DNA from: Kordiimonadaceae bacterium
GTDB lineage: Bacteria; Pseudomonadota; Alphaproteobacteria; Sphingomonadales; Kordiimonadaceae
Length of the DNA: 64,000 nucleotides
Reading direction: 5' to 3'
NCBI GenBank assembly: GCA_017640725.1
Contig: JAEPQB010000003.1
Location: 544,704-608,703, forward strand
Shown here: positions 1-64,000 of the stretch, piece after piece
Position numbering within the stretch: the first letter of the stretch is position 1
Layout of the letters: every line of letters starts with the position of its first letter
Program-made: the position numbers and the translations under genes
The notes under the pieces: generated by a model
What the model was told of the DNA's origin: nothing
Database searches by the model: none
The model's input: the letters and a program-made list of their open reading frames with translations, nothing else

Positions 1-96
1 GTGCAATTTCACCCCGAAAGCATCGCGTCTGAACATGGGCATGCGCTGATCAAAAACTTCATCGACTTGGCAGACAAAGAGTTGGCTCATGGATGA
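1..96 (+). CDS. trpG: Anthranilate synthase component II / glutamine amidotransferase, 3' end only
   Basis: Frame 1 reads VQFHPESIASEHGHALIKNF...stop at 94-96. QFHPES is the class I GATase His-x-Glu motif. Overlaps the trpD start by 8 nt. Confidence 0.85.
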   Translation: MQFHPESIASEHGHALIKNFIDLADKELAHG

Positions 97-1111
97 CCTA
101 AGCCCCCTGCTCTCTAAACTTACATCCGGAGCTTCCTTGACGCGCGCTGAAGCCAAAAGCGCGTTTGGTTCAATTATGAGCGGCGAATCAGAGCCTCTTC
201 AAGTTGCCGCTATGCTGACGTCAATGTCCCAGCGCGGTGAAACAATTGAAGAAATTGTGGCAGGCGCTGAAGTGATGCGGTCCCACGCCATTCATATCCA
301 AGCGCCGGATGACGCTGTAGATACATGCGGTACTGGTGGCTCTGGCATCGATAGTTTTAATATTTCCACAGCCGCTGCATTCATAACAGTTGCTGCCGGA
401 ATACCGGTAGCCAAGCACGGTAATCGCGCCGCGTCATCAAAATCCGGCTCCGCCGATGTTCTGGAGGCCCTTGGTGGGAACATCGATTTGCCAATGGAAC
501 AAGTGCAAAAATCGTTGACGGAAACAGGTTTCACCTTTTTGTTCGCACGCGCGCACCATAGTGCGGTCCGGCACGTTGTTCCGGTTAGGGCCGCGCTGAA
601 GTTCAAGACCATTTTCAATGTTTTGGGTCCTCTCTCCAGCCCAGCAAATGCAAAGCGTCAGGTCTTGGGCGTTTATGACCGCCGCTTGGTTCTGCCGTTG
701 GCTGAAGTGCTTCGTGATCTAGGTAGTGTGCATAGTTGGGTCGTGCATGGGTCTGACGGACTGGACGAGATTACAACCACGGGCCCCACGTTTGTTGCTG
801 AACTGCGGGACGGCGCCATCCGAGAATTTGAAGTCTCGCCGGGTCAGGTTGGCTTTAATACTGTAAGCCTTGATGAAATCCGTGGCGGTACAGCTGACCA
901 TAATGCTGCTGCTATTCGTGCGATGTTCGCAGGGGAACACTCTCCCTTCCGGGAAATCACGCTCATGAATGCAGGCGCGAGCCTTCTGGTGGGTGGAAAA
1001 GCCAATTCGTTTGAGGATGCCGTCCAAATGGCTGCTGAAATGGTGGACGGTGGTCTTGCGCACAAGGCTTTGAATTCCTGGGTAGAATTTACCAAGAACG
1101 CGAGAACTTAG
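89..1111 (+). CDS. trpD: Anthranilate phosphoribosyltransferase
   Basis: [32 protein letters not shown] and GLDE motifs. Confidence 0.97.
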
Positions 1112-1115
1112 AGAT

Positions 1116-1919
1116 ATGGTCGATATTTTAGCGGAAATCTGTGATCGAAAGCGCGTTCATGTTTCTGTAAAAAAAGCGCAAACATCGCTTGATCAGTTGA
1201 AAGCTTCCATTGAGCACAAGGACGCACCGCGCGGTTTTGTTTCTGCGCTGCAGGGCATGAAAGCGGACGGAAAGTATGGGTTTATTTGCGAGATCAAAAA
1301 AGCCAGTCCTTCCAAGGGGCTCATCCGACCCGATTTTCACCCGGCAGACTTAGCCGCCGCATATGAAAAAGGCGGTGCGGCTTGTTTGTCTGTTCTGACA
1401 GACGAACCCTATTTCCAGGGGCATGACAGTTTCTTGCAAGAGGCGCGTGCGGCGTGCTCTCTACCAGTATTGCGCAAAGACTTTATGGTTGACCCCTATC
1501 AGGTCTATGAGGCTCGCGCTTTGGGTGCAGACTGTATTCTGCTGATTATGGCGGCACTCTCAGACACGATGGCTAGCGAACTTGAGGATATAGCCATTCA
1601 TCTTGGAATGGATGTTTTGGTTGAAATCCACAATGCAGAAGAGCTTGAAAGGGCAACCAGCCTTAAAAGCCGACTGCTTGGCGTGAATAATCGAAATCTG
1701 AAAACTATGGAAGTTTCACTGTCGAATACGCTGTCTCTGGTGCCTGAATTTCCTGAAGGAACAATTGCGGTTGCAGAGTCTGGCCTGAAAACGCCAAGCG
1801 ATCTGGCAAAGTGTGCTGCCGTTGGCGCAACTACATTTTTGATTGGCGAGACATTCATGCGCGAAGACGATGTGGCAGAAGCTGTTCAGGCGTTACAATT
1901 GGAGACGCCAAATGACTGA
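1116..1919 (+). CDS. trpC: Indole-3-glycerol phosphate synthase
   Basis: [28 protein letters not shown] and AESG motifs. Confidence 0.97.
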
Positions 1920-2394
1920 TCGATTGAGCCATACGGATGAAACCGGCGCTGCTCACATGGTCGATGTAGGGGCGAAAGCTGAGACCAAGCGCGTGGCCAC
2001 TGCCCGGGCAGTTGTTCATATGCTTAAGGCGACGGCACGGCTTATCAAAGAAAATGGCATTCAAAAAGGCGACGTTCTGGCCGTTTCGCGTGTCGCAGGC
2101 ATTATGGCCGCAAAGAAAACACCAGACCTTATACCGCTATGCCACCCTCTTCCCATCACTGGCGCGTCTGTTGAGTTTGCCTGGATTTCGGATACAGAGC
2201 TTGAAGTTATTGCCGAAGTGAAAGTTTCTGGAAAAACAGGGGTCGAGATGGAAGCTCTTACGGCTGTTAGTGCCGCCGCCCTCACAGTTTATGACATGGC
2301 GAAAGCTGTCGACAAGGGCATGACCATCTCTTCTGTCCAGCTTGTGTCGAAAGAAGGCGGCAAGTCAGGAACATATAGGCGAGAAACTACATGA
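1912..2394 (+). CDS. moaC: Cyclic pyranopterin monophosphate synthase MoaC
   Basis: [21 protein letters not shown] and GVEMEALT motifs. Start moved to ATG 1912 (GGAG upstream, overlaps the trpC stop). Confidence 0.96.
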
Positions 2395-3581
2395 TCAGTG
2401 TTGAAGAAGCTTTTGCCCGCATAGTTGGTGAAGCTAGGCCACTGGATACAGAACAAGTTCCAGTAGCCAAGGCGTCGGGCCGCGTGATTGCAGCGCCTAT
2501 CAAGGCGCGCCGTGCCCAGCCCGCAGCTGATCTGTCGGCAATGGACGGGTATGCCGTTAACAGTGCTGATTTGACTGGTGAAACACGGTTGAGCATGGTT
2601 GGCGAGTCGTCGGCTGGTCATCCATTCAGCGGGTCTGTGGGGTCCGGCCAATGTGTTCGTATTTTTACCGGTGCGGCTGTGCCCGCTGGCGCAGACCAGG
2701 TTGTCATTCAGGAAAATGTGACTGTTGACGGCGCCGATATCAGCACCAGTCAGCCTGCAGAGGCTGGCGCAAATATCAGGCTAAAGGGTATCGATTTTGG
2801 CCTGAATCAAACGGTTTTGGAGGCCAACACTTTTATTTCTCCAAAAACGATAGGCCTGGCCGCCAGTGCCGGTCAGTCGCATTTGATGGTGCACCGTGCA
2901 CCCAAGGTTGCCATTTTGGCAACCGGCGATGAGTTAGCTGCGCCGGGGAAGAAATCATTCTCCGACTTTGATACTGTCGACAGTGTACGCCCTCAGCTAG
3001 AGGCTCTAGTCGCAGACGCAGGAGGCGAGCTTGTTTTCTCTGGGCACGCTGGGGACAGCCTCGAGCAGATTTCAAAAAGTGTCAGCTCAAATACGGCGGC
3101 GGATCTATTTGTAACGATTGGTGGCGCATCTGTTGGCGACAAGGATTTTGTTCAGGATGCATTTAAGCAGGAAGGCATGTCATTGGACTTCTGGAAAGTT
3201 GCCATGCGTCCGGGAAAACCTATGATTTTTGGCAAACGAGACAAACAATATATGTTGGGTTTGCCCGGCAATCCGGCCTCTGCGTTTGTCTGTGCGCTCA
3301 TATTTCTGCGGCCCCTGATTGACAGACTGATGGGTAGGCCCTCGCCGCTGCCGATTGGCGTACCTTTGCCAGCTGCAACGGATTTTCCAGAAAATGGCCC
3401 GCGACAGCATTATATGAGAGCGCGACTAATTGGTGAGCCTGGTTCTAGAATGGTAGATCCCGCGGTGAGCCAAGACAGTAGTCTCGCGTCCGTGCTTGCT
3501 CAGTGCGATGGCTTGATCATACGCGCCCCCAATGCCAAAGCCGTATCTTCCGGGGATTTGGTGAGCTTTTTGCCTTTTTAG
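2391..3581 (+). CDS. moeA: Molybdopterin molybdotransferase MoeA
   Basis: SAMDGYA, IFTGA, TGDEL, GGASVG, RPGKP and LPGNP motifs. ATGA overlap with moaC. Confidence 0.95.
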
Positions 3582-3603
3582 TTGAGCCAAGTGCTTAAGC
3601 ATC

Positions 3604-3649
3604 TTGACAATCAATCAAATCGTGAACTAAAAGAGAACATAAGGTAAAC
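3604..3649 (+). promoter_or_regulatory. lexA promoter with overlapping alphaproteobacterial LexA (SOS) box
   Basis: TTGACA (3604-3609)-N17-CTAAAA. GAAC-N7-GAAC at 3624-3638, plus a degenerate third half-site AAAC at 3646-3649 in the same 11-bp phase. Confidence 0.85.
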
Positions 3650-3669
3650 ACACCTTAGGGAGATACCAT

Positions 3670-4350
3670 ATGTTGACGGCCAAACAGCAGCAGCTTTTGC
3701 TATTTATCGATGACCGCCTGAAAAGCGGCGGCGTTTCACCATCGTTTGATGAGATGAAGGATGCTCTTGGCTTAAAGTCAAAGTCAGGGGTGCATCGATT
3801 GATTAGCGCTCTTGAAGAACGGGGCTTCATCAAAAGAATGGCGAACCGGGCGAGAGCTCTCGAGGTATTGAAGCTGCCCGAAGGAACAGTTGTTGCGGAT
3901 TCCCAGGATATTGCACAGGATAATGTGGTCGCCGGTAATTTTGGGGCATCTACGCCAACTGCGGATACTTTTGAAATTCCGATGCATGGCAAAATTGCTG
4001 CAGGTACGCCGATTGAAGCACTGGAAAACGTTGATAGTCATGTCACAGTTCCGGCAAGCATGGTTGGTCGTGGTAATTGTTATGCCCTTGAAATTTCAGG
4101 TGATTCCATGATTGACCTGGGTATCATGGATGGTGACACGGTAGTTATTGAGAGCGGGCAAACGGCGCGAGATGGTGAAGTTGTTGTGGCACTCGTCGAC
4201 CGTGAAGAAGCGACGTTAAAAACACTACGGAAAAGTGGTTCCGATATTCAATTGGTCCCGGCAAATGCGAGCCACGAAACACAAACCTATGCGGCTAACA
4301 GGGTTCAGGTTCAAGGCAGACTCGTTGGGCTTGTAAGGCATTACCATTAA
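3670..4350 (+). CDS. lexA: SOS repressor LexA
   Basis: N-terminal wHTH ([22 protein letters not shown]), Ala-Gly cleavage site IAAG, catalytic GDSM and ATLK. Confidence 0.97.
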
Positions 4351-4358
4351 GCCTCAAG

Positions 4359-6503
4359 CTACTCAGACACTGGACTGGGGCTGTTTTTTGAAAATAATCT
4401 GTGCGGGCTGGCATACTCAGCCCGCATTTTGTTTGGCTGAATATCATCAAGATACAAGCCGACAGGACCAGCGGCAGCAATGTCCTCAATTGCTAAGAAC
4501 ACTGCTGGGTTGCGACAATGGCGCCGCAAGTCATAGGGCGCAATGACGATATGACCTGTGTTGCAAGCGTTTCTAACGACCTCAAGTGAGACGCTTCGGA
4601 CAATTCGCAGATTTTGCGCTGTTGAGCTTGGGACGGCAATATTAGTTAGGCAACCACGGTCATTACATTTTCTGTCGAGTTTTTTGCTTGGCGCGTTTAA
4701 GGGCATATTCCAGTAGCGCATCCAGATTTCGTCCCGAAAACCACCGCGTCTGCCCCCTATCACCCGAAATTCGTGGTTGTCAGATTTTGCAGCAATGATG
4801 CGCCCTTCGCTGTCTATCAATATGATTGCCGTGTTTTTTTGCATGAGGGCAATCGCAACAACGAACGTCAAGCTGATCGCTATTGGCATCAATCGATGCC
4901 TTATTAACATTAGCAAAGCGAACAGCAGGAACGTTACCAACAAGACTTCTGGGTGAAATGGCCCTGCCCGAAGCACGCTTAAGGGGGCCTCAATCAAAAA
5001 TGAAGACAGGGCAATAATCCAATCTAGCCCCAAGCCCATGACCGCCAAGAGCACCCCATCCAACCCCAAGGGTATGAGAACAAGCGACAGAAAAGCAGCC
5101 GGCATCACAATAAAGGCCATGAGAGGTACGGCAAGTATATTGGCAAGGATGCCAATCACCGATAGTGCCTGAAAGTGAAACAGGGCAATGGGTGCAATGG
5201 CGACCTGTGCAACCAAACTGGTCAGGGCTGTGGCTGCGACGAATGTACCCAGATTATGAAATCTCCGCTGAACTGTTGAATTTTGAATTTGTTGCTGTCT
5301 CGAAGATCTGCCGCGGCTGACACTTTCATAGAAGACTATGAGTCCAATGGTAGCTGCAAAGGACATCTGAAAGCTGATCGACAAAATTGCCTGCGGAGTC
5401 ATGACTAGAATAGCCATTGCAGCAAGAGCGACACTTCTAAGTGACAGTACTCTGCGGTCTGTGACAACCGCCAACAACGCAATGGATACCATGACAAAAG
5501 CCCGCAAGGTGCTTATGCCGGCTCCTGACAAAAGAAGATAAACAACTGCAGTTACCCATGCCCCTAAAGCAGCAAGTTTTCGAGCAGGATAGCGGGCAGC
5601 AAAGCCAGGTAATGCCGCGAAAAGGAATTCAAGCAGGAAAAACGCAACACCTGTTATTAAGCCCATGTGAAGGCCGGAAATGGCCAACAAGTGAGCTAAG
5701 CCTGCATCGCGCAATATATTGGCTGTTGCCCTATCCAAATGTTGTCTCTGGCCAGTAATCAATGCCACCGCGACACCAGAGATGGGTTGGCTGAGCGTAG
5801 ACAAAATGCGCTCAGAAAGATTGTTTCGATAGTTGGCAAGTCGTGTGAAAAAACTGCTGTTGTGCGGCAATGACGGGTGAAAATCGATTGGTGATACTGC
5901 AAAACCCCTTAGGGCGATGCCTTTAAGCCGATGGTTGAGTGCGAAGTCAAAACCTCCTGGCACCATTGGCCCGGACTGTGGCTCCAAAATAGCTGTCAAT
6001 TGCACGGCGTGGCCTGTTGCCAGAGTATCAGGATAGTCTGTTCGCACAGTGATCTGGATGTCTTCTCCAGCTAGTTCCGGCAGTTTACTGGCCTCCATTA
6101 CGGTGATCCGCAGGCGCAGGGGCGCGGCAATACGATGCTCTATACTTTGGACGTAACCTGCTATGTTGACAAAGGATTCTCTTTCGATCTCGATATTTGG
6201 CAGTTGGTTCTTATGAACCGCAGCGATTGCTGCACCCAAGACAAAAAACGCAGTCAAAACAATTGGTGATTTCCGGTTTTCGGCCGCAAACCAACCGGTT
6301 AACAGCAGCACAAGACCAATGATCACACCGATGAAACCTGTGTATGCCGGCAATTCAAAGGTAAATGAACTCGCACACCCGACAGCGAACAGGATGGCAC
6401 TGCTAATGAGCCGCCAATCTTCATGGAGTTTGATTGCCAAGCGGCCTCGTTCAAACACCTCACTTATGGCGTTAGAGATATTGGAAAGCCTCATAAACAC
6501 CAC
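4359..6503 (-). CDS. comEC: ComEC/Rec2-family competence membrane protein
   Basis: AGLAHLLAISGLHMG, TLRAFVM and SFQMSFAA motifs, many TM segments, conserved position between lexA and gltX. Confidence 0.9.
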   Translation of the reverse strand: MVFMRLSNISNAISEVFERGRLAIKLHEDWRLISSAILFAVGCASSFTFELPAYTGFIGVIIGLVLLLTGWFAAENRKSPIVLTAFFVLGAAIAAVHKNQLPNIEIERESFVNIAGYVQSIEHRIAAPLRLRITVMEASKLPELAGEDIQITVRTDYPDTLATGHAVQLTAILEPQSGPMVPGGFDFALNHRLKGIALRGFAVSPIDFHPSLPHNSSFFTRLANYRNNLSERILSTLSQPISGVAVALITGQRQHLDRATANILRDAGLAHLLAISGLHMGLITGVAFFLLEFLFAALPGFAARYPARKLAALGAWVTAVVYLLLSGAGISTLRAFVMVSIALLAVVTDRRVLSLRSVALAAMAILVMTPQAILSISFQMSFAATIGLIVFYESVSRGRSSRQQQIQNSTVQRRFHNLGTFVAATALTSLVAQVAIAPIALFHFQALSVIGILANILAVPLMAFIVMPAAFLSLVLIPLGLDGVLLAVMGLGLDWIIALSSFLIEAPLSVLRAGPFHPEVLLVTFLLFALLMLIRHRLMPIAISLTFVVAIALMQKNTAIILIDSEGRIIAAKSDNHEFRVIGGRRGGFRDEIWMRYWNMPLNAPSKKLDRKCNDRGCLTNIAVPSSTAQNLRIVRSVSLEVVRNACNTGHIVIAPYDLRRHCRNPAVFLAIEDIAAAGPVGLYLDDIQPNKMRAEYASPHRLFSKNSPSPVSE

Positions 6504-6648
6504 TCAAACCTAAATAGTGCAGATTTTAAAGCAAATTTGTGTTGAGGCCGATCTTGTGCTAAAAGCCACGCAAGCTTCTGAAACAGCGCGTTTCAAATCC
6601 GAAAAGTGCTGAATTTAGTTAGAACTTATAAGTATTTATGAACTGAGC

Positions 6649-8061
6649 GTGTCCCTACTCATGCCCAACGTTGTTACACGATTTGCACCTTCCCCTACCG
6701 GTTTCCTCCATATTGGAGGAGCACGGACAGCGCTCTACAATTGGTTGTATGCGCGCCACCATGGCGGAAAGTTTCTTTTACGCATAGAAGATACCGATAG
6801 GGCTCGCTCTACTGAAGAAGCTATCACAGCAATTCTGAGTGGCATGCAGTGGCTCGGGTTGGACTGGGATGGTGATGCAATTAGCCAGTTTGACAATGCC
6901 AAGCGTCACCAAGAAGTTGCTGAGCAAATGCTTGCAAATGGTTCCGCCTATAAGTGTTATGCCACGCCTGAAGAAACGGCGGAATTGCGGTCAGCAGCGC
7001 GGGAAAAAGGTGTCCCTTTCCGCGGTGATATGTGGCGCGACAAAATAGTTGACGGTGAAACGGCGACGAAACCCTATTCCGTGCGCATTAAAATGCCACG
7101 AGAGGGTGAAACCACCATTGAAGACGCGGTGCAAGGCAGTGTTACAGTTCAGAACAGTGAACTGGACGATATGATCCTTCTTCGGTCTGATGGTACGCCC
7201 ACATATATGTTGGCTGTAGTGGTTGATGACCATGACATGGGCGTGACACATGCGATACGAGGCGATGATCACTTGAACAACGCTTTTCGCCAGTACCAGA
7301 TTTATGCGGCAATGGGTTGGACTGCGCCGACTTTTGCCCATATTCCTCTTATTCACGGCCCGGACGGCAAAAAACTGTCAAAACGCCATGGTGCATTGGG
7401 CGTGGATGCCTATGCAGACATGGGTTTTGTAGCTGAGGCAATGCGTAATTATCTGCTGCGGTTGGGGTGGAGCCACGGCGATGACGAGATCATTTCTACG
7501 GATCAGGCGATCGACTGGTTTAATCTAGAAAATGTGGGTAAAGGCCCTGCCCGGTTCGATTTTGATAAGCTCGACAGCCTTAATGCACACTACCTGCGAC
7601 AAATGAGTTCAGATAATCTCTTGTCGCTGATTAAAAACGACCTAGAAAAGACAGTGCAGTCTCCTTTATCTGAGGAAGAAAGCACGAGAATACTGCGCGC
7701 CCTGCCAGCTGTTGCGGAGCGAGCAAAGCGTTTACCGGATGTGATCGAGGGAGCGTCGCTTTTTTGTAACATTCGACCAGTATCGCTTACCGATAAAGCG
7801 GCAAATACCGTTGGTGGCCAAGGGCCAATGTTTAACGGTATTGCCACTGAACTGACCGCTCTGACTTCCTGGCAACAGGATGAGATTAAAGCGGCCATTA
7901 TGTCCTTTGCACAGGCGAGGGATTTGAAATTGGGAAAGGTTATGCAACCTATCAGAGCCGCTGTTACTGGCGGTGCCCCTTCGGGGGATCTGGTTGAACT
8001 GCTGGAGATACTAGGCCAGCAGGAAGTGGTTGCCCGGTTAAATGATCTGACCGAAGCCTGA
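6649..8061 (+). CDS. gltX: Glutamate--tRNA ligase
   Basis: RFAPSPTGFLHIGG (HIGH), LRIEDTD and KLSKR (KMSKS-like). Start is GTG 6649 or ATG 6661. Confidence 0.96.
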   Translation: MSLLMPNVVTRFAPSPTGFLHIGGARTALYNWLYARHHGGKFLLRIEDTDRARSTEEAITAILSGMQWLGLDWDGDAISQFDNAKRHQEVAEQMLANGSAYKCYATPEETAELRSAAREKGVPFRGDMWRDKIVDGETATKPYSVRIKMPREGETTIEDAVQGSVTVQNSELDDMILLRSDGTPTYMLAVVVDDHDMGVTHAIRGDDHLNNAFRQYQIYAAMGWTAPTFAHIPLIHGPDGKKLSKRHGALGVDAYADMGFVAEAMRNYLLRLGWSHGDDEIISTDQAIDWFNLENVGKGPARFDFDKLDSLNAHYLRQMSSDNLLSLIKNDLEKTVQSPLSEEESTRILRALPAVAERAKRLPDVIEGASLFCNIRPVSLTDKAANTVGGQGPMFNGIATELTALTSWQQDEIKAAIMSFAQARDLKLGKVMQPIRAAVTGGAPSGDLVELLEILGQQEVVARLNDLTEA

Positions 8062-8110
8062 CCTAGTCTGGTGGTAACACTGGATGAATTTATTATAAGG
8101 AGTATGGACC

Positions 8111-9397
8111 ATGTCTAACGATCCCCTGAAATTGACCGGCGACGGTCTGGAAGTCGATCTCCCCGTGATGGAAGGCTCCGTGGGTCCAAAAGTTATTGAT
8201 ATTCGCAAATTGTATGCTCAAACGGACATGTTCACGTTTGATCCTGGTTTCACGTCTACCGCCAGCTGCGAATCTAAAATCACGTATATTGACGGTGAAA
8301 AGGGTGAATTGCAGTACCGCGGTTACCCAATTGAGCAATTGGCAGCGCATAGCGATTATATGGAATGTTGCTACCTTCTTCTGTTTGGCGAGTTGCCAAC
8401 TAAAGCCGAAAAAGAAAAGTTTGTCTGGGACATCACGCACCACACTATGGTGCATGAGCAATTGCACCGCTTCTTCAGCGGTTTCCGTCGTGACGCTCAC
8501 CCAATGGCAATTATGGTTGGAGTTGTAGGTGCTTTGGCTGCGTTTTATCACGACAGCACTGACATCAATGATCCGCATCAGCGCATGGTGGCAAGCTATC
8601 GCATGATTGCCAAGATCCCGACGATCGCAGCAATGGCCTACAAATACTCTATTGGTCAGGCGTTTGTATATCCCGACAACAATCTGTCGTATGCGGGTAA
8701 CTTCCTGAAAATGATGTTCTCGGTTCCAGCTGAAGAATATGAAGTTAATCCAATCCTTGAAAAAGCGATGGACCTGATTTTCATTCTGCATGCAGACCAC
8801 GAGCAAAATGCATCAACTTCTACAGTTCGTCTGGCCGGATCTTCTGGTGCCAATCCTTTTGCGTGTATTGCTGCTGGTATTGCGTGCTTGTGGGGACCAG
8901 CTCACGGCGGTGCTAACGAAGCGTGCCTGAACATGCTGAACGAAATCGGTACCGTTGACCGCATTCCAGAATTCGTTGCTCGGGCCAAAGACAAATCCGA
9001 TCCATTCCGTTTGATGGGCTTTGGTCACCGGGTGTACAAAAACTTCGATCCACGCGCGACAGTTATGCGTGATACTGCGCACCAGGTTCTCAAAGAACTC
9101 GGTGTGGATGACCCACTTTTTGATGTGGCGATGGAACTTGAGAAAATCGCACTGGAAGACGAATATTTCGTTGCGAAGAAACTGTATCCAAACGTTGATT
9201 TCTATTCAGGTATCATTCTGAAAGCCATGGGTTTCCCAACAGAAATGTTCACCGTGTTGTTCGCCTTGGCGCGCACCAGTGGCTGGATCGCCCAGTGGAA
9301 CGAGATGATTGAAGACCCAACGCAAAAGATTGGTCGTCCGCGTCAGTTGTTCACAGGGACGCCGAAGCGCGACTATGCGCCATTGGAAAGCCGTTAA
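8111..9397 (+). CDS. gltA: Type II citrate synthase
   Basis: [36 protein letters not shown] and NVDFYSG motifs. Confidence 0.98.
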
Positions 9398-9419
9398 CGG
9401 CCTTAGAACCATCTAAACG

Positions 9420-9450
9420 AAAAAAGCCGCCCGGTCTGGGCGGCTTTTTT
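9420..9450. terminator. Bidirectional intrinsic terminator between convergent gltA and fabZ
   Basis: AAAAAAGCCGCCC-GGTCT-GGGCGGCTTTTTT. Confidence 0.9.
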
Positions 9451-9482
9451 ATTGGTTATAATTGTCGGATGAGCCGTCTAAG

Positions 9483-9920
9483 TTACTCAGCCCCGAGCAT
9501 GGCGGTTAGTTTGGCTTCGGTAACAAGCTCGTCGTTGACATAGGCAGCAGCGTCGAACTTCCATACGGAGCTTCCACCGCGTGTCTTGTTTACCTTCATG
9601 TGTAGAACATCGCCGGGCACAACTGGACGACGGAATTTGGCACCGTCAATACCCATAAAGTACATAACCTTGCCTTTGGCGTCGTCCCCCAGGAATTGAA
9701 CAGCCAGAACGCCAGCGGTCTGTGCCATCGCCTCCAAGATCAAGACGCCCGGCATAACAGGTTTTTGTGGAAAGTGGCCCGGAAAAAATGGCTCGTTAAT
9801 TGTGACATTCTTGATGCCGGTTGCACTTTCACCGGGAACAATGTCCACCAGTTTATCCACCAACAGGAATGGATAGCGGTGTGGAATGGATTCCAGGATT
9901 TCCGCAATAGAGAGTTCCAT
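9483..9920 (-). CDS. fabZ: 3-hydroxyacyl-ACP dehydratase FabZ
   Basis: PHRYPFLLVD and FFPGHFPQKPVMPGVLILEAMAQ. Start ATG 9920 has GGAGG 5 nt upstream. Confidence 0.96.
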   Translation of the reverse strand: MELSIAEILESIPHRYPFLLVDKLVDIVPGESATGIKNVTINEPFFPGHFPQKPVMPGVLILEAMAQTAGVLAVQFLGDDAKGKVMYFMGIDGAKFRRPVVPGDVLHMKVNKTRGGSSVWKFDAAAYVNDELVTEAKLTAMLGAE

Positions 9921-9932
9921 GATGACCTCCGG

Positions 9933-9956
9933 CAATAAGCGCAAAAGCGCTTATTG
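9933..9956. repeat. Perfect 10-bp inverted repeat between skp and fabZ
   Basis: CAATAAGCGC-AAAA-GCGCTTATTG, overlapping the skp stop codon. Confidence 0.8.
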
Positions 9957-10622
9957 ACCCTCAGGGCTTACGGGCACTTCATCAGTGGCTTCGCCAGTGT
10001 CAGCAGCCTGCTGAAGCAGCGTAAGGGTTACTGTTGGCAACGAATCATCCAGACGCTCAATAAACTCTGTCGTCACATCAAGGCCAGAAGCAGTTTCAAG
10101 CGCAAGGCTCTTACGCATAATGATCTCGGCACCACGTTCCTTCAGGATTTCCCGCAACAGTGGGCTGCGCGCGCGTTCCACTTGTGTTTGGGCCTCGCGG
10201 CGTAGATTGTCGAAATACAATTCGAGCTGACGCAGCTGGTTGGTTTCATTCTGCAACTGCTGGCGCATTTGCTGACCTTCAGTTTGGAAAGTCGCTTCTT
10301 TGGTTTGACGCTCCGTTTCATAGGCATCATTACCAATGATGGATTTTCTTTTTTCAAGATCATCCAATTCCGCGACCATACGCTGCTGGAATTGAACAGC
10401 AGTTTGATCCCAGAAACCGTCTGGCGACGTGCGTTGACGAAGGGCGATGATGGCATCGCGAATTTTAGCTGTTTGAAGATCAAAGTCTTTAAAAGCTGCT
10501 GCTTCGCGCTGAACGCGCTCTTGGTCGATGATCAGAATATCAGCTGCTGCTGATACTGTAATGCTTGTGGCAAGCGCTAGACCTGTCACTGCCTGGATTA
10601 GTTTTGTTGCGATATTCCGCAT
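9951..10622 (-). CDS. skp: Divergent, elongated OmpH/Skp-family periplasmic chaperone
   Basis: Signal peptide, IID-x-x-x-V N-terminal strand, long coiled coil, C-terminal LDVTTEFIERLD, position directly after bamA. Confidence 0.75.
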   Translation of the reverse strand: MRNIATKLIQAVTGLALATSITVSAAADILIIDQERVQREAAAFKDFDLQTAKIRDAIIALRQRTSPDGFWDQTAVQFQQRMVAELDDLEKRKSIIGNDAYETERQTKEATFQTEGQQMRQQLQNETNQLRQLELYFDNLRREAQTQVERARSPLLREILKERGAEIIMRKSLALETASGLDVTTEFIERLDDSLPTVTLTLLQQAADTGEATDEVPVSPEGQ

Positions 10623-10640
10623 GTTTGTACCCCATGTACT

Positions 10641-13235
10641 CTAAAAAGTTGTTCCCACATTAAACTGCAGCGTTTGAGTTCTGTCCCCCAGCTGCTGTCT
10701 TAGTGCCCTTGTCAGGTCGATGCGGAATGGTCCGAATGGCGACTGCCATGAAAATCCAATTCCTGCCACAACCCGAGGAGAAGCGCTATCACCCGCAATA
10801 CAGTTAGTATTGAACGGGAATACTGGCAATTCTTCTCCAGCATCTTGTGCAGCTCTTGCCGCGGCGTCGAAGTCCAAAAACTCCCGACGTGAAAATTCGC
10901 AATTGGGAGTATCACTAATTTGCCCGCGGAACAAGGAGCCAGCGTCAACAAATACAGAAGCATTGATGCCAGACTCGAGTGCCGCTTCACCCAGCGGGAA
11001 GAAAAGCTCAGCCCGGCCAATATAGAAGGCCGTACCGCCAAGCGAGTTTGTTCTGTTATTGGTGCCGTTAAAGTCGCGCGGCCCGATACCGGCCACGTCG
11101 AAGCCGCGAATGCGGGGACCACCGATATAAAACTTGTCCGCAAGAAGCACTGACTGGCCCAGTCCTTCGATAAATCCGCCTTCTGCACTAGCCCGGAAGG
11201 TCCACCCGGCCCATGGCGTCCAGTAATTATCGGTACGAACCTGTGAGCGAAGATAGCGAACATCGCCACCCAAACCGGCAAAATCCTGGCTGAACGAGAA
11301 GGACTTACCGCGTGTGGGTCTGATTAGACTGTTGCGGCTGTCAGTACCCACGGTGTATCCGAAAATTGACTGAAAGCGTGTCCCGATCGATTCCTGGAAT
11401 GCTCGGCCCAGGCCGAAAGCCAGCTCTCTGGCTTGAAACTCTCCGTCACCGTTAGTGTCAAAGTCGTCATTCGTAATCTCGCCGTCACCGTTCGAGTCAA
11501 ACTCGTCCAGCGTCGCCTGATCATTTGACGTGTCACCATCAGCCAAAAGGGACTGAATACTGGCAACGGCCGCATTGAAGTTGGGTTCCAAAATCCTGTT
11601 TGGTACCTCAACATTGTCTCTACGCAGCGTATAGCGAGTGCTGAGGAACCAATATTCGTTCAAAGACATACCAGCCCTGAGCGAGAAGCCCAGAGAGTCC
11701 TGGTCAAAGGCAGCACCAAAGTTTGAGCTGTCGATCCGGCGGGCAAAAATATCAGCACCCGCTGCGACCCGCCGACCATTGAAATATGGTTCCGTAAAGC
11801 CCAGGTCGATTTCTTGACGCGTACCAGACAAACGGAGGCCCAACCTCAGGTCTTGTGCCCTACCACGCCAATTTCGCTGTCTAATGGAGAAGTCGAAAAT
11901 AAAGTTCTCAAGACTGGAGAAACCTGCGCCCAAGTTTAGCTCACCAGTAGCTTGTTCCTCGACCGCTACGTCAAGGATCATCCGGTCAGGCTGGGACCCC
12001 TGCAGCTGTTCAATTTCAACCTCGCGGAAGAAATCAAGACGCTGAAGGCGGTTATCCGACCGATTAACAAGCGCAGAGTTAAAAGCATCGCCTTCTTGGA
12101 GGCGGAACTCGCGGCGAATAACACGGTCCAGCGTAACCACATTGCCGCGGATGTTGATGCGTTCAACATAGACCCTTGGCGCATCCAGAATACGGAACTT
12201 GATGTTCATTATTCTGGCTTCGCGATCACGATTAATCTCTGGGCGAACGTCTACAAACGCGTAACCCAACAAACCGGCTGCGTTAGAAAGTTGCTCGATG
12301 GTCTGTTCGATGGATTCCGCGTTGTAGTTTTGCCCTTCACGCATCAAAAGAAATGCACGGAACAGCAACTCATTTACATCGCGGATTTCGCTTTCAATTT
12401 CGATTTCACCGAACTTGTAGATCTCGCCTTCTTCGACGGTGAAGGTAATAAAGAAGTCCTCACGGTCGGGCGTCAGCTCGGATACGGCTGAGACAACGCG
12501 GAAATCCGCATAGCCTTCGTTCAAATAGTGCTGTCGCAGGACTTGCTGGTCATAGGCCAAACGATCTGGGTCAAACGTGTCGTTAGACGTGAAGAACTTC
12601 CACCAGCGGGATTCTTTGGTGGCAAGAACATCGCGAAGGTCACCATCGCTATATATTTTGTTGCCGATGAAATTGATTTTACTGACTTTGGTCTTTGGTC
12701 CCTCTTGGATTTCAAAAACCAAGTCAACGCGGTTCTGGTCTTGCTGAACCACTTTAGGCTCAATAATCGCAGCGAACCGCCCGGAACGACGGTAAAGCTC
12801 CAGCATGCGCTGAACATCTGCGCGCACACGAGCACGGGTGAAAACTTGCCGTGGGCGAAGGCGAACCTCTTCGGCTAATTCTTCGTTATCGAGCTTCTTA
12901 TTGCCTTCAAAAATAATGCGGTTGATGATTGGGTTCTCGACCACACGAACGATAAGAACGCCCCTGCTCTCTGTTAGTTCGACGTCGGAGAACAAACCTG
13001 TGGCAAACAGGTTTTTAAGGCTCTGGTCAAGCGCGCCAGGATCAAAGGGGTCACCAGGGCGCACAGTCAAGTAGGAAGCGATCGTCTCAGGCTCTACGCG
13101 CTCGTTGCCGGAAACAGAAATCTGTCGAATGACTGGAAGCTGCTCAACGGCATCTGCCTGCTGGGCTGATACGGTCGGAACAACTGAAAAAATACTGATG
13201 ACTAGCCCCAGCGAAATCGCCAAGGTTTTTGTCAT
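10641..13235 (-). CDS. bamA: Outer membrane protein assembly factor BamA
   Basis: POTRA repeats (GNERVE, LFATGLFSDV), IRGF L6 motif, FVDAG, C-terminal QFNVGTTF. Start probably ATG 13235 (or GTG 13244) rather than 13331. Confidence 0.97.
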   Translation of the reverse strand: MTKTLAISLGLVISIFSVVPTVSAQQADAVEQLPVIRQISVSGNERVEPETIASYLTVRPGDPFDPGALDQSLKNLFATGLFSDVELTESRGVLIVRVVENPIINRIIFEGNKKLDNEELAEEVRLRPRQVFTRARVRADVQRMLELYRRSGRFAAIIEPKVVQQDQNRVDLVFEIQEGPKTKVSKINFIGNKIYSDGDLRDVLATKESRWWKFFTSNDTFDPDRLAYDQQVLRQHYLNEGYADFRVVSAVSELTPDREDFFITFTVEEGEIYKFGEIEIESEIRDVNELLFRAFLLMREGQNYNAESIEQTIEQLSNAAGLLGYAFVDVRPEINRDREARIMNIKFRILDAPRVYVERINIRGNVVTLDRVIRREFRLQEGDAFNSALVNRSDNRLQRLDFFREVEIEQLQGSQPDRMILDVAVEEQATGELNLGAGFSSLENFIFDFSIRQRNWRGRAQDLRLGLRLSGTRQEIDLGFTEPYFNGRRVAAGADIFARRIDSSNFGAAFDQDSLGFSLRAGMSLNEYWFLSTRYTLRRDNVEVPNRILEPNFNAAVASIQSLLADGDTSNDQATLDEFDSNGDGEITNDDFDTNGDGEFQARELAFGLGRAFQESIGTRFQSIFGYTVGTDSRNSLIRPTRGKSFSFSQDFAGLGGDVRYLRSQVRTDNYWTPWAGWTFRASAEGGFIEGLGQSVLLADKFYIGGPRIRGFDVAGIGPRDFNGTNNRTNSLGGTAFYIGRAELFFPLGEAALESGINASVFVDAGSLFRGQISDTPNCEFSRREFLDFDAAARAAQDAGEELPVFPFNTNCIAGDSASPRVVAGIGFSWQSPFGPFRIDLTRALRQQLGDRTQTLQFNVGTTF
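11424..11507 (-). repeat. Tandem 39-bp (13-aa) repeat in bamA encoding two EF-hand-like loops
   Basis: DEFDSNGDGEITN / DDFDTNGDGEFQA(RE). The DNA unit CCGTCACCGTT recurs at 11443 and 11482. Confidence 0.85.
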
Positions 13236-13305
13236 ACGCTTCACTAAAAAACTCAAGTTAAAGCCCAATCTAAATAGTCTTGTGCATAATGGCGGTGAAA
13301 TTGAC

Positions 13306-14415
13306 CTAGAGCGCCATGGATTGCAAGTCATTCAAGGTCACAAACACCATAAAAATTAGCATTAAGGCCATTCCTGCAACGAAACTGGCTTCCTGTGCCT
13401 TTTTACTAAGGGGTGAGCCCTTCAAAGCCTCTAATCCATAGAACATGAGATGCCCTCCATCGAGAACCGGTATGGGGAGGAGATTAACGATTCCGAGGTT
13501 AAGCGAGAGAATAGCGAGAAAGAATATAAAGCTGGCCAAACTGATGCTGGCGGCTTCGCCTACCATGTTGGCAATGCGAACAGGCCCGCCCAGTTCTTTG
13601 ACTGATCGGATGCCCAGAACAATCTGGCCAAGTGTGGTAAACATCATGTCACCCATGGCGATTGTTTGGCGACCACCTTCTGCAAGGGAGCCGAAAAGTC
13701 CTAGTTCATGATAGGTTGCCTGGTATCCGCCAATCCCTAGCCTGCCGAGGGGATATTGATTGCCAAATCGATCCTGCATGTAACGAATGTCGAGGGTTGG
13801 TGTCAGGGTCAGTGTTTCGCCGTCACGATCGACAACAATTGGTATGGTTGCAGCTGGATACAGCCTCACAATTGCGCCAATGTCGCTAAAACGACTGACG
13901 GCTTCGCCATTGACAAAAAGAATGGTGTCATCTTGCTGTAGACCAGCTTTTTCCGCGGCAGACTCCTCAAGTACAGAAGCGACTTTGGGTTCAGCGATTG
14001 CGATACCGTTTATAAAAACAAAGCCAGCAAAAACCAAAGCTGCAGCGATCAAATTTATGGCCGGGCCTGCGAAGGCGATAAGAGCCCTTTGCCATACCGG
14101 CTTGTAATGAAAGCAGACGTCTCTTTCTTCAGGACTTAGGCCTTCAGGGATATCCCCTGGATTGCTTGCTGCCGAAGCGTCGCCGAAGAACTTCACGTAT
14201 CCACCAATTGGCAAAACGCTGAACTTCCAGCGAGTTCCATTTTTGTCTGTTCGGCCAAACAGCTCTTTGCCCATACCGATGGAAAAAGTGTCGATCTTCA
14301 CACCGAAGATGCGCGCCACGATATAGTGGCCCCATTCGTGGATGAACACCAAAATTGAAAAGCCGCCAACAAATGCGGCTATGGTGAAAAGGAGTCCTGG
14401 GCCTTCAGTTTCCAT
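13306..14415 (-). CDS. rseP: Site-2 zinc metalloprotease RseP
   Basis: HEWGH zinc motif, PDZ-like domain, NLLPIPVLDGGH. Confidence 0.95.
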   Translation of the reverse strand: METEGPGLLFTIAAFVGGFSILVFIHEWGHYIVARIFGVKIDTFSIGMGKELFGRTDKNGTRWKFSVLPIGGYVKFFGDASAASNPGDIPEGLSPEERDVCFHYKPVWQRALIAFAGPAINLIAAALVFAGFVFINGIAIAEPKVASVLEESAAEKAGLQQDDTILFVNGEAVSRFSDIGAIVRLYPAATIPIVVDRDGETLTLTPTLDIRYMQDRFGNQYPLGRLGIGGYQATYHELGLFGSLAEGGRQTIAMGDMMFTTLGQIVLGIRSVKELGGPVRIANMVGEAASISLASFIFFLAILSLNLGIVNLLPIPVLDGGHLMFYGLEALKGSPLSKKAQEASFVAGMALMLIFMVFVTLNDLQSMAL

Positions 14416-14443
14416 TGGGTGTCTCGGTATACTTCATGGCCAA

Positions 14444-15610
14444 CTAGGCGGCCAACTGGGTTAACAAGTTCTGCGCAATCAATCTGGCTTCCTGATCTTG
14501 CTCAAACACATTTGAAAGCGAATGTGGCGCTTTCATGTCGATCTTATCAAGAGTTGCCTTAACAACGGATGAAATGTCCATAAAGCCTATTTTTTCTTTA
14601 AGAAATGCTTCCACTGCTACTTCATTCGCGGCGTTAAGCGCTAACGGCGCCGAACCACCCTCATGCAAGGCATCCATAGCGAGCTTCAGACATTCGAATT
14701 TCTCGAGGTCGGGCTCCGCAAACGTCAGTTGTGCCAATTCCGGTAAGGAAAGCGACGGTACCGGCGCATCGATACGGTCTGGCCAAGCCAGTGCATAGGC
14801 GATCGGAGTTCGCATGTCCGGGCTTCCTAACTGCGCCAAAACACTGCCATCGTTGTATTGCACCATTGAATGGATCACAGATTGCGGGTGAATAACCACT
14901 TCAATCTGGTCCTTCTGAACAGGGAAAAGATGAAAGGCTTCAATGACTTCAAGGCCTTTGTTCATCATGGTGGCAGAGTCGACAGAGATTTTCTGACCCA
15001 TATCCCAGTTGGGATGAGCAACAGCTTCCGCGGGTGTAACATTTTTGAGGCAATCGGTACGCTTTTGCCAAAACGGCCCACCTGACGCAGTCAATATTAT
15101 CTTTTCAACCGTCGTGGCGCGCTCAAAATCGAAGACCTGATAGATGGCATTATGCTCTGAATCGACGGGAAGAATGCGCGCCCCGCTCTTCTCGGCTTCC
15201 TGCATGAACAATTCCCCTGCGCAGACAAGGCACTCCTTGTTTGCGAGGGCAATGGTTTTGCCTTGCCTCACAGCCGCGAGGGTCGGCCGCAATCCAGCGG
15301 CGCCAACAATGGCTGCCATGACCAGGTCGCAACTGACCTCTGCCGCTGCGATCAGGCCTTCAGTCCCGCACAAAGCTGTAACGGCAGTGCCTGCCAGCGC
15401 TTCCTTCAAGTCGCTGTACAGAGTTTCATCCGCGATCACTGCCACTTCAGCTGAAAATTCTCTGGCAAGAGCCGCCAATGCGTTGACATTGCTATTGGCT
15501 GTTAGGGCTTTGATGGCGAAGCGATCAGGATTTCTGCGGACAAGGTCTACAGTGCTTGCCCCAACCGAGCCCGTGGCGCCGAGAATGCTGATGCTTTTGA
15601 TGGTACTCAT
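14444..15610 (-). CDS. dxr: 1-deoxy-D-xylulose-5-phosphate reductoisomerase
   Basis: ILGATGSVG, LANKE, PVDSEH, LTASGGPF and KISVDSATMMNKGLE. Start ATG 15610. Confidence 0.97.
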   Translation of the reverse strand: MSTIKSISILGATGSVGASTVDLVRRNPDRFAIKALTANSNVNALAALAREFSAEVAVIADETLYSDLKEALAGTAVTALCGTEGLIAAAEVSCDLVMAAIVGAAGLRPTLAAVRQGKTIALANKECLVCAGELFMQEAEKSGARILPVDSEHNAIYQVFDFERATTVEKIILTASGGPFWQKRTDCLKNVTPAEAVAHPNWDMGQKISVDSATMMNKGLEVIEAFHLFPVQKDQIEVVIHPQSVIHSMVQYNDGSVLAQLGSPDMRTPIAYALAWPDRIDAPVPSLSLPELAQLTFAEPDLEKFECLKLAMDALHEGGSAPLALNAANEVAVEAFLKEKIGFMDISSVVKATLDKIDMKAPHSLSNVFEQDQEARLIAQNLLTQLAA

Positions 15611-15617
15611 GAATGCA

Positions 15618-16454
15618 TCACCCACTAACCTGCGACAGCTCAGGGATGGCAAGCGCTACGGCAACCGCTGGTGCCGCGAAAATCAATCCGTCCACCCTGT
15701 CAAGAATACCGCCATGCCCCGGGATGAGGTTTCCGCTGTCTTTTTGGTCTAACGCTCTTTTTATTGCGCTTTCGTACAGATCCCCCATTTGGGCGATTAC
15801 AGCGACAATGGCGGCAGCGAAAGGCATCAAAAGCGGATCGCCCAAGTCAAAAAGCAGGGAAATAGCTAGGGAAACCAATGCAGCGAGCACCATGCCGCCA
15901 ATTAGGCCCGCCCATGTTTTCTTAGGGCTAATAACCGGCGCCAGTTTTGGTCCGCCGATTCCTTTGCCGGCAAAATAACCACCCACATCCATGGCCCAGA
16001 CAGCAAAAAATAACCAAATGACGATAAGGCCGTCTTGATCCTGTGCTCTCAACCAAGCGAGGGACATCAATGCCATGGTGACATATACTGCGCCTGCTCC
16101 TGCGTTCATCTTAGATTGGCCAGTGGCTGAACTTCTGGCAATTTTTGACGGCGAATGCGCCAATAAGACACCGCTCATCAGTAGCATCGCAATTGCAATT
16201 GCAGCACCACTAATGGCGTTAGGGTTCGCAGTCACAATTGCTGTCAGTGATACAGCTGCAAAGTAAGGAACAAACCTGTCCCGATCAGACACATCAGTTA
16301 GCGTGAACCATTCGCGCAACATAAGAAAGCCACCTGAGGCGAGCAGTGCAAAAAAATACCAGCCACCCAGATAAATCAAACCCAGCACGACCGGTAACAG
16401 CGTTAGAGCGGACACAACGCGCTTAAACAGATTGTCTGATAATCCTAAAGGCAT
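15618..16454 (-). CDS. cdsA: Phosphatidate cytidylyltransferase
   Basis: ISPKKTWAG, GDLYESAIKR and KDSGNLIPGHGGILDRVD motifs. Confidence 0.95.
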   Translation of the reverse strand: MPLGLSDNLFKRVVSALTLLPVVLGLIYLGGWYFFALLASGGFLMLREWFTLTDVSDRDRFVPYFAAVSLTAIVTANPNAISGAAIAIAMLLMSGVLLAHSPSKIARSSATGQSKMNAGAGAVYVTMALMSLAWLRAQDQDGLIVIWLFFAVWAMDVGGYFAGKGIGGPKLAPVISPKKTWAGLIGGMVLAALVSLAISLLFDLGDPLLMPFAAAIVAVIAQMGDLYESAIKRALDQKDSGNLIPGHGGILDRVDGLIFAAPAVAVALAIPELSQVSG

Positions 16455-16470
16455 TCGTTGAACTTAAACT

Positions 16471-17214
16471 CTAAGGGCGAGCGCCATAGCGGCGATCCCT
16501 GTTTTTGAATTCTTCAACGGCCTCGGCAAAAATCTGGCGGGTAAAGTCCGGCCAGAGCGTAGGCAGGAAAAGAAACTCCGAATATGCTGCTTGCCACATG
16601 AGAAAGTTCGACAAGCGTTGTTCTCCACTAGTTCGGATAATCAGATCTGGATCCGGCAGCTTATTTGTATATAGCGCGGCAGAGAATGTTTTCTCGTCGA
16701 TATCGCTTGCATTGATCTCCCCAGCGGCAACCCGCTGAGCAAGGTTTTGCGCCGCCAGTGTTAGTTCCTCTCGGGAACCATAACTTAGCGCAATAATGAG
16801 AGTAAGGCGTCGGTTATGCTCGGTCCGCCTCTCCGCGTCTTCAATCATTTGGCGAATGTCATCACTAAGCGCATCGCGGCGTCCAATGACCTGAAGGCGC
16901 ACGCCCTCTTTTGCCAAAGTGCGCACTTCCTTTTTCAAATACATGCGCAGCAGACCCATAAGGTCCCGAACTTCGTCTTCCGGGCGATTCCAGTTTTCCG
17001 TCGAAAAGGCATAAAGCGTCAAAAACTCAACACCGTTTTCAACAGCCCCTTCAATGGCTTCGCGAACTGCGTCAGCCCCTTTGCGATGCCCTTTGCTTCG
17101 GGACACGCCGTGCTGCTGCGCCCACCGGCCGTTGCCATCCATTATGATAGCGACATGGGACGGCGCACTGGCGCCGCCAGTGTCGGTAGAAACGGCTGCA
17201 GCTTCCGCACTCAT
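16471..17214 (-). CDS. uppS: Undecaprenyl diphosphate synthase
   Basis: HVAIIMDGNGRWA, YAFSTENWNRP and RTSGEQRLSNF. Start ATG 17214 or TTG 17220. Confidence 0.96.
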   Translation of the reverse strand: MSAEAAAVSTDTGGASAPSHVAIIMDGNGRWAQQHGVSRSKGHRKGADAVREAIEGAVENGVEFLTLYAFSTENWNRPEDEVRDLMGLLRMYLKKEVRTLAKEGVRLQVIGRRDALSDDIRQMIEDAERRTEHNRRLTLIIALSYGSREELTLAAQNLAQRVAAGEINASDIDEKTFSAALYTNKLPDPDLIIRTSGEQRLSNFLMWQAAYSEFLFLPTLWPDFTRQIFAEAVEEFKNRDRRYGARP

Positions 17215-17216
17215 AC

Positions 17217-17780
17217 TCAAACCTGCATAATCTCCGCTTCTTTGGCGCTCAGAGTAGCGTCCACTTCAGCGACAAAGGTGTTTGTCAGCTCCTGAACTTC
17301 ATCAGCATACATTTTGTGGTCGTCTTCACTGATGGCCTTATCTTTTTCAAGGCGTTTCAAAGTGTCCATGCCGTCTCGACGAACATTACGGATCGCAATA
17401 CGGCCCTGCTCTGCATACTTGGCGGCGACCTTGGCAAGCTCAGTGCGGCGTTCTTCATTCAACTCTGGTATCGGGATGCGAACAAGTTGGCCGTCCAACA
17501 TCGGATTGAGGCCCAGTCCAGAATTGCGAATGGCTTTTTCAACTGCTGAAGCATTGGACTTGTCCCAAACCTGCACAGACAGCATTCTTGGCTCAGGAAC
17601 GGTTACAGTGCCAACTTGATTGAGCGGCATGTTCGCGCCGTAAACGTCAACGGTTACTGGGTCCAACAGGCTCGCTGTTGCTCGACCAGTTCTAAGGCCT
17701 GCAAATTCAGATTTCAGGGCTTCAATCGCCCCTTTCATGCGCCGTTCAATGTCATCTAGATCAATGTCATCATCACTCAT
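17217..17780 (-). CDS. frr: Ribosome recycling factor
   Basis: [17 protein letters not shown] and IRNVRRD. Start ATG 17780. Confidence 0.97.
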
Positions 17781-17781
17781 T

Positions 17782-18507
17782 TTAGTCCTCCTCGCCCACG
17801 ACAGTGCAGGTGCCGTTGCCCTGCAGAACATTCACGAGCTCGTTTTCTGCATGGATTGAAAATACCACAATTGGAATGTTGTTTTCGCGACTAAGCGAAA
17901 TGGCTGACGCATCCATTACCTTAAGGTCCTGACGAAGTACGTCCATGAAGCCTAACGACTCATAGCGAACTGCATCCGGGTTGGTTTTTGGGTCTGAATC
18001 GTAAACACCGTCAACTTGCGTTCCTTTAAGCAACGCGTTGCAATTCATTTCTGCTGCACGGAGTGCTGCCGCTGTGTCCGTTGTAAAAAACGGATTGCCG
18101 GTGCCGGCGGCAAAAATCACCACCCGTCCTTTTTCAAGATGGCGAATGGCGCGGCGGCGAATATAGGGTTCACTTACGCTGGCCATTGGAATTGCAGACA
18201 GAACCCGCGTATCCACGCCTATTTGCTCAAGCGAGTTTTGCAAAGCCAGCGCATTCATGACGGTGGCTAACATGCCCATGTGGTCAGCCGTGGATCGATC
18301 AAGGCCTTCAGCAGCCCCCTTCATCCCGCGGAAGATGTTTCCGCCGCCAACTACTACGCAAACCTCCGTGCCGATTTCGCGGGCTTGCTTGATTTCGTTA
18401 GAAACGCGCGTTGCTGTCTCTGGATCGATGCCATATGACCCTGATCCCATCAATGCTTCGCCGGACAGTTTAAGAAGAATGCGATTGTATTTAGGCGCAG
18501 CAGACAT
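17782..18507 (-). CDS. pyrH: UMP kinase
   Basis: [19 protein letters not shown] and [18 protein letters not shown]. Start ATG 18507. Confidence 0.97.
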
Positions 18508-18626
18508 GTGCAGCACAACTCCCCTCAATTTCCCCCAAAATACGGGCGTCGCGCCGCATTTGCAGCACTTTATCCCCTAAATTTCAGGTTTGCCATAACA
18601 GATTTGGCCGGGCGCCAAAAAGACGC

Positions 18627-18655
18627 AAAAAAAGCCCGGTGACGACACCGGGCTT
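18627..18655 (-). terminator. Intrinsic terminator after tsf
   Basis: AAGCCCGGTG-N4-CACCGGGCTT stem followed by a T run on the minus strand. Confidence 0.85.
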
Positions 18656-18675
18656 CATGCTTCTTTGCTGAAAAA

Positions 18676-19602
18676 TTAGACGCCAGCTGCCGCTGCTACT
18701 TCTGCAGCGAAGTCGTCTTCTTTTTTCTCAAGGCCATCACCAACTTCCATGCGGACGAAGCTTGTAAGCTCAATAGATGTGCCAGCTTCTTTGGCGGCGT
18801 TTTCAATCACCTTGGATACTTTGGTTTCTCCGTCAATTACGAAAGTCTGGTGAAGAAGAACAACCTCTTCCAGATACTTGCGCATACGACCGACAATCAT
18901 TTTTTCAATGATTGCTTCTGGTTTGCCGCTCTCGCGGGCTTTGTCCATTTGTACCTGCTTCTCGCGCTCAACGATCTCAGGATCAAGATCTTCTTCAGAA
19001 AGAGAAGCTGGATTTGTTGCAGCGATATGCATAGCAAGTTGTTTGCCGAGAGGCGCCAACACGTCTGCGCCGGCGTCAGACTGCAGGCCAACCAGAACGG
19101 CAATTTTGCCCATGCCGTCCGCTGTTGCACCGTGGATGTAGGAAGCAACCATGCCGCTTTCTACTTCTACAGTTGCTGCACGGCGGATGTTCATGTTTTC
19201 GCCAATAGTTGCGATATTGTCGGTCAACACTTCGCCAACAGTTTTGCCAGCGCCGGGATATGCCGCTGCACCAATTGCGTCTACGTCGTCGCCAGTTTCG
19301 AAAGCAACCGCTGCAACGTCTGCTACAAACGTTTGGAACTGTTCGTTACGTGCAACAAAGTCCGTTTCAGAGTTAACTTCTGCAACCGTACCTTTGGTGC
19401 CTTCTGCTTTTGCAGCGACAAGGCCTTCTGCAGCGATGCGGCTCTGCTTCTTGCCGGCAGACGCCAAACCTTTTGCACGTAGCCAATCAACAGCAGCTTC
19501 GAGGTTGCCGTCGTTTTCAGCGAGTGCTTTTTTACAATCCATCATGCCTGCGCCAGATTTTTCGCGCAGTTCTTTTACGAGAGCGGCCGTAATTTGTGCC
19601 AT
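18676..19602 (-). CDS. tsf: Elongation factor Ts
   Basis: [19 protein letters not shown] and [10 protein letters not shown]. Confidence 0.98.
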
Positions 19603-19688
19603 CGTAGGTCTCCTGGGGCGGTCGAAAGGACCAACACTATGTTAATGGGGCAAACCCGGACAGTAAGCCCGGGTTTATGACAGTTGCT

Positions 19689-20690
19689 TTATTCAGCGTC
19701 TTTTTTGTCAGCTTTTTTAGCGGCAGCCTTTTTGGCTGGTGCTTTTTTTGCTGCTGGCTTTTTAGCGGCAGCTTTCTTGGCTGGAGCTTTTTTAGCTGCA
19801 GCTTTTTTAGCTGGCTTCTTTTCTTCTTCAGCTTCAGCTGGCGCAGCCTCTGCAGCTGCTTCTTCAGCAGGTGCTTCTTCCGTCGCGGCTTCTTCGGCTG
19901 GTGCTTCAGCAGCTACCGCTTCTTCAGCTGGCGCTTCTTCGGCAACTACAACCTCTTCCGGAGTTGCTTCAGCTTCACCGAGGTCAACACCTTTAGCAGC
20001 AAGATCCGCTTGAATGCCGTCCAGAACAGCGTCGGCAACCAGATCACAGTACAGACGGATGGCGCGCGTTGCGTCATCGTTGCCCGGCACAGGGTAATCA
20101 ATGCCGTCTGGCTTAGAGTTGGTGTCGATCACGCCGATGACAGGAATGCCAAGGCGGTTAGCTTCGGCGATTGCGATGTCGTCACGGTTTACGTCGGCCA
20201 CAAAGACCAGATCAGGCAGACCGCCCATGTCCTGGATACCGCCAAGAGAAAGCTCGAGCTTGTCGCGTTGACGGGTAAGCTGGAGTGTTTCTTTTTTGGT
20301 TAGACCAGTGTGCTCCTGACCAAGTTTCTCATTCAGCTGCTTCAGGCGCTTGATTGACTGAGAAATTGTTTGCCAGTTAGTCATCATGCCGCCGAGCCAG
20401 CGGTGGTTTACATAGTATTGACCACAACGCTTTGCAGACTCTGCAATGATAGGCGAAGCCTGACGCTTCGTACCAACAAACAGAACACGTCCGCCGCCAG
20501 CTACTACGTCACGCACAACCTGAAGTGCACGGCCGAAGTAAGGCACAGTTTGAGACAAATCGATGATATGAATACCGTTGCGCTCACCAAAGATGAACGG
20601 GGCCATTTTAGGGTTCCAACGGTGGGTTTGGTGACCAAAGTGCACGCCTGCTTCCAAGAGGGCGCGCATGTCGACTACGGGCATCGCCAT
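19689..20690 (-). CDS. rpsB: 30S ribosomal protein S2 with long low-complexity C-terminal tail
   Basis: [24 protein letters not shown] and PGNDDA. Confidence 0.98.
19692..19976 (-). repeat. Acidic EAPAEE repeats followed by basic PAKK/AAAKK repeats in the S2 tail
   Basis: A 52-aa E/A/P block (19821-19976) then a 43-aa K/A/P block (19692-19820). Confidence 0.9.
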
Positions 20691-20840
20691 ATTACTACTC
20701 CTTTTCCGGTTTCGCCTCCGCAGGGTTGCGTCGCTTTATCTCTAAAGCTGACACCGGATGGCGCCTCACCAACTCAGTGAAGAACCGACCCCTGCGTGTG
20801 AAGTCGCGCGTCGTATAAGCCTGAATGTCTTGGATGGCAA
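20691..20840 (-). promoter_or_regulatory. rpsB promoter and 5' leader (probable S2 autoregulatory element)
   Basis: TTGCCA (20840-20835)-N17-TATACG (20817-20812). About 115-nt leader ending in AAAGGAG SD. S2 leader autoregulation is established in E. coli and only inferred here. Confidence 0.6.
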
Positions 20841-20860
20841 GCGTTTTCTTGCCAAAATCG

Positions 20861-21628
20861 TCAGCTTTTACCGCTTTCGACGCGCAATTCCTTCAAAGTG
20901 GCCTTGGTCACACCGTAACCGGCCGCTTTTTGGATCGTTAAGTCCACCCCGCCCTCTTTCATTTTCAACCGCGGTAGCACGCGAACAACGGGCTGTTGAC
21001 GCGTTGCTTGCATCGCTGCTGCTACTGTCGAAGAACGGGCCAGTTTCATTAGATTGAGGCGGGTTGGAAACATCAATGGCACTTTGTCTGTTTCCCAGTC
21101 GCGTAGAATTTCACGCGGTTTTAGCCACTTGGCTGAAACGGCCTCCTCTCCATCGAAATCTTCAAGGTGGCCATCGTCCGGAACCAGATAAAAATAAGTA
21201 TCAAATCGTCGTGGCATCGTCTCAGGTGTAACCCAATGTGCGAACGGCTGCATTTTGTCCAAATGCAGTCTCACACCGTGCGTTTTCAGAAGTTTTTGAA
21301 AGGGAATTCCCTTGGGTGCGGTGCCTTTCTTTTTTGTATCGCCCAGAAGAATGTGGGTTTCTTCATATAGCTCTCGCAATGAAGCCAGCCGAAACGCTTG
21401 GTCTTTTAGCGTTTTGCGCGGATTATCGAGATAGCGCTGCCAGCGCCAAACATCGAAATCACTCTCGTCCACTTTACCACCAGGAAAAACGAGCGCACCG
21501 GGAGCGAAGCGCATTGTCTTGGCTCGTTCGATCATCAAAACTTCAAGGCCCCCACGCCCATCTCGGATCAAAAGAACACTGGAGGCCGGTAATGCGGGTG
21601 CAATTTTCTTAGGGGCTTCTTTTGACAC
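20861..21628 (-). CDS. NUDIX hydrolase (Nudt19-like, possibly acyl-CoA diphosphatase)
   Basis: VFPGGKVD...LRELYEETHI Nudix box and HWVTPE...RRFDTYFY. GTG start at 21628 lies 1 nt after the dnaE stop, with GAGG upstream. Confidence 0.85.
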   Translation of the reverse strand: MSKEAPKKIAPALPASSVLLIRDGRGGLEVLMIERAKTMRFAPGALVFPGGKVDESDFDVWRWQRYLDNPRKTLKDQAFRLASLRELYEETHILLGDTKKKGTAPKGIPFQKLLKTHGVRLHLDKMQPFAHWVTPETMPRRFDTYFYLVPDDGHLEDFDGEEAVSAKWLKPREILRDWETDKVPLMFPTRLNLMKLARSSTVAAAMQATRQQPVVRVLPRLKMKEGGVDLTIQKAAGYGVTKATLKELRVESGKS

Positions 21629-21629
21629 G

Positions 21630-24600
21630 CTAGACCTCTTCCACAACCGCGACACCGATTTCTGCGGCTATTGCTTGGCAAAGTTCCGGCGAGATTTTAT
21701 AGCTGCCGGGCAATCGGAATTCGGCAAATCGAGCGTCTTCGTGGACAGGCACTTTAATGGTCACTTTGCCCCTACCCCCGGACTTCCGATCCAGCACGGC
21801 TTTGATGGAAGCAAATGCCGAAGCATCTTCTACCTCTACAAACAGGCCTTTTGACGATTGTGACGCCACAGCCTCAAGTGATTCGAGTGACCGACAGGAT
21901 AGGCCTACACTGTCATCGTCATCACGCTTACGAATTTGCACTGAAACAACCAACGGTGCTCCATCGTCAACGAGGCGGCGCACATGGTCGATGTCGTCCC
22001 CGAAGTACATCATCTCAAATGCATCTGTTTGATCAGATAGCGTAATGCGTCCAAACTTATTGCCACGCTTGCTGGTTCCTTCCCGGTATCCCGCTATTGC
22101 ACCTGCCATACGTACGGTTTGACCAATCAAGCCTGGGTCCGTCATTACCTCCTTGGCAGGGATAATGCGTTCTCTCTCAAGCAGTGTTGCATAGGTATCC
22201 AGCGGGTGTGCGGAAAGATAGAAGCCGATCGCTTTCTTTTCATGCTCGAGCTGTTCTGTGGCAGTCCAGCCTTTGACAATCGGCAATGCAGGTCTGTCAG
22301 CAGCGGCTGCCGCATCACCAGCGAATAGGCTCACCTGGTTGCTTTCGCGTTCCTGGGCCTGCATTTGTGCCATGCGTTGGATGATTTCAGCCGCTGCGAA
22401 GGCTTGGGCGCGGTCTGGCAATAGGCCATCAAATGCGCCTGCGGATGCCAGGCGTTCTATTTGGCGTTTGTTGACGAGTTTTGGGTCGATACGTTCCGCA
22501 AAATCAAAAACATCCTTGAAGGGCCCCGATTTGGTGCGCTCGTCAATGATGGCTTCCATGGCTTTCTCACCAACGCCCTTGATGGCACCAAGTGCATAGC
22601 GCACAGCGAAATTGGCCCGTGGTTCGTCTTCTTCACAGTACGGCTCTGTAGCTTTTTCAACGACAAAAGCCACATGCGACTTGTTGATGTTTGGCAAAAG
22701 AAGTGGAATCTCAGCGCGCTGAAGTTCTTGTTTGAAGGCCGCCAGCTTGTCTGTGTTACCCATATCCAAGGTCATTATCGCTGCCATAAATTCAACGGGG
22801 TAATTGGCTTTCATATAGGCAGTCTGGTACGCCACCAGCGCATAGGCTGCCGCATGCGACTTGTTAAAACCGTAGGATGCGAATTTAGTAACCAAGTCGA
22901 AGATGTAACTGGCCTTTTCCGCGTCTATTCCGCGGTCAACAGCACCGTCGCAGAAGCGGCCCCGCTGCTTATCCATTTCTTCCTGGATCTTTTTACCCAT
23001 AGCGCGGCGCAGAATGTCTGCTTCACCAAGGCTATACCCGCTCATTACTTGGGCGATCTGCATAACCTGTTCTTGGTAAATGATTACGCCGTAGGTTTCA
23101 GACAGAATGTCTTCAAGGATCGGGTGGGGATATTCGACAACATCGCGCCCGTGCTTGCGGTCTACGTAGGTGGGAATATTGTCCATTGGACCGGGGCGAT
23201 ACAGAGCCACAATCGCAATAATATCCTCAAATTTATCGGGCTTGAGGCCTTTTAGAACTGAGCGCATGCCCGTGCTCTCAAGCTGGAAAACGCCAGCACT
23301 GTCACCAAGCGCCAGCATTTCATAGCTCGGTTTGTCATCAAGGGGCAGATTATTGATATCAATATCCAAACCCCTTTCGCGGGCGTAGGCTACTGCACGG
23401 TCAAGAACAGTTAGGGTTTTTAGACCGAGAAAATCGAATTTTACCAAACCGGCCTGTTCAACCCATTTCATGTTGAACTGCGTTACTGGCATGTCAGATT
23501 TTGGGTCGCGGTATAGCGGCACCAGCTCATCGAGTGGCCTATCGCCAATAACAACGCCCGCTGCGTGGGTTGATGAGTGCGCATAAAAGCCTTCCAGCTT
23601 CAATGCCCTGTCCATAACGCTGCGTGTTAGCTCGTCATTGTCGATTTCGGCCCGCAGCCTCGGTTCGCTCTCGATCGCCTCTCCAAGCGACATGGCGTTA
23701 CCAGGATCATTCGGGATCATTTTGGACAGGCGGTCTGTGACGCCGTGGGGTTGTTGCAAAACGCGTCCACAGGCTTTTACAACGGCCCTCGCCTGGAGTT
23801 TACCGAAAGTGATGATCTGCGCAACACGGTCATAGCCGTATTTATCCTGCACGTATTTGATGACTTGTTCGCGCTTGTCTTGACAGAAATCGATATCAAA
23901 ATCCGGCATGGATACGCGTTCAGGGTTCAAAAAGCGTTCGAAAAGAAGTGAGAATTTGAGCGGATCCAAATCTGTGATTTTCAGAGCCCAGGCGACCACA
24001 GAACCAGCGCCGGAGCCCCTGCCTGGCCCTACAGGCACATCGTGGTCTTTTGCCCACTGGATGAAGTCGGCAACGATCAGGAAGTAACCGGGGAAGCCCA
24101 TCTGGTTGATGATTTTAAGTTCAAAATCCAGGCGCTCCCAATATTCCTTCTCCCACTCCTCCTTTTCACCTGCAATGAGGTCTTCCATGCCAGCTTTTGT
24201 GTCCAGTCGCGCCCGTAGTCCTTTTATGGATTCGTCACGCAGCATGTCCGCTTCAGACACATCAAGACCACTGGTGAAATTTGGGAGCAGAGGCGCAATT
24301 TCCTCGACTTTAAAATGACAGCGCTGTGCAATGTTTACTGTGTTTTCAATGGCTTCCGGAAGGTCAGCGAACAGCGCATTCATTTCCTCCGCCGTTTTAA
24401 ACCGATATTCTGCGTTGAGTTTGCGCCTATCTGTGGCGGCAACATATGTACTATCAGCCATGCACAATAGCGCATCATGAGGCTCATACATGTCTGGGCC
24501 CACGAAATAAGGCTGGTTAGTGGCCACAATCGGCAGGTCATGCTCGTAGGCCAAGTCTAGCATGGCCTCTTCAACCTGCGCTTCTTCAGATTCTCCGTGC

Positions 24601-25148
24601 CGCGTAAGTTCAACATACAACCGGTCCACAAAGAAATGCCTGAGCAGCACCAGGCACGCTTGCGCCTCTTCCCGCTTGTCAGCCAACAGCAATTGTCCAA
24701 CCGGCCCACTCACGCCGCCGGTAAGGCAGATTACATCGTCAGTCAGGCCCTCAAGCGATTTTACGTCAAACTGAACACCGGATTGCGGGTCGCTCGTCAG
24801 GTGTGCCTGAGAGACAATGCGCATTAGATTGCCATAGCCTTTTCGGCTTTGAGCCAACAGGATCAGCTTGCTGGGCCGCGTGTCATTTTTGCCATTTTTC
24901 AGCTGTGGCGATTTTTCCGCCGTTTTGTAGCAGCAATCGAGTGTGACGCCAGCAATGGGCTGGATGCCGGCGTCTGATGCATATTTCGAGAATTCAAGCG
25001 CCCCAAACATATTGTTTGTGTCTGTCACGGCAACAGCGGGCATCTTGTGTCCCACGCATTGCTTCACAAGATCTTTCACGTGAATGGCACCTTCTGACAG
25101 TGAATAGGCCGTGTGAAGCCTGAGGTGCACAAACTCAGCGTGGGACAT
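21630..25148 (-). CDS. dnaE: DNA polymerase III alpha subunit
   Basis: PHP domain (FVHLRLHTAYSL), GPGRGSGAGS, PDFDIDF, KFDFLGLKTL and YGFNKSHA. Confidence 0.98.
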   Translation of the reverse strand: MSHAEFVHLRLHTAYSLSEGAIHVKDLVKQCVGHKMPAVAVTDTNNMFGALEFSKYASDAGIQPIAGVTLDCCYKTAEKSPQLKNGKNDTRPSKLILLAQSRKGYGNLMRIVSQAHLTSDPQSGVQFDVKSLEGLTDDVICLTGGVSGPVGQLLLADKREEAQACLVLLRHFFVDRLYVELTRHGESEEAQVEEAMLDLAYEHDLPIVATNQPYFVGPDMYEPHDALLCMADSTYVAATDRRKLNAEYRFKTAEEMNALFADLPEAIENTVNIAQRCHFKVEEIAPLLPNFTSGLDVSEADMLRDESIKGLRARLDTKAGMEDLIAGEKEEWEKEYWERLDFELKIINQMGFPGYFLIVADFIQWAKDHDVPVGPGRGSGAGSVVAWALKITDLDPLKFSLLFERFLNPERVSMPDFDIDFCQDKREQVIKYVQDKYGYDRVAQIITFGKLQARAVVKACGRVLQQPHGVTDRLSKMIPNDPGNAMSLGEAIESEPRLRAEIDNDELTRSVMDRALKLEGFYAHSSTHAAGVVIGDRPLDELVPLYRDPKSDMPVTQFNMKWVEQAGLVKFDFLGLKTLTVLDRAVAYARERGLDIDINNLPLDDKPSYEMLALGDSAGVFQLESTGMRSVLKGLKPDKFEDIIAIVALYRPGPMDNIPTYVDRKHGRDVVEYPHPILEDILSETYGVIIYQEQVMQIAQVMSGYSLGEADILRRAMGKKIQEEMDKQRGRFCDGAVDRGIDAEKASYIFDLVTKFASYGFNKSHAAAYALVAYQTAYMKANYPVEFMAAIMTLDMGNTDKLAAFKQELQRAEIPLLLPNINKSHVAFVVEKATEPYCEEDEPRANFAVRYALGAIKGVGEKAMEAIIDERTKSGPFKDVFDFAERIDPKLVNKRQIERLASAGAFDGLLPDRAQAFAAAEIIQRMAQMQAQERESNQVSLFAGDAAAAADRPALPIVKGWTATEQLEHEKKAIGFYLSAHPLDTYATLLERERIIPAKEVMTDPGLIGQTVRMAGAIAGYREGTSKRGNKFGRITLSDQTDAFEMMYFGDDIDHVRRLVDDGAPLVVSVQIRKRDDDDSVGLSCRSLESLEAVASQSSKGLFVEVEDASAFASIKAVLDRKSGGRGKVTIKVPVHEDARFAEFRLPGSYKISPELCQAIAAEIGVAVVEEV

Positions 25149-25168
25149 AAATGGTTACTCCAAACAGA

Positions 25169-25588
25169 TTATCGCCACACCGCGAGCATGGCGCCGATCA
25201 ATATCATTGAGACAGTAATGTTACCCATATGTATCAGGTAGTGTTTGATGGTCTTGGATTCGAATGCGTAATTTGGGAAAACCGCGCCGCCAACAACCAA
25301 GACGGCTGTCAAGCCGCCCACAACAGCACCCCCTGCCCAATCACCTGCCGGCATGCCAGACCAGATGATGATTAAAGACATGCCGATACCGAGCACAAGG
25401 CTTGCAATGAAACTCTTGATCATTGCAGGTGCTGGCGATCCACTCGCTTTAATCTCTTCCTCTGTGATGCCAAATTCTTGCATCCACGCCTTGCCAAACA
25501 GAGGCCCATACCAGAGCCCGCCTACAAACATGGTAATGATTCCGGCGACGGGTATCGCCAACCAGTTGATTTCAGAAATTGAATTCAT
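25169..25588 (-). CDS. DUF1761-like membrane protein
   Basis: INWLAI...GGLWYGPLFGKAWM signature, 4 predicted TM helices, GGGGAGG SD. Confidence 0.75.
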   Translation of the reverse strand: MNSISEINWLAIPVAGIITMFVGGLWYGPLFGKAWMQEFGITEEEIKASGSPAPAMIKSFIASLVLGIGMSLIIIWSGMPAGDWAGGAVVGGLTAVLVVGGAVFPNYAFESKTIKHYLIHMGNITVSMILIGAMLAVWR

Positions 25589-25652
25589 AATACCTCCCCT
25601 TCATTCCCAAATTCAGACTAGTATGGGAGGGGCATGGGCTCAAGCTTGATGG

Positions 25653-26330
25653 TCATATCAAGCTCAACAGACCATCTTTTAATTGATACTGTCGATCTGT
25701 TTGAGCCGCGAGGCTCTTGTCATGCGTTGCAATAATGGCGGCAACGCCTTTTTCACGCACAGTTTTGACGAACAAATCGAAAACTCGGCCAGCTGTCTGT
25801 TCATCCAGATTGCCCGTGGGTTCGTCGGCCAATACAAGCTTAGGCGGTCCTGCAAGAGCACGCGCGATTGCAACCCGCTGTTGCTCGCCGCCTGACAGCG
25901 CTGAAGGCATGTGATCAAGTCTGTCTGCCAATCCAAGCTGCACCAAAAGCTCTTTGGTCTCCGCCGTAGCCTTTGAGGACGATTTGCCTTCTATCCTGTG
26001 TGCCAGCGAAACATTTTCGAGAGTAGAGAAATCCGGCAAAAGATGATGGAACTGATAGATGAAGCCCAGTTTTTCTCGGCGCACTCTGGTTCGTTCATCA
26101 TCAGAAGCGCCAAAGGTTGCCTGACCATCAATCTCTATCTCACCAGCATCTTGGCGATCCAGAAGTCCAATTGCCTGCAATAAGGTGGATTTTCCGGAGC
26201 CTGAAACACCCACAAGGCCAATCAATTCGCCGGGCTGCACATCAAGATCAATGCCGCGCAATATCTCGAGCGTCTTGTGGCCTTGAGTGAACGATCGTTT
26301 CAATCCAGCGACAGAAAGTACGCTACTCAT
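25653..26330 (-). CDS. lolD: Lipoprotein-releasing ABC transporter ATPase
   Basis: GVSGSGKST, LSGGEQQRVAIARA, ADEPTGNLD, ATHD. Adjacent to lolC/E. Confidence 0.92.
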   Translation of the reverse strand: MSSVLSVAGLKRSFTQGHKTLEILRGIDLDVQPGELIGLVGVSGSGKSTLLQAIGLLDRQDAGEIEIDGQATFGASDDERTRVRREKLGFIYQFHHLLPDFSTLENVSLAHRIEGKSSSKATAETKELLVQLGLADRLDHMPSALSGGEQQRVAIARALAGPPKLVLADEPTGNLDEQTAGRVFDLFVKTVREKGVAAIIATHDKSLAAQTDRQYQLKDGLLSLI

Positions 26331-27570
26331 AGCGAAGCACCTCTACAGGGTCCAATTTAGCTGCCTTCCGTGCGGGCAAAATGGTCGCAAGGAATGTCAG
26401 CGCCATGGTTAGCAAAACCGTTAACAGGGTCTCGTTCCAGTCCACAATCGCGTTCATTTCAGTCAGAAAGCGCACAGACGGATCCCAAACGTTGATGCCC
26501 AGTAGAAACTCAACCGCTGTTTTAAGTTCATCAAGGAAATAGATGGCCATTGCTGCCAGCATGGACCCAATTGCAATGCCAAGCGCACCAATGAACAATC
26601 CAACATAGATGTAGATGCGGCGGATAGAGCCGTTAGTGGCGCCCATGGTACGTAAGACAGCAATGTCTGCGCGGCGGTCCTTGACGAGCATGAATAGACT
26701 GGACCCAACATTGAATACCGCCACCAAAACGATGAGGGATAGCACGATGAACATCATCACCCGCTCTGACTGCAGAATACCGAATAGAGCAGAGTTAAAG
26801 CTCTTCCAACTGCGAACAAAGCCGCGTGCCCCGGCAATGTCTTGCATCTGTGGCGCTACAAGGTCGATTTTCTCGGGATCATCCAAAAAGAACTCGATGT
26901 TGGAAACCGTGTCTCCCAATCGGAAAAAGCGCTGTGCTTCTGCCAAGGGCATGCCGACAAAACTCTCGTCAAACTGAAAAACACCAATTTCAACAATTGC
27001 CACGACGGGAAACGCCAAGTAGCGCAGTGTTGAACCAAAGGGCGTTGAAACCGTGCGCGGACTAATGATGGTGACCTGATCGCCGACTGCTATGCCCAGA
27101 TTGCGTGCGAGTTCCACTCCCAGAACAACGCCGCCCATTTCAGGTGCAACTTCAAGTACGCCAGCTTCTACATTGTTAATATTGAGTTTTTTCTCATCAA
27201 AAAACTCATCAGGAAGCCCGCGTACCAGGCCACCCCAGGCTCTACCGCGGTTGGTTAGCATCACCTGGGCTTCGGTAAAAGGCATAGCGGAAACAACACC
27301 AGATACTTCAGAAAGCTCATCGGTAAGCATCTGATAGTCTTGAATTTCGCCATTGAAGCCCTGGACCAGAACGTGCCCATGGTAACCAAGGATCTTGTCA
27401 AGCAAGTTCACCCGGTAGCCATTCATAATTGCCATAACAAAAATCAGGACAAATACGCCAATAGCCACGGCAACTGTCGGCAGCACTGCGTTTAATGATA
27501 TAGGGCCTTTTGCACCCGGTTTGCGCAAGTACCGCCGTGCTACGGCTGCTTCAAAACCTTTTGTCAGCAA
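26323..27570 (-). CDS. lolE: Lipoprotein-releasing ABC transporter permease LolC/E
   Basis: MAIMNG...ILG..GH, DIAVLRTMGA and KLDPVEVLRYE. TTG start with AAGGA SD. Confidence 0.9.
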   Translation of the reverse strand: MLTKGFEAAVARRYLRKPGAKGPISLNAVLPTVAVAIGVFVLIFVMAIMNGYRVNLLDKILGYHGHVLVQGFNGEIQDYQMLTDELSEVSGVVSAMPFTEAQVMLTNRGRAWGGLVRGLPDEFFDEKKLNINNVEAGVLEVAPEMGGVVLGVELARNLGIAVGDQVTIISPRTVSTPFGSTLRYLAFPVVAIVEIGVFQFDESFVGMPLAEAQRFFRLGDTVSNIEFFLDDPEKIDLVAPQMQDIAGARGFVRSWKSFNSALFGILQSERVMMFIVLSLIVLVAVFNVGSSLFMLVKDRRADIAVLRTMGATNGSIRRIYIYVGLFIGALGIAIGSMLAAMAIYFLDELKTAVEFLLGINVWDPSVRFLTEMNAIVDWNETLLTVLLTMALTFLATILPARKAAKLDPVEVLRYE

Positions 27571-27602
27571 GTTTATTCCTTCGCCGTATTGCTTGAACTA
27601 TA

Positions 27603-28913
27603 TCAGGTCAGCTTAGCGACCACTTCACCAATGGCAACTTCCTCGCGCTCTCCCGTTGCGCGATTTTTCAATTCAACTACGCCATTTTTGAGGCCACGAC
27701 TGCCCAGCGCAACTTGCCAAGGCAAACCGATCAGGTCCATGTTCGCGAATTTTTGCCCCGCCCCTACATTGCGATCATCGTAAAGCACGTCAACACCGGC
27801 TGCTCCAAGCTTTGCATAAAGCTTTTCACAAGCCGCAGTGCACCCTTCATCTTTCGTCGTCAGGTTCATTAAACCGACTTTGAAGGGGGCAACTGCTTCC
27901 GGCCAGATTATGCCGTTTTCATCATGGCTGGCTTCGATGATGGCGCCCATTAGTCTGGAAACACCGATACCGTAGCTGCCCATTTGCACAGGAACTGATT
28001 GACCATCACTTGTTTGCACTTCTGCCTTCATTGGTTTGGAGTATTTGTCGCCAAAGAAGAAAATGTGCCCCACTTCTATGCCTCTCCCCTGCACCAGCTT
28101 GGTAGCCTTCGCTTCTGTGCTGTCCGGATCATGCATTTCATCCGTGGCAGCATAAAGGCTGGTCCATTGATCGACGACGGGCTGTAAGTCAGAACCAACG
28201 GCTGCTTCCACTGCCATAGGGTCAAATTCATCGAACCCAGCATCAAAAAACACTTCGCTTTCACCGGTTTCTGCCAGAACGATGAATTCATGGCTTAGAT
28301 CACCACCGATGGGCCCTGTGTCTGCGCGCATCGGAATTGCACGCAGCCCCATCCGGGCAAAAGTGCGCAGGTATGCGACAAACATGGCGTTGTATGACTT
28401 CACAGCGCTTTCTGCATCCAGATCAAAACTGTATGCGTCTTTCATCAGGAATTCACGGCCCCGCATAACACCGAACCGAGGTCTGATCTCATCCCTGAAT
28501 TTCCACTGAATGTGGTACAGATTTTTTGGTAGATCTTTGTAGGATTTGATTTCCCGACGAAAAATATCAGTGATCAACTCTTCATTGGTGGGGCCAAAGA
28601 GCATTTGACGCTCATGGCGGTCTTCGATGCGAAGCATCTCTTTGCCATAGTCATCATATCGGCCACTTTCCACCCATAAATCAGCACTTTGGATCGTCGG
28701 CATTAAAAGCTCAATCGCACCTGCACTGTCCTGTTCTTCGCGGACAATGGCTTCGATTTTTTTCAAAACTTTGAGACCAAGCGGCAACCAACTATAAATT
28801 CCGGCCGCGCCTTGACGGATCATGCCAGCGCGAAGCATCAGACGATGCGAAGCGATCTGTGCCTCGGCAGGAGTTTCTTTTAATGTGGGTAAAAAATATC
28901 GAGATAAACGCAT
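27603..28913 (-). CDS. proS: Proline--tRNA ligase (short alphaproteobacterial form without INS editing domain)
   Basis: [20 protein letters not shown]...[11 protein letters not shown] and GIEVGHIF. 436 aa. Confidence 0.97.
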
Positions 28914-29007
28914 AATGCACCTGGCAATGTCCGGCTTTTGCGCCGATTTGAACTTGGCCTTGTTGTGAAGCCATTAGTCACCATTGGCAACTTTATTTTT
29001 CAAAAAC

Positions 29008-29022
29008 TTAAGGCTCGATTAA
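29008..29022. promoter_or_regulatory. CtrA-type binding motif
   Basis: TTAA-GGCTCGA-TTAA, an exact TTAA-N7-TTAA match in a 384-bp intergenic region. Confidence 0.55.
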
Positions 29023-29256
29023 GCGGTCTACTTGGGCTTGGTCAGGAATTTAATTTGTTGCATCAGAGACACAACGATCAAAAGAAGACAGTCACACTAT
29101 ATCTTGGTGAACTAATTCCGGATGACAATTGCGAACGACTTTCATAGGTTCACACGCACATCGCGCCTTTGTGGAAGTGGTCCACGCTCAGGGAGGCCGT
29201 TTCGCATTTGGTAGGTCGCGCAAAAGCGCAATAAAGAGACCACCGTTTGTAGATTT

Positions 29257-29285
29257 AAAAAGCAGGGTTCGACCCTGCTTTTTTT
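29257..29285. terminator. Bidirectional intrinsic terminator
   Basis: AAAAAGCAGGGT-TCG-ACCCTGCTTTTTTT. Confidence 0.85.
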
Positions 29286-29297
29286 ATGAACCAGACA

Positions 29298-29552
29298 CTA
29301 GCCATTTCTGAAATCGACCAGACCCGAGGTTGCAACAAAATAATAGCCCACAGTTAGAACCGCTGCGATTATCGTCGTGTAAAGCATTTTCTTTTTGAGG
29401 TTTGGATTTGCGGGCGCCCCGGGGTCATGCCCTTTTTCCAGCTCGTCTCCTGCTTCATCCTGGGATTGAACGCCTAAAGGCAAAACGGCGAAAAACACCA
29501 GCCACCAAATAACAACAAAAACCAGCAGGATTGTAACAATACTCATAATCAA
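29298..29552 (-). CDS. DUF1467-like small membrane protein
   Basis: FVVIWWLVFFAVLPLGV...GAPANPNL pattern, conserved position after mce. Start TTG 29552 or ATG 29546. Confidence 0.8.
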   Translation of the reverse strand: MIMSIVTILLVFVVIWWLVFFAVLPLGVQSQDEAGDELEKGHDPGAPANPNLKKKMLYTTIIAAVLTVGYYFVATSGLVDFRNG

Positions 29553-29953
29553 ACCTGTTCAATTTCAACAAGTGTTCCGGCAAAGTCTTTTGGGTGTAAA
29601 AATAAAACTGGATTACCGTGAGCACCCGTTTTTGGTTCCGGACTGCCCAAAATGCGTGCGCCCTCTTCCACGAGCTTGTCGCGCGCTGCGAAAATATCTT
29701 CCACCTCGTAGCAAACATGGTGCATTCCGCCACTTGGATTATTGAGGAGGAATTTCTGAATTGGGGAGCCTTCTCCCAATGGATGTAACAGCTCAATTTT
29801 GGTGTTGGGTAAATTCACAAAGACGGTCGTAACACCATGATCCGGTAAGTCTTGCGGCTCGGAAACTTCTGCACCCAGAGTTTTTTTGTATATAGCCGCG
29901 GCCGCAGCAAGGTCAGGAACTACAATGGCTACGTGGTTTAAATTTCCAATCAC
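29549..29953 (-). CDS. mce: Methylmalonyl-CoA epimerase
   Basis: LNHVAIVVP, IELLHPL, GGMHHVCYEV and GAHGNPVLFLHPKD. Confidence 0.95.
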   Translation of the reverse strand: MIGNLNHVAIVVPDLAAAAAIYKKTLGAEVSEPQDLPDHGVTTVFVNLPNTKIELLHPLGEGSPIQKFLLNNPSGGMHHVCYEVEDIFAARDKLVEEGARILGSPEPKTGAHGNPVLFLHPKDFAGTLVEIEQV

Positions 29954-29981
29954 GTCTTATTCTCCCGATTACTCTTCAACT

Positions 29982-31649
29982 TTAGTCTTCTAGATAGGTT
30001 ACAAGGACAGCAACACCAGGATTTTTCCCTTGGTTCGCCCTGAAGTGCCTGCGCACAGCAATTCGCACTTTTTCACCGACGGTTTCCTGTTTTTCTCGTT
30101 CATGTTGTGGCATGCGCTCCAACAAATCTTCTATCAGATTTATGATTATGTCGTGGCTCATCAACGGATCAGCCGAATATACACCCAGCATCGCCACTTG
30201 TGGATCAGCCAGCAAGTCACCATTGTCTGCAAGCACAAGACTAATCGTTATGAAGCCTTGGTAGCTGGCGCGCCTTCTATCCGCGATGGCAGGATCATCA
30301 GCCGCAATCACTTTTTCCCCGTCAAGGACCAGGCGTCCTACCGGTACCTCATCAACTTTGACCAATGCGTCTGCACTAATGGTGATGACATCACCGTTTT
30401 GCGGTACCAGGGTGCTTTCAACGCCAAAACTTCTTGCCAGATCTGCATGCTTTGACAGGTGACGGTATTCGCCGTGAACAGGAATGGCATGTTTCGGTTT
30501 GGTCCAACCATACATGTCTCTCAGGTCGGCTTGACCGGGGTGCCCAGAGACATGAACAAAGTCGTCTTTTTCAGTGATAACCTGAACACCAGAAGCAGCC
30601 AACTGATTGAAGAGTTCGCCAAGCGCCAGTTCATTGCCTGGAATGATTTTGGATGAAAATATTACCGTATCCCCATCGACGAGCGTGAGGTAACGGTGTT
30701 CATCTCTTGCTATACGCGACAATGCAGCCCGGTTTTCACCCTGACAGCCTGTGCAACAGATAAGAACACGTTCCCTTGGCAAGTGGCCAGCATCTTCTTC
30801 GTCCAGGACGGTCGGGAAATTCTGCAGATACCCTGTGGATTTGGCTGCCTTGTATATTCGTTTCATGGACCGACCCAGCAGAACTAAATGCCGACCTGTC
30901 GCTTTCGCCACCTCGCCTACTGTATCTAACCTGGCAACGTTTGAAGCAAAAGTGGTGATCACGACCCGGCCCTCTTTTTGGGCACAAAGCTCGGTCAATC
31001 GCTGTTTTACCGCGAGTTCGGATCCCGCGTTTTCGGGATTAAAGACATTGGTTGAGTCGCCTACTAACGCGAGAACGCCTTCATTTCCAAGAGCTTCGAG
31101 TTTGCCAGATGGGCAGACTGGCCCAATGAGTGGGTTGGGATCCAGTTTCCAATCGCCTGTGTGAAACACAGTGCCTAGGTCCGTTTTGATAGCAAGGCCG
31201 TGGCCCTCAGCTGTTGAATGCGCAAGGGCAATATAGGTCACCTCAAAAGGCCCAATTGAAAAACTTTTGTCGTCCTCAACGAGGCGGATTTCCACATCTT
31301 CTTCCAGCCCTGCCTCGACAAGCTTGTCAGTGATGAGGGCCGCAGTAAAAGGAGTTGCATAAATGGGGCATTCAAATCTTCGCCATAAGTGTGGTATAGC
31401 GCCGATGTGGTCTTCATGTCCGTGCGTAATGACCATTCCCAGAAGATTCTGTTTTTCACGCGCAGCAAAAACCGGATCGGGGAACATCAAGTCAATGCCG
31501 GGAAAACCATCTCCGGCAAAGGACATGCCGCAATCTACCATCATCCAGTGACCCTGATATCCATAAAGGTTCAGGTTCATGCCTATCTCGCCTGAACCCC
31601 CGAGAGGCACAAAAAACATGCGTTTGTCGGATGGGTTTAAGTAAGCCAA
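29982..31649 (-). CDS. rnj: Ribonuclease J
   Basis: PLGGSGEIGMN, THGHEDHIGA, HTGDWKLD, HVSGH and PVHGEYRH. Confidence 0.96.
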   Translation of the reverse strand: MAYLNPSDKRMFFVPLGGSGEIGMNLNLYGYQGHWMMVDCGMSFAGDGFPGIDLMFPDPVFAAREKQNLLGMVITHGHEDHIGAIPHLWRRFECPIYATPFTAALITDKLVEAGLEEDVEIRLVEDDKSFSIGPFEVTYIALAHSTAEGHGLAIKTDLGTVFHTGDWKLDPNPLIGPVCPSGKLEALGNEGVLALVGDSTNVFNPENAGSELAVKQRLTELCAQKEGRVVITTFASNVARLDTVGEVAKATGRHLVLLGRSMKRIYKAAKSTGYLQNFPTVLDEEDAGHLPRERVLICCTGCQGENRAALSRIARDEHRYLTLVDGDTVIFSSKIIPGNELALGELFNQLAASGVQVITEKDDFVHVSGHPGQADLRDMYGWTKPKHAIPVHGEYRHLSKHADLARSFGVESTLVPQNGDVITISADALVKVDEVPVGRLVLDGEKVIAADDPAIADRRRASYQGFITISLVLADNGDLLADPQVAMLGVYSADPLMSHDIIINLIEDLLERMPQHEREKQETVGEKVRIAVRRHFRANQGKNPGVAVLVTYLED

Positions 31650-32429
31650 CTAGGTGTTCCGCTCATAGATTAGGCGCAAGCCCTCAAGCGTGAGTTCACC
31701 AGCAACTTCGTCAATAGCGCTGGTGCGGTTCGCAAAAATTGCAGCCAGACCACCTGTTGCCAGGATTTTCATATCTGCGCTGTGTTCGGCTTTTAGGCGT
31801 GTTACCAACCCTTCGATCATACCGACATAGCCCCAAAAAATACCGAACTGCATGGCTTCTTGCGTTGTTTTGCCAGTTATATGTTTGGCTGTTGGTGCTG
31901 TGACAGCAATTCTGGGCAGTTTAGCGGCGGCTTGGTGAAGCGCAGAGAGTGACAAGTTAATCCCAGGACATATGAGCCCACCAAGGTAACCCCCGTCTGA
32001 GCCCACCACATCAAACGTTGTGGCAGTACCAAAATCTACGACGACCAGGGGGCCACCATACACATGGTCTGCAGCAACAGCATTCACAAGACGGTCAGCA
32101 CCCACTTCCTGAGGGTTCTTGACGTCTACATTTATACCGAGGTCGACGTCGGGTGCGCCGACAATCATTGGCTGCGACTTAAAGTAATTAATGCAAAGTT
32201 TGCTAAGCGGCCAAACCACTGGCGGAACAACGCTGGCAATAATTGTGCCCGTAACATCTTCAGGGTTGCGGCCATGAAGCATCATCAACTGGCTTATCCA
32301 AACCATATACTCGTCGATGGTTCGCTGATCATCCGTCGATAGCCGCCATTGCTCCAGAATGGTGCCATCTTTGATCAGCGCAAATACGGTGTTTGTGTTT
32401 CCTGCATCTATTGCCAAAAGCATAGTCAA
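31650..32429 (-). CDS. coaX: Type III pantothenate kinase
   Basis: LAIDAGNTN, GADRLVNA and VVDFGTATTFD. Confidence 0.96.
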   Translation of the reverse strand: MTMLLAIDAGNTNTVFALIKDGTILEQWRLSTDDQRTIDEYMVWISQLMMLHGRNPEDVTGTIIASVVPPVVWPLSKLCINYFKSQPMIVGAPDVDLGINVDVKNPQEVGADRLVNAVAADHVYGGPLVVVDFGTATTFDVVGSDGGYLGGLICPGINLSLSALHQAAAKLPRIAVTAPTAKHITGKTTQEAMQFGIFWGYVGMIEGLVTRLKAEHSADMKILATGGLAAIFANRTSAIDEVAGELTLEGLRLIYERNT

Positions 32430-32438
32430 TTCCGTTTG

Positions 32439-33224
32439 TCAGTGTGCGCCAGGGCTTCCAAACACGTCGCCCGCGTACAATGTGCGCCTGGTGCCATCAT
32501 CCAATAAGAGCTCCAGGCCACCTTTTTCATCCAGTCCGTTCAGGGTTGCCATAAAGGTCTCTCCGGACGTCCGGATTTCCCTTCGCTGGCTTAGGCCCCA
32601 TGATACGGAAACCCACTCCTCGATCATCTGTGCAACATCGGAAGGGTTCCATTTATCCAGGCGTTCCTTAAGGCGACTTGCCAGTATCTTGAACGCCTTA
32701 CTTGTGGCAACTTCTTCCCTAATTTCTTTGCTGACGCACGTTGCTGGGAACTGTGCGTCGGACGGATAATGCGCAAGATTGAGCCCAATGCCAATCACAA
32801 CAAAGTCAATTGTTCCGTGATCTCCCGCGCTGGTCTCTATTAAAATTCCGCTGGATTTTTTTTCACAAATCAAAACGTCATTTGGCCATTTGCATTGGAC
32901 CGCACCGGTGTCACAACCTAACTGAATAAAAGTGTCTCTGACAGCCAGTGAAACCAGGTATGGCAGGGTCGACAATTCACTCATTTTTAATTCGAGGCGC
33001 GTTAGCAGCGAACAAAACAAATTGCCATCGTTGGATAACCAGGAACGACCTCTTCTCCCACGACCATCTGTCTGCCGATTGGCAACAAACCAGGTTGCCT
33101 GATCAAACCCTAATGCGCCCTGCTCCGTTGCCAGCGAATTTGTGCTGCGACATTCGTCAAAAAAACAAACGCTGACCCCTTGCGGAGCCAGCGATTGCCA
33201 TTCTTGTTGGATAAGGCTGCTCAC
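32439..33224 (-). CDS. birA: Biotin--acetyl-CoA-carboxylase ligase (no N-terminal HTH)
   Basis: STN, QTDGRGRRGRSW, KWPND and KSSGILIE. Confidence 0.93.
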   Translation of the reverse strand: MSSLIQQEWQSLAPQGVSVCFFDECRSTNSLATEQGALGFDQATWFVANRQTDGRGRRGRSWLSNDGNLFCSLLTRLELKMSELSTLPYLVSLAVRDTFIQLGCDTGAVQCKWPNDVLICEKKSSGILIETSAGDHGTIDFVVIGIGLNLAHYPSDAQFPATCVSKEIREEVATSKAFKILASRLKERLDKWNPSDVAQMIEEWVSVSWGLSQRREIRTSGETFMATLNGLDEKGGLELLLDDGTRRTLYAGDVFGSPGAH

Positions 33225-34675
33225 TAGAACAACAGCGAATTAGCGGCCCATGCTGCGGCACTACCCAGAGAGCCAATAAGAAGGAAACTGACCGGCGAAT
33301 TGACCAAAGCCGAAACACCCACAACAGCAGAAACTGCCTGTCCTTGACCGCCTTCAAATGCACCAGCGGATTCGTCAAAGAACATCACTTTGACCACGCG
33401 AAGGTAATAGTAACAAGCAACGACACTTGCGAGGAAACCAATGATGGCCAGCGGTATCATGCCTGCTTCTACTGCTGCCAGGAAGATGAACCATTTCCCG
33501 AAGAAACCGGCCAAGAGCGGAATACCTGCAAGGGAGAACATGAAAATCGAAATCGCGACCGCCATTGGCAGATTTGTCGTCGAAAGACCGGCCAGATCCT
33601 CGATATTTTCAACCATGCCGTCATTTTTTCGCATGGTTAAGATTGCGGCAAATGCGCCGAGGGTCATCGTCAGATATATCGCGAGGTAAACAAGAACTGC
33701 TTCGATACCGTCCTGCGTGCCGGCTGCGACGCCAACCAGTGCATAACCAATGTGACCGATGGAGCTGTATGCCATTAGGCGCTTGATATTGGTCTGAACC
33801 AAAGCAACAAACGATCCAACGAGCATCGATGCAATAGAGATAAACACGATGATCTGCTGCCACTCAGCGACCATGCCGGGAAACCCGTTAATCAGAACAC
33901 GTACCAACAGCGCCATTGCCGCAACTTTTGGTGCTGCTGCGAAAAAGGCCGTTACAGGCGTTGGGGAGCCCTCGTAAACATCAGGTGTCCACATATGGAA
34001 AGGAACTGCTGAAACTTTGAAAGCGAGGCCTGCGAGCAAGAACACCATGCCGATCACGATACCGATAGACATGCTTTCTGCACCCTTGATGCTGGTTGCT
34101 AGCACATCGAAATCGGTGGTGCCCGAGAAGCCGTAAATCAGTGAAATACCGTACAACAACATGCCGGAGCTCAGGGCGCCCAGCACAAAATATTTCAGGC
34201 CGGCTTCTGTGGAGCGCAAACGGTCCCTGTTCATCGCGGCTAACACATAGAGCGACAAGCTTTGAAGTTCCAAACCAACGTACAAGCTCATCAGATTGTT
34301 GGCTGAAACCATGATCAGCATGCCCAGGGTCGCGAAAACAATCAGGACCGGATACTCAAATTTCGCGATACCATGCTCACTCAAAAACTTGCCTGCAATC
34401 AGGATTGCTACGGCGCTTCCAAGATAAACCAGTGTTTTCGCAAATACTGCAAAAGCATCAGTTACGAACATACCGTTGAAGGTCACATCGCGGTCACCGC
34501 CAACCTGATTGATCATAACAACCATGCATACGAGTAGCAGCAAGATCGAAAGATTGGCTATTTGGCGGTAAGACTTGTCGCCCTGGAACACGCCAAGCAT
34601 AAGCAGCGCCATGCCACCGATGGCTAAAATGAGCTCTGGAAGAGCTGGCAAAAGGTTCAGTGTTTCACCGTTCAT
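33224..34675 (-). CDS. nuoN: NADH-quinone oxidoreductase subunit N
   Basis: EAGLKYF, FKVSAVPFHMWTPDVYEG and IKRLMAYSSI. Confidence 0.97.
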   Translation of the reverse strand: MNGETLNLLPALPELILAIGGMALLMLGVFQGDKSYRQIANLSILLLLVCMVVMINQVGGDRDVTFNGMFVTDAFAVFAKTLVYLGSAVAILIAGKFLSEHGIAKFEYPVLIVFATLGMLIMVSANNLMSLYVGLELQSLSLYVLAAMNRDRLRSTEAGLKYFVLGALSSGMLLYGISLIYGFSGTTDFDVLATSIKGAESMSIGIVIGMVFLLAGLAFKVSAVPFHMWTPDVYEGSPTPVTAFFAAAPKVAAMALLVRVLINGFPGMVAEWQQIIVFISIASMLVGSFVALVQTNIKRLMAYSSIGHIGYALVGVAAGTQDGIEAVLVYLAIYLTMTLGAFAAILTMRKNDGMVENIEDLAGLSTTNLPMAVAISIFMFSLAGIPLLAGFFGKWFIFLAAVEAGMIPLAIIGFLASVVACYYYLRVVKVMFFDESAGAFEGGQGQAVSAVVGVSALVNSPVSFLLIGSLGSAAAWAANSLLF

Positions 34676-34686
34676 CGGTAGGCTCC

Positions 34687-36216
34687 TTAGCGACCAGCTG
34701 GTACGCCAGTAGTACTGGCGGCCGCATGGGTGACATCAGTCGAAAAATGAGTTTCGAGCAGGTTGGTAACAGAGGCATGCATTGGCTCAAGGAAGCTGTT
34801 TGGATAAATGCCCATCCAGAGAACCACAGCAACCAGCGGCGCGAACACAAGCTTTTCCCTCAGCGAGAGGTCAGGCATTGCCTTCACGTCCTCTTTATCC
34901 AGTTCGCCAAATATCAAGCGTCTGACAAGATACAGCATATAGGCTGCACCCAGAACAACACCGGTCGCAGCAAGGAAAGCAATCCAACTGCTATAGGCAA
35001 AGCTGCCATTAAGAACGAGGAATTCGCCAACAAACCCACTTGTGCCCGGAAGACCAATTGACGCCATTGAGAACAACACAAACAGAGTTGCATAAATTTT
35101 CATATTAGTCGCCAAGCCGCCGTACCGCGAAATTTCGCGTGTATGCAGGCGATCATAGATTACACCCACACACAGGAACAGCGCTCCTGATACCACACCA
35201 TGGCTAAGCATCGTGAAGATCGCGCCTTCAACACCGTTGGTGTTCAACAGGAATATGCCGATGGTCACAAATCCCATATGAGCAACGGACGAATAAGCGA
35301 TAAGTTTTTTAATGTCTTCCTGGACTAGCGCAATGAGCGAAGTCACGATGATTGCGATGATCGACAAAGCAAACACCAGCCACGACCACTCAATCGTCGC
35401 CTCAGGCAGCATCGGCAAACTGAAACGCAGGAAACCGTACCCGCCCATTTTCAGCAATACGCCCGCCAGGATCACCGATCCACCTGTCGGCGCCTGCACA
35501 TGTGCATCCGGCAACCATGTATGCACAGGCCACATTGGCATTTTCACCGCAAACGATGCAAAGAATGCCAGCCACAGCCATGATTGCACATCAGCGTTGA
35601 AGCTGTAGTTCATCAACTCTGGAATTTCTGTCGTGCCTGATTGCAAGTACATATACATGACCGCAACCAGCATCAGGACCGAGCCGAGCAGCGTATAGAG
35701 GAAGAACTTGAAGCTGGCGTAGATCCGGTTCAAGCCGCCCCACACGCCAATCAACAAGTACATCGGGATCAAGCCACCTTCGAAAAAGACATAGAACAGG
35801 AAGATGTCCAGTGCCGTGAACACCCCGATCATCAGCGTTTCAAGCAGCAAGAAGGCAATCATATACTCGCGGACACGGTCCTGGATGGCGTCCCAGCTAG
35901 CCAACACCACAATCGGCATCAAAAAGGCTGTCAGCACCACAAACAGCATGGAAATACCGTCCACGCCCACATAGTAACTGATGTCGCCGAACCAGGCATG
36001 CTGCTCTACGAATTGAAATGCCGAAGTAGAGTTGTCAAACCCAGCCCACAGCACCAAGCTCATCACGAAAGTGATCGACGTGATAAGGAGCGAGACCTGA
36101 CGAATGTTTCGCTTTTCAATTTCAGGATCGTTGTGACGAATGATCAAAAGAATAGCCGCACCCAAAATCGGCATGATCATCATCAAGGACAGAAGATTAT
36201 TTTGCAAAAATGACAT
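34687..36216 (-). CDS. nuoM: NADH-quinone oxidoreductase subunit M
   Basis: [21 protein letters not shown] and LLKMGGYG. Confidence 0.97.
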
Positions 36217-36231
36217 GTTTTAAACCCTGCC

Positions 36232-38319
36232 CTAGTGAGCCCCGCCCTGCATCATGAACCAGGTCACCACAAGGGCAAGACCAATAATCATGGCAAAAGC
36301 GTAGTGATAAACGTAACCGGTCTGGAGTTTGCGAACGCGCGCTGCAACCCCTGCGACAAGGGCAGACACACCGTTTGGACCAAAGCCGTCGATGGTCGCC
36401 TCATCGCCTTTTTTCCAGAAGATTTTCCCAAGCCAAAAAGCGGGACGAACGAATAGGAAATCATAGAGTTCGTCGAAGTACCACTTGTTGAGAATAAATG
36501 CATACAAGCCGTCCCATGTCTCGGCTGTACGCTTTGGCAAGTCGTCGCTCAGCCAGCCCCAGGCGCCAAACAAAACATAAAGCGAGAGGGCAAGCGCCGC
36601 CACAGCAGCGTAGCCAGCATACTGACTTGGCACCAGAACGAGGACAGCAACTGCTGCAACCGCAAGGCCAAATGCAGCGACAGCTGGCATTTTTATTTGC
36701 GGACGATAGAAGCAGGCCGAGATGAACAGGCCCAGGATCATAGCAATAAATGGCGCCCAAACAACGGCACTTGGCACTTCATGAGCCAGGTCCATAACGT
36801 CACCCGCAGTTGTAACTAGGGCTCCGTTCCAGAAGGCGAAACGACCGTCACCGATGAAGGAACTGGCAAAATAACCACCGGCCGCCAGTGCACCAACAGC
36901 CAGCATGATCAGGGGAATTGTCATTACCGCTGGGCCTTCATGTGCATGGTCAAAAGTATGATTGTCGGCACGTGTTTGACCATGGAAGGTCAGGAATATG
37001 AGCCGCCAGCTATAGAAGCTTGTCATCAGGGCCGCAACAACTGTCATTACGAATGCAAACTGTGCACCCGGCGCATCAGCCGCATAGGCAGCCTCAATGA
37101 TCAGATCTTTTGAGTAATAGCCCGAGAGGAATGGCACGCCAGTGATAGCCAAGGTACCGATGAGCATAACGATATACGTTAGTGGGATCTTTTTGTAGAT
37201 GCCGCCCATTTTGCGCATGTCTTGCTCGTGATGCATTGCGTGAATTACAGAGCCAGCACCAAGGAACAGCAGCGCTTTGAAAAACGCGTGCGTAAACAGG
37301 TGGAAAATAGCGCCGCCATACGCAGTAACGCCGAGTGCCACGAACATATAGCCCAGTTGGGAGCACGTTGAATATGCAATCACCCGCTTGATGTCGTTTT
37401 GCACAAGCCCAACACTCGCAGCGAACAGGGCCGTTGCCGCGCCAATGTAGGTCACGACGGACAGTGCCACCGGCGACAGGTCAAACAAGGGGCTGAAGCG
37501 CGCCACAAGGAACACACCTGCGGTTACCATTGTAGCCGCATGAATGAGTGCGGATACCGGTGTTGGGCCTTCCATCGCATCCGGTAGCCAAGTGTGAAGC
37601 CCAAGTTGTGCTGACTTACCCATGGCACCAACAAACAACAAAAGAGCAGCAACTGTGATTGCATGATACTCGGTGCCAAGGAAAGAAACAGTCGCTGTTT
37701 CAAACTCACCTATCCGCGCAAAAATGGTTGAGAATTCAACAGAACCAACGAGCAGGAATACGGCGTAAATGCCCAGTGCAAAACCAAAGTCACCCACCCT
37801 GTTCACGACAAATGCTTTGATAGCGGCCGCATTTGCGCTTGGCTTCTTGTACCAGAAACCAATCAGCAAGTATGACGCAAGGCCGACACCTTCCCAACCG
37901 AAGAACATTTGAACGAGGTTGTCGCTGGTAACCAGCATCAACATCGCAAATGTAAACAGCGAGAGGTACGCGAAGAAACGTGGTTTGTGGGGATCTTCTT
38001 CCATGTATCCCATGGAATACCAGTGAACCAGTGCCGAAACCGTGTTCACTACAATCAACATCACCGCTGTAAGTGTATCAATGTGGAAGGCCCAATCGAA
38101 AGTCAGTGTGCCACTGGTGACCCAGCTAAGCACGTGAACCGAATATTGGTTCCCGCCGGCTGTGACATCAAAAAAAGCGAACCAGGAAAGAATGCCTGCG
38201 ATGCTGACAAGGCCGGATGTCAGGATCATGCTTGCGCGATCACCAATTTGACGACCGAACATGCCTGCAATTAGAAATCCGACCAGCGGAAGAAAGACTA
38301 TGAGTTTGAAGAGCATCAA
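36232..38319 (-). CDS. nuoL: NADH-quinone oxidoreductase subunit L
   Basis: [38 protein letters not shown] and HAFFKALLF. Confidence 0.97.
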
Positions 38320-38321
38320 CC

Positions 38322-38630
38322 CTATCCCTTCATCTGATTGATGTCTTCAACCGCAATCGAACCGCGGCTTCGGAAATATACAACAAGAATTGCCAGACCA
38401 ATCGCCGCCTCGGCGGCGGCAACGGTCAGGACAAACATGGCAAGCACCTGCCCAGCCATGTCTCCTTGGAATGTGGAAAATGCAACCAAATTGATGTTCA
38501 CAGCCAGAAGCATCAGCTCGATCGACATCAGGATGATGATCACATTTTTCCGATTTAGGAAAATACCGAAAACGCCAAACACAAAAAGAATGGCCGCAAC
38601 GGTCAGATAGTGTCCAAGTCCAACAGTCAT
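38322..38630 (-). CDS. nuoK: NADH-quinone oxidoreductase subunit K
   Basis: LMSIELML and [10 protein letters not shown]. Confidence 0.97.
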
Positions 38631-38633
38631 CGC

Positions 38634-39278
38634 TTAACCTTTCTTCCCGGGCAAAGAAACGCCCTTGCCGGTTTCCACGTCAACAAGATCGAACGCCTCT
38701 TCAGGGCGGCGATTAACCTGCGCTGCGATGCTCTGACGACGCACACCAGGACGGTCCCGCAGGGTCAAAACGATTGCACCAATCATTGCCACCAGAAGGA
38801 TCAAGCCGGCTGTTTGGAAAATAAATATATAGTCTGTGTACAACAGCTGACCGAGTGCTTCAGTATTGGACGCGCTCTCGATCGCTGGCGTGGGCGATGC
38901 AGCGTTTTTCGCAACATCCTCACCAAAATACCAAGCTGAAGCCAATGCAACCAGCTCACCAAGCAGAACCAGCCCGATGAGGCCACCGAGTGGCAGGTGC
39001 TGAAGCATGCCTTGGCGCAGTTCGGTGAAGTTGATGTCAAGCATCATCACCACAAACAGGAACAACACCGCGACAGCGCCCACATAGACCACCACGAGCA
39101 ACATCGCCAAAAATTCTGCGCCCATCAAAACAAACAGCCCTGCAGCTGAGAAAAACGCGAGAATGAGCCACAGCACACTGTGGACCGGGTTTCGGGCTGA
39201 TATCACCAGCACACCAGACGCCACCGTAACAGCAGCGAACAGATAAAAAACCATATCAGTTAGTGCAATTTCCATCAT
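38634..39278 (-). CDS. nuoJ: NADH-quinone oxidoreductase subunit J
   Basis: NPVHSVL and VYVGAVAVLFLFVVMML. Confidence 0.96.
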   Translation of the reverse strand: MMEIALTDMVFYLFAAVTVASGVLVISARNPVHSVLWLILAFFSAAGLFVLMGAEFLAMLLVVVYVGAVAVLFLFVVMMLDINFTELRQGMLQHLPLGGLIGLVLLGELVALASAWYFGEDVAKNAASPTPAIESASNTEALGQLLYTDYIFIFQTAGLILLVAMIGAIVLTLRDRPGVRRQSIAAQVNRRPEEAFDLVDVETGKGVSLPGKKG

Positions 39279-39287
39279 GCCCTTGTC

Positions 39288-39776
39288 CTAGCGATACGGC
39301 GCGTCTGCAGCCAAATTGGCCGCAATTTCGCGTTCCCAACGCTCGCCGTTGGCAAGCAATTTGTCTTTGTCGTAAAGGAGTTCTTCACGGGTTTCGGTTG
39401 CAAACTCAAAGTTCGGGCCTTCGACGATGGCATCAACCGGGCAGGCTTCCTGACAGAAGCCACAGTAAATGCACTTCACCATGTCAATGTCATAGCGTGT
39501 GGTGCGCCTAGAACCGTCTTCCCGTGGCTCTGCTTCAATCGTTATTGCCTGCGCAGGGCAAATTGCCTCGCAGAGTTTACAAGCGATGCACCGCTCCTCG
39601 CCGTTAGGGTAGCGTCTCAGAGCATGCTCACCGCGAAAGCGCGGGCTCAGTGGCCCTTTTTCATATGGGTAGTTCACTGTTGCTTTCGGACGGAAGAAGT
39701 ATTTCATCGACAAAACAAATGCCGAGAAAAACTCCCGCAGAAGCAAGCTATTGAGGGCACGTAAAGCTGCCGTCAT
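39288..39776 (-). CDS. nuoI: NADH-quinone oxidoreductase subunit I
   Basis: Two CxxCxxCxxxCP ferredoxin motifs. Confidence 0.97.
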
Positions 39777-39791
39777 GACAAATGCCTTTCT

Positions 39792-40829
39792 CTAACTACC
39801 GGAGGGCAAGAAACCGCCGTAAACGGCAATGCCCGAGTAAAAAACAACGAACGCCAACGAAAGTGGCAAAAAGACTTTCCATCCCAGTCTCATCAACTGG
39901 TCATAGCGATAGCGCGGCACAAATGCCTTCACCATCGCAAACATGAAGAAACCAAAACCAATTTTTAGGAGCATCCAGATAAAGCCAGGAATGATATCAT
40001 CTCCGGGAATTGGGGAATGCCAGCCGCCGAGGAACAGGATCGCCATCACTGCCGACATCAACAGAATGTTGGCATACTCACCAAGGAAGAACAGCGCGAA
40101 CGCCATCGAGCTGTATTCAACTTGATATCCTGCAACCAATTCTGCCTCTGCTTCAGGAAGGTCAAACGGCGGACGATTGGTTTCTGCCAGTGCAGAGATG
40201 AAGAAAATCACATAGATGGGCGCAAGCGGCCACATGTACCATTTGTGCGCGCCACCTGCTTGAGCATCCACGATATCGCTGAGGTTCAGAGAACCGGCAA
40301 AAACCAATACGCAAATGAGCACAAATCCAATGGATACTTCATAAGAAACCATTTGGGCCGCTGAACGAAGCGCACCCAAAAATGCGTAACGACTGTTTGA
40401 AGCCCAGCCAGACATAATAATGCCGTACACGCCGAGCGACGAAATCGCGAGAATGTACATAATCCCAACATTCAGGTCGGAAATGGCCATGCCTTCATCG
40501 AAAGGGATCACTGCCCAGCTGATAAGCGCAAGGGTGAACGTTAGCATAGGAGCCAAAAGGAAAATAACCTTGTTGGCACCAGCGGGTATGATGGTTTCTT
40601 TAAGGAAAAGTTTAAGGCCATCTGCAAATGACTGCAGCAACCCAAAAGGCCCAACCACATTGGGACCGCGGCGCATTTGCACGGCTGCCCAAATTTTCCT
40701 GTCGAAGTAGACTGCAAAGGCTACTGCGATGAGCAATGGTAGCGCGATAGCCAGTACCGCCGCCACAATGGCAATCAGATACAGGAACTGGCCTTCACCA
40801 CCGAATAATGTGTAAAGCGCATCAACCAT
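39792..40829 (-). CDS. nuoH: NADH-quinone oxidoreductase subunit H
   Basis: [16 protein letters not shown] and [13 protein letters not shown]. Confidence 0.97.
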
Positions 40830-42873
40830 TGGTGCCTGTCGCCTCCTCTACCAAACCGCCGCGCGCGTCAATACAGTCAGCCATAATCTGGCTCGCCCGT
40901 GCGATCGGATTGGTGTGGTAAAAATTCTCAATTGCCGGTGCAATGCCACCAGACGCAATGTCACCCTGTTTGCCAAAGTCACCCCATTCGGCAACCTGGA
41001 TAACATCAATGTTCTCAAAACCCGGTACATCTTTGGCAATACGTGCCCGTAGCTGCGTGATATTGTCGTATGGAAGAGTGCTACCAAGTACATCAGACAG
41101 CGCTCTGAAGATTGACCAGTCTTCGCGGGCTTCGCCAGGGGCAAAGGCTGCTTTGCTCGTGCGCTGGAACCGGCCTTCTGTGTTTGCATATGTGCCGAAC
41201 TTTTCGGTATAGGCAGCAGATGGCAGGATGATATCGGCATTTTTAACGCCTTCATCGCCGTGCGTTCCAACGTAGACAACCGTTGCGCCTTTGAGCCCAC
41301 TGGTGTCAATCTCATCGGCACCAAGCAGGAAGACTGTTTTTAACTTTCCGGCTTCGGCATCATCTAAAATGCCGTCTACACCACCTTCTGCTGTGAGACC
41401 AAGATCCAGGCCGCCAACACGTCCAGCAGCGTTATGCAGCATGTTGAAGCCATTCCAACCTTCACGCATGCAGTATTTGTCAGCAATGTCGCGTGCGGCC
41501 TTCAATACCGCCGCGCCTTGCTCGCCTGTCAATGCCGCTTGGCCAACCAAAATCATTGGCTTTTCAGCCTTCTTGAGCGCTGCTGATGCTTCATGCGAGC
41601 CGTCTAGAACTGCTTTCAGGATAGCTGCGTCATCGCCGTACTCGGCAACACGGTAGGTAAGGTCTTCAGCATTGCCAATGTTACCAACTTTGAGGCCAAA
41701 ATGGCGCGCTGCTTTACGAATGCGGGTGTTCAGAACAGGCGCTTCAAGACGCGGGTTGGCCCCCACGAGCAGCAGATAGTCGGCTTCTTCCACGCCGGCA
41801 ATGGTGCTGTTCATAATGTAACCGCTGCGCACACTTGCGTCTGCGGCACTGCCGTCTTGCCGGCACTCAATCCTTGTGCTGCCAAGTGATGCCATGAGGT
41901 CTTTGAGGGCCGCCATCGATTCCATATCAGCCTGATCACCGACAATCGCAGCAATTTCATCGCCCTTGACGCCTTTGAGCTTCGACTTGATGGCTTTAAA
42001 TGCTTCCGCCCATGTCGCAGCCGTCAGTTTTTTGCTCTTGCGAACATATGGCGTGTCAATTCTGCGAGCCTTCAGTCCATCAAAAACGTACCGCGTCTTA
42101 TCAGAAATCCATTCTTCATTGATGTCTTCATGAAGCCGCGGCAATATCCGCATAACAGCAGCGCCGCGAGTATCCACTCGGATGTTGGATCCAAGCGCGT
42201 CCATGACATCGATCGTTTCAGTATGCTTCAATTCCCAGCTACGTGCCGTGAAAGCATACGGTTTACTGGTGAGTGCCCCAACAGGGCACAAATCCACAAC
42301 ATTTCCAGACATTTCGCTATCGAGCGTCTTTTCTAGATAGGTTGTGATTTGCATGTTTTCGCCGCGATAAAGCGCACCCATGTCCGGCACGCCCGCCACT
42401 TCTTCAGAAAAGCGCACGCAGCGCATGCAGTGAATGCAACGAGTCATTGTGGTGGAAATGAGCGGCCCCATTTCTTTGTCTTCAACTGCCCGTTTGTTTT
42501 CGTCGAACCGATTGTGGCCACGACCAAATGCCATTGCCTGATCCTGAAGGTCACATTCACCGCCCTGGTCGCAAATTGGACAATCAAGGGGGTGGTTGAT
42601 GAGGAGAAACTCCATCACACCTTCACGCGCTTTTTTCACACGTTCGGTATTGGTGTGAATAACCATTCCATCGCCTGCGGGCATTGCACAGCTTGCGATC
42701 GGCTTTGGTGCTTTTTCCATATCCACCAAACACATGCGACAGTTTCCAGCAATGGAAAGGCGCTCGTGGTAGCAGAAACGAGGCACTTCAACGCCGACTT
42801 CTTCACAGGCCTGGAGAACTGTCGTCCCTGGCTCTACGGTTACTTCGGTTCCGTCAATGGTTAACGTAGGCAT
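40822..42873 (-). CDS. nuoG: NADH-quinone oxidoreductase subunit G
   Basis: [33 protein letters not shown] and CIHCMRC. Confidence 0.97.
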
Positions 42874-42913
42874 TGACTACTCCTGATCGAAACAAACTTA
42901 TAAATTCCGCGCA

Positions 42914-44194
42914 TTACTCAGCTGCCTTTGCATGATAGCTGTCGATACGGGCTTCAACCTCATGCCTAAAGTGGCGCATCAGGCCTTGAATTGGCCATGC
43001 AGCCGCATCACCCAGGGCGCAAATGGTATGGCCTTCAACCTGCTTGGTGACTTCAAGCAACATATCGATTTCTGACTTGTCAGCTTCACCGGTAACCAAC
43101 CGTTCCATCACGCGCCACATCCAGCCAGTGCCCTCACGACAAGGCGTGCACTGCCCACAGCTTTCATGTTTGTAGAATTCAGACAAACGGGCGATTGCTT
43201 TCACAATGTCTGTCGATTTGTCCATCACAATAACCGCTGCTGTGCCGAGGCCAGACTGAACGTCCCGAAGGCTGTCAAAATCCATGAGAACAGTGTCGCA
43301 GATATCTTTTGGAAGAACTGGAACAGAAGACCCACCAGGAATTACCGCAAGGAGATTATCCCAACCGCCGCGAACACCGCCGGCATGCTTTTCAATGAGT
43401 TCCTTTAAGGAAATGCCCATTTCTTCTTCGACATTGCAGGGGTTGTTAACGTGCCCGGAAATGCAGAAAACCTTGGTGCCAGTATTATTCGGCCGCCCGA
43501 GGCCAGCAAACCAGGCCGCGCCGCGGCGCAGAATGGTGGGTGCAACAGCGATAGACTCGACATTGTTAACCGTTGTTGGACAACCCCAAACCCCAACGTT
43601 TGCGGGGAATGGCGGTTTCAAACGAGGCTGGCCCTTTTTGCCTTCAAGGCTTTCAATAAGGGCGGTTTCCTCTCCGCAGATGTAAGCACCGGCGCCCATA
43701 TGCACATAGACATCGAATTTATAGCCAGTACCGCAAGCGTTATCGCCAAGGAAACCTTTTGCGTATGCTTCTTCAATCGCGCGCTCCAGCGCTTGCGCCT
43801 CACGGTAAAATTCGCCTCGGATGTAGATGTAGGCGGCAACCGCGTTCATCGCGAAACCAGCAATCAGACAGCCTTCGATTAACTTGTGTGGGTCATGCCG
43901 CATCAGGTCACGGTCTTTACACGTGCCGGGTTCGCCCTCGTCCGCGTTCACAACAAGATATGAGGGACGCCCATCCGATTCTTTTGGCATAAATGACCAC
44001 TTAAGGCCCGTGGGAAAGCCTGCCCCGCCACGGCCACGAAGGCCCGACTCTTTCATCTCATTGATGATCCAGTCACGTCCCTTACCAATAAGACCTTTGG
44101 TGTCGTCCCAATCGCCGCGCTTCATGGCAGCATCGATGCCCGGACTTTGGTGGCCATAGAGGTTGGTGAAAATGCGATCTTTATCCGCCAGCAT
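42914..44194 (-). CDS. nuoF: NADH-quinone oxidoreductase subunit F
   Basis: [24 protein letters not shown] and [12 protein letters not shown]. Confidence 0.98.
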
Positions 44195-44793
44195 TATGCG
44201 CCCTCCCCTTCACTGATGAAATCCTTGAGCGTCGTAGCGCCACCAACAGGGGCACTGGTCTGGCGATCAACCTGTGGTCCAGGTTTGACTTCTTTACCGG
44301 CTGCTAAGTCATCCAAAATATTTGAAATACTGTCAGCTGTCAGATCTTCGTAATAGTCATCATTAATGGCAACGACCGGCGCATTCACGCAAGCGCCCGC
44401 GCACTCAACCTCTGACAAGGTAAACTGTCCATCTGCCGTTGTTTCGCCCATGCCAATGCCAAGCTTTGACTTACAAGCGGCGATAATATCATCTGATCCG
44501 CGAAGCCAGCATGGCGTCGTGCCGCAAACCTGTACATGATGCTTACCCATTGGTTTATGGTTATACATTGTATAGAAGGTTGCGACTTCCTGAACCTTGA
44601 TCGGAGCCATATCGAGGTAGTCCGCGATATACTCCATGATCTCGATTGTGAGATGCCCACCATTTTGACGCTGAGCGATATCCAACAAGGGCATCACCGC
44701 ACTTTGTTGGCGTCCTTCCGGGTATTTTGCAATGTGCTTTTGAGCCGCCGCCTCGTTTTCAGGCGTCCAGCTAAATCCTGTGGTTTCCGTCAT
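44194..44793 (-). CDS. nuoE: NADH-quinone oxidoreductase subunit E
   Basis: CGTTPC and [10 protein letters not shown] 2Fe-2S ligands. Confidence 0.97.
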
Positions 44794-45968
44794 CGGTCCA
44801 CCTCACCAAATACAATGTCCATGGCGCCCAACACGGCGGGTGCGTCCGCAAGCATATGCCCCTTACAAAGATGGTCCATTGCCTGCAGGTGCGCAAACCC
44901 TGGCGCGCGAATTTTACAGCGATACGGCCGGTTAGAGCCGTCTGACACAAGGTAAACACCAAATTCGCCCTTTGGCGCCTCTACCGCGGCATACACTTCG
45001 CCTTCAGGAACTTTGAACCCTTCGGTGTAAAGCTTGAAGTGATGAATTAGCGCTTCCATGGAACGCTTCATTTCACTGCGGCGCGGCGGTGCGATCTTGT
45101 TATCGAGCGACATTACCGGACCCTCAGGCATATCATTAATGCACTGACGAATAATCTTCAGACTTTCGCGAATTTCAGCGAGCCGTAGCATAAAGCGGTC
45201 GTAGCAATCACCAGAAGTGCCCACAGCCACTTGGAAATCCATACGGTCATAGACTTCATAAGGCTGGGATTTGCGCAGATCCCACGCAACACCGGTACTG
45301 CGCAGCATTGGACCCGAAAATCCCCAAGCCAGGGCGTCGTCTACATTGGTTCGACCAATATCCACATTTCGCTGCTTGAAGATTCGGTTATCGATAAGTA
45401 ACGCTTCCATATCTTCAAGAACACTTGGGAACGTTTCCGTCCAAGCCATGATGCGCTCTGGAAGGCCTTTTGGCAGGTCCTGATGTACGCCGCCCGGACG
45501 GAAATACGCCGCATGCAAACGTGCACCACAAACGGCCTCGTAGAATTCCATCAGTATTTCACGCTCTTCAAACAGCCAAAGAATTGGCGTCAAAGCGCCG
45601 ACATCCAATGCATGGGTCGTGAGGTTAAGAATGTGGTTCAAAATCCGGCCAATTTCGCTGTAAAGCACACGAATATACTGACCCCGCTCAGGCACCTCAG
45701 CGTTAAGCAGTTTCTCAACAGCAAGAACAAAAGCATGTTCCTGGTTCATAGGAGCAACGTAATCAAGGCGATCAAAGTAAGGCATCGCCTGCAAGTATTG
45801 CTTGTGCTCGATCAGTTTTTCTGTGCCGCGGTGCAGCAGGCCAATGTGCGGATCTACCCGCTCGATCACCTCACCGTCCAGCTCCATAACCATGCGCAAC
45901 ACACCATGCGCTGCAGGGTGCTGCGGACCAAAGTTCAGGCAGTAGTTTTTGATATCAACTTCAGACAT
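44790..45968 (-). CDS. nuoD: NADH-quinone oxidoreductase subunit D
   Basis: [20 protein letters not shown] and DIVFGEVDR. Confidence 0.98.
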
Positions 45969-46585
45969 TAGTTACTCCCGCCGTTGCCGTCGGATTTCTC
46001 GTCCCCCGGCAAAATATATTCAGCGCTTTCCCAAGGACTCATAAAATCAAAATCTCGGAATTCTTGCTTTAGTTCTACTGGCTCGTAGACGATGCGCTTT
46101 TCTTCTTCGGAATAGCGGCACTCTACAAAACCAGTTAGCGGGAAGTCTTTACGCAACGGGTGGCCCTTAAAGCCGTAATCCGTAAGCATGCGGCGCAGGT
46201 CAGCATGGCCAGCAAAGAAAATGCCGTACATATCCCAGGCTTCACGCTCAAACCAGCCAGCAGAGGGGAACACTTCAACGGCGCTTGGAACCGCGGTGTC
46301 TTCGTCAGTTTCTACTTTGACGCGGATTCGTTGGTTCAACTCGATTGACAGCAGATGATAGACAACATCAAAACGCTTCGCGCGCTCTGGATAATCAACC
46401 CCGCACACGTCCACGAGCTGCCTAAACAAGCAAGTCTGGTCATCGCGCAGGAAAGTCAGAACTTTCGTGATGTGATCAGCGCGCGCAGTAACTGTGAGTT
46501 CTCCGTGCGAGATGGAAGATGACACGATATCATTTTCCAGGGCCTGGCTAATATGGTCTGCAATATCTTGCATGATTTTCCCCAC
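45968..46585 (-). CDS. nuoC: NADH-quinone oxidoreductase subunit C
   Basis: [10 protein letters not shown] and GHPLRKDFP. Start GTG 46585 or ATG 46573. Confidence 0.96.
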
Positions 46586-46615
46586 AACGCGGTGCGCTGT
46601 TAGATGAAGTTGGTC

Positions 46616-47167
46616 TTAGCGATCGAAGGTTCCGGTCCGGCGAATTTTGCGCTGCAGTTGCAACACACCGTATAGAAGCGCCTCTGCTGTTGGCGGGCAC
46701 CCGGGTACATATATGTCTACGGGTACTATTCGGTCGCATCCACGTACCACCGAGTAAGAATAGTGATAGTAGCCACCACCGTTGGCGCAGCTGCCCATGG
46801 AAATCACATACCGCGGCTCAGACATCTGATCGTAAACTTTGCGCATGGCAGGAGCCATTTTGTTGGTCAAGGTGCCAGCCACAATCATAACGTCACTCTG
46901 GCGGGGCGATCCACGCGGGGCAAAGCCAAAGCGCTCAACGTCATAGCGCGGCATGCTGGTGTGCATCATTTCGACGGCGCAGCAAGCCAGACCAAACGTC
47001 ATCCACCATAGAGATCCAGTCCTGGCCCATGTCACCAGATCTTCCATTGAGGTAACCACGAAGCCCTTATCAGTAAGCTCTTCGTTCAGGCCTGTGAAAA
47101 ACTCAGATTCAGCGGGGTTGTTGCCGTTTTCCTGAACTGCAGGACTGTTCGGATTGACTACTCCCAT
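46616..47167 (-). CDS. nuoB: NADH-quinone oxidoreductase subunit B
   Basis: [21 protein letters not shown] and VPGCPP. Confidence 0.98.
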
Positions 47168-47523
47168 TCCAAAGCTCCCTTATTCCATTCGTACACAAAC
47201 CCGACCGTTAGAACGCCGAGGAAGACCATCATTGACCAGAAACCGTACACGCCAATTTCACCTAGCGAGATCGCCCAAGGAAAGAGAAACGCAACTTCGA
47301 GATCAAAAATAATGAAAAGGATGGCCACTAAATAAAAGCGAACATCAAATTGGTTTCTGGATTCTTCAAATGCTTCGAATCCACATTCATAAGCGGAGAG
47401 TTTTTCATCATCTGGGTTTTGATTGGCAAGCAGCATGGCTGCACCGACAAAGATGATGGAAAAAGCTGCGGCGATCCCAAGGAAAATAAGGATCGGCAGA
47501 TACTGGATCAGTAATGACTCCAT
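47158..47523 (-). CDS. nuoA: NADH-quinone oxidoreductase subunit A
   Basis: [19 protein letters not shown] and KGALEW. Confidence 0.97.
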
Positions 47524-47790
47524 GGGAGCCCCTTTAGATTATTGGCCCTAATACAGCGACCTTTTATCCAGCGGACCCGCAAAGGTAAAGAGGAAATTAG
47601 CCGCACCTGTTCGGTGCGCGAGTATAGCCCTACAAACTGTTAAAGAAAAGTTGCTTAATTATTGATTTTTCAACTGTTTGCGCGTCCATGCGAGGATTCC
47701 ACAAACCTGCTGGAAGCAAGCGATAAGGAAGGCCATTGGAAAAAGCTATTGCGGGAGCCAGAGATTCAGTTGCGCTATGGTCTGCCAAAC

Positions 47791-47820
47791 AAAAAACGCC
47801 CCGGAAAATCCGGAGCGTTC
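47791..47820 (-). terminator. Terminator after tRNA-Asp
   Basis: Minus strand: GAACGCTCCGG-ATTTT-CCGGGGCGTTTTTT. Confidence 0.8.
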
Positions 47821-47831
47821 TTCGAAGCAAG

Positions 47832-47908
47832 TGGCGCGAGTGACGGGGCTCGAACCCGCGACCTTCGGCGTGACAGGCCGACACTCTAACCAACTGAGCT
47901 ACACCCGC
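47832..47908 (-). tRNA. tRNA-Asp(GTC)
   Basis: Cloverleaf read by hand. Anticodon arm TCGGC-CTGTCAC-GCCGA. CCA encoded. Confidence 0.97.
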
Positions 47909-47928
47909 GCATCGCTTGCGTGAGGGGG

Positions 47929-47957
47929 TGTTTAGGCTTTCAGGCTGGAGGTGTCAA
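47929..47957 (-). promoter_or_regulatory. Sigma70 promoter of tRNA-Asp
   Basis: TTGACA-N17-TAAACA. Confidence 0.75.
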
Positions 47958-48098
47958 TCACCTTTTTTACATTTTTTTCCAATTGTCCCAGAAGCCGCAC
48001 AAACCCTAGCTTTTTATATGTCGGCTGGACGCATTCCCATTTGCTGCGTAAGCTCGATATGAGTGCACAACGATCAGGGGGACAAGAAGGGAAAAACG

Positions 48099-48257
48099 AT
48101 GGACCTTATTCGCATCATTTTAGCTATTTTTTTGCCACCGGTCGCAGTGTTCTTGAAAGTAGGACTGGCAATGCAGTTTTGGCTCAATCTGCTGCTGACA
48201 CTATTCTTCTTTGTACCCGGCGTAATTCACGCAATTTGGGTGTTGGTTAAAAAATAA
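48099..48257 (+). CDS. yqaE: YqaE/Pmp3-family small membrane proteolipid
   Basis: ILAIFLPPVAVFL...LLLTLFFFVPGVIHAIW signature, 52 aa, AAGGGA SD. Confidence 0.9.
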   Translation: MDLIRIILAIFLPPVAVFLKVGLAMQFWLNLLLTLFFFVPGVIHAIWVLVKK

Positions 48258-48285
48258 ACGAGCAAATTAGAATCGGAGAAAGTGA

Positions 48286-48361
48286 TGGTGGGCGATGACA
48301 GGCTCGAACTGCCGACCCTCTCGGTGTAAACGAGATGCTCTACCAACTGAGCTAATCGCCC
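48286..48361 (-). tRNA. tRNA-Val(TAC), copy 2
   Basis: Anticodon arm TCTCG-TTTACAC-CGAGA. CCA encoded. Identical to the copy at 48389. Confidence 0.97.
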
Positions 48362-48388
48362 TTAACCATCAAAAGGACCGCTGGAAAA

Positions 48389-48464
48389 TGGTGGGCGATG
48401 ACAGGCTCGAACTGCCGACCCTCTCGGTGTAAACGAGATGCTCTACCAACTGAGCTAATCGCCC
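48389..48464 (-). tRNA. tRNA-Val(TAC), copy 1
   Basis: Identical 76-nt tandem copy with a 27-nt spacer. Confidence 0.97.
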
Positions 48465-48485
48465 GTTTCCACAGCGGTGAGCGCG

Positions 48486-48514
48486 CTTTTAGGCAATATT
48501 CTGGATGGTGTCCA
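48486..48514 (-). promoter_or_regulatory. Sigma70 promoter of the tRNA-Val pair
   Basis: TGGACA-N17-TAAAAG followed by a GC-rich discriminator. Confidence 0.7.
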
Positions 48515-48546
48515 GCCCTATTTCAGAATTTTTTGTGACACCAATG

Positions 48547-48581
48547 AAAAACGGTCAGAACGACAAGCGTCCTGACCGTTT
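48547..48581 (-). terminator. Terminator after the HU gene
   Basis: Minus strand: AAACGGTCAGGACG-CTTGT-CGTTCTGACCGTTTTT. Confidence 0.85.
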
Positions 48582-48604
48582 CCCGATTAGTCGTGTAAAC
48601 AGAA

Positions 48605-48880
48605 TTAACCGTTTACAGCGTCCTTAAGGCCTTTACCTGCCTTGAACTTTGGCTGCTTAGACGCAGGAATGTCAATTTCCTCGCCTGTGCGTGGATTGCG
48701 GCCTTTAGTGGCTGCACGGTTTGCTACTGAAAAAGTACCAAAACCTACCAGGCGAACATCGCCGCCAGAAGCCAGAGCACCTGCGATGGCATCAAATACT
48801 GCGTCTACTGCTTTACCAGCATCAGCTTTGGAAAGGTCCGCTGCATCAGCAACGCTTGCGATCAAATCGTTTTTATTCAA
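48605..48880 (-). CDS. hup: Histone-like DNA-binding protein HU
   Basis: [11 protein letters not shown]...[12 protein letters not shown]...[13 protein letters not shown] start with AGAGGGGG SD. Upstream TTGACA-N18-TAAACT at 48967-48938. Confidence 0.97.
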
Positions 48881-48970
48881 GGTATCCCCCTCTGAGTTGA
48901 AGAGTGATTCCGGGAAGAAGCCCCGAAATGCGAACGCAGTTTAATCTCGTAATTTTCACCTTGTCAAAGC

Positions 48971-48997
48971 AAAAAACCGCAGAAATCTGCGGTTTTT
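48971..48997. terminator. Terminator after lon
   Basis: AAAAAACCGCAG-AAAT-CTGCGGTTTTT. Confidence 0.8.
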
Positions 48998-49040
48998 AGC
49001 TTTTTTTTCCTTGATCTTTTTCTAATTAGGAACAAGGAGG

Positions 49041-51458
49041 CTAATGAGTCGTCATTTCACTCTCTTTTGAAGGCTTATCTGCCTTCATTTCTTCGAGCTC
49101 TTTTTCCTCATCCCATTCCATTGGCTCCAAAGGCGAAGCCAAAGCGTGTGACAACACCTCATCGACTGTTGAAACCGCAACGATTTCAAGGCCTTTCTTC
49201 ACATTGTCGGGAATTTCAGCAAGGTCTTTTTCGTTCTCTTGAGGGATTAAAACCTTCGTAATTCCACCCCGCAAGGCCGCAAGAAGCTTTTCTTTAAGGC
49301 CTCCAATTGGAAGAACTCTGCCGCGAAGGGTTACTTCACCAGTCATCGCAATATCTTTCCGGACAGGGATTCCCGTGAGCACTGAAACCATAGAAGTACA
49401 CATCGCAACACCCGCAGATGGCCCGTCTTTTGGAGTCGCACCTTCGGGCACGTGGATATGAAGGTCTCTTTTTTCAAAAAATTTGGGGTGAATTCCAAAT
49501 TCTACGCAACGCGAATGCACGTAAGACCAGGCGGCCTGGATCGATTCTTTCATCACATCACCCAGCTTGCCGGTTTGTTTAACCAATCCCTTGCCCGGTA
49601 CGATGACAGATTCAATCGTCAGCAACTCGCCCCCAACATTGGTCCAAGCCAAACCGGTTGTGGCGCCCACCTGGTCATCCACTTCTGCCTGCCCATACCG
49701 GAATTTACGTACACCGGCATATTGAGAAAGATTGCGAGACGTGAGGTTGATCTTGTCTTTTGAGCCCTCAACGATTTCTTTCAGACCTTTACGGGCCAGT
49801 TTGGCTACTTCACGTTCAAGGTTACGCACACCGGCTTCCCTGGTGTAGTAACGAATTACGTCCTTGATAGCACCGTCAGAAATCGTCCACTCACCCTCTT
49901 TAAGGCCGTGATCTTTGATTTGTTTAGGAATCAGATGGCGCTTTGCGATCTCGAGTTTTTCGTCTTCTGTATAGCCGGACAGATTGATGATCTCCATCCG
50001 GTCCAAGAGCGGTCCTGGCAAATTCAAAGAGTTTGCCGTTGTAACGAACATCACATTGGAGAGGTCATAATCAATCTCCAGATAGTGGTCGTTAAACTTG
50101 TTGTTTTGCTCTGGGTCCAAGACTTCCAAGAGAGCTGAAGCGGGGTCGCCTCTAAAGTCCTGGCCCATTTTGTCGATTTCATCCAACAAAAACAGTGGGT
50201 TTGTCGTGCCGGCTTTCTTCATTGATTGCATGACCTTGCCGGGCATGGAACCAATATAAGTGCGACGGTGACCCCGAATTTCAGCTTCATCGCGAACACC
50301 ACCCAAAGAGAATCGGATAAACTCACGACCTGTCGCTTTTGCTATGGATTTGCCGAGCGAAGTTTTACCTACACCAGGAGGGCCAACCAAGCACAAGATA
50401 GGACCCTTGAGTTTCTTGGCCCGCTGCTGCACAGCAAGATACTCAATGATACGCTCTTTAACTTTTTCCAGGCCGTAGTGATCGACGTCCAAAATATCCT
50501 GAGCACGATTAATGTCTTTAATTACCCTGCTCTTTTTGCCCCATGGAACACCAAGCATCCAATCCAGGAAATTGCGCACAACGGTCGCTTCAGCTGACAT
50601 TGGGCTCATGGACTTGAGCTTTTTGAGCTCGGCCAAGCTTTTCTCGCGGGCCTCTTTGGTGAGTTTTGTATTCTTAATTTTATCCTCAAGCTCGAGAATT
50701 TCTTCCCGGCCGTCATCCCCCTCACCAAGCTCCTTTTGAATGGCTTTCATCTGCTCATTCAAATAATACTCGCGCTGGGTTTTCTCCATCTGGCGTTTTA
50801 CCCGACCGCGAATCTTTTTCTCCACCTGCAGGACACCAATCTCGCCTTCCATGAAGCTGAAAATCTGTTCAAGCCGTTCGGTCACAGAAATTGTGGAGAG
50901 CAATTTTTGCTTGTCTTCGATCTTGAGCGCCAGGTGACTGGCAACGGTATCAGCCAACTTGGCTGGCTCTTCGATCTGGCTGATTGTTACCAACACTTCC
51001 GCAGGTATTTTTTTGTTCAGCTTCACGTAATTCTCAAACTGCGTGACAACTGTACGCCCAAGGGCTTCCACTTCTTCGTCACTCGAAACCTCAGCTGCGA
51101 GCAAAGTAGCTTCCGCTTCAAAATAGTCCTCTTCACGAATGAACTGGTCAATCTGTGCGCGGTTGAAACCTTCAACCAGTACCTTCACCGTACCGTCAGG
51201 CAACTTCAGTAGTTGTAGCACGGAAGCAACCGTACCAACTTCAAATACATCTGACGGGCTTGGGTCGTCTTCGCTCGCTTCCTTTTGGGCGACCAACAAA
51301 ATTTGTTTGTCTTTTGCCATCACTTCTTCAAGCGCGCGCACGGATTTGTCACGACCAACAAACAGCGGAACAATCATGTGGGGAAAGACAACAATGTCCC
51401 GCAACGGCAGGACAGGTAAAGTGATTGAATTTGATTCTTGTTGTGGGGATTCAGACAT
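49041..51458 (-). CDS. lon: Lon protease (LonA)
   Basis: [24 protein letters not shown] and PKDGPSAG. Confidence 0.98.
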
Positions 51459-51581
51459 TTAGCAGAACCTTCTGGGACTAAATTAGCTAATTGACAGTAA
51501 TTTTAGGGTAAAATGAGCCGCTTAGGAACGAGAAAGGGCTCAAAAAGAGGTCTAAACACAAAAAAACTACCTTTAAATACG

Positions 51582-51613
51582 ATTTGGGGCCTGAAACATG
51601 TGTTTCAAGCCCC
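51582..51613 (-). promoter_or_regulatory. Sigma32 (RpoH)-type promoter of lon embedded in an inverted repeat
   Basis: Minus strand: CTTGAA-N14-CCCCAAAT. The whole element reads GGGGCTTGAAAC-ACAT-GTTTCAGGCCCC. Confidence 0.7.
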
Positions 51614-51638
51614 TTTTCATACAGATATCGGTGTTTTT

Positions 51639-52904
51639 TTACGCTGGTTGGTCGGCTTCTTCGCGACGTTCAGCATAAATTTGCAAAGGACTCGACTTTT
51701 CATCGACAACATCGCCGTTTATCACAATTTCTTCGACCCCATCCAAGGTTGGTAGATCGAACATTGTATCAAGCAATGTGTTTTCCATAATGGAACGCAG
51801 GCCCCGGGCACCAGTTTTCCGTTCGATTGCTTTCTTCGCTACTGAATAAAGAGCGTCTTCAGTGAATGTCAGCTTCACCTCTTCCATATCAAACAGGCTC
51901 TGGTACTGCTTGAGGAGCGCATTTTTCGGCTCTGCCAAAATTTGCACCAACGCATCTTCGTCCAAGTCTTCGAGTGTCGCGATAACAGGCAAGCGACCAA
52001 CGAACTCTGGGATCAGACCAAACTTCAACAGATCTTCAGGTTCTGTGCCGGCGAGAACTTCACCAATGCCTCGGTCATCAGGCGCAGACACCGTTGCACC
52101 AAAGCCAATGGACTTACCTTGAAGTCGATTTGCGATAACCTTGTCCAGACCTGCAAACGCGCCGCCACAGATAAACAAAATGTTGGTTGTGTCAACTTGC
52201 AGGAATTCCTGCTGCGGATGCTTGCGCCCGCCTTGTGGCGGTACACTTGCTACAGTGCCTTCCATGATTTTCAGAAGGGCTTGTTGAACACCCTCGCCCG
52301 AAACATCACGGGTGATTGATGGATTGTCGGATTTGCGGCTGATCTTATCCACTTCATCGATGTAGACGATACCGCGCTGTGCCCGCTCGACGTTATAATC
52401 AGCCGACTGCAGCAACTTCAGGATGATGTTTTCAACATCTTCACCAACATAACCTGCCTCAGTGAGTGTGGTCGCATCGGCCATCGTAAAGGGAACATCA
52501 AGAATGCGCGCCAAAGTCTGCGCCAGCAGTGTTTTGCCGCAACCTGTTGGTCCAACCAGAAGAATGTTTGATTTCGCCAGCTCTACGTCACTCGAATTGG
52601 CGGCATGGTGAAGACGCTTGTAATGGTTGTGAACAGCGACAGAGAGAACCTTTTTGGCTGAGCCTTGGCCGATAACATAATCATCAAGAACCGCCAGAAT
52701 TTCCTGCGGCGTGGGAACACCTTCTCCGCCTTTGGAAATGCCGCCTTTGCTCTCTTCTTTGATAATGTCGTTACACAACTCCACGCATTCATCGCAGATG
52801 AACACCGTTGGACCCGCAATAAGCTTGCGAACCTCGTGCTGGCTCTTGCCGCAGAACGAACAATAGAGCGTGTTCTTGGAGTCGTTGTTGGTCAAATCTG
52901 TCAC
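51639..52904 (-). CDS. clpX: ClpX ATPase
   Basis: CSFC...CDEC zinc domain, GPTGCGKT and [13 protein letters not shown] start. Confidence 0.98.
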
Positions 52905-53010
52905 CGCAAATACTCTTACTTCTTTTACTTATCGTAGACTGGTTAAAAAGAAGCTTACAACAAAAAAAACTTTAACAAACCGTGATGAGCAATGGACCCA
53001 CCTCTATTTG

Positions 53011-53640
53011 TTACTCTGCCTCAGCCCCGGATTCTCTTGTGCTGTAGACTTCATCGATAATACCAAACTTCTTGGCTTCCTCTGCGCTCATGAAGGTGTC
53101 ACGATCCATAGCAGCTTCAACTTTCGCCAGTTTTTGACCGGTATGCTTAACGTAAATCTCATTCAGTCGTTTGCGCATGTTCAGGATTTCTTTGGCCTGA
53201 ATTTCGATGTCAGCCGCCATGCCCTGAGCACCGCCAGAGGGTTGATGGATCATCACTCGCGAATTCGACAAAGCGTAACGCATGCCAGGCTCGCCGCCGG
53301 CCAGCAGTAAAGAGCCCATCGAGCAAGCTTGTCCGATACAGATCGTCGCCACTTTCGGGCGGATGTATTGCATCGTGTCGTACATGGCCAAGCCACTCGT
53401 GACGACACCACCTGGAGAGTTGATGTAAAAGGAGATGTCCTTCGATGGATCTTCAGCTTCCAGATAGAGAAGCTGCGCAACCACAAGACTTGAGACTGTA
53501 TCATCAACCTGACCGGTCAAAAACACGATACGTTGCCTCAAAAGCATGGAATAAATATCAAACGAGCGCTCACCCCGATTGGTTTGTTCCACAACCATCG
53601 GCACCAAGGCGTTGGTGAACTCACTCATAATATCTTTCAT
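53011..53640 (-). CDS. clpP: ClpP proteolytic subunit
   Basis: YINSPGG, GQACSMG and MIHQPSGG. Confidence 0.98.
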
Positions 53641-53749
53641 GCGGAACTCCTGTTGAAGTGGTTACTCGTTACCGGCGCGAGTGGCCATTTTTTGAAGCTG
53701 TAGCAAGCCCCCGATTGGGTCGCAAGCTAATATGCCAGTTGGCACGTAA

Positions 53750-53777
53750 ATGTGGGGCACTTCTGTAATTTTTAAAG
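53750..53777 (-). promoter_or_regulatory. Possible sigma32-type promoter of clpP
   Basis: Minus strand: CTTTAA-N14-CCCCACAT. Confidence 0.55.
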
Positions 53778-53779
53778 TC

Positions 53780-53811
53780 AAAAAAAGAAGGGAGCCGTTA
53801 GGGCCCCCTTC
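53780..53811 (-). terminator. Terminator after tig
   Basis: Minus strand: GAAGGGGGCC-CTAAC-GGCTCCCTTC followed by T7. Confidence 0.85.
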
Positions 53812-53834
53812 CACATCCAACAATTGTTGGAATT

Positions 53835-55355
53835 TTACTTGTCTGCCGCTTTTTTGGCAGTTGCCTTTTTAGCTGCTGGCTTCTTAGCTGGCGCTTTTTT
53901 TGCTGCAGCTTTTTTAGGAGCCGCTTTCTTGGCAGGTGCTTTTTTCGCTGCCGCTTTTTTTGCTGCAGGCTTTTTCTTTTCCTTGCCTTTGCTCGGATTT
54001 GCCTCTTCCTCATCGAGAGCACGAACAGCAGCTTCCAGATCGTCCCGGCTAACTGACTTGTCGGTCAGGTCCGCCTGCTCGATCACAAAGTCCACAACTT
54101 TCTCTTCAAAGATGGGCGCGCGAAGCTGCGCACGTGCTTCTTCGTTATTCTGGAAGTATTCAAACACTTGCGCTTCTTGACCTGGGAAACGACGCGCTTC
54201 TTCGATTACGCGGCGATTAACTTCTTCCTGAGTGACTTCAACATTGTTGGCAACACCAATCTCAGAGAGCAGCAAACCCAGACGCACGCGACGTTCAGCA
54301 ATCGCTCGGAATTCATCGGCTTCTTCTTTGTCAGAAGGCTCATCCATACCGTCAAAGTCTTCGACCTTCGCTTCACCAGACTGGATGGCGTCGCGCTTAA
54401 TTTGTTCCCAAATCTGTGCGAACTCGAGATCAACCATGCCCTTGGGCACTTCAAAGCTGTACTCTTCAGCCAGCGCATCAAGAAGACCGCGCTTCAGGTG
54501 CGCACGTGTCAGGCCTGTATTATCGGCTTCCAACTGGCCTTTTACGCTTTCACGAAGACCTGCAAGGTCTTCAAAGCCCATGTTCTTGGCAAGATCGTCA
54601 TCAATCTTTGCTTCAGAAGGTTTGCGAACCTCTAGAACATCAACAGTAAATTCAGCTGCTTTGCCTGCCAAATGCTCCGCCTGGTATGGCTCTGGGAAAG
54701 TAACTTCAACAACTTTGTTGTCACCGGCTTTTGAGTCTACCAGCTGTTCTTCAAAACCTGGGATGAACATGCCTGAGCCAAGTTCCAGCTGGAAGTCTTC
54801 ACCGGCACCGCCTTCGAACTCTTCACCGTCTACACGACCAACATAGTTGATCAAAACGGCATCGCCTTCTTTTGCTTTTGCCGTTTTTGCAGCTTTCTTG
54901 AAAGACTTTTGCTGGCTAGCGATGCGTTCTACGAAACCATCAATAGCGGCATCATCGATGTCTGCGACCCAGCGTTCGAGCGCAGGTGCTTTAAAGCCGT
55001 CTACGCTGATTTCTGGCAGAACTTCAACTGTAAGGGTGTATTCAAGATCTTTGCCTGCTTCAAAGTCGCCTTCCATGTCGACTTCGGGACGAAGTGCCGG
55101 CTTCAGGTTCTTCTCTTCGAAAAGCTTTGCAGATGTTTCCTGCATTGTTTCCTGCAGAAGCTGGCCCTGAGCGCGCTCGCCGTGCATGCGGCGCAACAAG
55201 GACAAAGGCGCTTTGCCAGGACGGAAGCCTTTAATATTAGCTGTAGCGCGAAATTCAGTGAGGATAGCGTCTAAGCGCTCGTCGAGGTCTTTGGCTGAAA
55301 CGGTGACTTTATATTCGTGCTTCAGGCCTTCAACCTGCAGTTCTTCGATCTGCAT
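53835..55355 (-). CDS. tig: Trigger factor with K/A-rich C-terminal tail
   Basis: Ribosome-binding GFRPGKAP, FKBP domain (FEGG...LGSGMFIPGFEEQL), AERRVRLGLLL. Confidence 0.97.
   Translation of the reverse strand: MQIEELQVEGLKHEYKVTVSAKDLDERLDAILTEFRATANIKGFRPGKAPLSLLRRMHGERAQGQLLQETMQETSAKLFEEKNLKPALRPEVDMEGDFEAGKDLEYTLTVEVLPEISVDGFKAPALERWVADIDDAAIDGFVERIASQQKSFKKAAKTAKAKEGDAVLINYVGRVDGEEFEGGAGEDFQLELGSGMFIPGFEEQLVDSKAGDNKVVEVTFPEPYQAEHLAGKAAEFTVDVLEVRKPSEAKIDDDLAKNMGFEDLAGLRESVKGQLEADNTGLTRAHLKRGLLDALAEEYSFEVPKGMVDLEFAQIWEQIKRDAIQSGEAKVEDFDGMDEPSDKEEADEFRAIAERRVRLGLLLSEIGVANNVEVTQEEVNRRVIEEARRFPGQEAQVFEYFQNNEEARAQLRAPIFEEKVVDFVIEQADLTDKSVSRDDLEAAVRALDEEEANPSKGKEKKKPAAKKAAAKKAPAKKAAPKKAAAKKAPAKKPAAKKATAKKAADK
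53838..53978 (-). repeat. Histone-H1-like PAKK/AAKK repeats at the trigger factor C-terminus
   Basis: [47 protein letters not shown] (47 aa). Confidence 0.9.
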
Positions 55356-55415
55356 GATTTACGTCTCTCTTTACCAATTGGCCCAGAGCTGCGATTGCCG
55401 CGCTCCGGGGAATGT

Positions 55416-55500
55416 TGGTGCGGGCGGAGGGACTTGAACCCCCACGTCCGAAGACACTAGAACCTAAATCTAGCGCGTCTACCAATTTCGCCACGCCCGC
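55416..55500 (-). tRNA. tRNA-Leu(TAG)
   Basis: Anticodon arm CTAGA-TTTAGGT-TCTAG, long variable arm, CCA encoded. Confidence 0.97.
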
Positions 55501-55504
55501 AAAC

Positions 55505-55612
55505 CAAACAGCATCCATCCAAGCCAATTGGCTTGTGTGATGAACACCTATATAAATGTAGTGGATAGTCCACTGCAGCCTACAGGCGGAATGACGCCCG
55601 TAACGCTGTTTG
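55505..55612 (-). ncRNA. Candidate structured leader RNA 5' of tRNA-Leu
   Basis: A 10-bp closing stem (55612-55603 with 55514-55505) encloses three hairpins. It begins at the predicted TSS of the promoter at 55619-55646. Confidence 0.35.
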
Positions 55613-55618
55613 CAGGGG

Positions 55619-55646
55619 CTTATAGCAGGCGCGCCGCAGAGCACAA
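55619..55646 (-). promoter_or_regulatory. Sigma70 promoter for the tRNA-Leu/tig transcript
   Basis: TTGTGC-N16-TATAAG. Confidence 0.6.
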
Positions 55647-55699
55647 GCCTTTTATGCACTAGTTGGGAGAAAACCCTAATTTTGGTGATTAACTGCCGC

Positions 55700-57211
55700 C
55701 TAAGGAAGCACTTTTGGAATAACTTGTAGTAAATCAGAAGCCAGCAACCCCCTGCCCGCGCTCATGCCAGCTTCACCGTGAACCCAAACACCGGCCGAGG
55801 CGGCTTCGAATGCAGGCATACCCTGAGTCATCAAGCCACATATCATGCCTGACAGAACATCTCCAGTTCCACCGACTGATAACCAAGATGGGGCATTGGT
55901 TGCAACACTGGCCCGACCATCGGGTGCCGCCACAATCGTTGAGACACCTTTAAGCACAACAACAGCATTTGTCTCTTTCGCAGCGTTTTTCACTGCCTCG
56001 AGACGATCTTCGGTAAAAGAAATGTTGGGAAAAAGCTTCGCAAATTCTCCCTCGTGAGGTGTAAGCACTACTTCAGGTGATTTGAGCTCTTTGATCAGGT
56101 CAACACGGCCAACAAGGCTAGCCAGAGCATCAGCATCAAGGACCAACGACTTATTCTTTGCGCCCACTTGCTTAACCAGGTCCACTGTTTTTTCGCCGCG
56201 ACCGGCGCCCGGCCCCACCAATACGGACCGAATACGAGGGTCGTTAACAATACCCATAAACCCAAAAGCACTGTCGAACCTGCGAACCATGACATCCATC
56301 AACGCAGACGCCTGCACGGCATAAGTTTCGGTCGGTGCTGCCAAGGTAACTAATCCTGCTCCGACACGAAGTCCGGCAAGGCTAGCCAATCGAGAGGCTC
56401 CCAAAGTGGGTTCCTTACCGCCGAGCACCAACATATGACCGCGGCCATACTTATGGGTCTGGGGGCCTGAAAAAGGGAAAGACTGCCCCCAAAGTGATGG
56501 CACATTTTCATAGTCGGTTGGCATTTCGCCGTTTAGTGTATCGGCAGGGATACCAATATCTGCGACGTGAATATTTCCATTGCCGCCACAAAAATAACGA
56601 CCCGGAACAATGGTATGCCCAGGTTTTTTAAAGTTAAACGTGACTGTTGCACCGGCTTCGACACAAGCGCCTAATGGGCGCCCGGTGTTGGCACACAGTC
56701 CAGATGGCAAGTCGGCTGATAGAACAAAGGTCTCCGAAGCGTTCATGGCTTCTACCACATTGGCCATTTCACCTTCAATTGGCCGGGCTAACCCGGTGCC
56801 AAACAGACAGTCAACAATAGCAGAGGCATTCTTGAAGCCCGTGGTTGACAGGGGCTCCACTTCCCCGCGCCACTTGCCTGCCGCTTTTTTGGCGTCACCT
56901 TTCAACTCGCTGGGCAGATGACTACACCGCAACGAAACGGGATAACCCCACTCTTCAAGGTAGCGTGCCGCGACAAAACCATCGCCACCATTGTTGCCAG
57001 GTCCGCATAAAACGATGATGGTTCCACCCGCCTCAAGCGGTGTCCCAATATAATCGGTAAGCATGTCAGCCACACTTTTACCTGCGGCTTCCATCAGAGC
57101 CGTACCAGCAATTCCTCCTGCGATGGCCCGCTTATCAAGCTCGCGAGACGACGCTGTATCCAACAGGACGTGCGAAGGTCTGTTCATTGTTACCGCCACG
57201 GCTCCCCCCAA
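55700..57211 (-). CDS. nnr: Bifunctional NAD(P)HX epimerase/dehydratase (YjeF)
   Basis: LMEAAG, CGPGNNGGDG, DCLFGTGL, HKYGRG, LDADAL, LTPHEGEF and GGTGDVLSG. Start may be ATG 57187. Confidence 0.95.
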   Translation of the reverse strand: MGGAVAVTMNRPSHVLLDTASSRELDKRAIAGGIAGTALMEAAGKSVADMLTDYIGTPLEAGGTIIVLCGPGNNGGDGFVAARYLEEWGYPVSLRCSHLPSELKGDAKKAAGKWRGEVEPLSTTGFKNASAIVDCLFGTGLARPIEGEMANVVEAMNASETFVLSADLPSGLCANTGRPLGACVEAGATVTFNFKKPGHTIVPGRYFCGGNGNIHVADIGIPADTLNGEMPTDYENVPSLWGQSFPFSGPQTHKYGRGHMLVLGGKEPTLGASRLASLAGLRVGAGLVTLAAPTETYAVQASALMDVMVRRFDSAFGFMGIVNDPRIRSVLVGPGAGRGEKTVDLVKQVGAKNKSLVLDADALASLVGRVDLIKELKSPEVVLTPHEGEFAKLFPNISFTEDRLEAVKNAAKETNAVVVLKGVSTIVAAPDGRASVATNAPSWLSVGGTGDVLSGMICGLMTQGMPAFEAASAGVWVHGEAGMSAGRGLLASDLLQVIPKVLP

Positions 57212-57282
57212 CGACAGTTTAAGCCTCTGCCTTGGTAATTTATGGAAAACCCGGAGAGCGCCTAGAATCGGCGCAGTGTAGC

Positions 57283-57308
57283 AAAAGAAAAAAGCCCCGA
57301 AAGGGGCT
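57283..57308 (-). terminator. Terminator after tRNA-His
   Basis: Minus strand: AGCCCC-TTTC-GGGGCT followed by TTTTTCTTTT. Confidence 0.8.
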
Positions 57309-57329
57309 AATCGAAAAAAATCTTCAGAA

Positions 57330-57407
57330 TGGGGCGAGTGACCGGATTCGAACCGGCGACATCCAGCACCACAAGCTGGCGCTCTAACCTACTGAGCTAC
57401 ACCCGCC
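57330..57407 (-). tRNA. tRNA-His(GTG) with encoded G-1 and C73
   Basis: Anticodon arm CCAGC-TTGTGGT-GCTGG. 3' end CACTCGC-C-CCA. A G precedes G+1. Confidence 0.96.
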
Positions 57408-57527
57408 GCATCTCTGAAGGTGCGCCGTTTTATTCCGAATGATCGTGCAACGTCAAGCCGCAAAATAGCAATTTTTCGTCAATCAAGAGGCTGGCTTGAG
57501 TATCTTGATGATGCTGAAACAATCAAT

Positions 57528-57544
57528 TGCACAAAAAATAGGCA
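57528..57544 (+). promoter_or_regulatory. Possible NtrC-binding site upstream of glnB
   Basis: TGCAC-AAAAAAT-AGGCA, a partial match to TGCAC-N7-GTGCA about 80 bp upstream of the -24 element. Confidence 0.45.
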
Positions 57545-57619
57545 CAGCAACTCATCCGAAGGCGACAGAAACGATGGAAAAATGCCCCAAATCCAACCTA
57601 TTCCGCGTTAGCTCGTAAT

Positions 57620-57635
57620 TGGCACAAAGCCTGCT
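57620..57635 (+). promoter_or_regulatory. Sigma54 promoter of glnB-glnA
   Basis: TGGCAC-AAAGC-CTGCT with exact GG-N10-GC spacing. Confidence 0.8.
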
Positions 57636-57640
57636 AATAG

Positions 57641-58009
<369 letters not shown>

Positions 58010-58044
58010 GCTACACAATAGATTTTTTAAAGGGAAGAAGGACT

Positions 58045-59469
58045 ATGCCAAAATTTAAGGACCTAAACATCGAGAGTTTTCTCGAACTTGTGAAGGAAAC
58101 AGGCGCCGAGTGGGTTGACCTGCGTTTCACAGATCCAAAAGGCAAGTGGCAGCATCTGACGATGTGCGCGGACGTTGTCGATGAAGACATGTTGACAGAT
58201 GGCATCATGTTTGACGGTTCATCCATCGCTGGATGGAAAGCCATCAACGAGTCTGACATGATTTTGATGCCTGATCTCGGTTCTGCAACACTCGATCCGT
58301 TTACAGCAGATGTAACAGTCGTTCTTTTCTGTGATATTCTTGAGCCGTCTACGGGTCAGCCGTACGGCCGCGATCCACGCTCCACGGCCAAAAAAGCAGA
58401 AGCCTACCTTAAATTCTCTGGCGTGGGTGATACGGCCTACTTTGGCCCAGAGCCTGAGTTTTTCGTGTTTGACGACGTTAAATTCAACGTTGGCTACAGT
58501 GGCGCATCTTATGAAATCGATGATATCGAAGGTCCTTACAACAGCAACAAAAGTTATGCCGAAGGCAATTACGCGCACCGTCCTCGTGCCAAAGGCGGCT
58601 ACTTTCCTGTTGCACCTGTTGACAGCTGCGTAGATCTGCGCGGCGAAATGGTCAAGGTCATGAAAGAAATGGGCCTTTCCATGGACAAGCACCATCACGA
58701 GGTTGCAGCAAGTCAGCATGAGCTGGGCATTACATTCGACACTTTGACGTCAACCGCAGACAATGTTCAGGTGTACAAGTATGCAGTGCATCAAGTGGCG
58801 CACACCTATGGCAAAACTGCCACATTCATGCCGAAGCCAGTCGCTGAAGACAACGGTTCAGGCATGCACACGCATATGTCCATTTGGAAAGAAAGCAAGC
58901 CAACGTTTGCAGGTAGCGGATACGCTGACTTGTCAGAAACGGCACTTTATTACATCGGTGGCATCATCAAACACGCCAAAGCGATCAATGCTTTCACCAA
59001 CCCATCTACCAACAGTTACAAACGCCTGACACCAGGGTTCGAAGCGCCGGTTCTGCTTGCATACTCCAGCCGTAACCGTTCAGCATCCTGCCGTATTCCT
59101 TATACTGCAAGCCCTAACGCAAAGCGTGTGGAGGTGCGTTTCCCTGATGCGACAGCCAATCCATATTATGCGTTTGCAGCTATGCTGATGGCGGGTCTTG
59201 ATGGCATTGAAAACAAGATCCATCCTGGTGACGCAATGGACAAAGATTTGTACTCATTGCCGCCAGAGGAACTCAAAGGCGTTCCAACTGTTGCAGGTTC
59301 CCTCCGTGAAGCACTCGAAGCACTTGACGCAGACCGCGAGTTCTTGAAACGCGGTGACGTGTTTAGCGATGACCAAATTGACGCTTACCTTGAACTCAAA
59401 TGGGAAGATGTAACGCGGTTGGAACTCACGCCGCATCCTGTCGAATTCGATATGTATTACAGCGCGTAA
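58045..59469 (+). CDS. glnA: Glutamine synthetase type I
   Basis: FDGSSI, GPEPEFF, HHHEVA, NGSGMH, RNRSA, EVRFPD and adenylylation-site DLY. Confidence 0.98.
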
Positions 59470-59488
59470 TACGGTCAAATATTAGCTG

Positions 59489-59521
59489 AAAAAAGGCTCC
59501 TGATACCGGGAGCCTTTTTTT
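59489..59521 (+). terminator. Terminator after glnA
   Basis: AAAAAAGGCTCC-N8-GGAGCCTTTTTTT. Confidence 0.85.
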
Positions 59522-59631
59522 ATTGTATTTTTACACGAACTTTTCTGAAGGCGTTTACTTTTTCGAAACAGCTGGCTACTAGTGTTGATGTGGGGTCGAC
59601 GGAAAACAGCGGGTAGCGAGAACGCACTTTA

Positions 59632-60168
59632 ATGATTGTCGAGTACACAGCCGAACAACAAAAAATCCAGCCTCAGCTGGCCGCGGCCAACATTAATCCA
59701 GACAGTTTTCTGGCAACCGACTACCTCAATCACTTCAATGAAATCGTGATGTTGATGGAGATGATTCCTGACATGCCTGAACTCATTGAAGAAGCAATAG
59801 AATGGGCACCAAAAACTTACGACCAGCATTTCGAAGAAAGCGGATTCCAGGCGAAAGATTTAGCTATCGAAGCCTACAAGCTGGCGCCGCCTGTATTCAA
59901 AACTCCCTTTGAAAAAACCTGTGATGAAATGCAGGGAATTATTCAGAGCACGTTGAACGGCTTAGTGGCAGTGAACGTTGTAGAGCGCGGCATGTCCCCA
60001 GCAGCTCAGCAACTTATCAGGGGGCGCATAGAAAACCTTCAATCACACCTGATGATTCTTAATCAATTGATCCACGGAAAAATTGAGGACGCCCCTCCTG
60101 CTCCGCAAGACGAGGCACCTCAAGAAGAAGTGCAGTCCCAAGAAGACATTGACAAGCTGTTTGATTGA
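59632..60168 (+). CDS. Hypothetical helical protein with CheZ/FliM-like C-terminal motif
   Basis: 178-aa ORF with a candidate promoter TTTACT-N17-TACTAG (59554-59582). Core NINPDSFLATDYLNHFNE, a P/E-rich linker, then QSQEDIDKLFD. Confidence 0.75.
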   Translation: MIVEYTAEQQKIQPQLAAANINPDSFLATDYLNHFNEIVMLMEMIPDMPELIEEAIEWAPKTYDQHFEESGFQAKDLAIEAYKLAPPVFKTPFEKTCDEMQGIIQSTLNGLVAVNVVERGMSPAAQQLIRGRIENLQSHLMILNQLIHGKIEDAPPAPQDEAPQEEVQSQEDIDKLFD

Positions 60169-60197
60169 TGTCGGACAAGACAAGTGCTTTGACGGTA

Positions 60198-60482
60198 TCA
60201 GGTGCGCACGAACTCTTCTGTATCGGATAGTGCAGAAACTGAAACAATCTTCATCAAATCAGGATGGTTCTCGCGACTCAGGCGCACCAATGGGTATCGA
60301 CTGGACGTAACCTCCATCACATTCTCAACGACCCAAACCGGAGCACCACTTGTGCTTTGCGCGTACCTATCACCTACAGACGGCGTTTCAGTCGCCATCA
60401 AATCCTGAGGGCCATTGAAATTCGCACCAGAGAGCGAACCCGTCATCCGGTGCCACATTGATGCTGCGAAAGATTGCGTCAT
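60198..60482 (-). CDS. Small hypothetical protein with a beta-rich C-terminal domain
   Basis: 94 aa, GAGAAAGG SD upstream of ATG, fills an otherwise empty gap. Confidence 0.6.
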   Translation of the reverse strand: MTQSFAASMWHRMTGSLSGANFNGPQDLMATETPSVGDRYAQSTSGAPVWVVENVMEVTSSRYPLVRLSRENHPDLMKIVSVSALSDTEEFVRT

Positions 60483-60713
60483 GCTTTTGCCTTTCTCACC
60501 CCGTCATGACCGTAGACGAAGTTTCTTTCACAATGATTAACGACAAGCAGTGTAATCGCTAAACCACGCGTTGAATTAGCATATATTGTGTCGATGTGCA
60601 AACCGGCGCATATATATGGGTGTGTTTGGGAATTCTTCGAGGTGTTGTGCTGATTGCTTGACGCCTGCCCAACGGCAAGTTACCTCTAGCAAATCAACAG
60701 CATGGGTGAGGCA

Positions 60714-62690
60714 ATGAGCGACCTGTTTGAAGTATCGCAGACCAAAACTGATTATTCCGCAAAAGACATTGAAGTTCTGGAAGGTTTGGAACCCGTTCGG
60801 CAGCGTCCCGGCATGTATATCGGAGGAACCGATGAGCGAGCTCTCCATCATTTGGTGGCTGAGGTCCTGGACAACTCCATGGATGAGGCGGTTGCCGGCC
60901 ATGCCAGCAGAATAAACGTCAGCCTTCATGAAGATGGGTCAATTTCTGTTAGTGATAATGGGCGTGGTATTCCAATTGATCCACATCCGAAATTTCCTGA
61001 AAAGTCAGCGCTCGAAGTTATCTTAACCACACTGCATTCAGGCGGAAAATTTAGCTCGGATGCCTATGCAACGTCTGGCGGTTTGCACGGCGTGGGGGTT
61101 TCGGTCGTCAATGCGCTCTCGGAATGGCTGTCGGTCGAAGTGGCACGTGACAAGAAGCTGTTTCGCCAGAATTTTGCTCGAGGACTATCCCTTGGCAAAC
61201 TCGAAGACATGGGTGCTGTTGCTAACAGGCGAGGCACAAAAGTAAGCTTTTTGCCTGACCATGAAATCTTCGGGAAAAAGGCCAAACTGAAGCCTGCCAG
61301 GGTGTATGCCATGGCACGCTCCAAGGCATACCTGTTTCGCGGAGTTGAAATTCGTTTTCGGTGCGCTCCTGGCCTTATTGCCGATGGAGATGAAACACCA
61401 GCTGAAGCAACACTACATTTCCCTGGCGGCCTCGCAGATTATTTGGGAGACACCCTAAAGAAGCGCACCTGCGTAACTGAGGAACCCTTTGCGGGGCACA
61501 CTTCCTTTCCAGATGAGCAAGGTCGTGTGGAGTGGGCCATTCACTGGCCAGAGTTTGGTGATGGATTTTCAAACAGTTACTGTAACACCATACCAACACC
61601 TCTAGGTGGCACTCATGAGACCGGGCTTAGAACTGCACTGCTGCGTGGCTTGAAAGCCTACGCAGATGTGGCGGGCAATAAGAAAGCTTCCAATTTAATC
61701 CTGGACGATGTGTGTGGCTCTTCCTGCAGCATGCTGTCTGTTTTCATTCGCGAACCTCAGTTTCAGGGTCAAACAAAAGACAAACTATCGACCCCGGAAG
61801 CTCAACGTTTGACAGAGAATGCCGTTCGAGATGCGTTTGACCATTGGCTTGCGGACCACCCTGACAGAGCAAATGGCCTTCTGACCTGGGCATTAGAACG
61901 TCTTGAGGAGAGGCTTCGTCGCCGCCAAGAAAAGGAAATTCAGCGGAAAACAGCCGTAAGCAAACGCAAATTGCGTCTGCCGGGCAAACTTACTGATTGC
62001 TCCAGCGACGAGTCTGAAGGCACTGAGATTTACATCGTGGAAGGTGACAGTGCGGGCGGTTCTGCCAAGCAAGCACGGGATCGAAAAACACAAGCGATCC
62101 TTCCAATACGCGGTAAAATTCTAAACGTCGCGTCCGCCACTCGGGACAAGATAGCAGCGAACCAGGAAATCCGGGATCTGATCCAGGCATTGGGTTGCGG
62201 AACTCGTGACCACTATGACGAGGAAGCGCTCCGGTACGAAAAAGTTATCATCATGACAGATGCAGATGTTGATGGTGCTCACATTGCAACTTTGCTCATG
62301 ACCTTCTTTTTTCAAGAAATGCCTGGCCTTGTTCGAGATGGACGACTTTATTTGGCGCAACCTCCCCTTTTCCGCCTTGCCAAAGGCGGGACCGTTTTTT
62401 ATGCGCGAGATGACGCACACAAAGACGAACTTATGGCGACGGAGTTTAAGGGAAAAAGCAATGTCGAGCTGAGCCGATTCAAGGGCTTGGGTGAAATGCC
62501 GCCAGCACAACTTAAAGAGACAACTATGGCACGGGAAAACAGAACCCTGCTGAGAGTAACGTTGCCACCCGAATACGCTGAACGTGCTCAAGTAAATTCC
62601 CTGGTTGATGATTTGATGGGCAAGAAACCGGAAAAACGCTTCGAGTTTATCCGAGATAATGAAGCCGATCTTGAAGCGTTAGACATCTAG
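60714..62690 (+). CDS. parE: DNA topoisomerase IV subunit B
   Basis: EGLEPVRQRPGMYIG, EVLDNSMDEA, LHSGGKF, VEGDSAGGS, MTDADVDG and RFKGLGEM. Lacks the long GyrB insert. Start ATG 60714 (GAGG SD) or 60702. Confidence 0.95.
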   Translation: MSDLFEVSQTKTDYSAKDIEVLEGLEPVRQRPGMYIGGTDERALHHLVAEVLDNSMDEAVAGHASRINVSLHEDGSISVSDNGRGIPIDPHPKFPEKSALEVILTTLHSGGKFSSDAYATSGGLHGVGVSVVNALSEWLSVEVARDKKLFRQNFARGLSLGKLEDMGAVANRRGTKVSFLPDHEIFGKKAKLKPARVYAMARSKAYLFRGVEIRFRCAPGLIADGDETPAEATLHFPGGLADYLGDTLKKRTCVTEEPFAGHTSFPDEQGRVEWAIHWPEFGDGFSNSYCNTIPTPLGGTHETGLRTALLRGLKAYADVAGNKKASNLILDDVCGSSCSMLSVFIREPQFQGQTKDKLSTPEAQRLTENAVRDAFDHWLADHPDRANGLLTWALERLEERLRRRQEKEIQRKTAVSKRKLRLPGKLTDCSSDESEGTEIYIVEGDSAGGSAKQARDRKTQAILPIRGKILNVASATRDKIAANQEIRDLIQALGCGTRDHYDEEALRYEKVIIMTDADVDGAHIATLLMTFFFQEMPGLVRDGRLYLAQPPLFRLAKGGTVFYARDDAHKDELMATEFKGKSNVELSRFKGLGEMPPAQLKETTMARENRTLLRVTLPPEYAERAQVNSLVDDLMGKKPEKRFEFIRDNEADLEALDI

Positions 62691-62763
62691 CAACACTGTC
62701 ACATAAATACCCCAACCCCTTTAATTATGCGGAATGTCTGTTACTGCGCGTTGTCGGCAGTCG

Positions 62764-62791
62764 TTGACTTTAAAATGCTCGTGCCTATGCT
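62764..62791 (+). promoter_or_regulatory. Sigma70 promoter of the DEAD-box helicase gene
   Basis: TTGACT-N16-TATGCT. Confidence 0.6.
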
Positions 62792-62829
62792 GCGCCCAAA
62801 TTGATGTAATCATTGGAACGGACGATAGT

Positions 62830-64000
62830 ATGGGTTTTGAACTTCTCGGGCTTAGCGAACCAACGCTGAAAGCGGTGGCAGATGCTGGCTACACGGAGCC
62901 AACTCCTATTCAAGCCCAAGCCGCACCCCAAGTCCTTATGGGGCGGGACGTCTTAGGCATTGCCCAAACTGGAACAGGCAAAACCGCCAGTTTTACACTT
63001 CCAATGATTGATATTCTGGCAGAAGGCCGAGCTCGAGCTCGCATGCCTCGTTCACTGATTTTGGAACCGACACGAGAACTTGCAGCTCAGGTGGCTGAGA
63101 GCTTCGAGAAATACGGCAAAAACCACAAGCTATCGATGGCTCTTTTGATTGGTGGCGTAAACTTTGCTGACCAGGAGAAAGCCTTGGACCGCGGTGCAGA
63201 TGTTCTCATCGCTACGCCGGGTCGGCTGTTGGACCATTTTGAGCGTGGCAAATTGCTCCTGAATGGCATTGATATTCTGGTAATTGACGAAGCAGATCGC
63301 ATGCTCGACATGGGCTTCATCCCAGACGTGGAGAAAATTTGCGAGCGAATTACCAAAAGACACCAAACATTGTTTTTCTCAGCAACGATGCCACCCGCAA
63401 TCCAAAGGCTCACCGACAAGTTTTTGGACGACCCCAAGAAAATTGAGGTGGCACGGCCTGCAACTACTGCAACAACAATCACACAGATGAAGATTGAAGT
63501 TGGACCCCGGGAAAAAAGACGCGCTCTGCGACAACTGTTGCGCACGCAGGAAGTTAAAAACGGAATTATCTTCTGCAACCGGAAGCGTGATGTGAAGGAA
63601 GTGTTCGCTTCGCTTGGACGCCATGAGTTTAGCGTTGGTCAGTTGCACGGCGACATGGAACAGCGCGAACGCATGGAAACGCTGCGTCAGTTTAAGGAAA
63701 ATGAAATCCAATTATTGGTAGCTTCGGATGTCGCCGCCCGCGGCCTTGACGTACCTGACGTTAGCCATGTGTTTAATTTTGATGTTCCTGGTCACCCAGA
63801 CGACTATGTTCACAGAATTGGCCGTACAGGGCGCGCGGGCCGCGAAGGCACTGCATACACAATAGCCACAAAATCGAAAATCGATGTTCGTTTGCTTGAG
63901 GCAATTGAAAAGCTCACCAAGGCAAAACTGCCGATGGATGAGAATTTCGCGCTGGAAAAAGAAAGTCGTCCAATTCGTCCTTCTGATCGCCGTCGCGATG
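62830..64000 (+). CDS. DEAD-box RNA helicase (RhlE-like), 3'-truncated by the window end; absent from the ORF track
   Basis: Manual translation gives Q motif GYTEPTPIQ, AQTGTGKT, PTRELA, DEADRMLDMGF, SAT, DVAARGLD and HRIGRTGR. Confidence 0.95.
   Translation, partial: MGFELLGLSEPTLKAVADAGYTEPTPIQAQAAPQVLMGRDVLGIAQTGTGKTASFTLPMIDILAEGRARARMPRSLILEPTRELAAQVAESFEKYGKNHKLSMALLIGGVNFADQEKALDRGADVLIATPGRLLDHFERGKLLLNGIDILVIDEADRMLDMGFIPDVEKICERITKRHQTLFFSATMPPAIQRLTDKFLDDPKKIEVARPATTATTITQMKIEVGPREKRRALRQLLRTQEVKNGIIFCNRKRDVKEVFASLGRHEFSVGQLHGDMEQRERMETLRQFKENEIQLLVASDVAARGLDVPDVSHVFNFDVPGHPDDYVHRIGRTGRAGREGTAYTIATKSKIDVRLLEAIEKLTKAKLPMDENFALEKESRPIRPSDRRRD

Follow-up and report, generated by a model that had tools for sequence, protein, structure and literature searches.

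For bacteria with two membranes, lipid A is commonly regarded as all but essential, Sphingomonas being the textbook free-living exception. The locus described here raises the question of whether another bacterium has dispensed with it and, if so, which lipid takes its place. The window, i.e., the whole stretch of 64,000 nucleotides that was analyzed, comes from a Kordiimonadaceae bacterium whose FabZ is 79–85% identical to that of Kordiimonas and which is grouped in one genus with the K. gwangyangensis genome. The conserved block around its fabZ reads as follows:

4359–6503, minus strand: comEC, flank of the conserved block (TIGR00361, 146.5 bits; ComEC_N-term, 103.5 bits, above the cut-off)
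6649–8061, plus strand: gltX, glutamate--tRNA ligase (TIGR00464, 484.3 bits)
8111–9397, plus strand: gltA, citrate synthase, converging on fabZ (NF004126, 781.6 bits)
9420–9450, no single strand: bidirectional intrinsic terminator common to gltA and fabZ, A6-GCCGCCC-loop-GGGCGGC-T6 (terminator scan: 14 pairs, 7 of them G-C)
9483–9920, minus strand: fabZ, standing alone, with neither lpxD upstream nor lpxA-lpxI-lpxB downstream (NF000582, 193.5 bits; TIGR01750, 191.4 bits)
9951–10622, minus strand: candidate Skp-like (OmpH-like) periplasmic chaperone, 223 aa (Pfam OmpH, E=7e-4, 20.3 bits, short of the gathering score, 32.4)
10641–13331, minus strand: bamA, 896 aa (TIGR03303, 709 bits)
13306–14415, minus strand: rseP (TIGR00054, 267.7 bits)
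14444–15652, minus strand: dxr (NF009114, 507.4 bits)
15618–16454, minus strand: cdsA-like (NF008635, 111 bits, below the cut-off; tblastn, 47% identity to E. coli CdsA)
16471–17220, minus strand: uppS (NF011408, 349.1 bits)

Beyond bamA the order thus continues with rseP, dxr, cdsA and uppS, and beyond gltA with gltX and comEC. The gaps are 85 bp between gltA and fabZ, 30 bp between fabZ and skp and 18 bp between skp and bamA; the first two are exactly those given in the original prediction, and the single terminator it had assigned to fabZ and gltA is the bidirectional one listed above. The longest ORF at fabZ spans 9483–9944, from a TTG at 9944, but translation probably starts from the ATG at 9920, behind the sequence GGAGG. 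Profiles of LpxD, LpxA, LpxI and LpxB gave zero matches among the ORFs of the region and the gaps are too small for a gene remnant, so that both the claimed absence of the four genes from the bamA-fabZ-gltA locus and that of any acyltransferase remnant hold. The Skp-like ORF has no NCBIfam match beside the weak one to Pfam OmpH, and similar ORFs were found by tblastn at the skp position in loci L015-17, L029, L052, L053, L058, L066 and L093. Among the 80 related alphaproteobacterial loci fetched with FabZ, lpxD and/or lpxA flank fabZ in 64, in agreement with the order that had been taken as established for Rhizobiales and many other Alphaproteobacteria; most of these lpx-flanked loci have lpxB as well, and many face gltA-gltX-comEC. 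All 15 loci fetched with the empty arrangement come from genomes that are LpxC-negative genome-wide, and LpxC is present in 5/5 control genomes whose locus contains lpxA.

The assembly analyzed here (4.04 Mb, a draft of 14 contigs, 100% complete, 0.05% contamination) gave zero matches at E<=0.01 when the whole genome was searched in six frames with the LpxC HMM (TIGR00325), a model that matched only true LPS producers among the controls (E. coli, Caulobacter, Synechococcus and Bacteroides). LpxK (TIGR00682) and WaaA (PF04413) had no matches in a family-wide set of 16 genomes (this one plus 15 others, from 11 genera, closed genomes included). NCBI and LPSN keep the Kordiimonadales as a separate order. 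In GTDB the Kordiimonadaceae belong to o_Sphingomonadales (PMC8879329), together with the Sphingomonadaceae, and LpxC was found in none of the 81 genomes sampled from this order (10 families, 42 genera), while serine palmitoyltransferase (SPT) was present in all 67 of its high-quality genomes. Because of these two counts, the loss of the lipid A pathway is old and order-wide, and Kordiimonas joins the endotoxin-free Sphingomonas type as a new, though expected, relative. What had been proposed as a lipid-A-less candidate therefore stands with regard to the absence of the genes, but not as a loss private to this organism.

The ceramide locus lies on another contig (C9:123–137 kb; locus L096) and is of the Caulobacter/Sphingomonas type. 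Its SPT scored 619 bits on the alphaproteobacterial model NF047603, just under the cut-off of 670, and 606 bits on the sister model NF047599 (cut-off 500). Within L096:11103–15394 it has as neighbors an ACP, a CerR-like SDR and a fatty acyl-AMP ligase (acyl-ACP synthetase), and the locus also holds LptG (288.5 bits), LptF (236.6 bits), a GNAT, a desaturase, a DUF2141 protein and a MOP-type membrane protein. A DAGK-type kinase (L096:8300–9355; DAGK_cat, 46.8 bits), found beside spt also in LpxC-negative and LpxC-positive genomes, is CpgB-like, with a predicted ceramide-kinase-like activity. Between it and spt, in the position of CpgC, there is an ORF of 332 aa (L096:9336–10334) that gave zero Pfam matches and occupies the same position in 10 other loci. 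The GNAT as bCerS and this ORF as CpgC are candidates by domain type and position only, and no PgsA-like CpgA (CDP-alcohol phosphatidyltransferase) was detected among the ORFs of L096:1207–15394 (Pfam; E<=1 for unassigned ORFs). The check for SPT and ceramide synthase that had been suggested thus located the former within a full ceramide locus and the latter as a candidate. Other families and lineages have conserved the same ceramide genes. Acyl-ACP synthetase, ACP, SPT and the CerR-like reductase, together with the bCerS candidate and the desaturase, would produce ceramide, which the CpgB-like kinase and its partner in the CpgC position would probably convert into an anionic phospho-sphingolipid.

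The Lpt bridge has been kept, with LptB (370 bits), LptA (59.6), LptC (34.5) and LptD (185) all above Pfam or NCBIfam thresholds; on the NCBIfam equivalog models LptA (62.8 vs. 71.7) and LptC (27.9 vs. 38) fall below the cut-offs, though passing the Pfam thresholds. The whole genome has one lptF/lptG pair, inside the ceramide locus, and a second LptC was not found. The tree built from trimmed LptF proteins showed a 99/99 split between canonical and sphingolipid-locus LptF. LpxC-negative genomes, this one included, have only the sphingolipid-locus type (12/12), genomes with both LpxC and SPT one LptF of each type (10/10) and genomes with LpxC and no SPT only the canonical one (7/7). The retained Lpt is most likely a sphingolipid exporter, a reading that leans on Caulobacter genetics (bioRxiv 10.64898/2026.04.12.717747) and Sphingomonas chemistry. 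An LptB2-LptF2G2 transporter, with the permeases encoded in the ceramide locus, would hand the lipid over to the kept LptC-LptA-LptD bridge.

We consider it very likely that Kordiimonas is naturally free of lipid A, the ancestor of the whole order having lost the Raetz pathway, and that its outer leaflet is built from a sphingolipid made by the route encoded in the C9 locus and exported by Lpt. The identity of the lipid, its place in the leaflet and its transport route are what we infer from the observed presence and absence of genes, their synteny, phylogeny and distribution. The bamA-skp-fabZ/gltA junction would be the long-healed site of the loss, at which fabZ alone survived, being required for fatty-acid synthesis. 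The literature searched contained no lipid A or sphingolipid chemistry for Kordiimonas, or for Reyranella, and gave nothing specific on surveys of lipid A loss in Alphaproteobacteria; as a point against our reading, a taxonomic review says that sphingolipids have been described only from Sphingomonadales (PMC7179689).

It is unlikely, in our opinion, that the leaflet lacks lipid A and yet consists mainly of other components (phospholipid, aminolipid or a lipid-anchored Kdo capsule), with sphingolipid as a minor one, as in wild-type Caulobacter. Phosphatidylethanolamine and phosphatidylglycerol are indeed the major polar lipids in the descriptions of the family (PMC7179689), but the standard methods used in species descriptions extract highly polar sphingolipids poorly (PMC9393093). 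The genome also carries a Kdo/KpsC capsule operon, and SPT alone is no proof of replacement, since it is present in 22 of 262 LpxC-positive genomes; moreover, one LpxC-negative Defluviicoccus MAG has no SPT. However, besides the high-quality genomes of the order, every LpxC-negative genome of the class sample measuring at least 2.8 Mb has SPT, with the exception of two fragmentary assemblies. Canonical LptFG has been lost and the sphingolipid-type pair retained, and an anionic sphingolipid is what permits the loss of lipid A in Caulobacter (PMC9393093).

A simple relocation of the lpx genes within the chromosome, in an organism making normal LPS, appears highly improbable. The window by itself would allow it, and the presence of Kdo synthesis genes and of the whole Lpt bridge looks LPS-like at first glance. 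However, whole-genome HMM and tblastn searches, in which the positive controls behaved, failed to recover LpxA, B, C, D, H, I, K or WaaA. The best LpxA match in the genome reached 32.7 bits against a cut-off of 231 (hexapeptide noise), tblastn with the E. coli K-12 versions of LpxA, B, C, D, H, K and WaaA found them absent or returned hexapeptide noise only, and with alphaproteobacterial profiles, built from 33 to 64 loci, LpxB had a best E of 0.32 and LpxI no match at all. The best match of the LpxD profile (74.7 bits) is a fusion protein at C10:19860–21431, which was considered as a candidate LpxD or LpxA and dismissed. This protein combines a Gfo/Idh/MocA dehydrogenase with a NeuD/PglB-type acetyltransferase, has UDP-GlcNAc 3-dehydrogenase and NeuD/PglB-type sugar acetyltransferases as best matches and scores 66.7 bits on the LpxD model (cut-off 242.5). 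A second hexapeptide match of 485 aa (C7:522328–523782) would correspond to a GlmU-like protein, judging by its length, its N-terminal nucleotidyltransferase-like sequence and its C-terminal hexapeptide repeats.

The genes kdsA-kdsC-kdsB are present in one operon with a 698-aa KpsC-like capsule protein. As a sign of LPS they were rejected, being located in a KpsC-type capsule operon in a genome devoid of WaaA; by this gene context Kdo apparently serves the capsule operon. The sole LptF, being of the sphingolipid-locus type, also argues against relocation. The genome search that the original prediction had called for was hence negative for lpxA/B/C/D/H/I/K and kdtA (WaaA) and positive for the kds genes (kdsA-D) and for lptA-D, lptF and lptG, all of which are kept; at the gene level, the loss of lipid A synthesis that it had inferred is supported.

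Equally hard to credit is the synthesis of lipid A by enzymes non-homologous to those of the Raetz pathway. Alternatives for single steps do exist (LpxH, LpxI, LpxG) and contig C10 carries a fused UDP-sugar dehydrogenase/hexapeptide acyltransferase, but every step would have to be replaced simultaneously across a whole order, and the C10 fusion, with its low LpxD score, fits sugar-dehydrogenase/acetyltransferase families. An assembly artefact, with the genes hidden in the gaps between the 14 contigs of a draft, is the least probable of all, since it requires seven or more unlinked genes to be hidden in the gaps of an assembly with 100% completeness, the locus is contiguous with no space for them, and closed single-contig genomes of the same genus and family (G003, G042, G060) also lack LpxC, WaaA and LpxK.

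The natural absence of lipid A can be compared with several known systems. The Anaplasmataceae, Borrelia and Treponema are naturally lipid-A-free diderms, host-bound, with reduced genomes and without SPT. Kordiimonas shares with them the two membranes and the absence of the Raetz pathway, but lives free in the sea as a heterotroph, with a genome of 4 Mb and a sphingolipid route. The Sphingomonadaceae have a naturally LPS-free outer membrane that contains glycosphingolipids (Kawahara 1991; Kawasaki 1994; both as cited in PMC9393093 and bioRxiv 10.64898/2026.04.12.717747). Kordiimonas and the Sphingomonadaceae belong to the same GTDB order, lack LpxC, LpxB and WaaA, keep LptA, LptB, LptC and LptD, have the sole lptFG pair beside spt and have in common the spt-acp-cerR core and the bCerS candidate. 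Kordiimonas belongs, however, to a different family, and its locus contains the CpgB-like kinase, the partner gene, DUF2141 and the MOP-type protein, none of which is found beside spt in L124, the one Sphingomonadaceae-type locus examined. The head group in Kordiimonas may therefore be phospho-based and not glycosyl.

In Caulobacter crescentus the locus ccna_01212-01226 provides both for the synthesis of ceramide diphosphoglycerate (CPG2), carried out by CpgABC, and for its export through LptF2/G2/C2 (Zik et al., 2022, PMC9393093; Uchendu, Isom and Klein, 2026, preprint, bioRxiv 10.64898/2026.04.12.717747). The Kordiimonas locus resembles it in content and order (bCerS candidate, lptG, lptF, kinase, partner gene, spt, acp, cerR and acyl-ACP synthetase), and its LptF falls in the sphingolipid-locus clade with the second copies of the Caulobacter-like genomes that have both LpxC and SPT. 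On the other hand, Caulobacter possesses two LptFG pairs, continues to produce LPS and survives the loss of lipid A only when fur is inactivated, whereas Kordiimonas has neither the lipid A genes nor canonical LptFG, no PgsA-like CpgA in the locus and no second LptC that we could find.

The biology of the single locus being already known, the value of these data is comparative. The exception represented by Sphingomonas extends to an entire clade of the rank of an order, among whose members are marine Kordiimonas strains that are in culture and grow fast. In these organisms there is no LPS for LptB, C, A and D to transport. The gene signature is simple and predictive, and consists of an empty bamA-fabZ-gltA junction and the presence of SPT, with LpxC missing and LptFG of the sphingolipid type only. 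This is relevant to endotoxin-free production hosts and polymyxin targets.

The combination of empty locus, absence of LpxC and presence of SPT recurs, beyond the window, in no fewer than five distinct lineages of Alphaproteobacteria. In an AU test based on six concatenated proteins, the hypothesis that all lpx-less loci share one origin was rejected (p 4.8e-7; log-likelihood lower by 601). In the search for SPT the E. coli control matched at every threshold, and five LpxC-positive alphaproteobacterial controls were used instead (none at E<=1e-100). The 17 genomes of the class sample negative for both LpxC and SPT measure 0.5–2.0 Mb, apart from the two fragmentary larger assemblies. On balance we lean, by a modest degree, toward lipid A loss as a repeatable route in free-living Alphaproteobacteria, in which the ceramide locus and LptF2G2 would be gained and the Raetz pathway and canonical LptFG then discarded, at least five times and leaving the same scar-free bamA-(skp)-fabZ/gltA junction, with a CPG-type phospho-sphingolipid, not a glycosphingolipid, as the lipid of Kordiimonas. 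The intermediate would be a Caulobacter-like state with a second, sphingolipid-specific LptF2G2 pair, the state seen in the 22/262 LpxC-positive genomes with SPT. Such lineages would be natural independent replicates for studying the requirements of life without lipid A and whether the Lpt bridge carries sphingolipids. The lineages proposed are GTDB Sphingomonadales including Kordiimonas, a Hyphomicrobiales-affiliated clade, the Reyranella clade, a lineage labelled Paracoccaceae and a Defluviicoccus-like group. Genomes of the Reyranella type are LpxC-negative and gave no match to LptF/G. The same gene state of lipid A loss is seen in Desertibaculum, which the tree does not separate from GTDB Sphingomonadales.

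In the window, comEC (minus strand), gltX and gltA (both plus strand) converge on fabZ, a Skp-like ORF and bamA (all minus strand), beyond which lie rseP, dxr, cdsA and uppS.

Features of the fabZ locus in the window
8111-9397, plus strand: gltA
9420-9450, within the 85-bp gltA-fabZ gap: terminator (A6-stem-loop-T6), usable from both sides
9951-10622, minus strand: Skp-like ORF, 223 aa
10641-13331, minus strand: bamA, 896 aa

The most likely start of fabZ is the ATG at 9920, with GGAGG ahead of it, and given this start the gltA-fabZ and fabZ-skp gaps are 85 and 30 bp, as had been claimed; the skp-bamA gap is 18 bp. None of the three has space for a hidden gene remnant. Gene order and gaps confirm that fabZ stands here without lpxD, lpxA, lpxI or lpxB, the observation behind the original prediction of a bacterium lacking lipid A. 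The identification of the 223-aa ORF as Skp is weak by sequence (20.3 bits against OmpH, under the gathering score) and is backed by its position. The 896-aa BamA is about 90 aa longer than that of E. coli.

A FabZ search gave 80 related loci in named genomes, on all of which we mapped reference proteins. The nearest FabZ relatives (79–85% identity) belong to Kordiimonas gwangyangensis, K. lipolytica and a Kordiimonas MAG. lpxD and/or lpxA adjoin fabZ in 64 of the 80 loci, most commonly in the order dxr-rseP-bamA-(skp)-lpxD-fabZ-lpxA-(lpxI)-lpxB and often with gltA-gltX-comEC opposite, which bears out the arrangement that had been assumed as usual for Alphaproteobacteria. The empty arrangement of the window, i.e., without lpx genes, is common to all three Kordiimonas loci and to 12 loci of other lineages.

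The genome that contains the window (4.04 Mb, 14 contigs) is 100% complete with 0.05% contamination. Over the whole genome the LpxC HMM had no match and LpxA scored at most 32.7 bits (cut-off 231), while WaaA (PF04413) and LpxK (TIGR00682) had no match either here or in 15 other genomes of the family, closed ones among them. With E. coli K-12 queries, tblastn did not find LpxB, LpxC, LpxH, LpxK or WaaA, and its LpxA and LpxD hits were no more than hexapeptide noise; the same search recovered the locus neighbors UppS, CdsA, RseP, BamA and FabZ. Profiles made from alphaproteobacterial loci (LpxD, n = 63; LpxA, 64; LpxB, 45; LpxI, 33) were run on every stop-to-stop ORF of the genome, with a best E of 0.32 for LpxB and nothing for LpxI. 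Since the lpx, WaaA and LpxK searches were all negative, the lipid A pathway is absent from the genome, which supports its loss, as predicted, rather than relocation of the genes. The best match to the LpxD profile (74.7 bits) was rejected, being a fusion of a sugar dehydrogenase with an acetyltransferase of the NeuD/PglB type. This 520-aa protein, at 19860-21431 of contig C10, combines a Gfo/Idh/MocA UDP-sugar 3-dehydrogenase-like domain with a hexapeptide N-acetyltransferase and probably helps to make a diacetamido sugar for a surface polysaccharide.

Other envelope genes have been kept. Both the rpoN-lptB-lptA-lptC cluster and lptD-surA remain intact (370 bits for LptB, 59.6 for LptA, 34.5 for LptC and 185 for LptD), and tblastn detected an MsbA-like transporter (33% identity across its full length) as well as kdsA, kdsB, kdsC and kdsD. 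kdsA, kdsC and kdsB lie in one operon with the gene for a KpsC-like capsule protein of 698 aa, and sulfotransferases are encoded nearby.

Features of the kds region (L101) on contig C7
L101:401-8727 (C7:600401-608727): operon of kdsA, kdsC, kdsB, KpsC-like, phosphopantetheinyl transferase and sulfotransferase-like genes
L101:8866-13737: 1623-aa ORF adjoining the operon

Because there is no WaaA, Kdo is best explained as made for capsule. The gene content of the region points to a capsule that is linked to Kdo and perhaps sulfated, on a cell without LPS.

One of the genome's three alpha-oxoamine synthases, encoded on contig C9, is a serine palmitoyltransferase (SPT; 606 bits on NF047599, cut-off 500; 619 on NF047603, cut-off 670). 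Its gene is the first of the known four-gene operon, whose other members encode an ACP, a CerR-like SDR and a fatty acyl-AMP ligase. The surrounding 10 kb also encode LptF and LptG, a kinase of the DAGK type, a domain-less protein of 332 aa, a 239-aa periplasmic protein, DUF2141, a fatty-acid desaturase, the membrane protein listed below and a 380-aa GNAT; bCerS, as Stankeviciute et al. are said to have reported in 2022, is a GNAT-type enzyme. No second lptF/lptG pair was found in this genome.

Membrane protein of the sphingolipid locus (L096) on contig C9
L096:3553-5097 (C9:125553-127097), between desaturase and lptG: 514-aa polytopic membrane protein, weak MatE/MOP match

This protein, whose position is conserved in three further families of the order, is a candidate sphingolipid flippase. 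The content of the locus is the same, and its order nearly the same, as in ccna_01212-01226 of Caulobacter (PMC9393093; 2026 preprint), where ceramide phosphoglycerate allows survival without lipid A (Zik et al., PMC9393093) and the LptF2/G2/C2 of the sphingolipid locus bind LptB and are needed when the anionic sphingolipid is made (Uchendu, Isom and Klein, bioRxiv 2026). The same preprint notes that LpxC, LpxB and WaaA are all missing from Sphingomonas, which retains the Lpt system and whose only LptFG pair is next to spt. Our genome agrees point by point with this picture; which lipid this organism makes, where it is located and how it is exported are inferred from genomic evidence.

Among 301 alphaproteobacterial genomes, sampled evenly, LpxC was present in 262 and SPT, as called by score thresholds, in 44. 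SPT was present in 22 and absent in 240 of the genomes with LpxC, and present in 22 and absent in 17 of those without (Fisher p = 2e-11, uncorrected for phylogeny). The 17 lacking both are small (0.5–2.0 Mb), save two fragmentary larger ones. LpxC was absent from 15/15 named genomes with the empty locus and SPT present in 14/15; controls with lpxA in the locus had LpxC in 5/5 and SPT in 0/5. A six-protein tree (quick search, simple model, sample biased to FabZ relatives of Kordiimonas) needs six state changes, at least five forced by well-supported branches, and a single clade of empty-locus genomes was rejected by the AU test (p 4.8e-7). In these separate lineages one again finds a ceramide locus that includes lptFG, the kinase and the kinase's partner. 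The broader pattern across lineages merits separate study. G401, a Defluviicoccus sp. MAG (locus L093), has an empty bamA-fabZ locus, no LpxC and no SPT at E<=1e-100, and is either an incomplete MAG or a lipid-A-free lineage without sphingolipid. The MAG of locus L056, labelled Asaia bogorensis, is almost identical in locus and tree position to Reyranella sp. (L047) and is probably mislabelled; the placement of L090 (labelled Paracoccaceae) and of L025 (labelled Gammaproteobacteria) is likewise unexpected.

GTDB o_Sphingomonadales includes Kordiimonadaceae, Emcibacteraceae and Rhodothalassiaceae (PMC8879329). LpxC was found in none of 81 genomes sampled from this order-level group (10 families, 42 genera) and SPT in all 67 of high quality, one family scoring 785–835 bits on the alphaproteobacterial SPT model, over the cut-off, as expected for Sphingomonadaceae. 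Loss of the lipid A pathway must therefore be old and common to the group, and the junction in the window is long-healed, no recent event. SPT in SERIK lineages had already been reported (PMC10411912); our literature search found no paper stating that Kordiimonas is without lipid A.

Two LptF/G pairs were present in 10/10 genomes with both LpxC and SPT, and one in 7/7 with LpxC only; genomes with SPT only have one pair, adjoining spt. The LptF tree separates a canonical from a sphingolipid-locus clade (split support 99/99), and every LpxC-negative genome in it, ours included, has the sphingolipid-locus type only. These counts and clades support an order of events in which the ceramide locus was gained and then lipid A and the canonical LptFG were lost. 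Two genomes with SPT only, G393 (Reyranella sp., L047) and G145, had no LptF/LptG match at E<=1e-10 and may export sphingolipid by another route; their spt locus is acps-cerR-acp-spt-bCerS only (L116). A very divergent LptF beside spt in genomes G249 (L133) and G140 (L135), which joins the sphingolipid-locus clade basally on a long branch, has the top TIGR04407 scores of all (303 and 266 bits) and may be a third type. The LpxC-negative genome G101 carries an extra sphingolipid-type LptF (L130, C2:2840335-2841411), distant from its spt locus.

What the first reader, a model, noticed from the sequence alone, without database searches (positions are those of the whole stretch)
11380..11610. BamA with a tandem EF-hand-like Ca2+-binding insertion in a predicted extracellular loop
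Seen: a ~70-aa acidic loop between strand YTLRRDNVEV and strand FQSIFGYTVGTD (followed by the conserved RPTRG turn) contains two 12-residue loops, D-S-N-G-D-G-E-I-T-N-D-D and D-T-N-G-D-G-E-F-Q-A-R-E. They arose from a 39-bp tandem duplication. Established: both fit the EF-hand/DxDxDG consensus (D1, N3, D5, G6, hydrophobic 8, D/E12), and by alignment to E. coli this is extracellular loop L4. I do not know of EF-hand loops in BamA, but I cannot confirm novelty. Inference: a calcium-sensing or calcium-stabilised BAM that may replace the cation bridging normally provided by LPS. With the lpx loss, this is the best candidate here for an undescribed envelope system.
Basis: partly seen in the sequence, partly recalled or inferred. 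Interest (0 to 1): 0.75.

Follow-up and report, generated by a model that had tools for sequence, protein, structure and literature searches.

The report
BamA surface loop with calcium-type sites

Summary
bamA (window 10641-13235, minus strand) has a 74-residue acidic insertion between barrel strands 7 and 8, which is extracellular loop L4. The insertion contains two back-to-back 12-residue EF-hand-type loops, DSNGDGEITNDD and DTNGDGEFQARE. AlphaFold2 models it confidently (pLDDT 81-90) as helix, helix, loop, loop, helix. In 80 Kordiimonadaceae homologues the metal-ligand positions of loop 1 are invariant. Loop 2 has degenerated in about 40%.

The link to lipopolysaccharide loss is not supported. 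None of 61 genomes in the surrounding GTDB order has LpxC, yet seven of its ten families have an ordinary 18-26-residue L4. Only Kordiimonadaceae carry the two-loop form. One other family, Sphingomonadaceae by its L4 type, carries a single Cys-bracketed loop. A BamA tree suggests these are separate gains. Of 100 other alphaproteobacterial families, 14 lack both LpxC and LpxB and none of those has the motif. The one family that has it is LpxC-positive.

The 39-bp duplication is at best ancient. The most likely function is a structural Ca2+ (or Mg2+) site that folds a lineage-specific BamA cap. I found no paper describing it. I rate it a new variant of a known kind, of moderate interest.

The parts
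10641..13235 (-). bamA coding sequence from the probable start M33 (MTKTLAIS...). The open frame runs up to 13331 and overlaps the end of rseP.
   Evidence: TIGR03303 at 709 bits, five POTRA stretches and Omp85. Homologues are 860-867 aa. Foldseek matches BamA structures at E=3e-66.
11604..11654 (-). Barrel strand 7 (YWFLSTRYTLRRDNVEV)
   Evidence: AF2 strand 529-543 in M33 numbering. The sequence is conserved in all homologues.
11382..11603 (-). L4 insertion, residues 577-650, a 74-aa acidic helical sub-domain
   Evidence: It is missing from solved BamAs. The same span is 21 aa in 70 of 100 outgroup families. pLDDT is 81-90.
11544..11603 (-). Long first helix of the insertion (PNRILEPNFNAAVASIQSLL)
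   Evidence: AF2 helix 546-565 in the full model and helix 2-21 in the insert-only model.
11499..11531 (-). Entering (E-type) helix TSNDQATLDEF before loop 1
   Evidence: AF2 helix 569-579. It aligns with the E-helices of centrin and calbindin.
11463..11498 (-). EF-hand-type loop 1, DSNGDGEITNDD (residues 612-623)
   Evidence: In 80 family members: D1 80/80, N/D3 80/80, D/N/S5 79/80, G6 74/80, I/V8 80/80, D12 80/80. Pfam EF-hand_5 matches this loop.
11424..11459 (-). EF-hand-type loop 2, DTNGDGEFQARE (residues 625-636), starting one residue after loop 1 ends
   Evidence: It is intact here. Across the family it is less conserved: D1 64/80, D5 46/80, G6 61/80, E12 66/80. It aligns with an EF loop of CaBP1.
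11382..11432 (-). Exiting (F-type) helix ARELAFGLGRAFQESIG, leading back into the barrel
   Evidence: AF2 helices 602-609 and 611-616 and helix 58-72 of the insert-only model.
11334..11378 (-). Barrel strand 8 (RFQSIFGYTVGTDSR), followed by the periplasmic RPTRG turn at 11307-11321
   Evidence: AF2 strand 618-632. R, P and G of the turn are invariant and T and the second R are present in at least 90% of sequences.
11100..11111 (-). IRGF motif of loop L6, the BamA hallmark
   Evidence: Seen directly in the sequence. It lies between AF2 strands 11 and 12.

Best explanation
This is an ordinary, essential BamA: five POTRA domains, a 16-strand barrel and an L6 IRGF motif. Its extracellular loop L4 has been enlarged in the family Kordiimonadaceae into a small helical cap sub-domain. 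The core of that sub-domain is one strictly conserved EF-hand-type metal site (loop 1). In this species there is also a second intact site (loop 2) directly behind it.

Most likely mechanism: the 39-residue core around the loops has a net charge of -13 and no lysine. Ca2+ binding to D1/N3/D5/backbone-7/D12 of loop 1 and to D1/N3/D5/E12 of loop 2 would neutralise that charge and lock the segment between the entering and exiting helices. The enlarged L4 could then fold onto the barrel rim as part of the surface lid. Loop 1 has Asp rather than Glu at position 12, so it might hold Mg2+ instead.

In seawater the sites would be permanently occupied. The role would therefore be structural, giving stability and shape to the BAM lid, and not signalling.

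Shown here: the position of the insertion, its motif fit, its conservation, its confident helical model and its phyletic distribution. Inferred: metal binding and its structural role.
For: - Topology: the insertion lies between strands 7 and 8 of a 16-strand model, with the POTRA domains periplasmic, so it is extracellular L4. Foldseek confirms the BamA fold.
- Motif: Pfam EF-hand_5, EF-hand_1 and EF-hand_6 hit the excised segment at E=3e-5 to 8e-4. A distant family member with two loops hits four EF-hand models with two stretches each. All PDB sequence hits are Ca2+-binding EF-hand proteins, with helix plus loop aligned.
- Selection: the ligand positions of loop 1 are invariant in 80 homologues that are only 25-60% identical to it across the insertion itself.
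- Structure: the predicted pattern is helix, 12-residue loop, one-turn helix, 12-residue loop, helix, which is what EF loops require.
- Not a composition artefact: only 7 ORFs in the genome have such loops.
- L4 matters for BamA function in E. coli, where an antibody binding L4 residues E554/H555 blocks BamA (PMC5889671).
Against: - No metal was modelled or measured.
- Pfam scores stay just under the gathering cut-offs: 23.6 against 25.9 for the excised segment, and 16 on the whole protein.
- The insertion alone matches no solved fold. The best Foldseek hit has E=4, so it is not a canonical four-helix EF-hand pair.
- Loop 2 has degenerated in about 40% of the family, including species of the same genus, so a second site is dispensable.
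- Two family members (L224, L227) have lost or rewritten loop 1.
- Seven sister families do well with a 21-residue L4, so the insertion is not needed for BamA function as such.
Confidence: 0.6

Rival explanations
1. The EF-hand loops compensate for the loss of LPS by supplying the divalent-cation bridging that lipid A phosphates normally give around BamA.
For: The organism lacks LpxC and LpxB, and lpxD/lpxA/lpxB are missing next to bamA. Both families that carry an L4 DxDGDG loop belong to an order in which 0 of 61 genomes have LpxC.
Against: Seven of the ten LpxC-less families of that order have a plain 18-26-residue L4. Fourteen further alphaproteobacterial families without LpxC and LpxB have no such motif, and the one outgroup family that has it (G117) has both LpxC and LpxB. 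About half of the Sphingomonadaceae have lost the loop. An earlier scan note, which I did not check, reports Ca-type loops in BamA L6 of an acidobacterial group.
Confidence: 0.06
2. A regulatory calcium switch. Occupancy of the loops changes with external Ca2+ and tunes the opening of the BamA lid or gate, and hence OMP insertion.
For: EF-hand loops are classic switches. In E. coli, L4 is allosterically coupled to BamA activity (PMC5889671; see also the abstract of PMC6287456).
Against: Named relatives are Kordiimonas species, which I know as marine isolates, and Ca2+ and Mg2+ in seawater are millimolar and nearly constant. No partner or signalling context is visible. Loop 2 is often degenerate.
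Confidence: 0.08
3. A calcium-dependent docking site. The L4 cap binds another surface component through bound Ca2+, as dockerins and C-type lectins do. Candidates are anionic glycosphingolipid head groups, exopolysaccharide, an S-layer or a surface protein.
For: There is a weak Dockerin_1 similarity (E=0.0028). Back-to-back 13-residue DxNGDG units occur in unrelated large repeat proteins, which look like surface proteins, found with this query (P0134 and P0135). The site is fully exposed on the cell surface.
Against: No partner gene is linked; the neighbours are rseP, skp and fabZ. The Dockerin score is below the cut-off. There is no Foldseek support.
Confidence: 0.12
4. No metal is bound. 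The acidic insertion is a lineage-specific loop decoration, for example for shielding or escape from phage or bacteriocin receptors, and its EF-like pattern is kept for packing reasons only.
For: BamA surface loops vary widely between lineages. Part of family f9 has a 53-55-residue acidic L4 insert without any EF pattern, and G139 has a 111-residue insert. The Pfam hits are sub-threshold.
Against: Invariance falls exactly on the metal-ligand positions 1, 3, 5, 6, 8 and 12 while the positions in between vary freely. That is the signature of a metal site and not of a variable shield.
Confidence: 0.14

Closest known systems
Canonical BamA (E. coli, N. gonorrhoeae; TIGR03303, PDB 5D0O, 4K3B, 9PXJ)
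   Same: Five POTRA domains, a 16-strand Omp85 barrel, the L6 (V/I)RGF motif and the rseP-bamA-skp gene order. Foldseek E=3e-66.
   Different: L4 is about 55 residues longer and contains two EF-hand-type loops. The same span is 21 residues in 70 of 100 other alphaproteobacterial families.
EF-hand calcium-binding loops (Pfam PF13202, PF00036; PROSITE PS00018), e.g. calbindin D9k, centrin, CaBP1
   Same: A 12-residue loop with D1, N3, D5, G6, a hydrophobic residue at 8 and D/E at 12. A helix enters loop 1 and a helix leaves loop 2.
   Different: The two loops are separated by one residue instead of the helix, linker and helix of a canonical pair (my background knowledge), so only a one-turn helix lies between them. 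Loop 1 always has Asp, not Glu, at position 12. Scores are below the Pfam cut-offs. There is no fold match to EF-hand pair domains. The site is extracellular, inside a beta-barrel loop.
DxDxDG-type extracellular calcium loops: dockerin type I, thrombospondin type-3 repeats, Excalibur (recalled from Rigden and Galperin 2004; a lead, not a test)
   Same: Extracellular DxDxDG-like loops, a tandem arrangement with a 13-residue period, and a Cys-bracketed single-loop version in Sphingomonadaceae BamA.
   Different: Dockerin_1 reaches only 18.2 bits against a cut-off of 22.9. No TSP_3 or Excalibur hit appeared at E up to 1-5.
Sphingomonadaceae BamA L4 (for example Sphingomonas, Erythrobacter, Qipengyuania)
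   Same: The same loop of the same protein in the same LpxC-less order, with a D-x-[DN]-G-D-G motif.
   Different: One loop only, a 32-44-residue span enclosed by a conserved Cys...Cys pair, and no flanking helices. It is absent from about half of the species. The BamA tree places the two families apart, which suggests independent origin.
BtuB, a TonB-dependent transporter whose extracellular loops are ordered by two bound Ca2+ ions (from memory: Chimento et al. 2003)
   Same: A precedent for structural Ca2+ sites built from aspartates in the surface loops of an outer-membrane barrel.
   Different: A different protein family with an aspartate cage instead of EF-hand loops. In BtuB, Ca2+ serves substrate binding.

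Membership tests
BamA (TIGR03303, Omp85 superfamily) | Score above the curated equivalog cut-off | tested here: met
   709 bits against a cut-off of 297.15. The match is split in two at the L4 insertion.
BamA (TIGR03303, Omp85 superfamily) | Five N-terminal POTRA domains plus a C-terminal 16-strand barrel | tested here: met
   Pfam POTRA with five stretches and Omp85 over residues 487-896. AF2 gives 16 strands. Foldseek matches BamA structures.
BamA (TIGR03303, Omp85 superfamily) | Conserved (V/I)RGF motif in loop L6 | tested here: met
   IRGF at residues 741-744, window 11100-11111. G invariant, R and F nearly invariant in the family alignment.
EF-hand (Pfam PF13202, PF00036; PROSITE PS00018) | 12-residue loop consensus at positions 1, 3, 5, 6, 8 and 12 | tested here: met
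   By my reading loop 1 fits PS00018 completely and loop 2 fails it only at position 8 (F). In one search the pattern matched at least once in 78 of 80 family members.
EF-hand (Pfam PF13202, PF00036; PROSITE PS00018) | Score above the Pfam gathering threshold | tested here: not met
   EF-hand_5 scores 23.6 bits on the excised segment and 16 bits on the whole protein, against a cut-off of 25.9.
EF-hand (Pfam PF13202, PF00036; PROSITE PS00018) | Helix-loop-helix around each loop, with the hands paired in a four-helix domain | tested here: not met
   AF2 gives helix, loop, one-turn helix, loop, helix. Foldseek of the insertion alone finds no EF-hand domain; the best hit has E=4.
EF-hand (Pfam PF13202, PF00036; PROSITE PS00018) | Binding of Ca2+ | not testable with these tools
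   No ion-aware structure prediction or experiment was available.
Dockerin type I (PF00404) | Score above the cut-off and two loop-helix segments about 30 residues apart | tested here: not met
   18.2 bits against a cut-off of 22.9. The loops are 13 residues apart.
Thrombospondin type-3 repeat (PF02412) | A Pfam match with disulfide-linked DxDxDGxxDxxD repeats | tested here: not met
   No TSP_3 hit at E up to 1-5 for the Kordiimonas insert or for Sphingomonas-type L4 segments.

The most novel reading that the evidence does not exclude
BamA loop L4 may be a hot-spot where divalent-cation sites are repeatedly recruited. There appear to be independent gains in Kordiimonadaceae (two EF-type loops) and Sphingomonadaceae (one Cys-bracketed loop), both with glycosphingolipid-type, LPS-free outer membranes, and in one LPS-positive lineage. 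In Kordiimonadaceae the metal-loaded cap would be required for lid closure or for BamA's interaction with the anionic outer leaflet. OMP assembly would then depend directly on external Ca2+ or Mg2+, which would be a metal-dependent BAM machine.
Probability: 0.12. Interest if true: 0.65.

Novelty: new variant of a known kind. Interest (0 to 1): 0.4.

Why it matters
BamA is essential, surface-exposed and a current antibiotic and vaccine target, and its lid loops L4, L6 and L7 are coupled to activity. A conserved metal site built into L4 would be a natural handle for asking how lid rigidity affects OMP insertion. It can be tested in organisms whose outer leaflet is not LPS.

The finding also corrects an attractive but wrong inference. 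The insertion is a family-level trait and not a signature of LPS loss. The whole GTDB order around Kordiimonas lacks LpxC, and at least 14 of 100 other alphaproteobacterial families sampled show neither LpxC nor LpxB. That second point deserves its own follow-up.

Tried and rejected
- **Tandem Repeats Finder on 11300-11700** found no repeat. A recent 39-bp duplication is rejected, and the units are 25 of 39 identical.
It was useless as an unbiased control. I replaced it with the genome search over one genome from each of 100 other alphaproteobacterial families, plus retrieval of the loci.
- **Longest-ORF picking** chose antisense frames for three GC-rich loci. This was corrected.
- **Exhaustive representative search** with strand 7, L4 and strand 8 gave only 18 hits. 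Two are Kordiimonad BamA clusters and the rest are unrelated EF or dockerin-like repeat proteins. No further BamA lineage with this insert was found.
- **Foldseek of the insertion alone** found nothing significant.
- **Model coordinates** are not readable in the Python box, so I could not measure ligand geometry or contacts between L4 and L6/L7.
- **A composition artefact** is rejected.
- **A periplasmic location** is rejected by strand parity.
- **Literature searches** for BamA or Omp85 with EF-hand, calcium-binding or DxDxDG found no relevant paper.
Full report
**What is there**

The minus-strand ORF at window 10641-13331 is BamA.
- It has five Pfam POTRA stretches and an Omp85 domain, and scores 709 bits against TIGR03303 (cut-off 297).
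- Homologues are 860-867 aa long, so the true start is probably M33 (MTKTLAIS, window 13235).
- Its neighbours are rseP upstream and skp and fabZ downstream, followed by gltA on the other strand.
- The usual lpxD, lpxA and lpxB genes are absent from this cluster.

Solved BamA sequences align to residues 67-577 and 651-896. That leaves about 55 extra residues in the query.

**The observation**

The insertion has a net charge of -12 and no lysine. It contains DSNGDGEITNDD (residues 612-623) and, one residue later, DTNGDGEFQARE (residues 625-636).
- By my reading, loop 1 satisfies PROSITE PS00018 completely. Loop 2 fails it only because it has F at position 8.
- The excised segment hits Pfam EF-hand_5 (E=3e-5, 23.6 bits against a cut-off of 25.9), EF-hand_1 and EF-hand_6.
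- A phmmer search of the PDB returns only genuine Ca2+-binding EF-hand proteins such as centrin, CaBP1, calbindin D9k and polcalcins. The entering helix and the loop align in these hits, with weak E-values as expected for a short motif.
- In the whole 4.04-Mb genome only 7 of 16,979 six-frame ORFs contain any EF-like loop, and none of the other six looks like an outer-membrane barrel. Chance and composition are therefore excluded.

The claim of a 39-bp tandem duplication is not supported as a recent event.
- The two 39-nt units share 25 of 39 bases, and Tandem Repeats Finder finds nothing.
- Both loops are present across the family.
- In two relatives the units share only 16-18 of 39 bases.
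- Six of seven identical residues use the same codon (P about 0.04). This is weak evidence and could reflect local gene conversion.

**Where it sits**

AlphaFold2 was run on a 110-sequence alignment and gave mean pLDDT 86.6. The model has five POTRA domains and 16 strands. The insertion lies between strand 7 (529-543 in M33 numbering) and strand 8 (618-632). The N-terminal POTRA domains are periplasmic, so every odd-to-even strand connection is extracellular. This connection is L4.

The model matches BamA structures at E=3e-66. In E. coli, L4 holds E554/H555, the epitope of the inhibitory antibody MAB1 (PMC5889671).

The insertion is modelled with pLDDT 81-90 as the following sequence of elements:
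- a 20-residue helix;
- an entering helix (TSNDQATLDEF);
- loop 1;
- a one-turn helix;
- loop 2;
- an exiting helix that runs back into strand 8.

The insertion modelled alone gives the same pattern, with pLDDT 81. Foldseek finds no significant structural neighbour for it. The best hit is an engineered Ca-binding Z domain at E=4. It is therefore not a canonical four-helix EF-hand pair.

**Conservation**

A region-directed search found 510 homologues. The named ones are Kordiimonas and Pseudokordiimonas.

| Position | Loop 1 (80 sequences) | Loop 2 (80 sequences) |
|---|---|---|
| 1 | D 80/80 | D 64/80 |
| 3 | N/D 80/80 | N/D 74/80 |
| 5 | D/N/S 79/80 | D 46/80 |
| 6 | G 74/80 | G 61/80 |
| 8 | I/V 80/80 | F/L/V 46/80 (P 15, T 10) |
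| 12 | D 80/80 | E 66/80 |

In loop 1 the intervening positions vary freely, and 78 of 80 sequences match PS00018. Loop 2 is weaker and has degenerated even in species of the same genus. This pattern is what a functional metal site at loop 1 and an optional second site would produce.

**Distribution and the LPS question**

The own genome is 100% complete. It lacks LpxC and LpxB but keeps an LptD homologue. None of 61 genomes of the surrounding GTDB order has LpxC.

I retrieved BamA from 57 genomes covering the order's ten families.

| Family | L4 type |
|---|---|
| f1 (own, Kordiimonadaceae) | Long insert, 74-89-residue span |
| f7 (same L4 type as the named Sphingomonadaceae loci) | 32-38-residue span with one DxDGDG loop inside a Cys...Cys bracket; missing in 2 of 8 here and in about half of 78 named Sphingomonadales loci |
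| f2, f3, f4, f5, f6, f8, f10 | Plain 18-26-residue loop |
| Part of f9 | 53-55-residue acidic insert without an EF pattern |

A FastTree of BamA with L4 masked puts f1 next to f4, and f7 next to f5 and f9. This is a single-gene tree and I did not inspect supports. Two independent gains are more parsimonious than one gain with many losses.

Outside the order I sampled one genome from each of 100 other alphaproteobacterial families.
- The span is 21 residues in 70 families and at most 28 in 95.
- Only one family (G117) has a DTDGDG loop in L4, and it has both LpxC and LpxB.
- Fifteen families lack an LpxC hit, and 14 of those also lack LpxB. None of them has the motif.

That criterion is not met. 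However, the positive prediction, that the motif tracks lpx loss, fails clearly.

An exhaustive search of 1.84 billion representatives with strand 7, L4 and strand 8 found no further BamA lineage with this insert. An earlier scan note reports Ca-type loop arrays in L6 of an acidobacterial BamA. I did not check that note.

**How it most likely works**

I commit to a structural metal site, with confidence about 0.6. Ca2+ would neutralise and lock the very acidic core, so that the enlarged L4 folds as a cap on the barrel rim. Loop 1 has Asp at position 12, so it may hold Mg2+ instead. In seawater the sites would be constantly filled. That argues against a sensor.

Alternatives, with my estimated odds:
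- a Ca2+-dependent docking site for a surface ligand (0.12);
- no metal binding at all (0.14);
- a regulatory switch (0.08);

Metal binding itself was not testable here.

**Novelty**

Full-text searches for BamA or Omp85 with EF-hand, calcium-binding or DxDxDG found nothing relevant. I file this as a new variant of a known kind: BamA with a lineage-specific, metal-site-bearing L4 cap. It is of moderate interest and readily testable.

Noticed in passing
window 9398-10640 and whole genome G000: lpxD, lpxA and lpxB are missing between skp and fabZ. The genome has no LpxC or LpxB hit but keeps an LptD homologue (G000:C8:399479-400591, outside the window). None of 61 genomes of the GTDB order has LpxC, so the loss is order-wide and not special to this organism.
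   Followed up: partly
genomes G066, G072, G077, G081, G082, G088, G093, G125, G133, G135, G139, G140, G158, G160: Fourteen of 100 other alphaproteobacterial families sampled have neither an LpxC nor an LpxB hit. Several have genomes of 3.5-5.7 Mb. Two of them (G081, G093) are the nearest outgroups of the order in the BamA tree, so the LPS-free clade may be wider than the order. I did not verify this with other lpx genes.
   Followed up: partly
window 10800-10901 (-): BamA loop L7 carries a 34-residue helical insertion bracketed by two cysteines (CEFSRREFLDFDAAARAAQDAGEELPVFPFNTNC). Both Cys are present in at least 90% of family members, which suggests a disulfide-stapled second lid element.
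   Followed up: no
L155 (G117:C8:1937-4219): An LpxC- and LpxB-positive alphaproteobacterium from another family has a Cys-bracketed DTDGDGVDD loop in BamA L4. This would be a third, apparently independent, occurrence of a DxDGDG loop at this position.
   Followed up: partly
L213, L226, L228 (family f9 of the order): These genomes have a different 53-55-residue acidic L4 insertion (for example ...PEMPIDDDDFISVTRP...) without an EF-hand pattern. L4 appears to be a general insertion hot-spot in this order.
   Followed up: no
P0134, P0135 (hits of the representative search): Unrelated large proteins contain arrays of back-to-back 13-residue DxNGDGxIxxxE/D units, up to about 25 copies in P0134. 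The tightly spaced tandem arrangement seen in L4 is therefore a recurring bacterial architecture.
   Followed up: no
window 13236-13331 (-): The bamA open frame extends 32 codons upstream of the likely start M33 and overlaps the 3' end of rseP (13306-14415). Automatic annotation could over-extend the N-terminus.
   Followed up: no

Follow-up and report, generated by a model that had tools for sequence, protein, structure and literature searches.

Near the end of the window, i.e., the whole stretch of 64,000 nucleotides analysed here, an open reading frame with an ATG start (59632..60168, + strand, as are all features below unless indicated) encodes a protein of 178 residues, plus stop, that belongs to an uncharacterised family. 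We refer to the gene and its product as X. The start position is common to X and its homologues in their alignment. Upstream of X lie glnB and glnA, and downstream a small convergent ORF (orf94) followed by parE. An intrinsic terminator of glnA, made of a 16-bp stem plus a T-run, is found at 59487..59522, and X is therefore a separate transcription unit. A possible housekeeping-type promoter, GTTTAC-N16-GCTACTAG, lies at 59553..59582; the assignment is of low confidence, the element is partly conserved upstream of the gene in Kordiimonadales relatives, and we take it to resemble the alphaproteobacterial sigma-70 consensus. A simple E. coli-type scan returned no + strand promoter site upstream of X, and by eye no convincing sigma-54, sigma-28 or CtrA box was seen in this region. 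We infer that X has its own promoter.

The gene order glnB-glnA-X-orf94-parE is confined to Kordiimonadales, Iodidimonas and a small number of related MAGs, and was not found at 29 other alphaproteobacterial loci. A link between X and nitrogen regulation through glnB-glnA was considered and rejected as lineage synteny, because the order is restricted to this lineage and the glnA transcript ends at a terminator before X. No family recurs among 57 flanking ORFs of X homologues in a Pfam scan. When about 110 X loci were searched by tblastn with CheA, CheB, CheR, CheW, CheY, CheZ and FliM, no chemotaxis or flagellar gene was found adjoining X, and the only match was to one distant receiver. The preliminary description had called X an orphan placed away from any che operon; the survey of neighbourhoods agrees with this location and with the term orphan as far as gene context is concerned, but the term does not suit the protein, which has more than 2,500 homologues.

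Two neighbours deserve mention in their own right. The convergent ORF (60198-60482, - strand; 94 residues) has no Pfam or NCBIfam match and recurs in the corresponding place in Kordiimonadales relatives with 40-56% identity (L005, L036, L037, L038 and L040); this conservation makes it likely to be a genuine small gene, of unknown function. At one locus only, in Azospirillum formosense (L100:2528-3322, - strand), the X homologue is preceded, at ca. 0.5 kb, by a divergent gene for a PhyR-like protein (a sigma-like N-terminal domain plus a receiver).

The X family comprises 2,572 proteins in a word-indexed search, and 767 clusters at 50% identity in an exhaustive search, 532 of which are below E = 1e-10. 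The named relatives are from Kordiimonas, other Kordiimonadales, Iodidimonas, Thalassospira, Kiloniella, Azospirillum, Skermanella, Paramagnetospirillum, Novispirillum, Insolitispirillum, Caenispirillum and Roseomonas, and are accompanied by many alphaproteobacterial MAGs. In an even sample of alphaproteobacterial genomes, X is present in 65 of 301 (54 of 248 genera), always in single copy. All source names of family members read "hypothetical protein", with the exception of one UniRef record named "Chemotaxis protein CheZ".

These proteins match no named family in the databases searched. X lacks any Pfam match at E up to 1 and any NCBIfam match, and the 110 aligned members of the family share no recurrent Pfam model, only scattered chance matches. 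Among the PDB sequences, phmmer and the family profile retrieved designed helical bundles only for X, and nothing for the tail alone; Foldseek against the PDB folds gave generic four-helix bundles, the best at E 0.4. The core is thus as unrecognised as it had initially appeared, in Pfam, NCBIfam, PDB sequences and Foldseek alike. The initial caution that X might be an already named chemotaxis accessory protein found no echo either, in that no named family claims X (Pfam, NCBIfam, cluster names). No description of the family was found in the full-text literature, where absence is not proof.

The three features from which the preliminary description started are all in place: TDYLNHFNE at residues 29-37, the linker EDAPPAPQDEAPQEEV at 152-167 and QSQEDIDKLFD at 168-178. 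An AlphaFold2 model built on an alignment of 22 sequences (mean pLDDT 87, pTM 0.77) gives residues 1-150 as an all-helical core. Per-column conservation and secondary structure delimit within it a conserved "head" of short helices (residues 20-94; 59689..59913), which holds nearly all the invariant or near-invariant residues of the protein in 110 aligned sequences: N20, T29, D30, Y31, N33, H34, N36, E37, M40, P49, W58, P60, Y63, H66, F67, S70, A81 and Y82. W58 and Y63 are invariant, and conserved blocks are formed by N20-I-N-P, H66-F67 and A81-Y82. The family signature in the head is LATDYLNHFNE (residues 27-37; 59710..59742), conserved to 90% or more at every position in the 110 sequences and without exception at T29 and D30. 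N33 and H66 are each present in 109 of the 110. Five of them have Leu or Val in place of H34, with Leu in three fusion proteins (see below) that retain D30 and N33.

The observation that a DYLN motif stands beside a histidine, in a protein devoid of the D-x3-Q of CheZ, holds as well. D30-Y-L-N33 is the sole [DE]-x-x-N of X, and makes a candidate acid/amide pair, while the sole D-x3-Q (DEAPQ, residues 160-164) falls within the unconserved, disordered linker. By helical-wheel placement, D30, N33, H34 and E37 would lie on one face of helix 30-44. The head is followed by a long helical hairpin (helices 87-113 and 123-147; 59890..60072), whose two antiparallel helices have about 25 residues each in the AlphaFold2 model and whose second helix heads back towards the head. 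The hairpin is variable in sequence except for the terminal I-I-x-G (146-149). The Pro-rich and acidic linker (residues 152-167; 60085..60132) is disordered according to pLDDT, which is below 50 at residues 154-168, and among homologues it is unconserved in sequence, differs in length and is gapped in the alignments. In the model, residues 170-177 form a short terminal helix.

The end of the protein is a docking peptide, QSQEDIDKLFD (residues 168-178; 60133..60165), that hhalign and a motif scan place in the class of the CheZ C-terminus and the FliM N-terminus. The consensus of this class, S-Q-x-x-[IV]-D-x-L-[LF] at a chain terminus, is matched by SQEDIDKLF at residues 169-177 of 178. The peptide is also in register with the SQAEIDALL of E. 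coli FliM_N. In the six-frame ORFs of the genome (3.7 million residues), the pattern Q[DE][DE]ID.[LIM][LFM] has four matches against 0.15 expected: the FliM N-terminus (VLDQDEIDSLLGF), the C-termini of two CheZ proteins, CheZ1 (VSQDDIDALFG) and CheZ2 (NSQDEIDAILAAFD), and X (QSQEDIDKLFD). The tail is conserved among homologues. The motif Q-x-x-[IVL]-[DEN]-x-[LIMVF]-[LFMI] was found after the core in 118 of 131 near-full-length representatives of the 50%-identity clusters, picked without regard to the tail, and in all 29 unselected genomic homologues; the representatives lacking it mostly show near-variants of it or seem to be frame-shifted. It typically stops one residue short of the C-terminus. 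At least two copies are present in 14 of the 131 representatives, and three or four in some long members. Many relatives carry the docking peptide directly after the last core helix instead of on a flexible linker, and in Rhodospirillales-type members the first motif comes only five or six residues after I-I-H-G.

The genome does encode chemotaxis and flagellar functions, in the form of a che cluster, two canonical CheZ genes identified with the PF04344 model and a flagellar cluster. CheZ1 (314 residues, with DITGQ) is encoded directly downstream of a 128-residue cheY on contig C7, and CheZ2 (216 residues, with DLTGQ) in the flagellar cluster on contig C9, beside fliM. The cheY-cheZ1 pair (C7:840559-841886; L001) is an orphan pair far from the che cluster, and CheZ1 has a Pro/Ala-rich linker (PAPAP...) of about 60 residues and a second motif inside the chain, IDQTAVDSLMDG, and ends in SQDDIDALFG. 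The che cluster (C7:300039-316742) encodes cheR, cheB, cheY2, cheW and a cheA of 1,031 residues, and adjoins ctrA (309026-309727), a gene for a ChpT-like phosphotransferase (316104-316742), fliI/fliJ and flhF/flhG. The single-domain receivers of the genome are CheY (C7:841503-841886), CheY2 (C7:311941-312285), two Arg-rich Cle-like regulators (C7:845542-846006 and C9:247923-248441) and another at C8:80505-80894.

The CheZ tails of 11 other X-bearing genomes come in two forms, SQxDIDALFD-COOH, which is the orphan type, and SQxxIDALLAxFD-COOH. The X tails of the same genomes are mostly of the SQxDIDALFD-COOH form, and closely so in most (the X of G131 ends in ...IDDLLLA). CheZ proteins of this form have an internal second motif too, as in X. 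The FliM of these 11 genomes has an invariant RVL[ND]QDEIDSLLGF. With the FliM peptide (E. coli M1GDSILSQAEIDALL16) X shares the register S-Q-x-x-I-D-x-L-[LF], but the motif is N-terminal in FliM and C-terminal, in the CheZ form, in X, and the rest of the two proteins is unrelated.

Compared with CheZ (PF04344; E. coli CheZ, PDB 1KMI), X has in common the C-terminal docking peptide, the flexible linker, the possible second internal copy of the motif, a helical hairpin and a strongly overlapping phyletic distribution. We nevertheless give hardly any credence to the idea that X is a highly diverged CheZ, even if the common tail, the tandem tail motif present also in CheZ, the two long antiparallel helices and the UniRef homologue labelled as CheZ would all be in line with it. 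The PF04344 model that finds both true CheZ genes of the genome misses X (E up to 1) and the 110 members of the family (E up to 0.1). The family profile finds no CheZ in the PDB sequences, nor does Foldseek in the PDB folds, and hhalign of this profile against CheZ1 and CheZ2 aligns the last 16 residues alone; apart from the tail, neither the sequences nor the profiles resemble each other. The conserved part of X is the compact N-terminal head with LATDYLNHFNE, which is absent from CheZ; its hairpin is short and variable, and it has no conserved D-x3-Q. Finally, X is never found beside cheY, in contrast to the CheZ1 of the genome.

X itself has no receiver domain, in which it differs from receiver-output fusions and Cle-type regulators, but one lineage of the family does. 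Seven clusters (54-100% identity, in assemblies from NCBI, JGI, ENA and Logan) encode a single chain in which some 35 linker residues join a CheY-like receiver to the X core, which is followed by a tail MxQDEIDKLFD. The receiver is intact in its DD/D/T/K residues (..VVDDD.., ..CDWNMEPMTG.., ..MLTS.., ..KPV..). The AlphaFold2 model of the fusion protein has two confident domains and a disordered linker, and its pTM of 0.59 means that there is no confident docking of the receiver on the head. The nearest matches of this receiver, at 57-59% identity, are stand-alone regulators with an Arg-rich FGPDRRR extension, some of which terminate in NQDEI[ED]AL[LF]. We take this extension to be like that of the Cle proteins of Alphaproteobacteria, which are reportedly CheY-like regulators.

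The distribution of X follows that of chemotaxis genes. In the 301 alphaproteobacterial genomes, and with statistics that ignore phylogeny, CheZ was found in 59 of the 65 X-bearing genomes and 78 of the 236 others (odds ratio 19.9, p 1e-17), CheW in 56 and 97, respectively (odds ratio 8.9, p 3e-11), and FliM in 58 and 130 (odds ratio 6.8, p 1e-7). The X-positive genomes are spread over ~50 family-level groups. In three of them (G206, G242 and G289), FliM, FlhA, CheW, CheA and CheZ were not detected, and the X of G206 and G242 retains the tail. These three genomes, like the absence of che and fla genes beside X, speak against a link with chemotaxis. As a separate observation, three genomes (G265, G088 and G041) have a CheZ Pfam match with FliM and CheW not found, and G265 is also without FlhA and CheA; these may be CheZ-like proteins outside flagellar chemotaxis, or incomplete assemblies.

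In E. coli, the docking motif binds the alpha4-beta5-alpha5 face of CheY-P. Peptides of this kind may have other partners: FlhG is said to bind the N-terminal EIDAL-type peptide of FliM/FliY. The tail of X could accordingly be imagined to dock a hub other than CheY, such as the MinD-like FlhG/FleN, with a role in flagellar assembly or placement or in some unrelated process. The FlhF/FlhG pair encoded beside the che cluster, the lack of a che neighbourhood around X, and the persistence of X in the three genomes without the five markers (with its tail in G206 and G242) would fit such a partner. We consider it improbable, since the tail is of the CheZ form (..DIDALFD-COOH), closely in most of the genomes examined, and not of the FliM form (RVLNQDEIDSLLGF), the fusions to CheY-like receivers point towards receivers, and CheZ is the gene with the strongest co-occurrence. 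The tail of X is instead quite likely to dock a CheY-type receiver. The preliminary reading of X, a non-CheZ core with a CheZ/FliM-type tail that has a CheY-like regulator as partner, away from che operons, is supported, and the inference from core and tail is strengthened by the orphan-type CheZ form of the tail, the co-occurrence with CheZ, CheW and FliM, and the receiver fusions. X is very probably an undescribed CheY partner; it would combine a new core with a way of docking CheY-P that is already known from CheZ and FliM.

What the core would do to the captured receiver is a matter on which we take a position only tentatively and at somewhat less than even chances, partly by analogy: X may be a cytoplasmic, stand-alone accessory protein of chemotactic and flagellar signalling that acts on phosphorylated CheY-type receivers, with the head as a phosphatase. 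The tail would capture CheY-P and raise its local concentration at the head (residues 20-94), by a tether plus a second site as in CheZ and FliM. The hairpin topology of the model suggests that the end of helix 123-147 adjoins the head, which would keep a receiver docked at this end close to the conserved surface. The head would then speed up the hydrolysis of the aspartyl phosphate of the receiver. The attacking water would be placed by D30 and N33 (along with H34 and E37), which share a helix face and would form the acid/amide pair. The helix that bears these residues on its polar face is the most conserved element of the protein, and in the head it is chiefly polar residues that are conserved. 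X would in this way be a second, non-CheZ phosphatase of CheY-P, and the receiver-X fusions would act as phosphate sinks that drain themselves. For a phosphatase or a sink, it makes sense to have several tethers, or to carry a receiver on the same chain as the drain.

The acid/amide pair is D-x3-Q in CheZ and E/D-x-x-N/T in CheC/CheX/FliY and HisKA kinases. The D30-x-x-N33 of X resembles the latter in having the acid and the amide one helical turn apart, and this likeness to known phosphatases is only an analogy. X differs from CheC/CheX/FliY in having no Pfam match, in being all-helical instead of alpha/beta and in having Asp in place of Glu, and it lacks the extended CheC/CheX signature [DS]-x3-E-x2-N-x22-P. 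The conserved histidines could also be taken to indicate an Hpt-like phosphotransfer or phosphodonor protein working through H34 or H66. Both are near-invariant, the fold is a helical bundle, and weak, non-significant Foldseek matches include Hpt and CheA-P1 domains. Yet all these matches exceed E 0.6 and none has a TM greater than 0.3, none of the 110 members matches the Hpt model (PF01627) in Pfam, and H34 is Leu or Val in five of the 110, functional-looking fusions included. The dispensability of H34, which is Leu in three fusions, argues against phosphotransfer. To our knowledge, Hpt proteins normally need no docking tail. We regard phosphotransfer by X as very improbable.

The main rival to a catalytic head is that X binds CheY-P by its tail and the head is non-catalytic, as in an adaptor, a sink or an effector. 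X might sequester CheY-P from FliM or CheZ, localise it to a polar or motor-associated partner to which the head binds, or be an output domain whose head is switched by the receiver, in trans by CheY-P and in cis within the fusions. Several observations agree with this: a receiver followed by X is the usual order of receiver plus output; two to four docking motifs, as some members have, suit sequestration or avidity; X accompanies CheZ instead of replacing it; and no known phosphatase motif is complete in X. As X is nearly always found with CheZ, it is not evident why a second phosphatase should be required. We still hold a non-catalytic head to be somewhat less likely than a phosphatase. The ~20 near-invariant positions of the head include many polar ones (D30, N33, H34, N36, E37, Y63, H66 and S70), a conservation that resembles an active or ligand site more than a simple interface. 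Furthermore, the fusions retain the tail in spite of the attached receiver, and X has no conserved partner gene nearby.

It may be, though the chances are below even, that X represents a new family and a new fold of phosphatases of response-regulator aspartyl phosphate, whose substrate would be tethered by a CheZ-type tail, either borrowed from CheZ or convergent with it. The compact helical head would insert the D-x-x-N pair into the active site of CheY. Such an enzyme would add a fourth solution to those of CheZ, CheC/CheX/FliY and Spo0E/Rap, and would have been overlooked in well-studied spirilla such as Azospirillum, the Magnetospirillum type and Thalassospira because it is never within che operons.

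The switch-off and distribution of CheY-P is a central variable of chemotaxis. Alphaproteobacteria are the classic example of pathways that have several CheY proteins and phosphate sinks, and in which the localisation of CheZ is poorly understood (PMC7750401). A single-copy CheY-docking protein with a strongly conserved core, found in roughly one in five of the alphaproteobacterial genomes sampled, among them relatives of the Azospirillum and Magnetospirillum-type models, would be a missing component of pathway models. If catalytic, X would bring a new phosphatase fold and active-site solution, and if not, a new target or buffer of CheY-P. In either case, the docking peptide of CheZ and FliM would be a portable module on unrelated cores.

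The Arg-rich regulators offer a last observation on this peptide. The two of the source genome are without a docking tail. Three others (P0335, P0338 and P0340, at loci L118-L120; the gene at L118 spans 6001-6612) are CheY-like regulators of about 200 residues with an FGPDRRR..ERR extension, and each of their genes is followed by a gene for a 166-residue protein with a weak Hpt match. Kinship between X and this Hpt-like gene was looked for and none was found. The three regulators, which are stand-alone proteins and the nearest relatives of the receiver in the receiver-X fusions, terminate in a docking-type peptide, LNQDEIEALLNS or LNQDELDALFDS, and a receiver that carries its own docking peptide suggests self-binding, either in cis or in trans.
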